From Kiritimatiella glycovorans (GTDB lineage Bacteria > Verrucomicrobiota > Kiritimatiellia > Kiritimatiellales > Kiritimatiellaceae), in contig NZ_CP010904.1 of assembly GCF_001017655.1 (NCBI RefSeq), positions 1,110,001 to 1,142,000 on the forward strand: 32,000 nucleotides of DNA. Reading direction: 5' to 3'. Within the stretch, counting starts at the first letter, position 1, and every line of letters begins with the position of its first letter. The translations under genes were made by a program, and so were the position numbers. Of the stretch, positions 1 through 32,000 are shown one piece after another. The notes under the pieces were generated by a model. It made no database searches. It was given only the letters and a program-made list of their open reading frames with translations, and was not told the DNA's origin.

Positions 1-1082
1 TCGGCACCGGTACACTCACCATGGCCGACGGGACAACGCTCGATGCACTGGACAACACAGAGTTCGATGTCACCAACGACATAGATATCAATGGCGACGT
101 GAACTTCGGCGTCGGTGTGACGCGCATGTTGACCCTCGACGGCGATGTGGACTTGGGGTCGAGCGACCGTGTGATCAGCTACCGATCCGGCGGCAACGGA
201 AACTTTACGTTGTTCTTCAATGGCGAGATTTCGGGAAGCGGACGGATGATCCTCGACTCGTTCGCCGGAAATGACTACGTCCACTTGTCCAATACTGGCA
301 ATTCCATGGCCGGAGTGACCTTGGTCGATGGCGCTTTGTTGCTAGAGGGGGGGATGGCAGAAAACGAGACCACCTTGGGCAGCGGCACGTTCATTGTCCA
401 GAGCGGGACTTTAGCTGCTCAAGGGCACCAAACCGCTCAAATCTACAACGACGTTCTTCTGCAAGGTGATGTCAAAATCGTTTCTGCCAATGGCGACGTT
501 GAGATCTATGGCGACGTTGATCTCGATGGCGGGACCCGGACGATCAGCATGTTTAGCAATGCTGGTGAGGAAGAGATCAACGGGGTGATCAGCAATGGCG
601 GGTTGACACTCGCGAAAGATGGCAGCGCACCCGGCGGGCGCACCATGTCTCTCGGCGGCGTCAACACCTACACCGGCGACACGGTGATCGGAGCCGATAC
701 GACGCTGCTGCTCACGGACGACGCCGCCTTGAGCTTCGACATCGACGGTGCGGGCGTGAACAACGATCTCTCCGGCGATGGTTCATTGAGCCTGGCGGGG
801 GATTTCATCTTTGATCTCACCGGGGCGAGCACAACTTCGGGCACGGTCTGGCAGATCATCGACGCCGGGTTGCTGGGTGATACGACGCATGAAGGGAGCT
901 TCAGTGTCGTCAATTTCAACGATGTCAACGACGACGGGCTCTGGAATCGCAGTGCGAACGGCACGGTGTACCAGTACGATGAATCGGGCGGTACGCTGAC
1001 GGTGATCCCGGAACCGGCCGCGATCGGGCTGATGCTCGCGAGCGGGGCGATCTTCCTGCTCCGGCGCCGTCTGGTGATCTGA
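1..1082 (+). CDS. PEP-CTERM-anchored secreted repeat protein (5' end probably outside the window)
   Basis: The ORF 21-1082 frame stays open back to base 3, so the true start is probably upstream of the window. The protein is Gly/Thr/Asp-rich with degenerate beta-strand-like repeats (GDV.., GTLT.., GGxxT). The C-terminus VIPEPAAIGLMLASGAIFLLRRRLVI has a PEP motif, a hydrophobic helix and an Arg cluster, which is the PEP-CTERM sorting signal. Confidence 0.8.
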   Translation, partial: GTGTLTMADGTTLDALDNTEFDVTNDIDINGDVNFGVGVTRMLTLDGDVDLGSSDRVISYRSGGNGNFTLFFNGEISGSGRMILDSFAGNDYVHLSNTGNSMAGVTLVDGALLLEGGMAENETTLGSGTFIVQSGTLAAQGHQTAQIYNDVLLQGDVKIVSANGDVEIYGDVDLDGGTRTISMFSNAGEEEINGVISNGGLTLAKDGSAPGGRTMSLGGVNTYTGDTVIGADTTLLLTDDAALSFDIDGAGVNNDLSGDGSLSLAGDFIFDLTGASTTSGTVWQIIDAGLLGDTTHEGSFSVVNFNDVNDDGLWNRSANGTVYQYDESGGTLTVIPEPAAIGLMLASGAIFLLRRRLVI

Positions 1083-1100
1083 GTCTGACATAGCCCCTTG

Positions 1101-1135
1101 GAAGGCCCGGTCGATAGCGACCGGGCCTTCTTTAT
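1101..1135 (+). terminator. Rho-independent terminator after the PEP-CTERM gene
   Basis: GAAGGCCCGGTCG-ATAG-CGACCGGGCCTTC forms a perfect 13-bp stem with a 4-nt loop, followed by TTTAT. It begins 19 nt after the stop codon. Confidence 0.75.
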
Positions 1136-1141
1136 GCGGTC

Positions 1142-2066
1142 ATCCGCTGCGAGCGATCCCCTGGAGGGACGGCTTCCACGCCGTCCACAAAAGCGGCGCG
1201 CTCGGAGATCGCGCCCTACCTGAAAACGCGGGCCGACCCTTGCGATGGAATCGGTCGGGGTGGAACCCGACCCTCCACGCCGTCCGTTGTGAGCGATCCC
1301 CTGGAGGGACGGCTTCCACGCCGTCCACAAAAGCGGCGCGCTCGGAGATCGTGCCCTACCTGAAAACGCGGGCCGACCCTTGCGATGGAATCGGTCGGGG
1401 TGGAACCCGACCCTCCACGCCGTCCGTTGTGAGCGATCCCCTGGAGGGACGGCTTCCACGCCGTCCGCAAAAGCGGCGCGCTCGGAGATCGCGCCCTACC
1501 TGAAAACGCGGGCCGACCCTTGCGATGGAATCGGTCGGGGTGGAACCCGACCCTCCACGCCGTCCGCTGCGAGCGATCCCCTGGAGGGACGGCTTCCACG
1601 CCGTCCGCAAAAGCGGCGCGCTCGGAGATCGCGCCCTACCTGAAAACGCGGGCCGACCCTTGCGATGGAATCGGTCGGGGTGGAACCCGACCCTCCACGC
1701 CGTCCGTTGTGAGCGATCCCCTGGAGGGACGGCTTCCACGCCGTCCGCAAAAGCGGCGCGCTCGGAGATCGTGCCCTATCGGAAAACGCGGGCCGACCCT
1801 TGCGATGGAATCGGTCGGGGTGGAACCCGACCCTCCACGCCGTCCGTTGTGAGCGATCCCCTGGAGGGACGGCTTCCACGCCGTCCACAAAAGCGGCGCG
1901 CTCGGAGATCGTGCCCTACCTGAAAACGCGGGCCGACCCTTGCGATGGAATCGGTCGGGGTGGAACCCGACCCTCCACGCCGTCCGCTGCGAGCGATCCC
2001 CTGGAGGGACGGCTTCCACGCCGTCCGCAAAAGCGGCGCGCTCGGAGATCGTGCCCTACCCAGGAA
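1142..2066. repeat. Tandem array A of a 140-bp hairpin-rich unit (about 6.6 copies), BIME/REPIN-like
   Basis: The marker tgcgatggaatc recurs at 1241, 1381, 1521, 1661, 1801 and 1941, an exact 140-bp period. Copies differ only by a few transitions. Each unit contains GGTCGGG-GTGGAA-CCCGACC, GGACGGC-TTCCAC-GCCGTCC and GGCGCG-N9-CG(C/T)GCC. Confidence 0.97.
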
Positions 2067-2095
2067 CGCAGACTGAACCCATAGGTGAAAGGTAG

Positions 2096-2116
2096 GGACG
2101 GCTGTCCCAGCCGTCC
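2096..2116. repeat. Solo hairpin of the same family (long-stem variant)
   Basis: GGACGGCTG-TCC-CAGCCGTCC has a 9-bp stem, preceded by gtagg as at the start of array B. Confidence 0.8.
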
Positions 2117-2298
2117 GCCCGGCCGTGTCCGCCCTGCCGTCCGCGCAGATATCGCGCGCTACCAAAGGCAAAAAACTCCGCAGACCATCACCATAGTACA
2201 AAAAGGCGTCAGCGAAGCGTAGGACATCGCCTCCCCGTATCCGCAAGGATACGCGTCATTCTTATTTCGCTTCTTTTAATTCAACCGGACGAAGAATC

Positions 2299-3570
2299 AT
2301 GTGGATGCACGCGACCATGGATCTCAAGGCGGAGCCGTTTAATGCGGCCGACCGCGCGATGCTTCGCAATCTCGCCCGCCGGGTAGCCGAGATCGCCGCC
2401 CTTCCGATTCAGCGGGAACGCGAAATCCTCTGTACGGCGCACAACGATCTCAAGACGAAACAACCGGTGGTCTTCGCCTTTCCCGAGGGGGCGTGGACGG
2501 AACTTATCCCCCTCTCGTCGCTGCAGGGCACGACCCCCTTCACGCGCCATTTCGAGACAGAACTTCGACGTCGCATCTACTACGACGATCACATTCGCGA
2601 CGATCAGCCGATCCGCCGCGAACTCTACGTCCCGTACGCCGGCCGATTCACCACCTTCGGTCTCGAGATGCGGACCACGGAGAGCACCAGCGAGCGCGGT
2701 TCGCGTCACTTCGATCCGATCATCCGCACCATGGAGGATGTAGAAAAGATGGAGCCGCCGCGGGTCGAGATCGATTGGGACGAGACCCGGCGGCGCGAGG
2801 AGATCGTTCAGGAGGCGCTCGGGGATATTCTCGACGTACAGCTTCAGGGCATGTGGCGGGGAAATTGCATCCCGATCGACGTTTTCGCCATGTACTGCGG
2901 TCTCGACAACCTTTTCTACGACATGCTCGACCAGCCGGAGATGATACACGCTGCGGTCCGGCTCATGGTCGACGGTTGGATCGACTGTGTGAAGGAACTC
3001 GAACGGATCGGCGCCCTGTCACTGGCCCATACGAATCAGTTCTGCGCCTCGGGCGGGATGTCGTATACCGACGATCTTCCGCAGCCGGACTTCGACGGGG
3101 AGCACGTACGGCTCAAAGATCTATGGGGATTCGCCACGGACCAGATCTTTACCGATGTCTCCCCGGCGATGCACGAGGAGTTCGCCATCGAGCACGAAAA
3201 GCGTTTTCTGGAACTGTTCGGACTTAATTCCTACGGCTGCTGCGAGCCGCTGCACAACAAGATCGAAATGCTCGAGCGGCACCTCCCGAATCTGCGCCGG
3301 CTCTCGATTTCCCCCTGGGCCGATGTCGAACAATGCGCCGAGCAGCTTCAGGACCGCTACATCTATTCGTGGAAACCGAACCCCGTGATCCTGGCCGGGG
3401 ACCGCTTCGAGCCCGAGGCCGTGCGTGAGAGTATCCGGGCCTTTCGCGAAAAAACGAGGGATTGTGTTCCGGAGATTATAATGAAGGATACCCATACCGT
3501 CCGCCATGATCCGCGCCGCATTCCCGAATGGGTGCGTATCGCCAAAGAGGTCTGTGAGGAGACGGGATAA
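2299..3570 (+). CDS. Hypothetical enzyme, possibly a distant URO-D-like TIM-barrel protein (function uncertain)
   Basis: A 423-aa ORF with ATG at 2299 (alternative ATGs at 2305 and 2317) and an AT-rich upstream region. Its C-terminal half (SYGCCEPLH, ISPWADVEQ) looks like a remote relative of the URO-D/MtaA fold encoded by the next gene. I cannot confirm this without an HMM search. Confidence 0.6.
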   Translation: MWMHATMDLKAEPFNAADRAMLRNLARRVAEIAALPIQREREILCTAHNDLKTKQPVVFAFPEGAWTELIPLSSLQGTTPFTRHFETELRRRIYYDDHIRDDQPIRRELYVPYAGRFTTFGLEMRTTESTSERGSRHFDPIIRTMEDVEKMEPPRVEIDWDETRRREEIVQEALGDILDVQLQGMWRGNCIPIDVFAMYCGLDNLFYDMLDQPEMIHAAVRLMVDGWIDCVKELERIGALSLAHTNQFCASGGMSYTDDLPQPDFDGEHVRLKDLWGFATDQIFTDVSPAMHEEFAIEHEKRFLELFGLNSYGCCEPLHNKIEMLERHLPNLRRLSISPWADVEQCAEQLQDRYIYSWKPNPVILAGDRFEPEAVRESIRAFREKTRDCVPEIIMKDTHTVRHDPRRIPEWVRIAKEVCEETG

Positions 3571-3613
3571 AGAGCTGTGGGCATGGATTGAAAAAGAAGG
3601 GAGAAGCGGAAGT

Positions 3614-4591
3614 ATGAGTAAACGAGACGACATGATCGCGGCCATGAGCGGACGTCTTCCCGGGCGTGTTCCGCTGTGGGAACTCGAGTTTCAGATGTGG
3701 AATCAGTTCAGTGACGAGAAACTGATCGTCGGAACGCCGTTTACCAAACTGACCGGACGGGAGCAGCAGGAACAGCTCGATCGAAATGCGCGGATCATCT
3801 GCGACGTGAGCGAGCGACTCGATTTCGCGGGGATCACCCTTCCTGCATGGTACTGGGAATCCGCGCCCGGCGAGCCCGCGTATTTCTGGCTGCCCGAGCC
3901 CGACCGCGAGACGCTGCTGCGCAGAATCATCGATATCGCCGGGGACCGTTTCTACTACGTGGTCCACGTCGGCGGCGTGCTGGGTATGCCGCCCTCCGAC
4001 CGGTATATGGAGTTTTCCTGTCAGCTTTTCGAAGATCCGGAATCGATCGACCGCCGCGCGCGGGAAAACTGCGATGAGGCCAGACGCCGGGTCGAACACT
4101 GGGCGCCGTTGGGCGCGGACGGTTTTCTGATGCCCGCCGATCAGGCGATGAACAACGGACCGTTCTATAATCCCGAACAGATGGACCGGTTCATCTATCC
4201 GTATCTGAGGGAGATGGCGGATACGATCCGTCAGGCCGGCGGCCATTCCATCCTGCACACCGACGGCAATGTCATGCCGCTGATGGACGGCTATATGGAA
4301 TGCGGCATCGACGCCATCCAGGCACTGGATCCCATCGCCGGTATGGATCTGGAAAAGGTGAAGGCGAAGACAGGCGACCGCCTTACCCTGTGCGGAAATG
4401 TCGACTGCTGTACGCTGATCTCCGGAACCCCCGGAGACGTGGCGGAACAGACCCGCGAGTGCCTCGCCCGGGGAAAACCCGGGGGCCGGTTTGTGCTCGG
4501 TGCGTCAAACGCCGTCGAGTACTCCGCTCCCGCGGAAAACTTTCAGGCCATGATCGATACCTGGCGCGCCGATCCCGGATACGACGCCTAG
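3614..4591 (+). CDS. Uroporphyrinogen decarboxylase (URO-D) / MtaA-CmuA family protein
   Basis: ATG 3614 is preceded by GAAGGGAG. The ORF-track start at 3506 lies inside the previous gene. The motifs HTDGNVMPLMDGYMECGIDAIQALDP, LCGNVDCCTLISGTPGDV and GGRFVLGASNAV are typical of the C-terminal half of URO-D-like enzymes. Confidence 0.8.
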   Translation: MSKRDDMIAAMSGRLPGRVPLWELEFQMWNQFSDEKLIVGTPFTKLTGREQQEQLDRNARIICDVSERLDFAGITLPAWYWESAPGEPAYFWLPEPDRETLLRRIIDIAGDRFYYVVHVGGVLGMPPSDRYMEFSCQLFEDPESIDRRARENCDEARRRVEHWAPLGADGFLMPADQAMNNGPFYNPEQMDRFIYPYLREMADTIRQAGGHSILHTDGNVMPLMDGYMECGIDAIQALDPIAGMDLEKVKAKTGDRLTLCGNVDCCTLISGTPGDVAEQTRECLARGKPGGRFVLGASNAVEYSAPAENFQAMIDTWRADPGYDA

Positions 4592-4640
4592 CCCTGGAGG
4601 GATGCTGCTGTCCAGCAGCACCGTCCGGAAACGAAAGAGG

Positions 4641-5357
4641 GTAGGGACGGCTTCCACGCCGTCCGTTGTGAGCGATCCCCTGGAGGGACGGCTTCCACGC
4701 CGTCCACAAAAGCGGCGCGCTCGGAGATCGCGCCTTACCCGAAAACGCGGGCCGACCCTTGCGAGGGAACAGGTCGGGGTGGAACCCGACCCTCCACGCC
4801 GTCCGTTGTGAGCGATCCCCTGGAGGGACGGCTTCCACGCCGTCCGCAAAAGCGGCGCGCTCGGAGATCGCGCCCTACCTGAAAACGCGGGCCGACCCTT
4901 GCGAGGGAACAGGTCGGGGTGGAACCCGACCCTCCACGCCGTCCGTTGTGAGCGATCCCCTGGAGGGACGGCTTCCACGCCGTCCACAAAAGCGGCGCGC
5001 TCGGAGATCGCGCCCTGTCTGAAAACGCGGGCCGACCCTTGCGAGGGAATCGGTCGGGGTGGAACCCGACCCTCCACGCCGTCCGTTGTGAGCGATCCCC
5101 TGGAGGGACGGCTTCCACGCCGTCCGCAAAAGCGGCGCGCTCGGAGATCGCGCCCTACCAGAAAAACGCGGGCCGACCCTTGCGAGGGAACAGGTCGGGG
5201 TGGAACCCGACCCTCCACGCCGTCCGTTGTGAGCGATCCCCTGGAGGGACGGCTTCCACGCCGTCCGCAAAAGCGGCGCGCTCGGAGATCGCGCCTTACC
5301 CGAAAACGCGGGCCGACCCTTGCGAGGGAACAGGTCGGGGTGGAACCCGACCCTCCA
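4641..5357. repeat. Tandem array B of the same 140-bp unit (about 5.1 copies), same orientation as array A
   Basis: The marker ttgcgagggaa recurs at 4759, 4899, 5039, 5180 and 5320, a period of 140 with one 141 caused by an extra A. The unit is nearly identical to array A apart from tgcgaGggaaCAggtcgggg versus tgcgaTggaaTCggtcgggg. An extra hairpin GCTGCTG..CAGCAGC (4604-4619) sits between the stop codon and the array. Confidence 0.97.
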
Positions 5358-5452
5358 ATATGAGCGAAAAGATTGTTCGCGTATCTCCAGATCCCCTACA
5401 CTCCCCCAATCCGTTGTATTATGGGTTTATTCAGACAGAAGGGGCTGAGGCG

Positions 5453-7807
5453 ATGTTGCGTTCGATGGTGTTCCCGTTGTTCGGAGTTCAGGTCTTGTGG
5501 GTTGGGATGAGCGCATATGCTGCCGCGGGAGCACTCGAACCCTTCTCGATGGCCGACCCGCTCGGGATCAACGTGGAGGATGTGGCGGCGCTTAATGAAC
5601 TCGGCAATCAGCCGCTGGCACGATTGGGATATGTCGATGTGACCGCTGCGCCGTTCCACGTGGACGGCTCGGGCGAAACGGACGTCACCGTATCGCTCCA
5701 GGAGGCGATCACCTTCGCGCGTCATCATAAAATGGCGGCGTATCTTCCGGCCGGGACGTATCGGGTCAGCGATACGATTCGTTGCTTTGGCGGATGGCGG
5801 GACTACCGCGACGAACAATACCGCTATCTTCCGCACGTCGACTTCTGGCCGTGTGTCGTGGTCGGGGACACGCGCGGTGCGGGACGTCCCCGGATCGTGC
5901 TCGCGGCCAATTCCCCTGATTTCAACAATCCGGCGTTCTTGAAGCCCGTGGTTCAGTTCTTTGCGCGGAGCTGGCGGCGTGATGCCTCGGAAGAGATTCC
6001 GCGCCTCGACGGATCACCCGCATTCAATCAGTTGTTCAAGGGCGTGGACATCGAAATCGAGCCGGGCAATCCGCGTGCGACGGCGTTGTTTATGGATTCG
6101 GCCGAGGGCGCGACGATCCAGGACTGCACGCTGGATGCAGGGGAGGGGTACGCCTGTCTCGAGCGCTGTCCGGGCAGCGGCGGCGCGGTATTTAATGTCG
6201 AGATGCGCGGAGGCCGGGTCGGGGCGGTGATGAACGGGGCGCGTCCGTCCGCCACCCTGGCGGGAGTGCGCTTCCGCGGACAGCGCGAAGCGGCCATCCA
6301 TTACGATCAGCGCGGAGGACTCACCGTGGTCGGATGCACCTTTGATCTCGCGCCCGGAGTGCCCGCCGTCCGCTCGCGCGATACGCGGCACGGCGCGTTG
6401 AGTGTGGTCGACACCCGAATCGCCTTCTCGCAGGCCGATCCGGGGAACGTGGCCTTTGATGCCGGGACGGCGTTTTATCTCCGGGATGTGTATGTGCATC
6501 AGGCGGCAGCGGTCCTGAAGACCGAAGGCGGGCGTGTTCTCGGATCCCCTGAGCACGAATGGGTCCGCGTCGATGAGGCCGCCGTCGGGCATGATAGCTA
6601 CCCGATTCCGATCGATACGCCGATTTATATCGACGGGGAAGAGCGGGGCGCCTTTTGCCGGATGGAGCCCTGTGCGGAGCCGGAGGACGGGTTCGTGCGG
6701 CGTCACATCTTCTGGGACGAGTCGACTGCGCCGGCGTTTGACCGGGCGGGGTATGTAAACGTGAAGGATGCGCCGTATCATGCGCGGGGGGATGGGGAGA
6801 CGGACGACACCGAGGCCCTGCAGCGCGCGATCGACGAACACGAGGTCGTCTTTCTTCCCAAGGGGGCATACCGGATCACGCGTACGCTGCGACTGCGTCC
6901 GGAAACGAAACTCTTCGGCGTGAGTCCCTCGTACAGTCTGATCGTGCCGATGGAGGTCAGCGGCGGCGATTTCATGGACCCCGCTGACCCGCGTCCCGCG
7001 ATTCGCACCGCCGATCGTAAGGATGCCGATACGGTTCTGGAATTCGTGGGGATCTATCTTCCGCGCGAACTGGTTCACGCGGTCTATGCCCTGGATTGGC
7101 GCTGTGGCGGGCGGTCGCGCCTGAGATGCGCCCACCCGCTCTTCGGCTACACCGAGCTCGACTGGGAATTCAAGCGGCAGGACCTTTATCCCTGGGACAA
7201 CTGGTCATGGGAGGATATGGGGGCCATGGCGACGATGCTCGAGCCGGACGGCGTGCGCCATCGTTCCATCCCCGGCTTCGCGCCGGACACCTCGCGGGAT
7301 CGCCGGCGTAACTGGCCGATGCAGCTCGTGCGCGGTCATGGCGGCGGCGCGTGGTACGCGATGTGGGCGAACAGTACATGGGGGCAGGGGGCCCGGTATC
7401 GGCAGCTTCGCGTCGAGGGTATCGACGGTCCGTTCGCGATTTATCACGCCCAGCTTCAATATTCGCGCGGCGAGGCCGAGATCGAGATGGTCGGGGCGCG
7501 AAACGTCTCGATCTACGGGACCAAGAAGGAGATGGATGCCCCCGTCCTCGTGCTGCGCGACTGCGAGAACGTGCTCTACACCGGCAACGGCGGTCCCGGG
7601 ATGTCCGTGGTTCCGGAATGGGGGCACTACCGTATCTTCAATTCGCGCGCGATCACCCTGGCCAACCTGTTCTTCGATCCGCGGCCCGAAGGCGCACACG
7701 GCAGGAGCGAGTCGGTCCCGATCGTGCGGGTGTATGACGGACAGGGCCGCGAGACATTCTGGAGCGAACCCGGGGCACGCCCCGTACTGTTTAAACGTAC
7801 CCCGTAA
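5453..7807 (+). CDS. Secreted double beta-helix glycosidase (pectate-lyase superfamily, GH28/GH55-like)
   Basis: ATG 5453 is preceded by GAGG, and the N-terminus MLRSMVFPLFGVQVLWVGMSAYAAAGA is signal-peptide-like. ATG 5360 is an alternative start. The track start at 5039 is a TTG inside the repeat array and is rejected. There are two Pectate_lyase_3-type N-terminal motifs: YVDVTAAPFHVDGSGETDVTVSLQEAI and YVNVKDAPYHARGDGETDDTEALQRAI. Confidence 0.8.
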   Translation: MLRSMVFPLFGVQVLWVGMSAYAAAGALEPFSMADPLGINVEDVAALNELGNQPLARLGYVDVTAAPFHVDGSGETDVTVSLQEAITFARHHKMAAYLPAGTYRVSDTIRCFGGWRDYRDEQYRYLPHVDFWPCVVVGDTRGAGRPRIVLAANSPDFNNPAFLKPVVQFFARSWRRDASEEIPRLDGSPAFNQLFKGVDIEIEPGNPRATALFMDSAEGATIQDCTLDAGEGYACLERCPGSGGAVFNVEMRGGRVGAVMNGARPSATLAGVRFRGQREAAIHYDQRGGLTVVGCTFDLAPGVPAVRSRDTRHGALSVVDTRIAFSQADPGNVAFDAGTAFYLRDVYVHQAAAVLKTEGGRVLGSPEHEWVRVDEAAVGHDSYPIPIDTPIYIDGEERGAFCRMEPCAEPEDGFVRRHIFWDESTAPAFDRAGYVNVKDAPYHARGDGETDDTEALQRAIDEHEVVFLPKGAYRITRTLRLRPETKLFGVSPSYSLIVPMEVSGGDFMDPADPRPAIRTADRKDADTVLEFVGIYLPRELVHAVYALDWRCGGRSRLRCAHPLFGYTELDWEFKRQDLYPWDNWSWEDMGAMATMLEPDGVRHRSIPGFAPDTSRDRRRNWPMQLVRGHGGGAWYAMWANSTWGQGARYRQLRVEGIDGPFAIYHAQLQYSRGEAEIEMVGARNVSIYGTKKEMDAPVLVLRDCENVLYTGNGGPGMSVVPEWGHYRIFNSRAITLANLFFDPRPEGAHGRSESVPIVRVYDGQGRETFWSEPGARPVLFKRTP

Positions 7808-8017
7808 AGACCGCAAAACGCCGCATGAAAACATCGGAATCGAGACGCCGAGAACGGATTTTGCGGATGACGCGGACCGGGTGGCCCGGGGAGGGTTCTG
7901 GACGCGGGGCCGTTGAACTTCAAGCACGTCAACCTGCAATCACTTCTGCCCCGGCCTGATGCGGGATGCGGGGGTGCCCGGAGATCGCGCCACACCCGAA
8001 CGGGGCGTTTCGTCGGC

Positions 8018-8047
8018 TTGAGCGCATATATCATGAAAATGTATGAT
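8018..8047 (+). promoter_or_regulatory. Candidate sigma70-like promoter upstream of the sulfatase gene
   Basis: TTGAGC (8018-8023), an 18-nt spacer, then TATGAT (8042-8047), in a locally AT-rich patch about 135 nt upstream of ATG 8183. It is followed by the palindrome GGTCATG-N12-CATGACC. Promoter consensus for this lineage is not known to me, so this is a weak call. Confidence 0.3.
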
Positions 8048-8182
8048 TTGGTCATGCCAATGTAGGATCATGACCGGTCAGGTGTCTTACGCTTCCCGGA
8101 TTGTGCTCGATTCCAGGCACGGGCGGTTCGGCGGGGTTGGCGCGTTTTTTTGAAATATCGGTCAGGGCACAGGAGGGAAATC

Positions 8183-9715
8183 ATGACAGGCTGCGGACGA
8201 CGGGAGTTCATGGGGCGCGCGGGGCTGGGATTGACGGCGCTGGCCGGAGCCACGCGGGGGGCGGCGGCGCGGACCGCCTCGCGGCCCAACGTGGTGATTA
8301 TCACCACGGACGACATGGGGGCGCACGTAGGGGCTTACGGCGATCCTCAGGCGCGCACCCCGTGCCTCGACGCCATGGCCCGCGAGGGCATGCTCTTCCG
8401 CAAGGCCTTTGCCCCGCAGTCCTCCTGCAGCCCGTGCCGCAGTGCCATCCTCACCGGACTCTACCCGCACCAGAGCGGACAGATCGGATTGAGCCAGTTC
8501 GGCTACACGATGGATCCGGGTCTCCCGACGATTTTCACGGAACTCAAGGCCGCCGGCTATCGAACCGGGTGGTTCGGGAAGGTTCATGTCGAGCCGGGCG
8601 ATGAGATGGCCGCCTCGTGGGACGTACACCCTTTCGGTGCGCCGTTTACGAGTAAGGTCGAGAAAATGGGCGGATGGGCCGAGGGCTTCATGCGCGAATG
8701 CGGGGACCAGCCGTTCCTGCTCTACTACAACCTCGTCGATCCCCATGCGCCGTACCGGGATCAGATCGAAGGCGTGCCCGCCGAGCCGCGCGGGCCGGAT
8801 GAATTCACCCCGTGGCCGTATATCGGGATTGAGGGTTGTGCACGACCGGATCAGCAGGTCGCCTCGTATTACAACTGCGTCGAGCGCGCCGACCGCGGAG
8901 TAGGCTATCTGATGGAGGCCCTCAAGGCGACGGGACACGACGAGGATACGCTCGTGATCTTCGTCAGTGACGGCGGACCGGGGTTCCCGCGCGCCAAGAC
9001 GCACAACTATCGCGCCGGGACGCAAATGCCTTTCATCGTTCGCTGGCCCGGCCGGGTTTCCCCGGGGGTTCAGCGCGACGAGCTGGTCTCCGCCATCGAC
9101 ATCGCCCCGACCGTGTACGAGGTCTCCGGCCTCCGGGCGCCGCGGACGCTTCCCGGCCGTTCGCTCGGACCGATCTTCCGCGGCGGGAATCCCCGCTGGC
9201 GGAAGTACGTTTTCACCGAACACACCGCGCACTGTCCGCATCAGTATTTTCCGCGGCGCGCCGTCTGTGACGGGCGCTTCCTGTTGATCTGGAACCTGCT
9301 CGGCGGTGAACGCGAAAACCCGTATCCGCAGGGCGACCGGACGACGAAAATCATCATGGACCTTATTCTGGAAAAACAGCCCGGATCCGACCTCGCCGAA
9401 GCCGTCCGGCGCACCGTGAACCCGCCGGCGTTCGAGATGTTCGACCTGGCGGAAGACCCCGGCGAGCTTTACAACGTCGCGGAGGATCCGAAATACGCGG
9501 GCAAACGCCTCGAGCTGGAACGGGTGCTGCGCGAGTGGATGAAGAATACGGACGATCCGCTGATCGATCCCGCCAAGCTGAAAATGATGACCGACTGGCA
9601 CGACGAGCTGCTCACGCACGAGGAGCCGAAAGATGAGCGCGGCCGTCCGCCGTATCTGCAGGTCGATTATGTGCGCCCCCGTTACAAGGCCTTGAAAAAG
9701 AAGCTCTCAGGATAG
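8183..9715 (+). CDS. Tat-exported formylglycine-dependent sulfatase (S1 family, N-sulfoglucosamine sulfohydrolase-like)
   Basis: ATG 8183 is preceded by AGGAGGG. There is a twin-arginine signal, MTGCGRREFMGRAGLGLTALAGATRGAAA. The sulfatase signature CSPCRSAILTGLYPHQSG (C-x-P-x-R) and an N-terminal NVVIITTDD metal-binding segment are present. Confidence 0.9.
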   Translation: MTGCGRREFMGRAGLGLTALAGATRGAAARTASRPNVVIITTDDMGAHVGAYGDPQARTPCLDAMAREGMLFRKAFAPQSSCSPCRSAILTGLYPHQSGQIGLSQFGYTMDPGLPTIFTELKAAGYRTGWFGKVHVEPGDEMAASWDVHPFGAPFTSKVEKMGGWAEGFMRECGDQPFLLYYNLVDPHAPYRDQIEGVPAEPRGPDEFTPWPYIGIEGCARPDQQVASYYNCVERADRGVGYLMEALKATGHDEDTLVIFVSDGGPGFPRAKTHNYRAGTQMPFIVRWPGRVSPGVQRDELVSAIDIAPTVYEVSGLRAPRTLPGRSLGPIFRGGNPRWRKYVFTEHTAHCPHQYFPRRAVCDGRFLLIWNLLGGERENPYPQGDRTTKIIMDLILEKQPGSDLAEAVRRTVNPPAFEMFDLAEDPGELYNVAEDPKYAGKRLELERVLREWMKNTDDPLIDPAKLKMMTDWHDELLTHEEPKDERGRPPYLQVDYVRPRYKALKKKLSG

Positions 9716-9724
9716 AGATACCGC

Positions 9725-11155
9725 ATGACGAAAAAACATCCGGTCCATAAGCCCGATCCGGGCGACAGGGTTCCGCTTCTGACCCGCGCGGGGTGGGGGG
9801 TCGGCGGGTTCGCCGACAACTGCATCATGAACGTCCTCAATATTCTGGGGCTCGTGCTGTACGTCGACTTCTTCCGCGTCAATCCGGTCCTCGCCGGTAT
9901 CGCCATGTTCTTCCCGCGCCTGTTCGACGCGTTGACGGATCCGATTGTCGGAAACCTTTCCGACAACACGCGCTCCCGCTGGGGCCGGCGACGGCCCTAC
10001 ATCCTGCTGGGCGCGATTACCTCGGCGATCGTCATGCCGCTGCTGTGGATGCCGCCGTTCGTGGGCACCTCCGGCAATCCGTGGTATCTGAACGGCCCCT
10101 TTCTCTGGCTCTGTTTCATGGGCTCGCTCTACGCGATCGCCTACACGCTCTTCGTCGTGCCGTACACCGCGCTGGGCTATGAGCTGACCAACGACTACGA
10201 CGAACGGACGCGCGTGCTGTCGTCGCGGTTCTACGCCTACCTGTTCGCCAGTATGCTGATGCCGTGGCTCTACCGGCTTTGCAAGCTGGAGATCTTCACC
10301 GACGAAGTCGTGGGCGCGCGGTGGGTGAGCGCCGTGGTGGGTGTGCTCATTCTGATCGCCGGACTGATTCCTGTGCTCGTCACGCGGGAGCGCAAGGACG
10401 TCGAGAAGAAAGAGACGATCAACCTGATCCACGCCATCCGCTATACATTCTCCAACAAGCCGTTCGCCATCCTGCTGCTCGCGTTCCTGGTCGTCATGGT
10501 CGGTCTGTTTTCCGCCTGGAACCTCGGGCTGTTTATCAACATCTATTACGTGGCCCAGGGCGACAAGGTGCTCGCGGGCAAGATCAACGGGATTGTCGGT
10601 TCGTTCTGTGCCGTGGTCTCATTTGTGGGCGTCTACCTGATTTCCGCTATCTCCGTGCGCTTCAGTAAGAAGTCGGGGATGTTTGCCGGGCTCGCCCTCA
10701 CGCTGGCCGGCATGATCGGGGCCTGGTTCGCCATTAATCCGCGCTGGCCCTACGGGCAGCTCATCTCCAATCCCGTGATTGCCCTCGGATTGCAGGGGTG
10801 TTTTCTGATGATCCATTCCATGGTCGCCGACATCTGCGACGAAGACGAGTTGCGCACGGGACTGCGGCGCGAGGGCATGTTCGGGGCGGTGATGAGTTTT
10901 ACACAGAAATTCGCGCTCGCCTTTACGACGCTGATCGGCGGCGGCCTGCTCGCGCTTTCGGGCTTCGACGCCGAGGTTGCGAACACCACCGGGGTTCCGG
11001 AAGAGGTCGCCCTCCGGATGAAGAACATGGTCCTGGGATTCCAGGCCGCGGGATTGATCCTTTCCATGATCGTGTTCGCCTTTTATCCTATCAGTCGCGA
11101 ACGCGCCGAGGAGACCCGGCGCCAACTGCAGGAACGCCACGCGGAAAATGCATAG
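9725..11155 (+). CDS. Glycoside-pentoside-hexuronide (GPH):cation symporter, MFS superfamily (MelB/YicJ-like)
   Basis: Contains the GPH signature FPRLFDALTDPIVGNLSDNTRSRWGRRRPYILLGAI and about 12 hydrophobic segments. It starts 9 nt after the sulfatase stop codon. Confidence 0.9.
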   Translation: MTKKHPVHKPDPGDRVPLLTRAGWGVGGFADNCIMNVLNILGLVLYVDFFRVNPVLAGIAMFFPRLFDALTDPIVGNLSDNTRSRWGRRRPYILLGAITSAIVMPLLWMPPFVGTSGNPWYLNGPFLWLCFMGSLYAIAYTLFVVPYTALGYELTNDYDERTRVLSSRFYAYLFASMLMPWLYRLCKLEIFTDEVVGARWVSAVVGVLILIAGLIPVLVTRERKDVEKKETINLIHAIRYTFSNKPFAILLLAFLVVMVGLFSAWNLGLFINIYYVAQGDKVLAGKINGIVGSFCAVVSFVGVYLISAISVRFSKKSGMFAGLALTLAGMIGAWFAINPRWPYGQLISNPVIALGLQGCFLMIHSMVADICDEDELRTGLRREGMFGAVMSFTQKFALAFTTLIGGGLLALSGFDAEVANTTGVPEEVALRMKNMVLGFQAAGLILSMIVFAFYPISRERAEETRRQLQERHAENA

Positions 11156-11222
11156 GGCAGGGACGGCTCTCCGAGCCGTCCGAAAATGTGAGAGGGCAGG
11201 GACGGATCTCCGAGCCGTCCGC
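11154..11222. repeat. Two direct copies of a long-stem hairpin of the same family
   Basis: gggcagGGACGGCTC-TCC-GAGCCGTCCg (11161-11181, perfect 9-bp stem) is followed 39 nt downstream by gggcagGGACGGATC-TCC-GAGCCGTCCg (one mismatch). The pair fills the gap between the transporter gene and the next gene. Confidence 0.85.
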
Positions 11223-11235
11223 GGGAGGACGAAGA

Positions 11236-12432
11236 ATGAAGAGAAACGAAATAAGAAGACTTCCATACATCGCCGCGGCGGTCCTGTTGGCCGCCACGCT
11301 TCCGGCGTGGGCGATGAAGGATGTGAACGTGGCCCAGTACGGGGCGCGCGGAAACGAACACCGCGACGATACGGCCGCCATTCAGAAGGCGCTCGACGAG
11401 GTGATGGCCGCCGGCGGCGGGCGCGTATTCTTCCCGCAGGGCGATTACATCATCACCGCTCCGCTGAAGGTCAAGGCGCCGAACTCCGTGACGAAATCGA
11501 CCGAGATTCGCCTGGCGCTGGAGGGGCACGGCGCGGGCCTGTCCCGGTTGATGTTGAAAGACGGCGATGGTCTGATCCACATCCAGACGCCGCGCAACGG
11601 GATGAACGTGACGGTTCGCGATCTCAGTCTCATGGCCGGAAACCCCGATGCAGGGACGGCGCTGAGCATCGTCAATCCCGCGCTCGGCGTGCGCGTCGAG
11701 CGCAGCGCGCTGATTGAGCGGGTGACGATCGAGGGCATCTACCGCGATAGCTATTTCACGAAGGGGATTGTGCTCGACGGGCAGTGGCGTGCGCTCGTGC
11801 GCAATGTGACGGTCAAGGGGGCTCAGACGGAGTCCATGGACGATGAGTCGGCGATGTTCGCGATGAAGACCGGGATCGAGCAGAACGGGTTTTACGGCGG
11901 GCGCTACGTCGACTGTTTCGTCAGCCATGCCGACACAGCCTACAGCTGGGTGGCCGAACAGAACGGAGAGGGGTTCGTCATCATCGGGTCCGTCGCCGAC
12001 TGCTGCCGTGTGGGGGCCATTATTTCCACCCCGGAACAGGAGCCCGGCGGCGCGCTGTACAATTCGCGTATACGGGCCCGTGACAGCGGACTGATCATCG
12101 ATCACAAGCGGCTGCTGGCCGTTGTCGGCAACACCTTCGAGCCGTTGAGCGAGCACGGCGGCTATCCGTACGCGGATGTGCGGATGTCCAATTGCTGGGC
12201 GATCCAGATCAACGGCAACCGGTTTATCGGTCCGGCGAAAAACCGGGCCCATGTCGTGGTAGAGGGCCGGGGCGAATCGAAGCGGTACGTGATCATGCCG
12301 TTCAGCCGGTATATTCAAATCAATGACAACGAGTTCGTGCTGCCGCCTGAGAAGGCCGTGGCGTACGAAGGCGAAGAGATCTTTGCCGTCTACACCGACA
12401 ACAACCGCGTACAGGGTGGAGGGAAGAAATGA
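11236..12432 (+). CDS. Secreted right-handed beta-helix protein (pectate-lyase superfamily / GH28-related)
   Basis: ATG 11236 is preceded by GGGAGGA, and the signal peptide is MKRNEIRRLPYIAAAVLLAATLPAWA. It carries the motif VAQYGARGNEHRDDTAAIQKALDEVMAAGGGRVFFPQGDYII. The track start at 10798 lies inside the transporter gene and is rejected. Confidence 0.78.
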   Translation: MKRNEIRRLPYIAAAVLLAATLPAWAMKDVNVAQYGARGNEHRDDTAAIQKALDEVMAAGGGRVFFPQGDYIITAPLKVKAPNSVTKSTEIRLALEGHGAGLSRLMLKDGDGLIHIQTPRNGMNVTVRDLSLMAGNPDAGTALSIVNPALGVRVERSALIERVTIEGIYRDSYFTKGIVLDGQWRALVRNVTVKGAQTESMDDESAMFAMKTGIEQNGFYGGRYVDCFVSHADTAYSWVAEQNGEGFVIIGSVADCCRVGAIISTPEQEPGGALYNSRIRARDSGLIIDHKRLLAVVGNTFEPLSEHGGYPYADVRMSNCWAIQINGNRFIGPAKNRAHVVVEGRGESKRYVIMPFSRYIQINDNEFVLPPEKAVAYEGEEIFAVYTDNNRVQGGGKK

Positions 12433-14174
12433 AGCATGGCATGATCATTCTTATGCTGTCGGGCCTGGCGGTCTGGAGCCCGGCGATCCGCGCGTCGGCC
12501 GCGACTACGGTGTCTCTCACGGACGCCCCGTTTTCCGCGGTGGCGGACGACGGGAAGGACGATGCGCCGGCGCTGCAGAAGGCGCTCGAACGCCTGATCG
12601 CGGAGGGCGGGGGCGTCCTGCACATCCCCTCCGGGCAGTACGACTTTGATTCGCGGGTGAGCGTGCACGGTTCCTTCTCCCGCTTGACGATCCGGGGCAT
12701 GGGCGCGAGCATCACGCGGCTCCACAGCCGTAACGGCGAAGGCGTGTTGAAGATCGAGGCCGGGAACGGCGATGCCGAGATCGGCATCATGGATCTCGAC
12801 ATCGTCCCGACGCGAGCGGACGCGGGTACGGCTCTGGAGCTGACCAAGCCGTTTACCGAACCGGACGAGGTCCCGTATAACCTGCTGCTGACGAATATCG
12901 AGTTCCGGCCGAACAACAACGAGACGGATTACTTTACCCGCGTGATCGTGGCCGGCGGATGGAAGCCGCTGATCGACAATATCAATTCCTCGGGGCTTTA
13001 CGGGCCGAAGTTCAACACCTTCGAGGGGAAGCGTAAGAAGTATCGGGCGGAATCGATTCTGACGCTCAAGCCGTCCTACAAGCCGCGGGTGCGTTATTGC
13101 AATCTCTGGGCGGCGACGCACGGGATCGTGATCGAACTGACCGATGCGCACGAGGAGCCGACACTCGACGGCGCGGTTTCGGTCGAGAACGCGCACGGCA
13201 TCCGCATCACCAAGACCGGCGACCGGCCTCTTTCCAGCCCCGTGGTCATCGTCGGATGCCACTGGAACAACGCCTTCAGCGGACTCGTGATGGAACACGT
13301 CGATAGGTTTCGGCTCGTGCAGAACTGTCTCTACGGGGCGTGGGACGTCGAACCCGACTACCGGGATATCCGCCTGGTCGACTGCGCCGACGGGGAGCTT
13401 ATGGCCAATTCGTTCTGGTTCGGCGTACGCCAGCGTCCGCTGATCTACATCGAGGACGACTGCCGGGACATCCTCATCCGGGATTCCTATTTCGGTCGCG
13501 GTTGTTCACGGACGCCGGTCGTCATCGAGGAGGGGGCACAGAACATCGAGGTCACGCGCAGCGTCTATGGGACGGTCTATGCGATGGATGAAGATGACAC
13601 CTTCGGTTTGTGGGAGATGGAGGACGTGGAGAACGGACGCGCCCTTGACAAGGACCTGCTCCAGCCGGGCCGGGACAACGATCTGAACCTGGCCGGCGCG
13701 GTTCCCGCGCCCGGAAGCGAGAAGCTGAAACTGGGAGGGGCGCTGCATTTCCCCGACTCAACGAGCCGCGCGAAAAGCACGCTCGCCTGGGACGGCGCCA
13801 ACGGCGTGCGGATTCATGCCCATGTGCGGATCGACCGGAGGGCGGAGCGCCAGGCGCTGCTCACGGTGCCCGGCGTGTTCGCGCTCGAACTCCATTTCGA
13901 CCGGCTCTGCTTGATCTTTAAAGACGGCCGGGGGGACCGGCAGGTGCTCCAGGTCCGGGACGTGGCCCCGGGGAGGCGCTGGATACCCGTCTTTGCCGAA
14001 GTCGATCCGGAGACCGGGCGCGCCGTGCTCGAAGCGGGCGGACTCGGCGGCGACCGAAGGTTTGCCGATACGCTGCGCCTCTTGAGGCGGCAGGCGCCGC
14101 TCATTATGGGTGCCACAGAGGAGTGCGGCGGATTTTCAGGTGCGCTCGACCAGGTCTGGATCCAGAGGAGATAG
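12429..14174 (+). CDS. Secreted beta-helix protein with C-terminal LamG/concanavalin-like domain
   Basis: Its ATG overlaps the previous stop codon (ATGA at 12429-12432). The signal peptide is MKHGMIILMLSGLAVWSPAIRASA. It carries the motif PFSAVADDGKDDAPALQKALERLIAEGGGVLHIPSGQYDF. The C-terminal roughly 150 aa (LKLGGALHFPD...GFSGALDQVWI) look like a LamG-type lectin fold. Confidence 0.72.
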   Translation: MKHGMIILMLSGLAVWSPAIRASAATTVSLTDAPFSAVADDGKDDAPALQKALERLIAEGGGVLHIPSGQYDFDSRVSVHGSFSRLTIRGMGASITRLHSRNGEGVLKIEAGNGDAEIGIMDLDIVPTRADAGTALELTKPFTEPDEVPYNLLLTNIEFRPNNNETDYFTRVIVAGGWKPLIDNINSSGLYGPKFNTFEGKRKKYRAESILTLKPSYKPRVRYCNLWAATHGIVIELTDAHEEPTLDGAVSVENAHGIRITKTGDRPLSSPVVIVGCHWNNAFSGLVMEHVDRFRLVQNCLYGAWDVEPDYRDIRLVDCADGELMANSFWFGVRQRPLIYIEDDCRDILIRDSYFGRGCSRTPVVIEEGAQNIEVTRSVYGTVYAMDEDDTFGLWEMEDVENGRALDKDLLQPGRDNDLNLAGAVPAPGSEKLKLGGALHFPDSTSRAKSTLAWDGANGVRIHAHVRIDRRAERQALLTVPGVFALELHFDRLCLIFKDGRGDRQVLQVRDVAPGRRWIPVFAEVDPETGRAVLEAGGLGGDRRFADTLRLLRRQAPLIMGATEECGGFSGALDQVWIQRR

Positions 14175-14204
14175 GCCGCAATGCATACACGGATACGAAT
14201 CACA

Positions 14205-14472
14205 GGGCCGGCTTCCACGCCGACCGCAAAAGGGACGGGGTGAAACCCGTCCCTCCAGGGAAAATGCGGATGGCGATATGGAGGGTCGGCTTCCACGCCG
14301 ACCGCAAAAGGGACGGGGTGGAACCCGTCCCTCCAGGGAAAATGCGGATGGCGATATGGAGGGCCGGCTTCCACGCCGACCGCAAAAGGGACGGGGTGAA
14401 ACCTGTCTCTCCAGGGAAAATGCGGATGGCGATATGGAGGGTCGGCTTCCACGCCGACCGCAAAAGAGGACG
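14205..14472. repeat. Tandem array C: 78-bp unit (about 3.4 copies) related to the 140-bp family
   Basis: ggcttccacgccgacc recurs at 14210, 14288, 14366 and 14444, a period of 78. The unit contains GGTCGGC-TTCCAC-GCCGACC, a 7-nt spacer, then GGGACGGG-GTG(G/A)AA-CCCGTCCC. The last copy is degenerate. Confidence 0.95.
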
Positions 14473-14485
14473 GAGAGAACGGTAA

Positions 14486-16540
14486 ATGAACGTACGAGGG
14501 ATTATAGGGTGGGTCGCGGGGGCGCTGGCGCTTCCGGCGATGGTGTCCTGTGTTCATCAGGAGACTATGGATTTGCCAATGTATACTTTACTCAAGACAG
14601 GCGAGGTCAGGCCTGCGGGATGGATCGCCGAACAGATGCGCATGGATCTCCACGAGGGCATGGTCGGCGACTACAGCAACATATCCGAGAACGTAACTCA
14701 GAACTTGTTTGCGAAGCAGGACCGGAAACCGGGCGTGCGGGTCAAGGGAAACCGCGGCCACATGGAGAAGGCATGGTGGGCCGGCGAGCATGAGGGCTAC
14801 TGGATGGACGCGATGACGCGCATGTCGATCCTCACACAGGACGAGACCTTCCTGCCCCGCGTCGAAGCATGGGTCGAGCGAATTATCGACCGCGCGGAAC
14901 AGACCGGCTATATCGGTGTGTATTCACCGGAAGCGCGGTTTCCGGACCGGGGTTATGACGGCGAGCTGTGGACACAGAGCCGCGTTTTTCAGGCCCTGCT
15001 GGCCTGGTACGAGTACACGGGGGATAAACGGGTGCTTGAGGCGGTCGAGTCGACGGTACGCAAGACGGTCGATCACTACCGCGAATACGGGACGTACTTC
15101 GGACGGCCCGACCCCGATGGCGGCGTCACACATGCGGTCGGCTACATGGACACGCTCGAGTGGCTCTACCGCCTGACCGGCGAGAGCTGGTATGCCGAAG
15201 CGGCGGCCTGGCTTTACGCCGATTACGCCCAGTCCGACGTGTTTTCGGACCTCAACCCGGAGGCGCTGCTCGATGTGGACCGGCCATGGGAATATCACGC
15301 CCCCCATGTGGCGGAGGGCCTGCACATGCCCGCTGTGGTTCATTGCTTTACGGGAAACCCCCATCTCGATCGGGCCGCCGCGAACGTGCTCGCGAAGCTG
15401 GATACCCATACGAATCCCGGCGGCAGCCTTGTGGCGGGTAAGCTGGAGAATATTGCAGCGACGCCGGGAGGAGGCGGGGAGGCCGGTGAGTATTGCGCCA
15501 TGACTGAATCCGTCCAGACCCTGAATCGTTACCTCATGTACGAAGGAGATCTGCACTGCGGGGACTGGAGTGAGAAATGCACGCTCAATGCGGCGCAGGG
15601 TGCACGCTTTCATCCCGCGAACCGCGCCGTCATCTATCTCGCCCGCGACAACCGGCTGAGGGCGGATGACCCCGAAAAACACGGCGGGCGAGAACTCTTT
15701 TCCGGAAGTCACAGCGCGGCGGCATGCTGCACGCTGAACGCCATGCGTATTCTGCCCTATTACGTTGAGGGCATGTGGCTGCGTTCAACAAAACGCCCGG
15801 AATTGATCGCGAACCTCTACGGACCCTGCACGGTGGATACGGAGGTCGACGGCGTTGCGGTCAGGATCGAGGAGCGCACCGGCTATCCGTTCAGCGACCG
15901 CATTACGTTTGTGTTGAAGCCGGAACGCGAGGTCGAGTTCTCCCTCGTGCTGCGCCGCCCCCCGAACTGCGGTGAAATCCGTATCGAGGCCGGAGAAGAC
16001 GCGCGCGTCGTGCGCAGCAGTCAGGATGTCTACGTCAGGAAACGCTGGAGCGCGGGCGACACGGTTGAGGTCGACTGGGATTTCCGGGTCGCCGGACGCC
16101 TGCAGCACGACGAAACCCAGGCGTACTATGAGTGGGGCCCGCTGGTTTTCGCGCTCCCGATCCCGGAGCGGCGGGAGGTGCTCGAGGAGATTACGACGAA
16201 CAGCGGCGATCCGTCCGGCTATTTCGAATATGCGATCCGTCCCGAATCGGACGAGGGCTGGCGCTACCGGATCGATAAGGAAGCCGAGTTCAAACGGGTT
16301 GAGCTTCCGGACGGCGACGCCGAGCGGCCCTGGGCGCATCCCCCGATCGGCCTGAAGGGAACCTTGCTCGACGCCGAGGGCGTACGGCGGGAGGTGACGC
16401 TCAAGCCGCTCGGAAGCACCATCCTCCGCCGCACGACCTTTCCGATCAGCGCTGAACTGGCGGATGCCGAGGCGCGGGACGAGGACGAAGATACGTACCA
16501 GGGCACCGGCGGCGAAGGGGATCCGATGCGCGATTTCTGA
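14486..16540 (+). CDS. GH127-like glycoside hydrolase (beta-L-arabinofuranosidase / DUF1680 family), lipoprotein
   Basis: Lipoprotein-like signal MNVRGIIGWVAGALALPAMVSC. An E-x-C motif (GEYCAM, about residues 335-337) and a Cys-Cys pair (AAACCTLN, about 414-415) are spaced as I recall for the Glu338/Cys340/Cys417/Cys418 zinc and nucleophile site of HypBA1. This is recalled from memory, not searched. Confidence 0.72.
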   Translation: MNVRGIIGWVAGALALPAMVSCVHQETMDLPMYTLLKTGEVRPAGWIAEQMRMDLHEGMVGDYSNISENVTQNLFAKQDRKPGVRVKGNRGHMEKAWWAGEHEGYWMDAMTRMSILTQDETFLPRVEAWVERIIDRAEQTGYIGVYSPEARFPDRGYDGELWTQSRVFQALLAWYEYTGDKRVLEAVESTVRKTVDHYREYGTYFGRPDPDGGVTHAVGYMDTLEWLYRLTGESWYAEAAAWLYADYAQSDVFSDLNPEALLDVDRPWEYHAPHVAEGLHMPAVVHCFTGNPHLDRAAANVLAKLDTHTNPGGSLVAGKLENIAATPGGGGEAGEYCAMTESVQTLNRYLMYEGDLHCGDWSEKCTLNAAQGARFHPANRAVIYLARDNRLRADDPEKHGGRELFSGSHSAAACCTLNAMRILPYYVEGMWLRSTKRPELIANLYGPCTVDTEVDGVAVRIEERTGYPFSDRITFVLKPEREVEFSLVLRRPPNCGEIRIEAGEDARVVRSSQDVYVRKRWSAGDTVEVDWDFRVAGRLQHDETQAYYEWGPLVFALPIPERREVLEEITTNSGDPSGYFEYAIRPESDEGWRYRIDKEAEFKRVELPDGDAERPWAHPPIGLKGTLLDAEGVRREVTLKPLGSTILRRTTFPISAELADAEARDEDEDTYQGTGGEGDPMRDF

Positions 16541-16552
16541 TCCCGATCCTGT

Positions 16553-17245
16553 TCAGCCTTTGCCTTCCGAGGCGCGGACCAGCGCGAAAAAGCGGTCCTC
16601 GTACTGCTTGAAGAGTCCGCGCTTTTCGAGCTTTTCCGCGAGGGCGGAAATCCGGGACGGATCGCGAGAGGCGGCGGCGAAGTCCTCCTCGATCTCCCTG
16701 CGCAAGCCCTCCGAACGGCTCTGCTGCCGCCGGCGGATGGCGTCGACATTGGCCGCGGCCGACTGTTGAACCAGTTCGACCATCAGCTTGAGCAGGCAGA
16801 CCTCCCAGGGGTGATCGACGCCGACGACGATCGCGCTGAGCGGATCGTTGCGGACCGCGTCCGCCTCACGCACCCGCTCGAGCACGTTTTCTTCGGCATC
16901 GGTCACGATCTGCTGCGTGATCTCCTCCTTGTGCACATGGAAGCCGTACTGGAGGATCATCAGATTCTGCGCATTCGAGCGGAGCCACTCCGCGTATTCA
17001 CGCGCGTCGGACCCGAACCCCTCCAGCGCCATGTCGGAGATCGCCTGCGGAGTGATGATCCCGGGCCGGTCGGCCTTGAGCATGCCTTCACGAAGCCGCA
17101 CTTTGTCGACCGCATCCATCAGCGGCGTGATCAGGTGATAATTGACCGTGGTGGTCCCGAACGTTTCGAGCTTGTTGTCGGGCGTCTTTTCCACGCGGGT
17201 GTTGTTCACCGCGTACCAGAAATCGAATGCTTCTTTATCGTCCAT
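16553..17245 (-). CDS. Hypothetical protein (acidic, helical; family not recognised)
   Basis: The first ATG is at 17245 (MDDKEAFDFWYAVNN...). The longer track ORF, extending to 17305, would approach the tRNA gene. The composition is coding-like. The gene is convergent with the GH127-like gene, with only a 12-nt gap. Confidence 0.6.
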   Translation of the reverse strand: MDDKEAFDFWYAVNNTRVEKTPDNKLETFGTTTVNYHLITPLMDAVDKVRLREGMLKADRPGIITPQAISDMALEGFGSDAREYAEWLRSNAQNLMILQYGFHVHKEEITQQIVTDAEENVLERVREADAVRNDPLSAIVVGVDHPWEVCLLKLMVELVQQSAAANVDAIRRRQQSRSEGLRREIEEDFAAASRDPSRISALAEKLEKRGLFKQYEDRFFALVRASEGKG

Positions 17246-17324
17246 AGATGCTGAGTCCGCGCCCTGCGGGCGCCGTAGGATCTTCCGGGGTCCTTGCAGC
17301 GGCATGTGTGTGCGAGGAGGTCGA

Positions 17325-17410
17325 TGGTGGTGGGGGAAGGATTCGAACCTTCGAAGGCATGAGCCAACAGATTTACAGTCTGCCCCGTTTGACCGCTTCG
17401 GTACCCCACC
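17325..17410 (-). tRNA. tRNA-Tyr(GTA): tRNA-Tyr (anticodon GTA), CCA encoded
   Basis: Minus-strand sequence GGTGGGGTACCGAAGCGGTCAAACGGGGCAGACTGTAAATCTGTTGGCTCATGCCTTCGAAGGTTCGAATCCTTCCCCCACCACCA. It has a 7-bp acceptor stem GGTGGGG/CCCCACC, an anticodon loop CTGTAAA, a long variable arm and a T-loop GGTTCGAATCC. Confidence 0.95.
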
Positions 17411-17423
17411 GCGAAAGGGCGAC

Positions 17424-17451
17424 AGTGTAAGGAATATCGCCCGGATGTCCA
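17424..17451 (-). promoter_or_regulatory. Candidate promoter for tRNA-Tyr
   Basis: The minus strand reads TGGACA, a 16-nt spacer, then TACACT, ending about 13 nt upstream of the tRNA 5' end. This is a consensus-based guess only. Confidence 0.3.
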
Positions 17452-17468
17452 GAGCGAATTGGGGATGA

Positions 17469-17534
17469 GGATCAGAATCAGAATCAGAATCAGAGTCAGA
17501 GTGAGAATCAGAGTCAGAGGGAGAGGGAGTGAGA
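17469..17534. repeat. Hexanucleotide microsatellite (GANTCA-type), 11 units
   Basis: ggatca gaatca gaatca gaatca gagtca gagtga gaatca gagtca gaggga gaggga gtgaga. The plus strand is purine-rich and six of the units contain GANTC. Confidence 0.9.
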
Positions 17535-17770
17535 AACCGTGAGACCTGAAACCTGAAGGATGAGTACGGCTTTTTCCGCTGCGCGGACCTGCGGGCCTGC
17601 TACGAGCGTAAGAGAGAACGCACCATTTTTTTGCCTGTGCTCTTCTCATCCATCTTTGCGCTTCCAGTAGTTCCACAAAAATCTACGAAGAGCCCGGAAT
17701 TGCGAGTTTGCTGGCGTCGACCCCCGATATCTTTGCCTCTTACTCAAGTCTCAGGTTTCAGGTTTCTCAC
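17529..17770. mobile_element. MITE-like 242-bp segment bounded by 20-nt inverted repeats (speculative)
   Basis: The left end is gtgagaaacc[gtgagacc]tgaaacctga (17529-17556). The right end is tcaggtttcaggtttctcac (17751-17770), which is the exact reverse complement of the left end once the 8-nt internal duplication is removed. The interior has no ORF and carries the 36-nt motif also found at 24496. Confidence 0.35.
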
Positions 17771-17781
17771 TCAAGATAGTT

Positions 17782-19068
17782 TCAGGTTTCACCCTCAGAA
17801 CACTCCTTCACCGTCAGTCCCAGCGTTTTGATCTGGCGCGGGGAGGAGGCGAGTACGCTGATGATGACCTCGTCGGTTTCGACGCGTTCCCGGACGGTGG
17901 GGATGTGGCCCAGTCGCTGCAGCACGAGCCCGCCGATCGAATCGTAGTCCTCGTCGAGCGGCAGATTGAGCCCGAGCCGCTCGTTGACGTCGCTGACCGG
18001 GATGCGGGCGTCGACCAGGTATCCGCCGTCGGTTCGCTTCTGGATCCCCGCATCGGCCAGATCGTATTCGTCCTGAATCTCGCCGATCAGTTCTTCGATG
18101 ATATCCTCCATGCAGACGAGGCCGGCCGTCCCGCCGTATTCGTCGACCACCAGCACCATCTGCGAGCGCTGAGCCTGCATGCTCTTGAGCAGCTCGCGGA
18201 TCGGCATGGTTTCAGGTACGAAACGCAGCGGTTTGAGCAGAGGGGTGATCGAGCGGCTGCCGCCGTCCTCGGACAGCGAGCGCAGCAGGTCCTTCACATG
18301 AATCATGCCGCGCACATCGTCGATCTTTTCATGGTAGACCGGGAAACGCGAATGACGCGATTCGCGCACGACGTCGAGGCATTCCTGCACGGTGAGCGCG
18401 TCGCGGATGCCCTCCACGTCCACCCGCGGCGTCATGATCTCGCGCGCGACGGTCTCCCCGAACGAGAAGACGCTCTGGATGATGGCCCGCTCCTCCTCCT
18501 CGATATCGCGCGCACCGGCCTGGTCCATCACGCCCAGAATCTCGTCCTCGGCCGAGGGCCGGTCGGCCTCGGCCGAGGAGGACAGCGCGCGGTGCAGCAT
18601 ACTGCGCTCGATACGGTTGAGCATCCGGGCCAGGGGATAGAGGACGCGCGTCAGCCCCCCGGCGAAGGGCAGGAACCGGATCGATATGCGGTCCGCGTAA
18701 CTCTCCGACAGCACGTAGGGCAGGATGCGCACCAGGGCGACGTAGAGCAGGACCGCCCCCGCCACGAGCACGACCCGTCCCGGGAGCAGGAGCAGATCGA
18801 AAAGCTTCACCACGCAGACGACCGCCAGCACATCCGTGACCAGCACGGCCAGGCGCAGGGAAATCAGCAGCAGTTCCCAGCGGTGGTCCCATTGTTCCAG
18901 CCGCCGCCGCGCGGAGGGATAATGTTCGATAAGCCGCGCCGTGCCCGCCTCGCCGGAGGAGTGAAAACAGGCATACAGCGTGGAGAACACACCGGCCAGC
19001 ACCAGCGCGATACACCCCGTCCCCGCCCAGGTGAATATCAGCGATTCAGGATTCATGTTCGTGATCAT
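17782..19068 (-). CDS. corC: CNNM/DUF21-CBS-CorC_HlyC family transporter (hemolysin-family protein)
   Basis: N-terminal transmembrane segments, a CBS pair (ETVAREIMTPRVDVEGI..., VRGMIHVKDLL) and a C-terminal CorC_HlyC domain (DGGYLVDARIPVSDVNERLGL). An alternative ATG lies at 19056. Confidence 0.88.
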   Translation of the reverse strand: MITNMNPESLIFTWAGTGCIALVLAGVFSTLYACFHSSGEAGTARLIEHYPSARRRLEQWDHRWELLLISLRLAVLVTDVLAVVCVVKLFDLLLLPGRVVLVAGAVLLYVALVRILPYVLSESYADRISIRFLPFAGGLTRVLYPLARMLNRIERSMLHRALSSSAEADRPSAEDEILGVMDQAGARDIEEEERAIIQSVFSFGETVAREIMTPRVDVEGIRDALTVQECLDVVRESRHSRFPVYHEKIDDVRGMIHVKDLLRSLSEDGGSRSITPLLKPLRFVPETMPIRELLKSMQAQRSQMVLVVDEYGGTAGLVCMEDIIEELIGEIQDEYDLADAGIQKRTDGGYLVDARIPVSDVNERLGLNLPLDEDYDSIGGLVLQRLGHIPTVRERVETDEVIISVLASSPRQIKTLGLTVKECSEGET

Positions 19069-19534
19069 CCTCCACCAGTCCCCTCACCATCCCCGCCCGG
19101 CGCACTTCACCCAGCCAGCGGCGCTCGACGCGGCGCATGGCACGGCGCTGATCCGGCGTACGGTCTTCGGCCCCCGAGAGGTGATGAAGACCGTGCGCGA
19201 TATAGAGCGCCAGCTCTTCGTCGGCGCCTCCCCGGCGGCGGGCCCCCTCCCGCACCGCGCACTCCACATTGACCAGCAGATCGCCGCAGGGGCGCGGCGT
19301 CTCCCCCGGCACCGGATCGATCCGGAAGCTGATGACATCCGTCGTCTCATCCAACCCGAAATGCCGCCGTTTACGATCGCGCAGGACCGCATCGTCCGCC
19401 AGCCGGAGGGTGATCTCCCCCCAGGTTTCGCCGGAGCGCCGGGCCATCTGTTCAGCGAGACGGGCGGTCAGCGCCCTGATCCTGCGGCTTCGGACCTTGT
19501 ACCTGCGCTGCTGATTCTGAATTTCCACTTTCAT
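19046..19534 (-). CDS. ybeY: Endoribonuclease YbeY (rRNA maturation factor)
   Basis: TDVISF plus AHGLHHLSGAEDRTPDQRRAM matches the YbeY metal-binding region. The start is taken at MKVEIQNQ (19534); 19558 and 19447 are alternatives. Its 3' end overlaps the corC start. Confidence 0.88.
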   Translation of the reverse strand: MKVEIQNQQRRYKVRSRRIRALTARLAEQMARRSGETWGEITLRLADDAVLRDRKRRHFGLDETTDVISFRIDPVPGETPRPCGDLLVNVECAVREGARRRGGADEELALYIAHGLHHLSGAEDRTPDQRRAMRRVERRWLGEVRRAGMVRGLVEDDHEHES

Positions 19535-21800
19535 TGCGGGGGTAGGCGACTCGTCCATGGAGCATGTTGGTGAGCGTGAACGTAAAGGACGACTTGATCT
19601 CGCTGAGCTGGGCGAGCGTCAGTTCGCAGTTTTCGAGCTGACGGTCTTTCATCTTCGAGCTGACGATCTCGTCGACCATGTTTTCGATGCGGCTGGGCGT
19701 GACTTTTTCCAGACTTCTCGACGCCGCCTCCACGGAGTCGGCGAGATGGAGGATCGCCATTTCGGGGGAGACGGGCCGGGGGCCGGGGTAGCGGTAATCC
19801 TTGTCGTCGATGCGCGAATGGCCGCCTTTCTCCTCCTCCTTGGCCTGGTGGTAGAAGTAGGAAATGAGCCCCGTGCCGTGATGCTCCCGGATGCCCTCGA
19901 TGATCGGACGCGGGAGCCGGTACTTGCGCGCGAGGTCCACGCCCTCCTTCACGTGAGACATGATCACCAGGGTACTCATGCTCGGCGCGATTTCGTCGTG
20001 CGGGTTATCCTCCTGCTGGATGTTCTCCGAGAAGTAGTTCGGTTTCACGAGCTTGCCGATGTCGTGGTAATAGGCGCAGACCCGCGCGAGCAGCGGGTTG
20101 GCGCCGATCCTCTCCGCGGCGGCCGAGGCCAGGTTCGCCATCATCAGCGAGTGGTGGTACGTTCCCGGCGCTTCGAGCGCGAGCCGCTGGAGCAGGGGAT
20201 GGCCCATGTCCGAGAGCTCCAGCAGCCGGATGTCGGTGGTGATGTCGAACATGGATTCGAACATCGGGATCAGGATCACGGCCGCCGCCGCGGAGAAGAG
20301 GCCGCTGGCGAACCCGGCCGCGGCCTGCAGGGCGATGATTTCGGGCGGCGGACGGTTGAGCACGGCCATGATCAGTACGAAGATCACGTGGATCGATCCG
20401 ATGAACACCCCGGCCCGCAGGAGACTCGAGCGGCGCTTCACATCGCGGGCCACAAACGACGCCCCGGCCGCGACGAACAGGCCGAGCAGAAACATGCTGT
20501 ATTGCTCGCCGAAGAGCGTGGCCACGGCCAGACTGGTCCATAATCCGACCACGAATCCGGCACCGCCGCCGAGGAGGATCGTACCCAGCAGCGGGGCGAG
20601 TCCGTAGGGGAGCATGGTGTCGAGCAGCGCGGGCGGTATGACCCCGGGCGTCGAGGCGGCGAACAGCAGCAGCTTGAAGAGCAGAAGCGAAATGAGCGCG
20701 AGCAGCGCGAGCAGGGTCACCTCCCGGTACTCGAACCGGCGCCGGTGTTTCAGCAGCCGGTAGAGCCCCGTGCACGCGGCGAGCGCGAGCAGCAGGATGA
20801 GGCCGTGTCCGAGCGCGCCCAGCAGGCGCGCAAACGGGTCCTCCAGCTCGCGCAGCCTTTCCTGGTAGGCGCGCAGCTTGATCAGGTCCTGCTCGTTCAG
20901 CCGGCTTCCCGACTTGACCAGGGTCGTTCCGGCGACCACTTCGCGCGACACGGGTTTGACCCGCTGGCGCGCTTCTTCACGCAGGGTGCCGGTGCGGGCC
21001 TGGTTGTATTCCAGATTGGGCACCAGCCACTTGGCAAGCAGCCGGCGGTATACGGCGTCCCCCAGATCCGGGATATCGCGCTGCCGGCTGAGTTGGCGGG
21101 CGATCTCATGGACGGCTTCGGCGGGCGTGGCGAGCTGATCGATGGCGGCGGAGGCCTGCACGCGGTCGTCCTCGCGGTAGAGATGGATCACCGCCTCCGG
21201 TGCGAGCCCGCGGAAGCGGGTCTCGCGGTCTTCCGGGGAGATCAGGCCGGAGGCGTAGGCCGCGCGCATCGATTCCGTCAGCCTTTCATGCGTGGCTTCG
21301 ATCCGGTTCTCCTTGAACAGCGGCGCGAAATCCTCCGCGCGGAGGTCCAGTCCGAGCACGTCAAGCGTGTCGGTCAGCGAACGGCGAAGTTCATCCGACT
21401 CTTCATCGGGGGCGGCGCGCAGTCGTTCGACGCGGTTGAATATCTTTTTCAGCGATTGGCTCGCATCCTCAAACGGCGCCATGCTGATCTGAAACACGGG
21501 GGGGACGGCCTCGCCGGCCTGCGTACGCCGCAGCCGGGTCTCGGCCAGGTCCCTGTGCTGGAAGTCCACCGTGGCCACCACGGTTTCCGGGGCTCGCTGG
21601 CCGGGGGCGAGCGCGGCGTATTTCATCGGCTTCTGATGAAACACGAAAAAGAGGAGGATCGTGACGGCCCACAGCAGCAGGAGCTGGAGCGTGTTCAGCA
21701 CCGTGAAGCGCGAGACCCCCTGACGGGTCCGGGGTGCGTGTTTACGCGCGGCGATCCGCTCCTGCGGCTTCTTCTTCTGCGGGGGGCGGTTTCGGGTCAT
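19452..21800 (-). CDS. 7TM-receptor-HD phosphohydrolase (PgpH/YqfF-like HDIG protein)
   Basis: An N-terminal extracellular domain, about 7 transmembrane helices, and an HD domain (CAYYHDIGKLVKP, MSHVKEGVDLARK, REHHGTGLISYFY). The ATGA at 21797-21800 overlaps the phoH stop codon. Confidence 0.85.
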   Translation of the reverse strand: MTRNRPPQKKKPQERIAARKHAPRTRQGVSRFTVLNTLQLLLLWAVTILLFFVFHQKPMKYAALAPGQRAPETVVATVDFQHRDLAETRLRRTQAGEAVPPVFQISMAPFEDASQSLKKIFNRVERLRAAPDEESDELRRSLTDTLDVLGLDLRAEDFAPLFKENRIEATHERLTESMRAAYASGLISPEDRETRFRGLAPEAVIHLYREDDRVQASAAIDQLATPAEAVHEIARQLSRQRDIPDLGDAVYRRLLAKWLVPNLEYNQARTGTLREEARQRVKPVSREVVAGTTLVKSGSRLNEQDLIKLRAYQERLRELEDPFARLLGALGHGLILLLALAACTGLYRLLKHRRRFEYREVTLLALLALISLLLFKLLLFAASTPGVIPPALLDTMLPYGLAPLLGTILLGGGAGFVVGLWTSLAVATLFGEQYSMFLLGLFVAAGASFVARDVKRRSSLLRAGVFIGSIHVIFVLIMAVLNRPPPEIIALQAAAGFASGLFSAAAAVILIPMFESMFDITTDIRLLELSDMGHPLLQRLALEAPGTYHHSLMMANLASAAAERIGANPLLARVCAYYHDIGKLVKPNYFSENIQQEDNPHDEIAPSMSTLVIMSHVKEGVDLARKYRLPRPIIEGIREHHGTGLISYFYHQAKEEEKGGHSRIDDKDYRYPGPRPVSPEMAILHLADSVEAASRSLEKVTPSRIENMVDEIVSSKMKDRQLENCELTLAQLSEIKSSFTFTLTNMLHGRVAYPRNESGNSESAAQVQGPKPQDQGADRPSR

Positions 21801-22765
21801 GATTCCGTCTCCTGCTCCGCGTTCCGTTTGCGATAGGCGCGAATGATCTCCTGGACGATCGGGTGCCGGACCACGTCCTCTTCGGTGAGATCGCAGAAGC
21901 CGATCCGGTCCAGGTGGGCGAGCAGACGCCGCGCTTCGAGCAGTCCCGACGGCTTGTTCGGGGGCAGGTCGGTCTGGGTGGCGTCGCCCGTGACCACGCA
22001 GCGCGAGTCGAAGCCGAGCCGCGTCAGGAACATGAACATCTGTTCCATGGTCGTGTTCTGGGCCTCGTCCAGAATCGTGAAGGCGTGATTGAGCGTGCGC
22101 CCGCGCATATACGCGAGCGGGGCGACCTCGATCACGCCCTTGCTGCGATAGCGTTCGACTTCATCGGCGGAGAGCATGTCGTAAAGCGCGTCGTAGAGCG
22201 GACGCAGGTACGGATCGACCTTCTCCTGCAGATCGCCGGGCAGGAATCCCAGCGTCTCGCCGGCTTCGATCGCCGGGCGGGTGAGAATGATCCGGTTGAC
22301 GTTCCCCTGGAGCAGTTCGGAGACGGCGACGGCCATCGCCAGGTAGGTTTTCCCGGTCCCGGCGGGGCCGATGCTGAATGTCACGGCACTGCGGTAGATC
22401 TGTTCGAGGTAGACCTGCTGCCCGAGCGTGCGCGGGAAGATCGAAGGCATGCGGGGGCTCACATCCACCCGTATCTTCGAAAGCCGGGCGAACACGTCCT
22501 CGCGTCCCGAGCAGAAGGCGCTCAGGGCGTAGTCCAGTCCCTGGCGGCTGATGCTGACGCCTTCCTCGCGGACATGGCGGACGCCGTCAAAAAACCGGAT
22601 CGCGCGGCGAACCGCCTCGTCCTCCCCCTCGATCTTAAGCCACAGATCGCGGGCGGTAAGTTTGACTTCGAGAGCCTCCCCGATGCGTTCGCGCATGCCG
22701 TGCCGCTCTCCGGAGATATCGCGCACTTCGCGGGGGTTCTCGAAATGAAGGGTTTCCGTACTCAT
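21797..22765 (-). CDS. phoH: PhoH-family ATPase
   Basis: Walker A GPAGTGKTYLAMAVAV, plus RGRTL and ILDEAQNTT. ATG 22765 (MSTETLHFENP) gives a typical 322-aa PhoH. The track start at 22813 is a GTG. Confidence 0.92.
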   Translation of the reverse strand: MSTETLHFENPREVRDISGERHGMRERIGEALEVKLTARDLWLKIEGEDEAVRRAIRFFDGVRHVREEGVSISRQGLDYALSAFCSGREDVFARLSKIRVDVSPRMPSIFPRTLGQQVYLEQIYRSAVTFSIGPAGTGKTYLAMAVAVSELLQGNVNRIILTRPAIEAGETLGFLPGDLQEKVDPYLRPLYDALYDMLSADEVERYRSKGVIEVAPLAYMRGRTLNHAFTILDEAQNTTMEQMFMFLTRLGFDSRCVVTGDATQTDLPPNKPSGLLEARRLLAHLDRIGFCDLTEEDVVRHPIVQEIIRAYRKRNAEQETES

Positions 22766-22848
22766 AAGAATGCAGGGGAGGGCGCACGTCCGGCTTTTCA
22801 GCGCCGGAGGCACCCGGCCTTCCCGGGCGGGAAGGCCTCCCCGACCGC

Positions 22849-22868
22849 AAAAAACCGGCGGTCGCCGG
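22849..22868 (-). terminator. Candidate intrinsic terminator for the HMA/OMP operon
   Basis: The minus strand reads CCGGCGACCGCCGG followed by TTTTTT. The stem is short (5-6 bp), so confidence is modest. Confidence 0.4.
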
Positions 22869-22988
22869 TCCGCTGCGGTGGCTCCTGTACGTGGTGTTTC
22901 ATCAAAGAATGAAACCCGATTCGCTCCCGGCGGTCAAGCGCAAGCCGAGCAGCGGCAGCAGTTCTCATTAGGGCCGCATTCCGACCGC

Positions 22989-23068
22989 GGACGGCGTGGC
23001 AGCCGTCCCTCCCGAGTCGATATCCGACGCATTTTCGGGCACTGGGAGGGTCGGGTGCCACCCCGACC
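22989..23068. repeat. Solo inverted hairpin pair (REPIN-like) of the same family
   Basis: GGACGGC-GTGGCA-GCCGTCC (22989-23008) and GGTCGGG-TGCCAC-CCCGACC (23049-23068). The loops are reverse complements. The 40-nt spacer is itself bounded by CTCCCGAG / CTGGGAG. Confidence 0.85.
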
Positions 23069-23164
23069 GAAAAGGGTGAAGCCATAATGAGAATCGCTGG
23101 AGCAGCGGGGGAGGATAGGGATCGGGGTCAGAATCCACCTGGAAGAACTGGGGGAGACGGTCCA

Positions 23165-23938
23165 TCAGAACAACCAGCGCACCCCGGTCGCCAGGCGGTA
23201 CTTCGTCTCGTACGATCCGCCGCGTTCGACCGGGAGCCGCAGGCTGACTTCCCAAGCCCAGCGGGTGGCCTCGTAAAGTAGACCCAGGGCGGCATCGGAG
23301 CGCGTGTCGCCTCCATCGGTCCATGCGTTGAGCGATTCGGTCATGGTGTACCACGCCCCGCGCGTGGCGGCGGAGTATTCGGCGGGGACGAGGCGGTAGA
23401 GGTAGGACCCGTTCAGCAGGACGGCGTCGGGTTCGTCGCGGTATCCCAGCCACTCGGCGTGCGCGTTGAATCCGTGCCGGTCGAGGATGGTCGTGGAGAC
23501 GACCCCGAATCGCGGAAAGGTATCGCCGGTGCGACCGGTGTCGTGATCGCCGGGAAACGACGCCCCGCCGAGCAGCGACGCGCGCCACGTGTTCAGCGGG
23601 CCGAAGTCGCGCTGCAGGACGCGCTGTTTGAGCCGCAGGGTCGTGAATCGAAGCCCGGTCTCGTCCTCGCCCTCGCGGTCCGCGTGTGCCCAGTCGGCGT
23701 CGACGAGCAGGGCGAGGGTGCCGCGCAGGCCGTAGGCGAGCTTGAGCCGCGCGGCCAGGTCGTCGACCTCTTCCCCGTCCCGCTCATACGAACCGGCGGA
23801 GAAGATGGATCGCGCGTATAACTGGTCCGCGCCCGGATGCGTCGCCGCCTCCATGAACGTGGGTTCCTGCGCGCCGGCGGTTCCGGCCGCGGCCGTCACG
23901 AGAAGCATCGCCGCTGCGATGGCGTACCGGCGGATCAT
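23165..23938 (-). CDS. Probable outer-membrane beta-barrel protein
   Basis: Signal peptide MIRRYAIAAAMLLVTAAAGTAGAQ, an alternating beta-strand-like pattern, and a C-terminal aromatic end ...TGVRWLF. The ATGA at 23935-23938 overlaps the upstream gene. Confidence 0.55.
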   Translation of the reverse strand: MIRRYAIAAAMLLVTAAAGTAGAQEPTFMEAATHPGADQLYARSIFSAGSYERDGEEVDDLAARLKLAYGLRGTLALLVDADWAHADREGEDETGLRFTTLRLKQRVLQRDFGPLNTWRASLLGGASFPGDHDTGRTGDTFPRFGVVSTTILDRHGFNAHAEWLGYRDEPDAVLLNGSYLYRLVPAEYSAATRGAWYTMTESLNAWTDGGDTRSDAALGLLYEATRWAWEVSLRLPVERGGSYETKYRLATGVRWLF

Positions 23939-24276
23939 TGGGCCGCTCCTTCGATCCGGATTCCCTTCGGCGTGAAGCCTGCGTCCTTTACCGCGCGGTT
24001 CAGATCGTCGCGCGTCACGGAGTGATTCTCCGCGAGCTGTACCGTAACCGAGCCGGTCTTCAGGTCGACCGAGGCCTCCTCGACGCCATCGATCTTCTTC
24101 AGCCGTCCGTCCAGGTTATGCGCGCACAGCGGACAGCTCAGCCCGTGCGCCGTGACGACCACCGTCTGATGCCCCGCCAGGCTCGCTTCCGGGGTCGCGC
24201 CCGTCTCCGTTCCCGTCGGCGTCACACATCCCGCCAGTCCGATCCCGGCGGCCAGAAGGAATACCAGTATTTTCAT
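23935..24276 (-). CDS. Heavy-metal-associated (HMA) domain lipoprotein
   Basis: Strong RBS GAGGAGG. Lipobox MKILVFLLAAGIGLAGC. HMA-like metal site HGLSCPLCAHNL followed by VEEASVDLKTGSVTVQL. Confidence 0.75.
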   Translation of the reverse strand: MKILVFLLAAGIGLAGCVTPTGTETGATPEASLAGHQTVVVTAHGLSCPLCAHNLDGRLKKIDGVEEASVDLKTGSVTVQLAENHSVTRDDLNRAVKDAGFTPKGIRIEGAAQ

Positions 24277-24421
24277 CTCACGCCTCCTCGACGTTTAATT
24301 ATGCGTTCTCTGGTCACCTTTATAGTCGAAATCCGGATCGAAATCGAAAGGGAAATCGTTACCCGCCATGAAGGACATGAAGAGCATGAAGGTTGGTTCG
24401 GGGGGGGAGAAGGACGACAAA

Positions 24422-24631
24422 CGTTCGTAGTAGCGCCGCAAGCGCCCGAAGGGCCAAGGCGCGTGAAGATAACGGCCCTGGCCCTGCTTCGCAGGCCTGC
24501 GGGCCTACTACGAGCGTAAGAGAGAACGCACGATCTCTTCTCATTCCTCTTTGCGATCCCGGCGCCTTTGCGAGAGTCATGTCGATCGTTCGTAGTAGCG
24601 CCGCGAGCGCCCGAAGGGCCAAGGCGCGTGA
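24422..24631. repeat. 45-nt direct repeats flanking a conserved intergenic motif
   Basis: cgttcgtagtagcgccgc(a/g)agcgcccgaagggccaaggcgcgtga occurs at 24422-24466 and 24587-24631 (44/45 identical). Between them lies the 36-nt motif at 24496-24531, whose ctactacg core is complementary to the cgtagtag of the repeats. Confidence 0.9.
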
Positions 24632-24732
24632 TATCGTTCGTAAACAGGCGGGACAGATCATGCCCTCAATGGCGGGACAATCCCGCTTGCCCCTGCGGCC
24701 GCACACGCCGCACGCGTTGTTTCTCGCCATGA

Positions 24733-25908
24733 TCATGATCCAGCCCCCGGCAGTTCGGTACCCTCATTGAGAATCGTGATGTAGTCAACGTAACTGAAGA
24801 CCCGATCGCGCTTGCGGCCCGTGATCTCGCTCGCCAGACCCATTTCGCAGAGCCGATCCAGTGTCTTGTTCACCGTGACGTGACTCAGCCCGGTTTCGGC
24901 TTCAATGGCCCGCGAGGTCGTTAGGGGGCGACGCAGTAGCTCGTGATGTACCCGCAGTGCGGACCCTGCCGCCCGGCCCAGCGCCTGGATCCGGTCGCGA
25001 TCCCGACCGGCCATGGTTTCCAGGCGCTGCACGGTGTCCACTGCCTGGCCGGCGGTGGTTGTCACGGCCTCAGCAAAGAACTCCAGCCATGCCTCCCAGT
25101 CGCCGTCACTACGAACCCGGTTCAGCAGGTCGTAGTAGGTGCCGCGATGGGTCTTGAAAAAGAGACTGAGGTACAGCATCGGTTCACGAAGTACCCCCCG
25201 CTCGCACAGCAGCAATGCCACCATAAGCCGGCCCAGGCGTCCGTTGCCGTCAAGGAACGGGTGAATAGTCTCGAACTGAACATGGGCGAGAGCTGCCTTG
25301 AGCAATGGTGGTGTCGGCTCGGGTTCATCATGCAGAAACAACTCGAGCGCGCCCATGCACTCCATGACCCGCTCAGGAGGCGGTGGCACAAAGACGGCGT
25401 TACCGGGGCGCGTCCCGCCAATCCAGTTCTGGCTCCGCCGGAACTCGCCGGGGGTTTTGCCGCTGCCCCGCCCATGCGCGAGCAGGCGCTTGTGAATGTC
25501 CCGGAGCAATCGCAGCGACATGGGGAAGTCGCCGCGAATACGCTTGAGACCATAGCCCATCGCCGACACGTAGTTGCTGACTTCCTGTACGTCGTCGAGC
25601 GGGACGCCCGGCTCTTCCTCCAGCTCGAAAAGCAGCAGGTCTGACAGGGAAGACCGGGTGCCTTCGATCATCGAAGAGAGCACCGCCTCTTTGCGTACGC
25701 AGGTATAGAGGAACAAGGAGACGTCGGGCAGAAACGTCGTCACGCTGTCCAGGCGGCCCAGGGCAAGAAGTGCCTCATCAAAGCGGGCCCGAAGCCCGGC
25801 CGTCCAGTCGACAGGCGGAGAGGGAGGCAATGGAGCCGGAACAAACGCCCGCACCTTCTCTCCGGCTGTGGATACGGCCTCGTATTTCCCTTGTAGCGAT
25901 CGTTTCAT
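24733..25908 (-). CDS. Fic family protein (AMPylase-type, with N-terminal inhibitory motif and C-terminal wHTH)
   Basis: Fic core HPFLDGNGRLGR. The upstream SSMIEG matches the (S/T)xxxE(G/N) auto-inhibition motif. The first ATG is at 25908 (MKRSLQGKYE); the track start at 25935 is a TTG. Confidence 0.9.
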   Translation of the reverse strand: MKRSLQGKYEAVSTAGEKVRAFVPAPLPPSPPVDWTAGLRARFDEALLALGRLDSVTTFLPDVSLFLYTCVRKEAVLSSMIEGTRSSLSDLLLFELEEEPGVPLDDVQEVSNYVSAMGYGLKRIRGDFPMSLRLLRDIHKRLLAHGRGSGKTPGEFRRSQNWIGGTRPGNAVFVPPPPERVMECMGALELFLHDEPEPTPPLLKAALAHVQFETIHPFLDGNGRLGRLMVALLLCERGVLREPMLYLSLFFKTHRGTYYDLLNRVRSDGDWEAWLEFFAEAVTTTAGQAVDTVQRLETMAGRDRDRIQALGRAAGSALRVHHELLRRPLTTSRAIEAETGLSHVTVNKTLDRLCEMGLASEITGRKRDRVFSYVDYITILNEGTELPGAGS

Positions 25909-26222
25909 GGTTGCCTTACATAGCACACGACGCAATGTAACTTTTCGGCGCGAACGCTACATTCTTCCGTGCGGCATGTCAACTTGAGATTCATGGGATG
26001 CGGAGACTGGAGAAGGAATGGCGGGAATGCTGAGCGGAAGTGGCTACGGATGCAAGCACTCAGAACCCCAGGATGTCAAGGCACCACTCATGTCTGGTTT
26101 TTTTTCGCCATCGAGTGTGCAACGCACTGCACAGCAGTGTCTTAAGGAATGGAGTGGTCAAATGATATGGCCGGATATGGCCACTTGTTTGGCCACATTC
26201 TGGCCGTACGCGAGGCAGCTCG

Positions 26223-26744
26223 TCAATCCAGTTCGATGACCCCGGCAATGAGCTTCCAGCAGGGCGGACTCCCCTCCCAGCCGTCAAACGCTTTTGGGAG
26301 CGTCATGCTCATCGTCAAGAGGCAGTTTCGGGACGGCTCGTGGCCTTCGTTCAGCTTGTTGAAGAAGACTGGATCGGTGATGCCAACTTCGATCTCCCTT
26401 CCCGCTGACCGGAGAAGTCCCTTCCAACTCGGCTTGTCTGTCTCATTCGCCCGCGTGTCTCGGACGCGGAAATCGCGCACGTGGATCAGCTGCAGCGTGA
26501 TGCGTTCCTGGAACGGCTTCGCCTGCATCTCCTCCAGCGTACAGAACTTCTTATGGTTGTGGAGAATGACGCGTGGCCGTTGCGCGTACTTCATGACGTC
26601 CTGTGGGGTAGCCTTCCCCGCGAGATTCCACTCACCCTTCAGGATGGTGCGATTCTCGGATTCGAATTCAAAGTCGGGACCCGTATCTGAGAGCGGAATC
26701 TCGATGATATCAAGAATCTCGGGGAAATGTCCGCCAAGGTGCAT
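26223..26744 (-). CDS. Hypothetical protein, possibly an N-terminally truncated dual-OB-fold family protein
   Basis: A 173-aa ORF with ATG at 26744. The end ...CLLTMSMTLPKAFDGWEGSPPCWKLIAGVIELD and the start ILDIIEIPL remind me of proteins annotated as dual OB domain-containing. This is recognition from memory only. It overlaps the DUF488 ORF tail by 106 nt in another frame. Confidence 0.4.
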   Translation of the reverse strand: MHLGGHFPEILDIIEIPLSDTGPDFEFESENRTILKGEWNLAGKATPQDVMKYAQRPRVILHNHKKFCTLEEMQAKPFQERITLQLIHVRDFRVRDTRANETDKPSWKGLLRSAGREIEVGITDPVFFNKLNEGHEPSRNCLLTMSMTLPKAFDGWEGSPPCWKLIAGVIELD

Positions 26745-27334
26745 GTTCCCTTCCGATATGCGATCTTCTCTGCTTGCCTGTCGTAGGCCTTCTCAACGAG
26801 GCCGGTCGCACTGCTCAAATCTCCGAAAAGTTCCGGCTCGAGCTTGAACTGCTTGACAAGACGGTCCTCGACGTCAGCCTGGGTCTCCGTGCTTCCATCA
26901 CCCAGAACATGCACAATCTCGATGTCTGGCCGCGTGCGCCTCAATTCTCGGGAGATGAGAATCGTGCGGTGACACGTGACGGGATCGGCTTCGGAACACA
27001 TCAGCGCAATCACGTATTCGTCCAAGCCGCGGATCAGCCGGTCAAGACCCTGACGAAAGAGCGGCAGATCCTTGATTCTTGCGTAGCGCGCCTGATCGCC
27101 TTCGTAGCAGCTGCTCTCAGAGCGGCGCGCTCCCAGCTCGCGGCCAAGGAACACGTACTGAATATTGGCCTCTTCGAGCGCCCTCTGTAGGGCCTCCTTG
27201 TTGAACTGCGGCACGAATCGACTGTAAGGACTCGACCTGACATCGGCTACGGCTGACACGCCATGCCGGTGAAGAAGTCCAATGAAGTCCTCCGTTGTAT
27301 GGTCAGAGTGCCCTATGGTGTACAGCCTGTTCAT
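26639..27334 (-). CDS. DUF488 family protein
   Basis: ATG 27334 (MNRLYTIGHSDHT). The motifs VADVRSSPYSRFVPQFN, YVFLGRELG and ALMCSEADPVTCHR are typical of DUF488. Family-like sequence ends near 26750 (..AEKIAYRKG), so the last 35 codons, down to the stop at 26639, are unsupported. Confidence 0.78.
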   Translation of the reverse strand: MNRLYTIGHSDHTTEDFIGLLHRHGVSAVADVRSSPYSRFVPQFNKEALQRALEEANIQYVFLGRELGARRSESSCYEGDQARYARIKDLPLFRQGLDRLIRGLDEYVIALMCSEADPVTCHRTILISRELRRTRPDIEIVHVLGDGSTETQADVEDRLVKQFKLEPELFGDLSSATGLVEKAYDRQAEKIAYRKGTCTLADISPRFLISSRFRSQIRVPTLNSNPRIAPS

Positions 27335-27490
27335 CGCCCCACGTCCGGCAGCCTTTGTCCTCAGATTCGGGTTCGATACCACCAACATCAGACTACCTCA
27401 ATGGGCTGGATTGGACAAGCATGGCCTGCCGGACACTGCGATTCAGACAGTGGGGAGGGTGCGTCGGTTTTCGTGGCCCCTCGGCCGCGT

Positions 27491-27975
27491 TCAGCATGGC
27501 CATGCGGCCGGGGCCCTGTGTTTGAGGTCGACGGCAAGCGCGCTGTTCTCCTCTACGATGCGGTCCGTATATACGATGACGTAATCGGAGGTGGGTACGA
27601 GTTCCTCCCGCATGCGGCTCTTGCTGGCCTTGTTCAGTTCCTTACGTGCCTGACGCAGGATCTGCTGTTGCAGCAGCGAGTAGGTCAATGCCGTGAAGAT
27701 GATCTGATTGACGACGAGTTCAAAGCATGGCGAGGTGAAGTCGGCCAGATCTCAGAAGCATTTCAGATGGCGATGCCGCGCTTCGATTCCCACGCGGATG
27801 TGGTAGCGCTTGAGAGCCGGGGCCGCATGCTGCTCGTCGCCGGCGGTGGACAGAATGCCTCAACATTCTTCCGAGGTCTGGTCCTCGGGGCTGCGACACA
27901 CGACCAGGTCCAGCGGAACCGAGCAACTGGACCACGTCGTCAACTCCTTGATGCGGGCGGCCATGATCTGTCCAG
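27491..27975 (-). pseudogene. IS4-family transposase remnant (C-terminal third only, two in-frame TGA stops)
   Basis: A single minus-strand frame reads ..IKELTTWSSCSVPLDLVVCRSPEDQTSEEC*GILSTAGDEQHAAPALKRYHIRVGIEARHRHLKCF*DLADFTSPCFELVVNQIIFTALTYSLLQQQ... The segment YHIRVGIEARHRHLK fits the IS4 Y-(2)-R-(3)-E-(6)-K signature. The in-frame stops are at 27860-27862 and 27752-27754. The N-terminal two thirds are absent. Confidence 0.7.
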
Positions 27976-28020
27976 GTTCTTTCTGAGGCGGCAACTCGCC
28001 GGCCGCCCGCTTGGCGGCCA

Positions 28021-28079
28021 GCTCCGAAGGAGCGAAGGATTTTCCTGGCGTGCCAGCCGAAGCTCCGAAGGAGCGAAGG
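28021..28079. repeat. Two 18-nt direct repeats (small hairpins) abutting the 3' end of tRNA-Val
   Basis: gctccgaaggagcgaagg occurs at 28021-28038 and 28062-28079, a period of 41. Each contains GCTCC-GAA-GGAGC. Confidence 0.85.
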
Positions 28080-28080
28080 C

Positions 28081-28157
28081 TGGTGGGCGATACTGGACTC
28101 GAACCAGTGACCTCATGCATGTCAAGCATGCGCTCTAACCAGCTGAGCTAATCGCCC
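28081..28157 (-). tRNA. tRNA-Val(GAC): tRNA-Val (anticodon GAC), CCA encoded
   Basis: Minus-strand sequence GGGCGATTAGCTCAGCTGGTTAGAGCGCATGCTTGACATGCATGAGGTCACTGGTTCGAGTCCAGTATCGCCCACCA. It has an acceptor stem GGGCGAT/ATCGCCC, an anticodon stem CATGC/GCATG, an anticodon loop TTGACAT and a T-loop GGTTCGAGTCC. Confidence 0.95.
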
Positions 28158-28734
28158 CCGTATCAACGAGCCTTGATCGGGGCGCAATATATGGGTTCGG
28201 GTTCGCGAAGTCAACACCTGCCCGCCGAATTGAGGACGGACGATCTCACCGCAGCCTGTGCGACAAAGGCCTTCCAGAAAGAGGAACCGCTAATGGACGC
28301 GAATCGACGCAAATATCAGAGGGCAGGGGGGTGATATCGTGTTGTACTTTCGGAGGTAGGCATGGAAGGTGCGCGAACAGTCTCTCCGCGGAGCGTGCGT
28401 GTGTTCAGGTGGGGCTCGCTGATCTGGTGTTGCTGTCGTAGTTGTGCAATTCTTGAAACTGAGTGCCTAATGGTGTATCCGTCCAGCCGTGAGCAGAACT
28501 GGTCGATGGATAGAGCACTGATAGCGCCCGGCGAAGATATGCTGGAGACGTCACAATCATGGCCTATGAGGTCGAAATTCTCTCAGGCGAACTGCGGCTG
28601 ACTGTGCACGACCAGGCGGCTTGGGTTGAGGTTGCCGATCTCCTCGACCGAAACTTGGTACCTGCCGACATCCCATTAGCGAAAGTTCTCCAGTTCGAAG
28701 AAGGTGGTAAAAATGCAAGCGCTGGCGGTGACGA

Positions 28735-30744
28735 ATGAACGTGAGGGGGGGTAATGCGGCGCAACACACCCCTGGCTGTATCGACAGGGCCTTCTACGCC
28801 GACTCGATTTCCGGGTTTCTGGATAAAAGTATGGATACGATTCTCGGCGCGTTGTCCGTCGGGAATTTGACCCAAGAGCAGATCAACGCATGGCGTGGTC
28901 AGGTCGACATCCTCAAGAGTTCACTGTCTGCGCGACCGGGCGGCGTCTTCTTTGAATACGCGATACCCCGAATGGGGAAACGCATTGACACCGTGCTAGT
29001 CATCGGAGGCGTGATCTTTGTCATAGAGTTTAAGGTGGGGTCGACGGCATTTCATGCGGCCGACATCGACCAGGTCTGGGATTACGCGCTGGATCTGAAG
29101 AATTTCCACGAAACAAGCCACGATTGCTATGTCGTTCCGGTTCTGGTTGCGACGGACGCAAAGGGTCCGACTCCTAGCCCCGCGATCAAAGCTGATGATG
29201 ATAGATTGCTGCGCCCCGTGAAAAGCAACGCCTCGTCGCTCAAGGACATCCTTGCGTCGATTACGGTCTCGTTGGAGTCGGACGTCATTACCCCCTCTCA
29301 TTGGGAACAGGGGCGGTATTGTCCCACTCCCACGATCGTTGAGGCAGCCTTGGCACTGTATAAGGGGCATTCGGTTGCCGAGATATCTCGCAGCGATGCT
29401 GGCGCACAGAACCTGCACGAGACCACAGATGCCATCTCACGTGTCATCACGGCCGCAAAAGCTGGCTCTTTCAAAGCGATCTGCTTTGTAACGGGCGTGC
29501 CGGGCGCCGGGAAGACGCTCATCGGTCTAAACATCGCCACCAAGCACCTGAAGAGTTCAGAGGATACGTACAGCGTATTTCTATCCGGCAACGGTCCACT
29601 CGTGAAGGTGCTTCAGGAAGCGCTTGCGCGTGATCGCATCGCCCGTGCTGCAGGCAGGGGCAAAAGGTTGCGCAAAGGGAATGCCTTGAGCGAGGTGAAG
29701 ATGTTCGTTCAGAACGTCCACCATTACCGGGATGCCTACCTTCAGGATCCGGCTGCCCCTGTGGATCATGTGGCTCTTTTCGACGAGGCACAACGCGCCT
29801 GGGACCTGAGCCAGACCGCGAAATTCATGAAGCAAAAGAAAAACATCCCCGACTTTGACCGATCGGAGCCTGAGTTCCTGATATCGTGCATGGATAGGCA
29901 CCAGGACTGGGGCGTGATTGTCTGCCTTGTCGGTGGCGGGCAGGAGATTCACACGGGAGAAGCCGGCATCGGGGAGTGGATTGACGCTCTGCAGCGGTCG
30001 TACCCCGATTGGCGTATCTACATCTCGGATCGGCTCACGGATAGCGAATACGCAGCAGGCCACGCACTCGATACGCTGGCAGATCGCCCGAACGTCGTCC
30101 ACACGCCGGAGTTGCACCTCGGTGTTTCGATGCGCTCTTTCCGTGCGGAAAACGTCTCGCTGCTGGTGAAGCAGATTCTTGACCTCGATGCAGATGGCGC
30201 TCGGGAAACGCTTGCGGCGATCGCCGATAAGTATCCCATCGTCATTACGCGTGATCTTAACAAGGCCAAGCGCTGGGTAAGTTCACATGCACGTGGATCA
30301 GAACGATATGGCTTGGTCGTGTCCTCTCACGCGGAACGCCTGAAACCACATGCGATTGATGTCCGGTCGCCGATGAACCCGATTCACTGGTTTCTGGCAG
30401 GAAAGGATGATGTTCGGTCCTCCTACTACCTGGAAGATGTGGCCACGGAGTTCCATATTCAGGGTTTAGAGCTCGACTGGGCGTGTGTCACGTGGGACGG
30501 GGACTTCAGGCGATCGGAAAATGGCTGGGCGCACCACTCATTCCGAGGAAATCGGTGGGAGCGAATCCGGAAAGAAGACCGGAAGAGGTACCAGAAGAAC
30601 GCTTACCGTGTTCTTCTCACCCGCGCGCGTCAGGGGATGGCGATTGTGGTCCCGCATGGCGATCCTGAGGACCCGACAAGGCGTCCGGAATTCTACGATC
30701 CGACATATGAGTATCTGCGTGATATTGGGTTCAGGGTGATTTGA
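28735..30744 (+). CDS. DUF2075-type protein: N-terminal PD-(D/E)xK-like nuclease domain fused to a P-loop helicase-like NTPase
   Basis: The N-terminus [10 protein letters not shown]...[20 protein letters not shown] shows a D...ExK pattern. Walker A is [13 protein letters not shown] and Walker B is [10 protein letters not shown]. The C-terminal [12 protein letters not shown] is typical of SF1-like and DUF2075 proteins. The start at 28735 is uncertain (GTG at 28741 is an alternative). Confidence 0.78.
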
Positions 30745-30768
30745 GCGGAATGCCGTATTGACTGCTGT

Positions 30769-31653
30769 CTATCGCTGGTTCTCCAGAAGCAGCGCTTCCT
30801 GTTCGAGGCCGTAGCCGGTGGTGTCCATGATCTGAACAAGGCGAGAGACGATGGGGTGTGCTTCGCGGCGTAGTCGAGCCAGTATCGGCTCCGAATCGCG
30901 AAGCAGGGCGCGTTTACCGTAGCGAGCGAACAGCTCATCGATGGACTCAGGCACATGCAGGTCAACGCGGTTACCGAACCTGTTGTATAGTCGCAGGAAT
31001 TCGTCGAGTCCGACGGGGTCGTAGTCGCCGCAGTGCAGGATCGAAGCGCCATTCATTTCGTCGGATGCAAGCCAGCGCTGGACGCGACCGGATAGACGCC
31101 CTCCAGCGTAGAGCGCGACAACTCGGCCGGTATCCAGCTTCTCGAAGTGGAGAAATACCTCCAGATTCTCGACGATGGCGATGCCTGTTTCAATCCGCCA
31201 GTTTTCTTCATCGTCAAGCAGCAAACAGGCGACTCCGGCGGAACGCGTGAGATCGAGCAGATCGACCTGGCTCTCACCGCGCGTGGCCTGGGCGGGTGCG
31301 AGGGCCCGCAGAAGAATGGGCTCCGCCGATGCCGTGCGGGCGCGCTTGGCATCTCGGAGTGTGCCGACGGCTTTGGCGCGCGGCATGATATCCCCGTCTT
31401 TGCAAGCGAGAGGAATGTCGCCATGAGGAAACAGCTTCGCCGTGAACTGATCCAACGCATCACGATCCGTCATCTCGAGAACCATGCCGCGTCCACGTCT
31501 GCGGCGCACCACCGCGCCGGTCTCGAGTAGCGGCCGCAGTTGTCTCTCAGTTCGGGCACTGAGTGCCGAATAGGGGAGGCTGCCCGCTTCAGCCAGTGCC
31601 TTCAATGCACGGTATGTGCCATCAGTGATCAACAGAGGCCTCTCTGTCGACAA
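30769..31653 (-). CDS. JetD-like Toprim (DUF2220-type) protein, unusually short
   Basis: The C-terminal half (IVENLEVFLHF, ALYAGGRLSGRVQRWL, HCGDYDPVGLDEF) fits the E...DxD Toprim pattern of Wadjet JetD / MksG. The N-terminus resembles a winged helix. The start is a TTG (31653 or 31632) and overlaps the stop codon of the upstream ATPase gene. Confidence 0.5.
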   Translation of the reverse strand: MSTERPLLITDGTYRALKALAEAGSLPYSALSARTERQLRPLLETGAVVRRRRGRGMVLEMTDRDALDQFTAKLFPHGDIPLACKDGDIMPRAKAVGTLRDAKRARTASAEPILLRALAPAQATRGESQVDLLDLTRSAGVACLLLDDEENWRIETGIAIVENLEVFLHFEKLDTGRVVALYAGGRLSGRVQRWLASDEMNGASILHCGDYDPVGLDEFLRLYNRFGNRVDLHVPESIDELFARYGKRALLRDSEPILARLRREAHPIVSRLVQIMDTTGYGLEQEALLLENQR

Positions 31654-32000
31654 TCCGCACTAGCGAAGATGCGGGATCGAGCACAACCCGGCCGTTTTCC
31701 TGCTCCGTCATAAAGTAGAGCCGGTCCGCGGCGTCCATCGCATCCGGGCTGGCAAGAACGGCCACGAAGCCCATTTCACGCGCAGCTCGCACCAAAGCGG
31801 CCAGGTTGTCGTTATCCAAGCTCGAACACTCATCCAGATAAAACGGGATGCGTACATTGGCGCCTTCAAGAAGGCCCTGAAGCAGAACAAGGTTGACCAA
31901 CACCTTGATCGTGATCGTGGTGCCGTTGGACTCGATGGCGTCCAGATGGGCATGCTGCTGAACCCGTTCGTCCGGAGTGCCCACCTCAAACTGCAGGTCA
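31622..32000 (-). CDS. C-terminal end of an SMC/MukB-like ATPase (JetC-like), 5' part outside the window
   Basis: The frame is open to the window edge (..DLQFEVGTPDERV..). It contains a signature-like ESNGTT, a Walker B/D-loop IPFYLDECSSLD, and GFVAVLASPD in the position of the MukB/JetC-type terminal motif. Confidence 0.5.
   Translation of the reverse strand, partial: DLQFEVGTPDERVQQHAHLDAIESNGTTITIKVLVNLVLLQGLLEGANVRIPFYLDECSSLDNDNLAALVRAAREMGFVAVLASPDAMDAADRLYFMTEQENGRVVLDPASSLVRIVDREASVDH

Follow-up and report, generated by a model that had tools for sequence, protein, structure and literature searches.

Three tandem arrays in the window (the whole 32-kb stretch of DNA analyzed here) are very probably BIME-like REP clusters, members of a REP/RAYT-type family in the chromosome of Kiritimatiella glycovorans. 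A single type of tagged hairpin alternates in orientation through each array. The same hairpin is dispersed over many other genomes, where its stem covaries, where it lies mostly outside genes and where, in some of them, it accompanies RAYT genes. The phenomenon itself is already known, and the K. glycovorans arrays are a new example of it, unusual in their GGAG tag and in the wide phyletic spread of the element.

Anatomy of the arrays

Array 1 has a period of 140 with 6.6 copies, 97% matches and 0% indels in Tandem Repeats Finder (Table 1). This bears out an earlier note on this DNA, which had described a 140-bp period over about 6.6 copies without unique spacers; indeed, the whole unit repeats at 97% identity. 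Both hairpins named there, H1 (GGTCGGG-GTGGAA-CCCGACC, e.g., 1253-1272) and H2 (GGACGGC-TTCCAC-GCCGTCC, e.g., 1307-1326), were found in every unit, as was the third stem, GGCGCG-N9-CG[C/T]GCC (1335-1355), whose T variant occurs in four of the seven units. The loops of H1 and H2 are, as also claimed, reverse complements, and H1 is therefore the H2 element on the opposite strand.

Table 1. Repeats and hairpins of the window, in window coordinates
Feature	Position	Strand	Description
Putative terminator-like hairpin	1105..1137	+	GGCCCGGTCG-ATAG-CGACCGGGCC then TTCTTTAT; spotted by eye
Array 1	1143..2060	none	Unit order: REP(+) H2, linker including third hairpin, REP(-) H1, 26-nt spacer
H2-type REP	1163..1186	+	GGAG-GGACGGC-TTCCAC-GCCGTCC; starts 1163, 1303, 1443, 1583, 1723, 1863, 2003
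Linker hairpin	1195..1215	+	GGCGCGC-TCGGAGA-TCG(C/T)GCC; one per unit; starts 1195, 1335, ... 2035
H1-type REP	1253..1276	-	Minus-strand reading GGAG-GGTCGGG-TTCCAC-CCCGACC
H1-type REP copies	1253, 1393, 1533, 1673, 1813, 1953 (each +23)	-	
Related hairpin	2091..2118	+	GTAG tag, GGACGGC stem as in H2, loop TGTCCCA
Array 2	4641..5357	none	5 units of 140/141 bp (repeat 4653-5357), orientation as array 1
Solitary GTAG-tagged H2 copy	4641-4664		Opens array 2
Two direct hairpins	11156..11222	+	GCAG-GGACGG(C/A)-TCTCCGA-GCCGTCC, 39 nt apart
Array 3	14202..14473	none	78-bp unit, 3.4 copies (repeat 14204-14473)
Isolated inverted REP pair	22989..23068	none	Tags face each other, 32-nt spacer

In array 1, GGACGGC(+) and GGTCGGG(-) alternate 6.6 times across linkers of 66 nt and 26 nt, and the same alternation runs five times through array 2, which is about 95% identical to array 1. 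All 24 REP copies of these two arrays are invariant while the linkers vary; in the unit alignment of array 1, every variable site falls in a linker and none in a REP. Array 3 is built from a REP(+), GGAG-GG(T/C)CGGC-TTCCAC-GCCGACC, a 7-nt spacer, GCAAAAG, and a REP(-) with the stem GGACGGG, so that GGTCGGC(+) and GGACGGG(-) alternate 3.4 times. Hence, all three arrays have the makeup of a BIME, namely, two REP subtypes in alternating orientation, joined by linkers and repeated in tandem.

Array 1 is non-coding, in agreement with the earlier note: its period of 140 is not divisible by 3, and even the longest open reading frame (132 aa) covers no more than about 2.9 units. A coding repeat was also ruled out on stops in every frame within three units. 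All three arrays are non-coding, intergenic and flanked by co-oriented plus-strand genes. Array 1 is unlikely to be an assembly artifact, since the source genome was closed with both PacBio and Illumina reads. The segment between arrays 1 and 2 has an unremarkable composition.

Four features lie beyond the coordinates of the earlier note: the second 140-bp array, the 78-bp array, the isolated pair and the GGAG tag. Overall, the 20-nt hairpin pattern has 32 matches in the 32-kb window versus 0.00 expected from shuffles, and the hairpin occupies five separate intergenic sites. Every hairpin in the window bears a 4-nt tag on one side, mostly GGAG, with a few copies tagged GTAG or GCAG (4641, 2091 and 11156). 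The GCAG-tagged hairpins sit between an MFS transporter gene and the next gene, and the isolated pair is an inverted doublet whose partners share the loop variant TGCCAC.

The 24-nt module in other genomes

The REP module comprises 24 nt: a (T)GGAG tag, a 7-bp stem (GGWCGGS in the window) and the 6-nt loop TTCCAC. We probed 8-kb genome blocks with the 24-mer GGAGGGWCGGSTTCCACSCCGWCC and obtained matches in at least 120 blocks from at least 47 assemblies, with up to at least 21 blocks in one genome. The labels of these assemblies, which are MAG annotations, include Kiritimatiellia, Verrucomicrobiota, Victivallales/Lentisphaerae, Sumerlaeia, Thermodesulfobacteriota, Phycisphaerales and others. 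When the whole window was compared by blastn with the fetched loci, other genomes matched it only at the array hairpins; the array linkers are therefore specific to the K. glycovorans genome.

The stem of the module covaries. The two degenerate stem pairs were complementary in 153 of 154 matches. Furthermore, among 252 GGAG-N7-TTCCAC-N7 copies taken irrespective of pairing, the stem is perfect in 217, and more than 20 stem sequences are represented. Over 53 distinct sequences, 84.9% of the stem positions pair, versus 61.3% in shuffles, and the stem covariation score is 0.545 versus 0.17 in shuffled sets, a value reached by none of 500 shuffles (slid controls, ≤0.113). The hairpins are also biased toward extragenic positions: across hairpins, the median of the longest stop-free span is 531 nt, versus 1,374 nt at random positions (p = 2e-25). 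Some copies in other genomes sit inside coding regions and around transposase genes.

The module is thus a stem-loop palindrome within the 20-40 nt of REPs, with compensatory stem changes, and, judged from the five window sites and related genomes, it is dispersed, high-copy and mostly extragenic. It carries a conserved tag, which reads GGAG and not the GTAG or GTGG that defines the described superfamilies. These findings are in line with the earlier note, which had called array 1 BIME/REPIN-like on the logic of REP doublets and had named properties by which to check that reading. One hairpin type does occur in both orientations in non-coding DNA; it is dispersed (five intergenic window sites and at least 47 other assemblies), it varies with preservation of the stem (217/252 perfect stems, more than 20 variants, covariation of 0.545 versus 0.17) and it is biased to intergenic positions across genomes (p = 2e-25).

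RAYT genes beside the module

A link to a RAYT, which had been raised as a possibility, was found in other genomes, where the hairpins flank genes matching the model of a REP-associated tyrosine transposase. The RAYT-like proteins of five hairpin-selected blocks match this model (NCBIfam NF047646); four of them were scored (E, 1e-20 to 1e-24), and the fifth, L029, was assigned by alignment. The HUH motif and the catalytic Tyr are retained in each of the five. In these blocks, the hairpins are located inside the RAYT gene or within about 100 nt of it, and four of the five aligned RAYTs contain in-frame REPs (L065 does not), as reported for tnpA-REP (PMC6006769). REP-flanked RAYT loci in other genomes are L065, L038, L050, L033, L029 and L170.

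Reciprocally, we took 80 metagenomic loci picked by homology to the RAYT clade. Perfect hairpins lay within 350 nt of the RAYT in 54 of them; the strict filter gave no hairpin at the other 26, many of which are short contigs. The GGAG tag was present on 174 of 177 RAYT-linked hairpins. These hairpins usually flank the gene on either side and come in two stem types of opposite orientation, often every 85-150 nt; about 90% of such hairpins have GGAG on one side, and a T precedes the tag in 83%. Since inverted REP pairs beside RAYT genes recur at this spacing, the 140-bp unit is not unusually long for this family, contrary to the earlier note. RAYTs beside TTCCAC-loop REPs are mutual nearest relatives, with a mean identity of 59% within the group versus 52% outside it.

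The search for a RAYT thus succeeded for the flanked genes of other genomes but not for K. glycovorans. No RAYT was detected in the 32-kb window, either by tblastn of 85 RAYTs or by NCBIfam models on unannotated window ORFs, and no protein of K. glycovorans (2,949,723-bp chromosome) was among the best 120 matches of the RAYT protein searches. Its cognate RAYT may be missing or may have diverged. The main text of the K. glycovorans genome paper mentions 75 transposase genes and no REPs, and the text supplements of Quentin 2018 (PMC6006769) make no mention of Kiritimatiella.

Tentatively, the (T)GGAG-tagged TTCCAC-loop REP and its RAYT sub-clade could be one system that moved horizontally between phyla, namely, Kiritimatiellota, Verrucomicrobiota, Lentisphaerota, Sumerlaeota, Desulfobacterota, Chloroflexota and Planctomycetota, a possibility that we consider doubtful. 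The 24-nt REP would have stayed almost invariant while the transposases diverged to 55-72% identity. K. glycovorans may then keep and amplify its arrays as orphans without a cognate RAYT. If true, this would contradict the view of REPIN-RAYT inheritance as essentially vertical, and it would define a REP superfamily missed by surveys that require GTAG or GTGG.

Predicted folds and possible effects on RNA

As single hairpins, H1 and H2 are predicted to be stable. The dominant predicted alternative is H1 paired with H2 in a REPIN-like long hairpin (-39.4 kcal/mol versus -27 for both small hairpins summed), and the array 3 dimer is likewise predicted to form one long hairpin (-37.4 kcal/mol). The earlier note had proposed mutually exclusive partners upstream of each 5' arm. 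The complementary segments exist (CCGACC at 1233-1238, GCCGTCC at 1279-1285), but they are half-REP remnants, and the dominant alternative fold is the H1-H2 hairpin. With RNA parameters, the upstream partner of H1 is weaker than H1 itself (-10.3 versus -14.0) and that of H2 slightly stronger than H2 (-15.5 versus -13.0).

It had also been suggested that the C/T variant of the third stem, which retains a G-U pair on the plus strand only, hints at a structure acting in RNA. The thermodynamics hold (-8.8 versus -5.3 kcal/mol), but the inference to the RNA level is unsupported. The argument concerns one polymorphism in one linker hairpin; across genomes, G.T was not in excess over A.C on the tagged strand (4 versus 4 of 15 one-mismatch REP copies), and in array 3 one change is a wobble on the minus strand only.

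This bears on the possibility that the arrays are mainly RNA elements of the polysaccharide-utilization gene cluster, transcribed with the flanking plus-strand genes, whose hairpins serve as barriers to 3' exonucleases, as RNase processing sites or as attenuators that tune the expression of neighbors. We regard this reading as doubtful. In E. coli, malE-malF is a case of a REP effect on mRNA. The position of all three arrays between co-oriented plus-strand genes, the predicted stability of the hairpins and the G-U pair just described would all suit such a role, and for REPs of other bacteria, transcription and an effect on mRNA stability have been reported (PMC3733652). However, the element is present on both strands of every unit and thus has no preferred orientation relative to transcription, and among the 15 informative copies the G.T and A.C counts on the tagged strand are even. 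A putative terminator-like hairpin, which belongs to the upstream PEP-CTERM gene, stands directly before array 1, although it is absent from the list of the consensus terminator scan. The arrays themselves contain no intrinsic terminator and no sigma-70 promoter in our scans, and no T tract follows H1, H2 or stem 3. Rfam 15 gave nothing relevant at gathering scores over the whole window, where only two tRNAs reach the threshold, and a permissive scan of 1083-2298 (E ≤ 1) gave chance-level matches with no credible family. Finally, other genomes carry the same element within coding sequence and near transposase genes. An RNA role would at most accompany a REP cluster as a secondary effect and would not amount to an alternative identity.

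Proposed origin of the arrays

Under the REP/RAYT reading, we propose that the GGACGGC and GGTCGGG variants, lying in opposite orientation, can pair with each other in the manner of a REPIN, giving a single long, imperfect hairpin. If E. coli TnpA-REP is a guide, a RAYT (a tyrosine transposase of the Y1/HUH type) would recognize the REPs as folded single-stranded DNA, cut them and rejoin them. A REP pair with its linkers would then have been amplified head-to-tail, either by RAYT-mediated cleavage and strand transfer, as in the BIME amplification model of Ton-Hoang 2011, or by ordinary unequal recombination or slippage, yielding the 140-bp array at two sites and the 78-bp array at a third. TnpA-REP is reported to cleave and recombine BIMEs, and an amplification model is given in the same source (PMC3333891); PMC3733652 describes tagged REPs along with their head-head and tail-tail dimers, their clusters and intragenic copies. 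That a RAYT made the K. glycovorans copies, and by which route they were amplified, we infer from these parallels. In the same way, the arrays may affect neighboring genes, for example, by shielding the mRNA upstream of them against 3' exonucleases, a role known for E. coli REPs.

Slippage or unequal crossing-over could instead be the whole story: a local minisatellite with incidental hairpins and no transposase at work in this genome, the REPs being orphans left after the loss of a RAYT. That no RAYT of K. glycovorans was detected in the window or among the matches listed would agree with this, as would the 97% identity of the units, which recent local amplification predicts; moreover, some E. 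coli strains are reported to have lost tnpA-REP yet retain REPs (PMC3333891). Nevertheless, we consider it unlikely. The hairpin module is independent of the 140-bp unit and occurs with other linkers and periods, both in the window and in at least 47 other assemblies, and therefore the hairpins are primary and the array secondary. As an amplification step, slippage is also compatible with the REP/RAYT reading.

It is still more improbable that the arrays serve as docking sites for a DNA-binding protein of the host (gyrase, IHF or some other nucleoid protein, as has been suggested for E. coli BIMEs) and are kept for chromosome structure. The invariance of 24/24 REP copies in arrays 1 and 2 amid variable linkers would fit such sites, but the sequence alone points to no protein partner, the linkers are not conserved between genomes (blastn found hairpin regions only), and copy number and period vary freely among loci.

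CRISPR arrays share the regularly spaced short palindromic repeats but were ruled out on the lack of unique spacers, the alternating orientation and the absence of cas genes in the window. Intrinsic terminators were ruled out as the identity of the hairpins, which have no T tract after them and no scan site in the arrays.

Implications

The conspicuous repeats of the sole long-standing cultured Kiritimatiella are thus very probably of the REP/BIME type, with a defined 24-nt module and tag. No new kind of biology follows from this result. It does point to a large GGAG-tagged family that would escape REP surveys keyed to GTAG or GTGG. The RAYT clade to which this family is tied is a distinct one and is common in PVC bacteria as well as in metagenomes from soil and sediment. 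Any ORF that annotation places across the arrays is spurious. The arrays are likely hotspots of recombination and copy-number change within a polysaccharide-utilization gene cluster.

Comparison with known systems

Among the closest descriptions are those of GTAG-tagged REP families and SMAG elements (Di Nocera et al. 2013, PMC3733652), which include the verrucomicrobium Opitutus terrae. These are tagged stem-loops of 20-40 nt with 6-9-bp stems, forming head-head and tail-tail dimers with 20-100-bp spacers as well as clusters, between co-directional genes and with some copies intragenic; in Thauera, REP arrays flank polysaccharide gene clusters (PMC3733652). However, their tags are GYAG, GYRG, GTRG, GTMG and GTGG, and the string GGAG is absent from PMC3733652.

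TnpA-Y1 subclass 2.4/RAYT group 4 (Quentin et al. 2018, PMC6006769) similarly has in-frame REPs between the HuH and Tyr motifs, inverted dimers with "double-foot" symmetry and a scattered phyletic distribution. Its published motifs are NH[IFV]H / WQ / YIxNNP, whereas those found here are DHIH / WQ / YVxxNP.

As in the REPINs and RAYTs of Pseudomonas (Bertels and Rainey 2011, PMC3116915), inverted REPs with a short spacer are predicted to form a single long imperfect hairpin, and the associated RAYT covaries with the REP type. Unlike in Pseudomonas, the paired REPs differ at 4 of 24 positions (a heterodimer) and the pairs are amplified into long tandem arrays. Furthermore, REPIN-RAYT systems are described as mainly vertically inherited, whereas the REP described here is common to several phyla.

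Finally, the arrays resemble the BIMEs of E. coli, especially BIME-2, which are intergenic and in which two REP subtypes alternate with conserved linkers in a variable head-to-tail copy number, each with a tetranucleotide tag at the foot of the hairpin. Binding of IHF, DNA gyrase or Pol I is a further trait of BIMEs. The E. coli tag is GTAG and not (T)GGAG, the E. coli stems are long and bulged whereas those described here are short and perfect (7 bp, 6-nt loop), and the unit described here includes an extra linker hairpin. The E. coli TnpA-REP/REPtron, in turn, has a Y1/HUH transposase gene flanked by the same REPs, an arrangement that we find in related genomes, with a RAYT clade that differs from TnpA-REP in its DHIH / WQ / YVxxNP motifs.

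Anatomy of the arrays

The arrays of K. glycovorans are BIME-like clusters of repetitive extragenic palindromes (REPs) of a (T)GGAG-tagged family. Tandem Repeats Finder and reading of the sequence placed the 140-bp period, the hairpins H1 and H2, the linker stem and the half-copies where the earlier note had reported them (see the table). No open reading frame crosses more than about three units, as had also been claimed, the limit in array 1 being about 2.9 units. That description covered just part of the window's repeat set, and a degenerate 20-nt hairpin pattern gave 32 matches in the window compared to 0.00 expected from shuffles.

Every hairpin is flanked, on one side, by the tetranucleotide GGAG. 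With this tag, H2 on the plus strand reads GGAG-GGACGGC-TTCCAC-GCCGTCC and H1 on the minus strand reads GGAG-GGTCGGG-TTCCAC-CCCGACC, indicating that both are one 24-nt tagged element in opposite orientations, with a stem differing at two compensated places. All four combinations of A/T at stem position 3 and C/G at position 7 were found in the window, each with the matching partner base, and a T precedes the tag in both REP types of K. glycovorans. In the 140-bp unit, a 26-nt spacer separates the facing tags and a 66-nt linker holding the third hairpin separates the facing hairpin bodies; the gap between bodies is only 7 nt (GCAAAAG) in the 78-bp unit. Since the same heptamer follows H2 in 4 of the 7 units of array 1 (ACAAAAG in 3), the two unit types are related. 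Over the 12 units of arrays 1 and 2, about 11 sites are variable, all of them in the linkers and none in the 24 REP copies.

Repeats and genes of the window, and RAYT genes of loci fetched from other genomes or metagenomes (L-numbers, own coordinates)
Feature	Position	Strand	Remarks
PEP-CTERM protein	21-1082	plus	upstream of array 1
Terminator-like hairpin, T-rich tail	1105-1137		just 5' of array 1; read by eye, absent from consensus-scan output
Array 1	1143-2060		140-bp period, 6.6 copies, 97% matches, no indels (Tandem Repeats Finder)
Upstream half-copies	1233-1238 and 1279-1285		sequence reading
H1	1253-1272, then every 140 bp		GGTCGGG-GTGGAA-CCCGACC; sequence reading
H2	1307-1326		GGACGGC-TTCCAC-GCCGTCC; sequence reading
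Linker (third) stem	1335-1355		GGCGCG-N9-CG(C/T)GCC; sequence reading
Hairpins with H2-like stem but different loops	2091-2118 and 11156-11222
423-aa protein	2299-3570	plus	after array 1
URO-D-like protein	3506-4591	plus	between 423-aa gene and array 2
Array 2	4653-5357		140 bp, about 95% identical to array 1, same orientation
Pectate-lyase-like protein		plus	next after array 2
Sulfatase, then MFS transporter, then two REPs		plus	downstream of first pectate-lyase-like gene
Second pectate-lyase-like protein, then 581-aa protein		plus	between the two REPs and array 3
Array 3	14204-14473		78-bp period, hairpins of arrays 1 and 2 with different linkers
GH127 protein		plus	next after array 3
Isolated inverted REP pair	22989-23068
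L065 RAYT gene	4944-5441		REPs on either side at 4897 and 5544
L038 RAYT gene	3404-4162		internal in-frame REPs
L050 RAYT gene	3335-4051		internal in-frame REPs
L033 RAYT gene	3666-4601		internal in-frame REPs
L029 RAYT gene	1481-2194	minus	internal in-frame REPs
L170 RAYT gene	2272-2859		internal in-frame REPs

Both partners of the isolated pair harbor the loop TGCCAC in place of TTCCAC, which fits either pairing between the two loops of a long hairpin or one partner having been copied from its counterpart. As arrays 1 and 2 form direct repeats around two genes, the 2.6-kb segment between them, unremarkable in base composition, is liable to be deleted or duplicated through homologous recombination. 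A lone 30-nt stretch at 7971-8000 is 83% identical to the third-hairpin linker segment (CGGAGATCGCGCC...ACCCGAA), so that part of the linker may be an independent dispersed element. Two more dispersed families, of 54 nt (17578-17631, 24486-24539) and 60 nt (24407-24466, 24572-24631), contain G+C-rich palindromes adjoining CTAC/GTAG, each with 87% identity between copies, and are probably other REP types of this genome.

Dispersal, stem covariation and extragenic bias

Using one genome per species, we counted the pattern GGAGGGWCGGSTTCCACSCCGWCC in 8-kb blocks. Among the matches listed, it was present in at least 120 blocks from at least 47 assemblies, with up to 21 from one assembly, and the assembly labels were Kiritimatiellia, Verrucomicrobiota/Opitutaceae/Pelagicoccus, Victivallales/Lentisphaerae, Sumerlaeia, Thermodesulfobacteriota/Deltaproteobacteria, Phycisphaerales/Thermogutta, Eisenbacteria and Anaerolineales. 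Pairing at both the W and the S positions, where the pattern itself imposes none, was seen in 153/154 matches. In other genomes, the hairpin commonly forms short tandem arrays (periods of 27-81 bp).

We then took all GGAG-N7-TTCCAC-N7 sequences in the window and the fetched sequence, irrespective of pairing (n = 252). A perfect 7-bp stem was found in 217 and a single mismatch in 18, with more than 20 distinct stems. In the 53 distinct sequences, 84.9% of the stem positions pair (61.3% in shuffles) and 81 carry changes in both arms (29.7 in shuffles). The covariation score was 0.545 compared to 0.17 for shuffles (0/500 shuffles) and at most 0.113 for slid controls. Furthermore, the hairpins tend to lie outside long open frames: the median of the longest stop-free stretch spanning a hairpin was 531 nt versus 1374 nt at random positions (p = 2e-25), and spans of at least 900 nt were found at about 26% of the hairpins versus 73% of random positions. 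The BIME/REPIN interpretation of the earlier note is thus supported by the anatomy, the dispersal with stem-preserving variation and the intergenic bias, as well as by linkage in related genomes to RAYTs, the REP-associated Y1/HUH tyrosine transposases.

RAYT genes adjoin the hairpins in related genomes

A tblastn search with an E. coli RAYT sequence, used only to pick ORFs, recovered five ORFs adjoining hairpins (L065, L038, L050, L033 and L029). Against NCBIfam NF047646, "REP-associated tyrosine transposase", four of these scored at or near the curated cut-off (E 1e-20 to 1e-24), while L029 was placed by alignment, unscored; matches of hairpin-adjoining ORFs to Pfam Y1_Tnp were weak. The aligned five are 46-57% identical with L065 as reference and conserve the HUH motif PDHIHLF (PGHLHLF in L029) and the Tyr motif KW.YV..N.VR, both histidines and the tyrosine being invariant. 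In the TTCCAC-REP sub-clade, one to several in-frame REPs occupy a constant site in the HuH-Tyr interval, between WKSxVxR and WQRDFWD, and encode peptides such as DGVEPVPPGG or GGTGSTPS.

In the reverse test, 80 metagenomic loci were fetched by homology to the RAYT clade and filtered for perfect, tagged hairpins with a GG...CC stem no more than 350 nt from the RAYT gene. Such hairpins were found in 54 of the 80 loci, and the tag was GGAG in 174/177. They typically flank the gene on either side, with two stem types that are oppositely oriented; stems and loops vary between loci while the tag is constant. Without selecting for the tag, GGAG was found on one side of about 90% of such hairpins, with a T before it in 83%. 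The hairpins at these loci are often tandemly repeated, with periods of about 150 nt (L122), 125 (L125), 89 (L132), about 92 (L189) and about 96 (L151). The 140-bp unit, previously described as unusually long, falls inside the 85-150-nt range seen beside RAYT genes of the clade and is therefore not exceptional in length. RAYTs adjoining TTCCAC-loop REPs are mutual closest relatives (mean identity of 59% within the group versus 52% outside), as would be expected if enzyme and REP co-evolved.

Directly downstream of the L038 RAYT lies a reverse-transcriptase gene (4181-5419; RVT_1, E 8e-18) with an in-frame REP-encoded peptide before the conserved LPIGNLLSQ segment. L010, from the Kiritimatiellaeota MAG JACNKZ01, harbors a 967-aa PriA ORF (2696-5599) in which an inserted Y1_Tnp/HUH domain (Pfam PF01797, 26.9 bits, aa 238-327, PNHIH motif) separates the 3'-DNA-binding domain from the helicase core. 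To our knowledge, a fusion of this kind has not been described.

No RAYT was found anywhere in the 32-kb window, and no K. glycovorans chromosome protein was among the best 120 matches of the profile search or of the search with a trimmed Kiritimatiellae RAYT. K. glycovorans may encode a divergent RAYT or may no longer possess one, such a loss being reported for some E. coli strains (PMC3333891).

Predicted folding

Two units folded as RNA gave z-scores of -2.2 (plus strand) and -2.9 (minus strand), values that are modest because the region is very G+C-rich. In the plus-strand minimum-energy fold, H1 pairs with H2 over the full length, including the two tags and the two loops, in one long imperfect hairpin (-39.4 kcal/mol versus -14.0 for H1 and -13.0 for H2 alone). 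The compact dimer of array 3 is also predicted to form one long hairpin (-37.4 kcal/mol), and both models have the geometry of a REPIN, an inverted REP doublet. The second pairing partners proposed for both hairpins look like half-REP remnants; pairing with them is favored for H2 (-15.5 versus -13.0) but not for H1 (-10.3 versus -14.0). The linker-stem C/T variant, a single polymorphism shared by four units of the same array, destabilizes the stem by 1.9 kcal/mol on the plus strand, where a G-U pair forms, and by 5.4 on the minus strand, in agreement with the plus-strand pairing noticed earlier. The hint at an RNA strand drawn from it was not borne out: one-mismatch REPs across genomes showed no preference for G.T over A.C on the tagged strand (n = 15), and a T-to-C change in array 3 leaves a wobble on the minus strand only.

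Gene neighborhood

Each array is flanked by co-oriented plus-strand genes of a glycan-utilization-type cluster, whose expression the arrays might affect. As the genome was closed with PacBio and Illumina reads (PMC5148204), the arrays are unlikely to be assembly artifacts. Elsewhere in the window, a hexanucleotide microsatellite (ATCAGA x 8, 17471-17518) adjoins a tRNA gene (17328-17410), and a 669-aa protein with a Schlafen group 3-like DNA/RNA helicase domain (28735-30744, E 2e-81) is encoded near a Fic/DOC protein (24733-25935); these two are possible defense/toxin genes, unrelated to the arrays.

Proposed mechanism and comparison with known systems

In vitro, E. coli TnpA-REP is reported to bind REP/BIME single strands and to cleave and recombine them (PMC3333891, PMC8266576). 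By analogy, a RAYT would, in K. glycovorans as well, use as its substrate the tagged REP in folded, single-stranded form, and the inverted pair with its linkers would be amplified into a head-to-tail array, as in published "BIME amplification" models. Unequal recombination between units would be an alternative route with an equal outcome. That a GGAG-tagged REP-RAYT system spread between phyla, possibly leaving K. glycovorans with orphan arrays, is conceivable, but we consider it rather unlikely.

All features seen here have precedent, save the GGAG tag and the phyletic breadth. The searches in PMC3733652 and PMC6006769 required GTAG or GTGG or close variants, whereas the tag in the window is GGAG, a string absent from the text of both studies, and the breadth of phyla sharing the near-invariant 24-mer seems not to have been noted before. 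In eight phyla, the PVC group among them, Di Nocera et al. 2013 described tagged REPs that form head-head and tail-tail dimers with 20-100-bp spacers as well as clusters and are found preferentially between co-directional genes; copies within genes were most numerous in Opitutus terrae, and arrays in Thauera flank exopolysaccharide genes (PMC3733652). Quentin et al. 2018 reported "double-foot" REPs, as well as in-frame REPs inside tnpA-REP genes of subclass 2.4 (PMC6006769). In this respect, TnpA-Y1 subclass 2.4 resembles the RAYTs of the TTCCAC-REP sub-clade, which carry the same kind of in-frame REP insertion.

Follow-up and report, generated by a model that had tools for sequence, protein, structure and literature searches.

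The window analysed here, a 32-kb stretch of the Kiritimatiella glycovorans chromosome, contains two tandem arrays of a 140-bp repeat, situated on either side of two genes. This arrangement raises the question of what kind of repeat the arrays are, and whether the enclosure of the genes between them has a significance of its own.

Arrays A and B

The initial annotation described two 140-bp arrays, and these are real. They are tandem, lie on the same strand in the same register and are 96% alike, the longest exact run shared between them being 133 bp. Array A (1142..2066, plus strand) consists of six full units and a partial seventh (6.6 units), each full unit carrying the hairpins REP1(+), REP2(-) and REP3(-). 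Tandem Repeats Finder places it at 1143-2060, with a period of 140, 6.6 copies, 97% matches and a score of 1738. Array B (4641..5357, plus strand) has five units of 140 bp, one of which is 141 bp long (Tandem Repeats Finder: 4653-5357, period 140, 5.0 copies, 96% matches, score 1324). It starts at 4641 with one additional hairpin ahead of the units, a GTAG-tagged REP1. The gapless identity of A and B is 0.94-0.96 across 361-500 bp, and the edges of both arrays degrade into degenerate units.

The stems of the three hairpins are perfect over 6-8 bp and their loops measure 5-9 nt, which places the hairpins within the REP stem-loop range of 20-40 bp with a stem of about 5-13 bp. REP1(+) is GGAG-GGACGGC-TTCCAC-GCCGTCC, REP2(-) is GTAG-GGCGCG-ATCTCCGAG-CGCGCC and REP3(-) is GGAG-GGTCGGG-TTCCAC-CCCGACC. 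REP1 and REP2 are arranged head-to-head over an 8-nt spacer. A linker of 32 nt separates this pair from REP3, after which a linker of 26 nt completes the unit. The inverted REP1(+)/REP2(-) pair with its spacer (G/A)CAAAAGC is present in every unit of A and B and is reiterated in tandem, as is characteristic of BIMEs. Each hairpin also carries the tetranucleotide tag of a REP. This is GGAG on REP1 and REP3, GTAG on REP2 and on the hairpins at 2092 and 4641, and GCAG on those at 11157 and 11196. The GTAG tag is thus also found on a REP1-type stem, at 4641. The linker sequence of the unit gave no match in searches beyond this locus.

Long tandem repeats with nearly identical units are well known to cause assembly errors, and a period of 140 bp falls within the size range of integron attC sites. 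However, the K. glycovorans genome was finished with PacBio RSII and MiSeq, and the units are not identical, showing structured patterns of variation at 17 columns of their alignment. An assembly artefact is unlikely, and the copy numbers are those of the finished assembly. The attC interpretation is contradicted by the multi-copy tandem units, where one site per cassette would be expected, and by the lack of an integrase among the screened ORFs of the window. Tandem small-RNA genes are hard to reconcile with units in which neither a promoter nor a terminator is repeated. An artefact, or a repeat of one of these other kinds, is scarcely credible as an explanation of the arrays. A CRISPR array was ruled out, because conservation of 96-97% extends over the full 140-bp period and leaves no unique spacers.

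A dispersed hairpin family

The hairpins are not confined to A and B. A 24-nt hairpin motif, GGAGGGNCGGNTTCCACNCCGNCC, occurs in 32 copies of alternating orientation in the window, compared with none in 100 shuffled sequences. A scan of the window for tagged hairpins gave 40, of which 38 lie within five intergenic gaps and two appear to be chance matches. The family is extragenic, as only one tagged hairpin, at 20076, falls within a coding region, and with its unrelated stem it is apparently a chance match. Hairpins of the same class thus occupy three intergenic gaps in addition to those of A and B, and the REP sites of the plus-strand cluster start 2-60 nt past a stop codon.

The left edge of the array A gap is formed by a terminator-like hairpin (1101..1135, plus strand), in which a 13-bp stem is followed by TTTAT, situated downstream of a PEP-CTERM-type gene. 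The 232 bp that separate array A from the first bracketed gene contain a degenerate unit tail, a terminator-like hairpin and, within the tail, a solitary GTAG-tagged REP (2092..2116, plus strand; GTAG-GGACGGCT-GTCCC-AGCCGTCC). A degenerate REP-like hairpin, TGGAGGGA-TGCTGCT-GTCC-AGCAGCA-CCGTCCG, begins 4 nt past the stop codon of the second bracketed gene (4595..4630, plus strand). Further downstream, two GCAG-tagged REP-like hairpins (11157..11220, plus strand) begin 2 nt past the stop of an MFS transporter gene. Array C (14204..14473, plus strand) has a 78-bp unit repeated 3.4 times. It is also BIME-like, consisting of head-to-head REP(+)/REP(-) dimers around the 7-nt spacer GCAAAAG, with the GGAG tags outside. 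The same spacer is found between REP1 and REP2 in A and B. Lastly, between two minus-strand genes there is an isolated REP dimer whose loops are TGCCAC and whose tags face inwards (22989..23068, no strand assigned).

Among the matches listed, the hairpin is present at more than 120 loci of other genomes, mostly those of PVC bacteria, and identical 22-mers of it occur in several phyla. Unspecified stem positions at the loci among these matches form Watson-Crick pairs in 270 of 296 cases, showing that the stem changes are compensatory. In the unspecified 5' flank of the copies among these matches, T is found in 100, G in 134 and G in 119 of 147 copies, giving a conserved TGGAG tag. REP units or dimers of the same class are tandemly repeated at loci L005, L051, L072, L092 and L126. 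At L072, a MAG, hairpin copies are intragenic and in frame.

The hairpins flank, and even fall inside, RAYT genes of other Kiritimatiellales. With 83.4 bits at L126 (Pontiellaceae B12227) and 87.3 bits at L127 (a Kiritimatiellales MAG), two RAYT genes exceed the NF047646 cutoff of 80, and clusters of GGAGGG-tagged hairpins are situated on either side of each. At L054, L064, L072 and L095, RAYT-like ORFs coincide with the motif or are situated near it, with NF047646 scores of 72.5-86.2 bits against the same cutoff. There is no RAYT-like match within the 32-kb window, and no K. glycovorans protein is among the best 120 of 318 or the best 120 of 1123 matches in two RAYT searches.

These properties closely resemble those of the GTAG REP superfamily, which is known in PVC bacteria from families GTAG-17 to GTAG-20 of Opitutus terrae (Verrucomicrobia; Di Nocera, De Gregorio and Rocco 2013, PMC3733652). 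In both cases stem-loops of 20-25 nt, with stems of 6-8 bp and a tetranucleotide tag at one end, form head-to-head and tail-to-tail dimers, and clusters consist of dimers and flanking DNA reiterated in tandem. Both are extragenic and lie mostly downstream of genes, and both are associated with RAYT genes, here in other Kiritimatiellales. The in-frame intragenic copies of some PVC genomes also have their counterpart in the L072 MAG. However, GGAG (TGGAG) is the dominant tag here and GTAG the minority one, and GGAG is outside the degenerate forms GYAG, GYRG, GTRG, GTMG and GTGG given by Di Nocera et al. (PMC3733652). The three-hairpin mosaic unit of 140 bp, in arrays of up to 5-6.6 units, is a further difference. 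The TTCCAC-loop hairpin sequence was not found in the accessible part of the supplements of PMC3733652.

The inverted REP pairs, short linkers and tandem arrays are also those of Escherichia coli BIMEs (PMC3333891), although the 140-bp unit exceeds classical BIME units in size. The arrangement at L126 and L127 is that of E. coli REPtrons, in which a Y1/HUH TnpA-REP gene is flanked by its cognate REPs. The phylum, the tag and the hairpin all differ from those of the E. coli elements.

Arrays A and B are most likely REP/BIME-type clusters, in which a 140-bp mosaic of three hairpins is reiterated in tandem, and which are part of a dispersed family of TGGAG-tagged hairpins located past stop codons. 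For K. glycovorans, the dispersal of the family is read from the intergenic gaps of this 32-kb window.

The bracketed genes and possible exchange between the arrays

The two ORFs reported between A and B (2299-3570 and 3614-4591) exist, and both have the URO-D fold. Gene 1 (2299..3570, plus strand) codes for 423 amino acids and is a distant URO-D/MtaA-fold TIM-barrel from a large, PVC-rich family. Gene 2 (3614..4591, plus strand) codes for 325 amino acids, belongs to the URO-D superfamily and is nearest to MtaA/CmuA-type methyltransferases; its start at 3614 agrees exactly with the deposited protein. Gene 2 matches Pfam URO-D (PF01208) with 76.5 bits (E = 2.6e-21, cutoff 23.9) and the MtaA structure 4ay7 with E = 2.3e-6. 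Gene 1 reaches 15.5 bits (E = 0.0088), which is under the same cutoff. The AlphaFold model of gene 1 (pLDDT 93.7) was matched by Foldseek to URO-D and MtaA with E of about 1e-6, a probability of 1.00 and TM of 0.5-0.6. Both genes can thus be assigned to the URO-D group, gene 2 by its Pfam score and gene 1 by its predicted TIM-barrel fold. The closest homologue of gene 1 has 61% identity.

Segments that can be amplified or deleted because they are bounded by direct repeats are well known, for example those between IS elements or rrn operons. The present locus is similar in that a short gene segment has on each side a homologous sequence of about 0.7-0.9 kb, the two running in the same direction. 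It differs in that the flanking repeats are non-coding REP arrays, known from the sequence of one genome alone. The initial annotation saw the importance of the arrays in their long direct homology, which would render the 2.6-kb segment deletable, excisable or amplifiable via RecA, with a hybrid unit recording a past exchange. As a recombination substrate the pair is valid, being two direct repeats of 0.7-0.9 kb with about 96% identity and exact runs of up to 133 bp. An in-register crossover between A and B would, by calculation, delete or duplicate 3519 + 140(j-i) bp, or 2.7-4.1 kb. The K. glycovorans genome paper, which gives 75 transposase genes and 12 tentative genomic islands, proposes a flexible genome structure, in agreement with such rearrangements. 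For every window protein that was located in the database, the 90%-identity cluster contains only K. glycovorans chromosome sequences.

The distribution of variants among the units bears on whether the arrays have exchanged sequence. The private variants that had been described were both found, GATGGAATCGG in all six full units of A and GAGGGAACAGG in four of the five units of B. The remaining B unit, B3 (4941-5080, with the motif near 5041), carries GAGGGAATCGG and is the most divergent unit of B. The hybrid is thus present, but exchange is not required to explain it. Columns 111-112 show a near-fixed difference between the arrays, with TC in all A units and in B3, so that TC is most simply ancestral and its retention in B3 explains the hybrid equally well. 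CA would then, most simply, be a derived change that spread inside array B. At column 106 a T/G difference is fixed between A and B. At the level of sequence, this shows that homogenisation has been stronger inside each array than between the two. At column 46, an A/G polymorphism segregates in A and B alike. It fits either gene conversion or a common multi-unit origin, and is a better hint of these than the hybrid unit. Array A also has a weak higher-order pattern, in which A2 equals A6 and CGCTGCGAG is common to A1, A4 and A7.

The framing of the two genes as a cassette is weak. The same hairpins fill five gaps of the window, a homologue of gene 1 occurs without an adjoining URO-D partner in three relatives, the genes are not recent paralogues, and their composition is unremarkable and native-like. 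The window ORFs that were screened against Pfam include neither a transposase nor an integrase gene. These observations, together with the limited homogenisation between the arrays and the alternative origin of the hybrid, make it rather unlikely that RecA-mediated rearrangement of the segment is what gives the arrays their significance. An integron cassette or a composite transposon was also considered and rejected, as the screened window ORFs include no recombinase and the flanks are multi-unit arrays with degenerate edges.

A related proposal is that the segment between two BIME arrays of the same orientation was captured by RAYT activity and is mobilisable as a unit, in a rolling-circle-like manner. 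Cleavage by TnpA-REP can take place some way off from a BIME (Ton-Hoang et al., PMC3333891), and the arrays are directly oriented here. However, a second copy of the two-gene segment is not known, the array edges are degenerate where sharp ones would be expected, the composition of the segment is native-like, and neither RAYT search had a K. glycovorans protein among its best 120 matches. Gene capture is therefore very improbable. The bracketing of the two genes is probably incidental, because REP hairpins are a known class of repeat that occurs here in five intergenic gaps of the window.

Origin and possible role of the arrays

It could be argued that the arrays are primarily functional cis structures of selected size, acting in RNA as mRNA-stabilising 3'-UTRs or in read-through attenuation between polysaccharide-utilisation modules, or in DNA as binding sites for gyrase or nucleoid proteins. 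The intergenic position of all REP sites in the window, a short distance past stop codons in the plus-strand cluster, is consistent with this. On either strand the 140-bp units fold stably into several hairpins (z = -1.4 to -3.0), and the dimer of array C forms one long, REPIN-like hairpin (z = -4.0 to -4.6). REPs are described in the literature as lying mostly downstream of genes and as plausible RNA elements, and in Thauera sp. MZ1T exopolysaccharide gene clusters are flanked by GTAG-1 repeat arrays (PMC3733652, Discussion). As in Thauera, the REP arrays here directly flank clustered carbohydrate-related genes, although the organism and the REP family differ. Against this, a search of Rfam gave no match, the arrays have no internal terminator-type T-run or sigma-70-type promoter, and the modest z-scores of the 140-bp units are expected from any GC-rich palindromes. 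A primary cis function is unlikely, and it is compatible with the REP/BIME explanation rather than an alternative to it.

If the arrays are REP/BIME clusters, a RAYT-type HUH/Y1 transposase that works on single-stranded DNA would have seeded their hairpins and amplified them. TnpA-REP both cleaves BIMEs and recombines them, and models of amplification have been proposed (Ton-Hoang et al. 2012, PMC3333891). Slippage and unequal crossing-over may have been an additional or alternative route of amplification. Either A and B would share an ancestor that already consisted of several units, or both would derive from a third array at some other place in the genome, and the bracketing would be a by-product of REP density in a co-directional polysaccharide-utilisation cluster. 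The arrays may have a role as RNA structures in 3' UTRs and a secondary one as substrates of recombination.

A more far-reaching interpretation is that the TTCCAC-loop hairpins with the TGGAG tag belong to a REP-RAYT lineage not described before, with identical 22-mers in several phyla and a RAYT gene that itself has a hot spot of in-frame REP insertion. This is speculative and decidedly doubtful. If it were correct, the lineage would have formed unusually large three-hairpin arrays in K. glycovorans that delimit, and possibly mobilise or regulate, polysaccharide-utilisation modules such as the two URO-D-fold genes.

Tagged hairpins in the arrays

The genes at 2299-3570 (gene 1) and 3614-4591 (gene 2), both on the plus strand, lie between two tandem arrays. 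Tandem Repeats Finder places array A at 1143-2060 (period 140 bp, 6.6 copies, 97% matches, score 1738) and array B at 4653-5357 (period 140 bp, 5.0 copies, 96% matches, score 1324). Each 140-bp unit is built of three short perfect stem-loops carrying a tetranucleotide tag at one end. REP1 is situated on the plus strand (GGAG-GGACGGC-TTCCAC-GCCGTCC), and REP2 (GTAG-GGCGCG-ATCTCCGAG-CGCGCC) and REP3 (GGAG-GGTCGGG-TTCCAC-CCCGACC) on the minus strand. An 8-nt spacer, (G/A)CAAAAGC, separates REP1 from REP2, which point towards each other. The tag of REP3 runs directly into ACGCCGTCCG, the 3' half of REP1, and at the 5' edge of array B a complete GTAG-tagged REP1 occupies the position of this half hairpin, a correspondence that is possibly a trace of how the unit arose. 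The same program finds a third array, array C (14204-14473), with 78-bp units. In each of these, two hairpins of the same class form a dimer across a nearly identical spacer, GCAAAAG, and the dimer folds as a long REPIN-like hairpin (z = -4.0 to -4.6).

Across the window there are 32 occurrences of the motif GGAGGGNCGGNTTCCACNCCGNCC, alternating in orientation; 100 shuffles gave none. The window has 40 perfect hairpins tagged with G(G/T/C)AG, 38 of which fall within five intergenic gaps (1163-2116, 4641-5356, 11157-11220, 14233-14459 and 22989-23068); the remaining two, at 20076 and 22817, resemble chance matches. Hairpin sites in the plus-strand cluster start 2-60 nt past a stop codon. This tagged-hairpin anatomy and extragenic placement are those of repetitive extragenic palindromes (REPs) and of the mosaic REP clusters called BIMEs. 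CRISPR arrays and integron attC sites were rejected on anatomy.

The hairpins might also act in cis on RNA or DNA, as 3'-UTR stabilisers or as insulators. Such a role would be compatible with the identification as REPs, and both the position past stop codons and the REP literature fit it. However, the arrays have no match in Rfam, either at gathering thresholds or at E <= 1, and no sigma-70-type promoter or terminator is present within them, let alone repeated in each unit. Tandem small-RNA genes were dropped as a candidate because the units lack both of these signals.

Many mechanical ORFs of 60-260 aa cross the arrays on both strands (668-2246, 4383-5363, 5039-7807), and a 922-aa one begins within array B and continues into a pectate-lyase-like gene. 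Since the 140-bp period is not divisible by three, the array-crossing ORFs are spurious. The gene downstream of array B probably starts in truth at 5453, with an in-frame ATG ahead of a signal-peptide-like segment.

Relationship of arrays A and B

Arrays A and B are near-identical direct repeats, as the initial annotation had stated, having the same strand and the same phase when cut in register. They are 94-96% identical over 361-500 bp in gapless alignment, with exact common stretches of up to 133 bp. The private variants reported for them are likewise present, GATGGAATCGG in all six full units of A and GAGGGAACAGG in four of the five units of B. Units differ in pairwise comparison by a mean of 3.3 positions within A, 5.6 within B and 7.0 between the arrays, and one difference, at column 106 of the unit alignment, is fixed. 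Each array has undergone concerted evolution. Both arrays are polymorphic for A/G at column 46, which suggests that A and B stem from a common multi-unit ancestor or from a third array elsewhere, or that the two have exchanged sequence by gene conversion.

Arrays A and B are not the halves of a single array parted by an insertion: the unit phase is ~80 at the end of A and ~120 at the start of B, so that the two do not fit together, and the inner ends of both decay into degenerate units. An assembly artefact is unlikely, because the arrays are shorter than 1 kb, the genome was finished with long reads, and the units are non-identical, varying at 17 alignment columns in structured patterns; the copy numbers are those of the assembly. 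[quoted passage not shown]

The arrays had also been proposed to make the intervening DNA prone to RecA-type recombination. Repeats this long and this similar are substrates for recombination, and a crossover in register between A and B would delete or duplicate a stretch of 3519 + 140(j-i) bp. However, there is no sign that such an event took place or that the structure exists for its sake, and the proposal, supported in part, stands as a legitimate prediction rather than as a finding. The "hybrid" unit said to suggest past exchange does exist (GAGGGAATCGG in the array B unit at 4941-5080), but exchange is not needed to account for it. All A units carry TC, as does this unit, which is the most divergent in B, and a retained ancestral TC is at least as simple an explanation. 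The CA change would then have arisen later and spread through the other B units.

Genes between the arrays and their surroundings

Both ORFs reported between the arrays are present, and the start of gene 2 at 3614 is confirmed by an exact-sequence match. The product of gene 2 clearly belongs to the URO-D superfamily (Pfam E = 2.6e-21) and is nearest to MtaA-type methyltransferases. Gene 1 falls under the Pfam URO-D cutoff (E = 0.0088), but its high-confidence structural model (pLDDT 93.7) matches URO-D and MtaA structures (Foldseek E ~1e-6). The label "URO-D-like" is thus fair for both, on Pfam evidence for gene 2 and on a predicted structure for gene 1. The two are not recent paralogues, having no significant BLASTP similarity. 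The ATG of gene 1 is preceded, at a distance of only ~45 nt, by a terminator-like hairpin with a T-rich tail, CGTATCC-GCAA-GGATACG (2236-2262), which could serve as a leader or attenuator or could end a transcript, not annotated, that comes from array A.

The description of these genes as a cassette is weak. In three relatives the gene 1 homologue lacks an adjacent URO-D partner, its neighbours being sulfatases, GFO/IDH/MocA oxidoreductases, AraC regulators or a glycyl-radical enzyme, and genes 1 and 2 are not a conserved pair. Foreign origin was rejected because the two genes do not depart from the range of their neighbours in GC, GC3 and codon usage, disregarding the values of two neighbours with out-of-frame starts. 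No recombinase or transposase gene was found among the window ORFs screened against Pfam. Capture of the gene pair by a REP-associated tyrosine transposase (RAYT) is conceivable, but nothing specific speaks for it.

The closest homologue of gene 1 is 61% identical, and the 90%-identity clusters of those window proteins that were found comprise only sequences from the K. glycovorans chromosome. The window encodes a sulfatase, pectate-lyase-like proteins, an MFS sugar transporter, a GH127 enzyme and a PEP-CTERM-type protein (the ORF at 21-1082, called from its C-terminal sequence, with no Pfam family matched), a gene content that fits K. glycovorans. At 17466-17524, ~60 nt from a minus-strand tRNA gene (17328-17410), the hexanucleotide ATCAGA forms a microsatellite of 8 copies, which was also scored as 3.3 copies of an 18-bp period. 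A perfect 13-bp inverted repeat, TCCTCGGCCGAGG ... CCTCGGCCGAGGA, is found at 18545-18579 inside a CNNM/CBS/CorC transporter gene.

The hairpin class, associated transposases and a probable origin

A scan for AGGGNCGGNTTCCACNCCGNCC, with one genome per species, gave at least 120 loci. Those listed are mostly MAGs labelled Verrucomicrobiota, Kiritimatiellae, Victivallales or Lentisphaerae, with a few labelled Sumerlaeia, Thermodesulfobacteriota, Deltaproteobacteria or Anaerolineaceae. Across the 148 copies at the listed loci, the four stem positions left unspecified in the motif are Watson-Crick paired in 270 of 296 cases, using several base combinations. The equally unspecified 5' flank reads T (100/147), G (134/147) and G (119/147) in the 147 copies with enough flank. 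The paired stems together with the T-G-G flank indicate that the element is TGGAG plus a hairpin, conserved across genomes as a structure.

AGGGACGGCTTCCACGCCGTCC occurs 32 times and AGGGTCGGGTTCCACCCCGACC 38 times among the listed loci (L001-L120). Cores identical to window hairpins are present there in MAGs labelled Verrucomicrobiota, Kiritimatiellia, Victivallales, Lentisphaerae and Phycisphaerales, and also Anaerolineaceae, Thermodesulfobacteriota, Sumerlaeia and Eisenbacteria; identical 22-mers are common to MAGs of different assigned phyla. This could reflect horizontal spread of REPs with their RAYTs, strong sequence constraint, or binning errors. Tandem arrays of such units also occur elsewhere (period 36-104 bp, 2.7-3.8 copies); those of K. 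glycovorans are larger. Their unit-specific linker, AACGCGGGCCGACCCTTGCGA, had no match in metagenome contigs or in viral contigs, and all 24 metagenome matches to the REP1-plus-spacer pattern TTCCACGCCGNCCRCAAAAG are chance ones, lacking the tagged stem.

At four of the loci (L054, L064, L072 and L095) the motif lies beside or inside a RAYT-like gene, scoring 72.5-86.2 bits against NCBIfam NF047646 (REP-associated tyrosine transposase; cutoff 80). Two Kiritimatiellales RAYT genes, from Pontiellaceae strain B12227 (83.4 bits) and from a MAG (87.3 bits), were retrieved independently of the motif. Both have clusters of GGAGGG-tagged hairpins on either side, with stems that vary by genome, an arrangement that is a classical REPtron, a RAYT flanked by its own REPs. 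The hairpin class is associated with one RAYT clade in related bacteria.

Members of this clade carry REP-derived insertions, variable but in frame, always at one site between FWKSxIARR and KLWQRDFWDTQ and encoding peptides such as GGPTSVSA, DGTEAVPP, DGVEPVPP and GGTGSVPS (L072 3780-3995, L054 1658-1768, L064 4311-4430 and L095 3863-3886; proteins P0121-P0162). HIHLF and LWQRD are 31-33 aa apart in 50 homologues and 39-118 aa apart in ~36 others. The site looks like a hot spot of REP insertion or expansion within the transposase gene.

In Kiritimatiellaeota MAG NIOZ-UU71 (L021, 2696-5599), a RAYT-like domain (NF047646, 65 bits) is embedded in frame in a long ORF that, judged by its sequence, is PriA-like. 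The near-repeats NVDATPSSR and NVDAPPSSR lie on either side of the domain, which suggests that a whole transposase-like module was inserted in frame into a putative replication-restart helicase gene. The locus in Kiritimatiellae MAG STCSWMC_75 (L072, 57-5419) resembles by Pfam a diversity-generating retroelement, with an Ig and FGE-sulfatase-domain target, an HRDC accessory protein and a reverse transcriptase with an IGNLLSQ motif; a RAYT-like gene is situated in its middle, and GGAGGG-tagged hairpins occur inside several of its ORFs.

A RAYT working on single-stranded DNA probably seeds and amplifies the hairpins of K. glycovorans, or once did so. Amplification would proceed as in the models put forward for E. 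coli BIMEs, cleavage-and-rejoining and rolling-circle-like (PMC3333891), and units would be added and homogenised by slippage or unequal crossing-over. No K. glycovorans RAYT was among the best 120 matches to either of two queries, the L072 RAYT with its insert removed and the Pontiellaceae RAYT P0165, which lowers confidence in this mechanism more than in the identity of the REPs. REPtrons are known to have been lost from some strains that retain their REPs.

REP and BIME clusters, intragenic REPs and REP arrays flanking carbohydrate gene clusters have all been described, as have REPs in PVC bacteria. Di Nocera et al. (2013) reported GTAG-tagged REPs in the PVC superphylum, with Opitutus terrae "highly enriched", and REP dimers arranged head-to-head and tail-to-tail. 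In the literature we found no description of REP/BIME clusters in Kiritimatiella or of the TGGAG/TTCCAC hairpin. The identity of the arrays will not surprise a specialist. More novel are the cross-phylum 22-mers and the RAYT inserts, which lie outside the window; that they represent an undescribed REP-RAYT lineage, with the K. glycovorans arrays modular or mobilising, seems improbable. The identical hairpins in distant MAGs and the repeated in-frame insertions into RAYT genes could nevertheless aid the study of how REPs and RAYTs spread and are tolerated.

Both the hairpins of this class and their RAYT clade have a wide distribution in PVC and other uncultured lineages. If the arrays are REP/BIME clusters, they are ordinary genome furniture, and annotators should treat ORFs called within them as spurious. 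They also yield a prediction testable by PCR, that the type strain is structurally heterogeneous, with a 2.7-4.1-kb segment gained or lost; the segment predicted to vary comprises two function-unassigned genes in a sulfated-polysaccharide cluster. Kiritimatiella would then join the PVC bacteria that have REP/BIME clusters.

Follow-up and report, generated by a model that had tools for sequence, protein, structure and literature searches.

The array and its surroundings

The window, by which we mean the whole 32-kb stretch of DNA that was analyzed, contains genes for glycoside hydrolases, a sulfatase and an MFS transporter as neighbors of a short tandem array at 14204-14473. Tandem Repeats Finder assigns this array a period of 78 bp, 3.4 copies, 95% matches and a score of 496, which bears out the description in an earlier note on this DNA of a 78-bp array with two types of hairpin. 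Each 78-bp unit holds two GC-rich hairpins with stems of 7-8 bp and the loops TTCCAC and GTGGAA/GTGAAA, arranged in the order GG(T/C)CGGC-TTCCAC-GCCGACC, 7 bases, then GGACGGG-GTG(G/A)AA-CCCGTCC. The unit is composed of one REP hetero-dimer, with its tags facing outward, and a spacer of ~23 nt. REPs, or repetitive extragenic palindromes, are short repeats that are spread through bacterial genomes by a domesticated transposase, the RAYT. The array and the two genes that flank it comprise the following features.

12429 to 14174, + strand: upstream gene, 581 aa, with a weak pectate-lyase-like match; ends with a stop codon 30 nt upstream of the array
14202 to 14225, + strand: REP copy 1a, with the degenerate tag ACAG; hairpin 14206-14225, GGCCGGC/GCCGACC, with a C.A mismatch at stem position 3; loop TTCCAC
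14233 to 14256, - strand: REP copy 1b, reading GGACGGG-GTGAAA-CCCGTCC-CTCC on the + strand; hairpin 14233-14252; loop one transition away from GTGGAA
14280 to 14303, + strand: REP copy 2a, with a GGAG tag; hairpin 14284-14303, GGTCGGC/GCCGACC, perfect; loop TTCCAC
14311 to 14334, - strand: REP copy 2b, reading GGACGGG-GTGGAA-CCCGTCC-CTCC on the + strand, perfect; hairpin 14311-14330, with a possible 8th pair G14310-C14331
14358 to 14381, + strand: REP copy 3a, with a GGAG tag; hairpin 14362-14381, GGCCGGC/GCCGACC, with the mismatch; loop TTCCAC
14389 to 14412, - strand: REP copy 3b, reading GGACGGG-GTGAAA-CCTGTCT-CTCC on the + strand; hairpin 14389-14408, with two C>T changes in the 3' arm (CCTGTCT) that give G.T pairs on the + strand
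14436 to 14459, + strand: REP copy 4a, with a GGAG tag; hairpin 14440-14459, GGTCGGC/GCCGACC, perfect; loop TTCCAC
14460 to 14485, + strand: decayed array end, GCAAAAGAGGACGGAGAGAACGGTAA, with a Shine-Dalgarno-like GGAGAG just 5' of the ATG at 14486
14486 to 16540, + strand: downstream gene, GH127 beta-L-arabinofuranosidase-like; its start lies 13 nt past the array

The GGAGAG motif may serve as the ribosome-binding site of the gene at 14486; a promoter scan around the array found no consensus. Along the array the variants alternate, GGCCGGC with GTGAAA being followed by GGTCGGC with GTGGAA and the pair of variants then repeated, which shows that the array grew by duplicating a double unit of 156 bp; its copies thus cannot count as independent witnesses. 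The earlier note had correctly assigned the mismatched GGCCGGC stem to copies 1 and 3 and the perfect stem to copies 2 and 4, with GTGAAA and GTGGAA as alternative loops. The two C>T changes in the 3' arm of the third GTGGAA-type copy had been missed there.

The module, its stems and its distribution

Because GTGGAA is the reverse complement of TTCCAC, and CTCCA that of TGGAG, the two hairpins are a single oriented module, TGGAG-GG[N5]-TTCCAC-[N5]CC, placed head-out in opposite orientations. This 24-nt module consists of a 4-nt unpaired 5' tag, a 7-bp stem starting with GG, and a 6-nt loop. In the window it takes the form TGGAG-GG[W]CGG[S]-T(T/G)CCAC-[S]CCG[W]CC, on either strand, in three arrays and an isolated pair; all four W/S combinations are present, each time with a perfectly complementary 3' arm. 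A search with GGGWCGGS-N6-SCCGWCC, allowing at most one mismatch, returns 63 matches in the window compared with 0.33 expected from shuffles, and all REP copies in the window are intergenic. Besides the 78-bp array, the members are:

1143 to 2060: 140-bp array of 6.6 copies, of the same REP family as the 78-bp array
4641 to 5357: 140-bp array of 5 copies (4653-5357), of the same family, led by a GTAG-tagged copy at 4641-4664
22989 to 23068: isolated dimer with its tags inward, GGACGGC-GTGGCA-GCCGTCC-CTCC, 31 nt, then GGAG-GGTCGGG-TGCCAC-CCCGACC (loop variant TGCCAC)

The repeat unit at 1143-2060 comprises a REP on the + strand (GGACGGC-TTCCAC), a REP of a second type on the - strand (GTAG-GGCGCG-ATCTCCGAG-CGCGCC, for example at 1195-1219), a REP on the - strand (GGTCGGG-GTGGAA) and a partial REP. 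The hairpins of the 140-bp arrays are GGACGGC-TTCCAC-GCCGTCC and GGTCGGG-GTGGAA-CCCGACC, and the flanks GCAAAAG and CTCCA are common to the 78-bp and 140-bp arrays. The earlier observation that the stems of the 78-bp array differ from these on both arms, with loops and flanks kept, is thus confirmed in the sequence. It had been read as an exchange of the third stem position in both hairpins, which is one valid reading but depends on the choice between a direct and an inverted alignment of the modules. Over 28 nt that include its CCCTGGAG flank, the GTGGAA hairpin of the 78-bp array shows 93% complementarity to the TTCCAC hairpin in the 140-bp arrays. An equally good reading would be that the module is inverted and that its loop-closing pair, not position 3, has been swapped (C-G to G-C). 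Under both readings each hairpin needs one compensated pair; of the shared flanks, GCAAAAG on the 3' side slightly favors the direct reading, and CCCTGGAG favors the inverted one.

The inference that these differences amount to two independent compensatory double substitutions is not supported, because the four stem types are old, widespread variants that are perfect in many distant genomes. The two array types instead use different pre-existing REP variants, and the copies within the array are recent duplicates that add no covariation evidence.

To place the module more widely, one genome per species was scanned with the pattern AGGGWCGGSTKCCACSCCGWCC, in which W and S were free on both arms. 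The module was found in at least 120 stretches from at least 51 assemblies and at least 8 labelled phyla. Labels among the matches listed include Verrucomicrobiota, Kiritimatiellia, Lentisphaerota/Victivallales, Sumerlaeia, Anaerolineae, Deltaproteobacteria/Thermodesulfobacteriota, Eisenbacteria and Phycisphaerales, and the matches listed also include copies in ~25 loci of Sumerlaeia SKW40. When the window was compared by blastn with the fetched loci, the only match was one of a gene, at 74%, to a Victivallales MAG; the genes around the array suggest a polysaccharide degrader of PVC type. Among the matches listed, together with the window copies, 189 of 192 modules are complementary at both variable positions. 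At least 14 perfect stems surround the same tag and loop among the matches listed from 51 assemblies (GGACGGC, GGTCGGG, GGTCGGC, GGACGGG and ten or more others); which stem types dominate is subject to ascertainment bias, because the scan pattern fixed five of the seven stem positions, and only secondary copies inform those positions.

To avoid this circularity, copies were also picked blind to pairing, by GGAG and TKCCAC only, in the 847 kb of fetched DNA. This yielded 231 copies, with 7/7 Watson-Crick pairs in 200 and 6/7 in 18, where copies within a genome share descent and the counts are accordingly not independent events. Anchoring on the loop alone produced a bimodal distribution, with 226 copies at 7/7 compared with a background mode of 1-2 of 7. 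Reduced to the 54 distinct sequences among them, the copies had pairing in 89.4% of cells (shuffles, 64.7%) and changes on both sides in 85 cells (shuffles, 28), and the covariation score was 0.591 (0.162 shuffled), a value reached by none of 500 shuffles; sliding the partner by 1-3 columns, as a control, gave a score of 0.05-0.10. Stem positions 1-2 are a fixed G-C, and positions 3-7 vary with compensation (AT/TA/CG, CG/GC/TA, GC/CG, GC/CG/AT and GC/CG, in that order). These patterns point to a stem interior that is free to vary provided that it pairs, with tag and loop fixed.

The view of the earlier note that structure and loop together are the conserved feature is supported by these data, as the stems covary across genomes with loop and flank fixed. 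The stem variants, for which that note proposed a test of division into sub-families, do form sub-families, and these differ between genomes. REPs are already reported to fall into sub-families with alternative complementary stem residues and to form hetero-dimers of two stems (PMC3733652), and matched stem changes are hence a known REP property and not a new kind of evidence.

The tag of the module sets it apart from described REPs. TGGAG or GGGAG stands before 216 of 252 modules, and before 49 of the 65 copies that were unconstrained by the scan pattern; a GTAG tag occurs only in a few copies, for example at 4641 in the window and in loci L024, L032, L038 and L040. Published tags of the GTAG super-family are GTAG or GYAG, GYRG, GTRG, GTMG and GTGG (Di Nocera 2013, PMC3733652), and since the dominant tag GGAG is absent from these variants, we file the module as a REP and not as a canonical member of the GTAG family. 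No description of the TTCCAC family was found by a literature text search for the sequence, which returned one unrelated enzymology match, or in Rfam, and the family is probably uncatalogued so far. By a crude measure, 44% of modules fall inside stop-to-stop ORFs of at least 200 aa, compared with 85% of all bases.

Where modules form tail-to-tail doublets, the stems of the two partners differ in 24 of 24 cases from ~20 genomes. In the window array, 4 of the 24 positions distinguish the two halves of the hetero-dimer, namely positions 3 and 7 of the stem on both arms, and partners with different stems would each fold as their own small hairpin instead of forming a single long palindrome. One doublet, in a Lentisphaerae MAG (L105), has the spacer GCAAA(A/T)G in common with the 78-bp array. 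Carriage between phyla by phages or plasmids was also considered and is unsupported, with three single matches in viral contigs and none in plasmids.

RAYT genes linked to the module

A phmmer search with the E. coli RayT as query detected no RAYT gene within the 32-kb window. Against all ORFs of the fetched loci, the same query gave five matches (L036, L042, L048, L064 and L084), and a TTCCAC module lies inside each of these five ORFs or within ~100 bp flanking it. The NCBIfam model for REP-associated tyrosine transposases, NF047646, scores two of them at 85.9 and 80.1 bits and the other three at 72-75, relative to a cutoff of 80, with E values from 1e-20 to 2e-24 across the five; Pfam Y1_Tnp matches on these candidates are weak or absent. 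The motifs PDHIHLF (HUH), WQRDFWDTQ (WQ) and YVxxNPVRAGL (catalytic Tyr) are invariant in an alignment with the E. coli RayT. The five are 46-60% identical to one another, the range for RAYTs linked to the module being 46-70%, and identity to the E. coli RayT is 24%. A RAYT gene and a TTCCAC module also occur together on a metagenome contig (L170).

In the reciprocal test, which started from the protein, TTCCAC modules were found beside only one of 80 metagenomic RAYT relatives. Among these relatives, 47 of the 80 are flanked by hairpins built of GGAG, a perfect 7-bp stem and a 6-nt loop (179 hairpins, compared with 0-2 in shuffles). The hairpins have 36 different stems, all but one of which start with GG, and their loops are lineage-specific (CTCCGT 64, CGCCGT 21, CGCTGT 14, and others). 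Loop class is shared between a RAYT and its nearest relative in 34 of 60 cases, compared with 13 (maximum 25) in permutations, and the five TTCCAC-linked RAYTs are mutual nearest neighbors, though their MAGs are labelled as different phyla. Tag and overall shape are thus common to the RAYT clade, with a loop that co-varies with the enzyme. On these grounds a RAYT is the best candidate for the protein recognizing the module; the earlier note had suggested such a factor, and module linkage and loop-class co-variation in other genomes lend support to it.

TnpAREP subclass 2.4, which equals RAYT group 4 and is scattered over many phyla (PMC6006769, PMC5581495), is characterized by REP copies that lie in-frame inside the transposase gene, in the stretch from HuH to Tyr (PMC6006769). 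Such copies in RAYT genes were considered here as a novelty and set aside, having already been published for subclass 2.4 (PMC6006769). The linked RAYTs resemble this group (Bertels 2017, PMC5581495; Quentin 2018, PMC6006769) in their WQ and Y(I/V)xNNP-like motifs, in a variable HuH-Tyr insert of in-frame REPs, in having no C-terminal extension, in their patchy occurrence over many phyla, and in stems that start with G-C pairs, whereas the HuH motif is DHIH here and NH[IFV]H there, and the tag is GGAG here and GT[AG]G there. They may be assigned to subclass 2.4, a placement made by features and not by that paper's tree.

The arrays can likewise be set beside known systems. E. coli BIME-2, with its alternating Y and Z2 REPs and TnpAREP/RayT, is alike in having short GC-rich hairpins whose 5' tetranucleotide is left unpaired, an alternating orientation, two stem/loop sub-types as hetero-dimers, tandem reiteration in gaps between co-directional genes, and a linked single-domain HUH/Tyr enzyme of the IS200/IS605 lineage. 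The REPs of E. coli are longer, however, and form imperfect palindromes that contain a bulge and carry a GTAG tag, in contrast to the perfect 7-8-bp stems, 6-nt loop and (T)GGAG tag described here. The perfect-palindrome repeats of Stenotrophomonas maltophilia (SMAG; GTAG-6 to -9), which come with a TnpAREP, are similar in their short perfect stems and small loop, but have an 8-bp stem, a 3-nt loop, a GTAG tag and a gammaproteobacterial group 3 RAYT. In the REPINs of Pseudomonas fluorescens, reportedly described by Bertels and Rainey in 2011, two inverted REPs and a short spacer are said to be the likely mobile unit and the RAYT to be single-copy. The inverted doublet with a short spacer is shared with these REPINs, whereas their near-identical partners can form one long hairpin; the different stems in all 24 doublets here favor two separate small hairpins. 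The Opitutus terrae families GTAG-17 to -20 (Di Nocera 2013), likened here by description only, also come from REP-rich Verrucomicrobia and form dimers with 1-2-nt spacers, and they have a degenerate tag and frequent in-frame intragenic copies.

The organization of the array also has parallels among REPs, which occur as head-head and tail-tail dimers with a preference for hetero-dimers, possibly to escape SbcCD, and whose clusters consist of dimers reiterated in tandem with flanking DNA (PMC3733652). Experiments on a perfect-palindrome REP, in the S. maltophilia system, demonstrated that loop and tag are critical, that complementary stem swaps are tolerated, and that mismatches are harmful (PMC8266576). 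This experimental pattern is the same as the comparative pattern of the TTCCAC module.

Competing explanations and significance

The array is very probably a BIME-type cluster of REPs, made of head-out module pairs plus spacer and presumably spread by a RAYT. By homology with the TnpAREP of E. coli and S. maltophilia, the modules would fold in single-stranded DNA, where a cognate RAYT of the HUH/Y1 family would read tag and loop as sequence and the stem as shape, and by cutting and rejoining beside the hairpin would spread doublets through intergenic DNA. If any stem is tolerated as long as it is paired, the result is a fixed tag and loop with freely covarying stems. Slippage or unequal exchange would have enlarged the array by duplicating doublet and spacer in tandem, the latest step involving the 156-bp double unit. 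We infer that a cognate RAYT is present in this genome and would act on the sites of the array. The array is otherwise an ordinary REP/BIME cluster, whose features have already been published for REPs.

The best-surviving alternative, which we consider unlikely, is that the hairpins are selected as RNA within a polycistronic transcript, as a 3'-exonuclease barrier or for processing or translation modulation between the polysaccharide-degrading genes, and that pairing is kept without a transposase. All three arrays lie in short same-strand intergenic gaps (for the 78-bp array, 30 nt past the stop codon and 13 nt before the next start) and are almost certainly co-transcribed with their neighbors. 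In addition, the region folded as RNA scores z = -7.9, the two changes in copy 3b become G.U pairs on the + strand, and REPs are reported to stabilize mRNA and commonly have G.T pairs in their stems (PMC3733652). However, since each doublet contributes a module to both strands, neither orientation is preferred with respect to transcription; a C.A mismatch is present on the + strand in copies 1a and 3a; and G.T/T.G is barely more frequent than A.C/C.A among the 6/7-paired copies (10 versus 6). No terminator-like site, in the sense of a GC hairpin with a T tract, occurs on either strand between 13900 and 14700. Rfam matches in the window are two tRNAs only, and no family matches the 78-bp array, the best sub-threshold score being 22.6 bits or less against thresholds of at least 35. 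An RNA role also leaves unexplained why the same tag and loop occur in unrelated contexts across phyla and track RAYT lineage. In its strongly stable minimum-free-energy folds (z about -7.7), the whole array loses the TTCCAC hairpin to a competing pairing in which the 3' arm joins the spacer, itself a decayed REP arm; we judged such folds uninformative and less telling than covariation. As a secondary, co-opted role, an RNA function is plausible, and the transcribed hairpins may affect the flanking glycoside-hydrolase genes.

Alternatively, a chance palindrome could have been duplicated neutrally, with matched changes introduced by intra-hairpin template switching or gene conversion and no structural selection, which we regard as improbable. 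Template switching in palindromes is an established one-event source of paired changes, the array copies are 95% identical and recent, and their alternating variants reflect block duplication. Neutral duplication explains the growth of the array, but not the covariation across genomes, where at least 14 perfect stems enclose the same tag and loop (51 assemblies, among the matches listed), where pairing separates 226 copies at 7/7 from a background peak at 1-2 of 7, and where naturally mismatched copies are a small minority. Moreover, template switching itself implies that the hairpin forms in DNA, which is the core of the REP explanation.

There is very little to recommend the array as protein-coding sequence, even though its 78-bp period is divisible by three and gives an in-frame repeat of 26 codons, an ORF of 120 aa is open on the + strand at 14123-14485, runs across the array and stops precisely at the start codon that follows, and REPs of this kind are translated in-frame within RAYT genes elsewhere (PMC6006769). 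That ORF begins within the upstream gene in a different frame and has no significant Pfam match (best 17.7 bits, below cutoff), the 140-bp period of the sister arrays is not divisible by three, and GC-rich repeats are free of stop codons by composition. A CRISPR-like or other spacer-acquiring array can be dismissed almost entirely: the palindromic repeats are regularly spaced, but the spacers are identical between units, meaning that nothing was acquired, successive repeats face opposite ways, and the neighborhood is free of cas-like genes.

Beyond the reading of the array as a RAYT-spread REP cluster, it is possible, though we hold it to be doubtful, that the REP-RAYT pair has crossed repeatedly from one phylum to another or has preserved its recognition code over very long periods, with different-stem pairing then a selected design feature. 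The basis for this idea is the near-invariant 17-nt frame TGGAG-GG...TTCCAC...CC in PVC bacteria, Chloroflexota, Desulfobacterota, Sumerlaeota, Eisenbacteria and Phycisphaerae, together with the identity of only 46-70% among the RAYTs linked to it. REPIN-RAYT systems are generally pictured as lineage-specific and vertically inherited, a view that such transfer or long retention, if true, would contradict. Different-stem doublets would in that case avoid long palindromes or give the enzyme distinguishable left and right ends.

In the window itself, REP clusters account for ~1.9 kb out of 32 kb and lie within strings of polysaccharide-utilization genes; in annotation this DNA should be masked as repeats and not mined for novel RNAs, CRISPR-like arrays or small ORFs. 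To our knowledge, REP-RAYT systems have been studied almost only in Proteobacteria. Without overturning current understanding, the TTCCAC family in PVC bacteria and other poorly studied phyla offers a testable code, comprising a TGGAG tag, a GG/CC stem base, a paired but free interior and a RAYT-dependent loop, and would lend itself conveniently, as a natural data set, to the study of hairpin DNA recognition by HUH enzymes and of the co-evolution of repeats and their enzymes.

REP clusters and their units within the window

The 78-bp array is accompanied by two 140-bp tandem arrays, each in a different intergenic gap flanked by + strand genes; their copies are 96-97% identical.

1143-2060, gap between + strand genes: 140-bp tandem array, 6.6 copies
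4653-5357, gap between + strand genes: 140-bp tandem array, 5 copies

Together, the three arrays bring REP cluster DNA to approximately 1.9 kb of the 32-kb window. Each 140-bp unit contains three REPs and one partial REP, which amounts to a head-out dimer whose 66-nt spacer is structured. In the spacer of the 78-bp unit (14257-14279), the segment GCGGATGGCG agrees at eight of ten positions with the reverse complement of the 3' arm of the next REP plus GC (GCGGTCGGCG), and looks like a decayed REP arm; this segment is also the source of the competing pairing in minimum-free-energy folds.

A second REP type has the GGACGGC stem in common with the TTCCAC REPs but differs in its tag, G(T/C)AG, and in its loop, which is 7 nt long and reads T(C/G)TCC(G/C)A.

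2094-2117: second-type REP
11157-11181: second-type REP
11196-11220: second-type REP
1195-1219, - strand: second-type REP, as an example of the copy present in every 140-bp unit

Two of these copies occupy the 80-nt gap that runs from the stop codon of an MFS transporter gene at 11155 to the start codon that follows it at 11236.

The window also holds two unrelated pairs of direct repeats, 54-60 nt long and 87% identical.

17578-17631 and 24486-24539: direct-repeat pair
24407-24466 and 24572-24631: direct-repeat pair

One copy lies approximately 170 nt from a tRNA gene (17328-17410) and adjoins an (ATCAGA)x8 microsatellite (17471-17518).

REP modules within transposase genes

At loci from other genomes that carry both a RAYT gene and the TTCCAC module, REP modules also occur in frame within the RAYT ORF, both in its N-terminal part and in the stretch that separates the HuH motif from the Tyr motif, where they encode the peptides GGTGSTPS, AGGTAPS or DGVEPVPPGG.

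L036 1484-2209, - strand: RAYT ORF with internal REP
L042 3666-4598: RAYT ORF with internal REP
L048 3395-4159: RAYT ORF with internal REP
L064 3290-4048: RAYT ORF with internal REP
L170 2272-2859: RAYT ORF with internal REP

The RAYT ORF of a further such locus, L084, has no REP insert. In-frame REPs inside the transposase gene are an already published hallmark of TnpAREP subclass 2.4 (PMC6006769).

Separately, a Kiritimatiellaeota MAG (L013, 2684-5596) encodes a 971-aa PriA helicase in which the 3'-DNA-binding domain is followed by an inserted Y1_Tnp-like domain (26.9 bits); approximately 500 bp downstream there is a doublet of TTCCAC REPs.

Distribution across genomes and mobile elements

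PLSDB plasmids gave no match to the 78-bp unit, and three IMG/VR viral contigs (L203, L204, and L205) carry one copy each of the REP module. The scan of genome contigs (L001-L120) recovered the 22-nt module in at least 51 assemblies labelled as at least eight phyla. Mis-binning of MAGs alone is an unlikely cause of this spread, because large contigs also carry the module (467 kb in Anaerolineaceae, 396 kb in Opitutaceae, and 357 kb in Limisphaerales). The RAYTs linked to the module share only 46-70% identity, a divergence that argues against very recent transfer.
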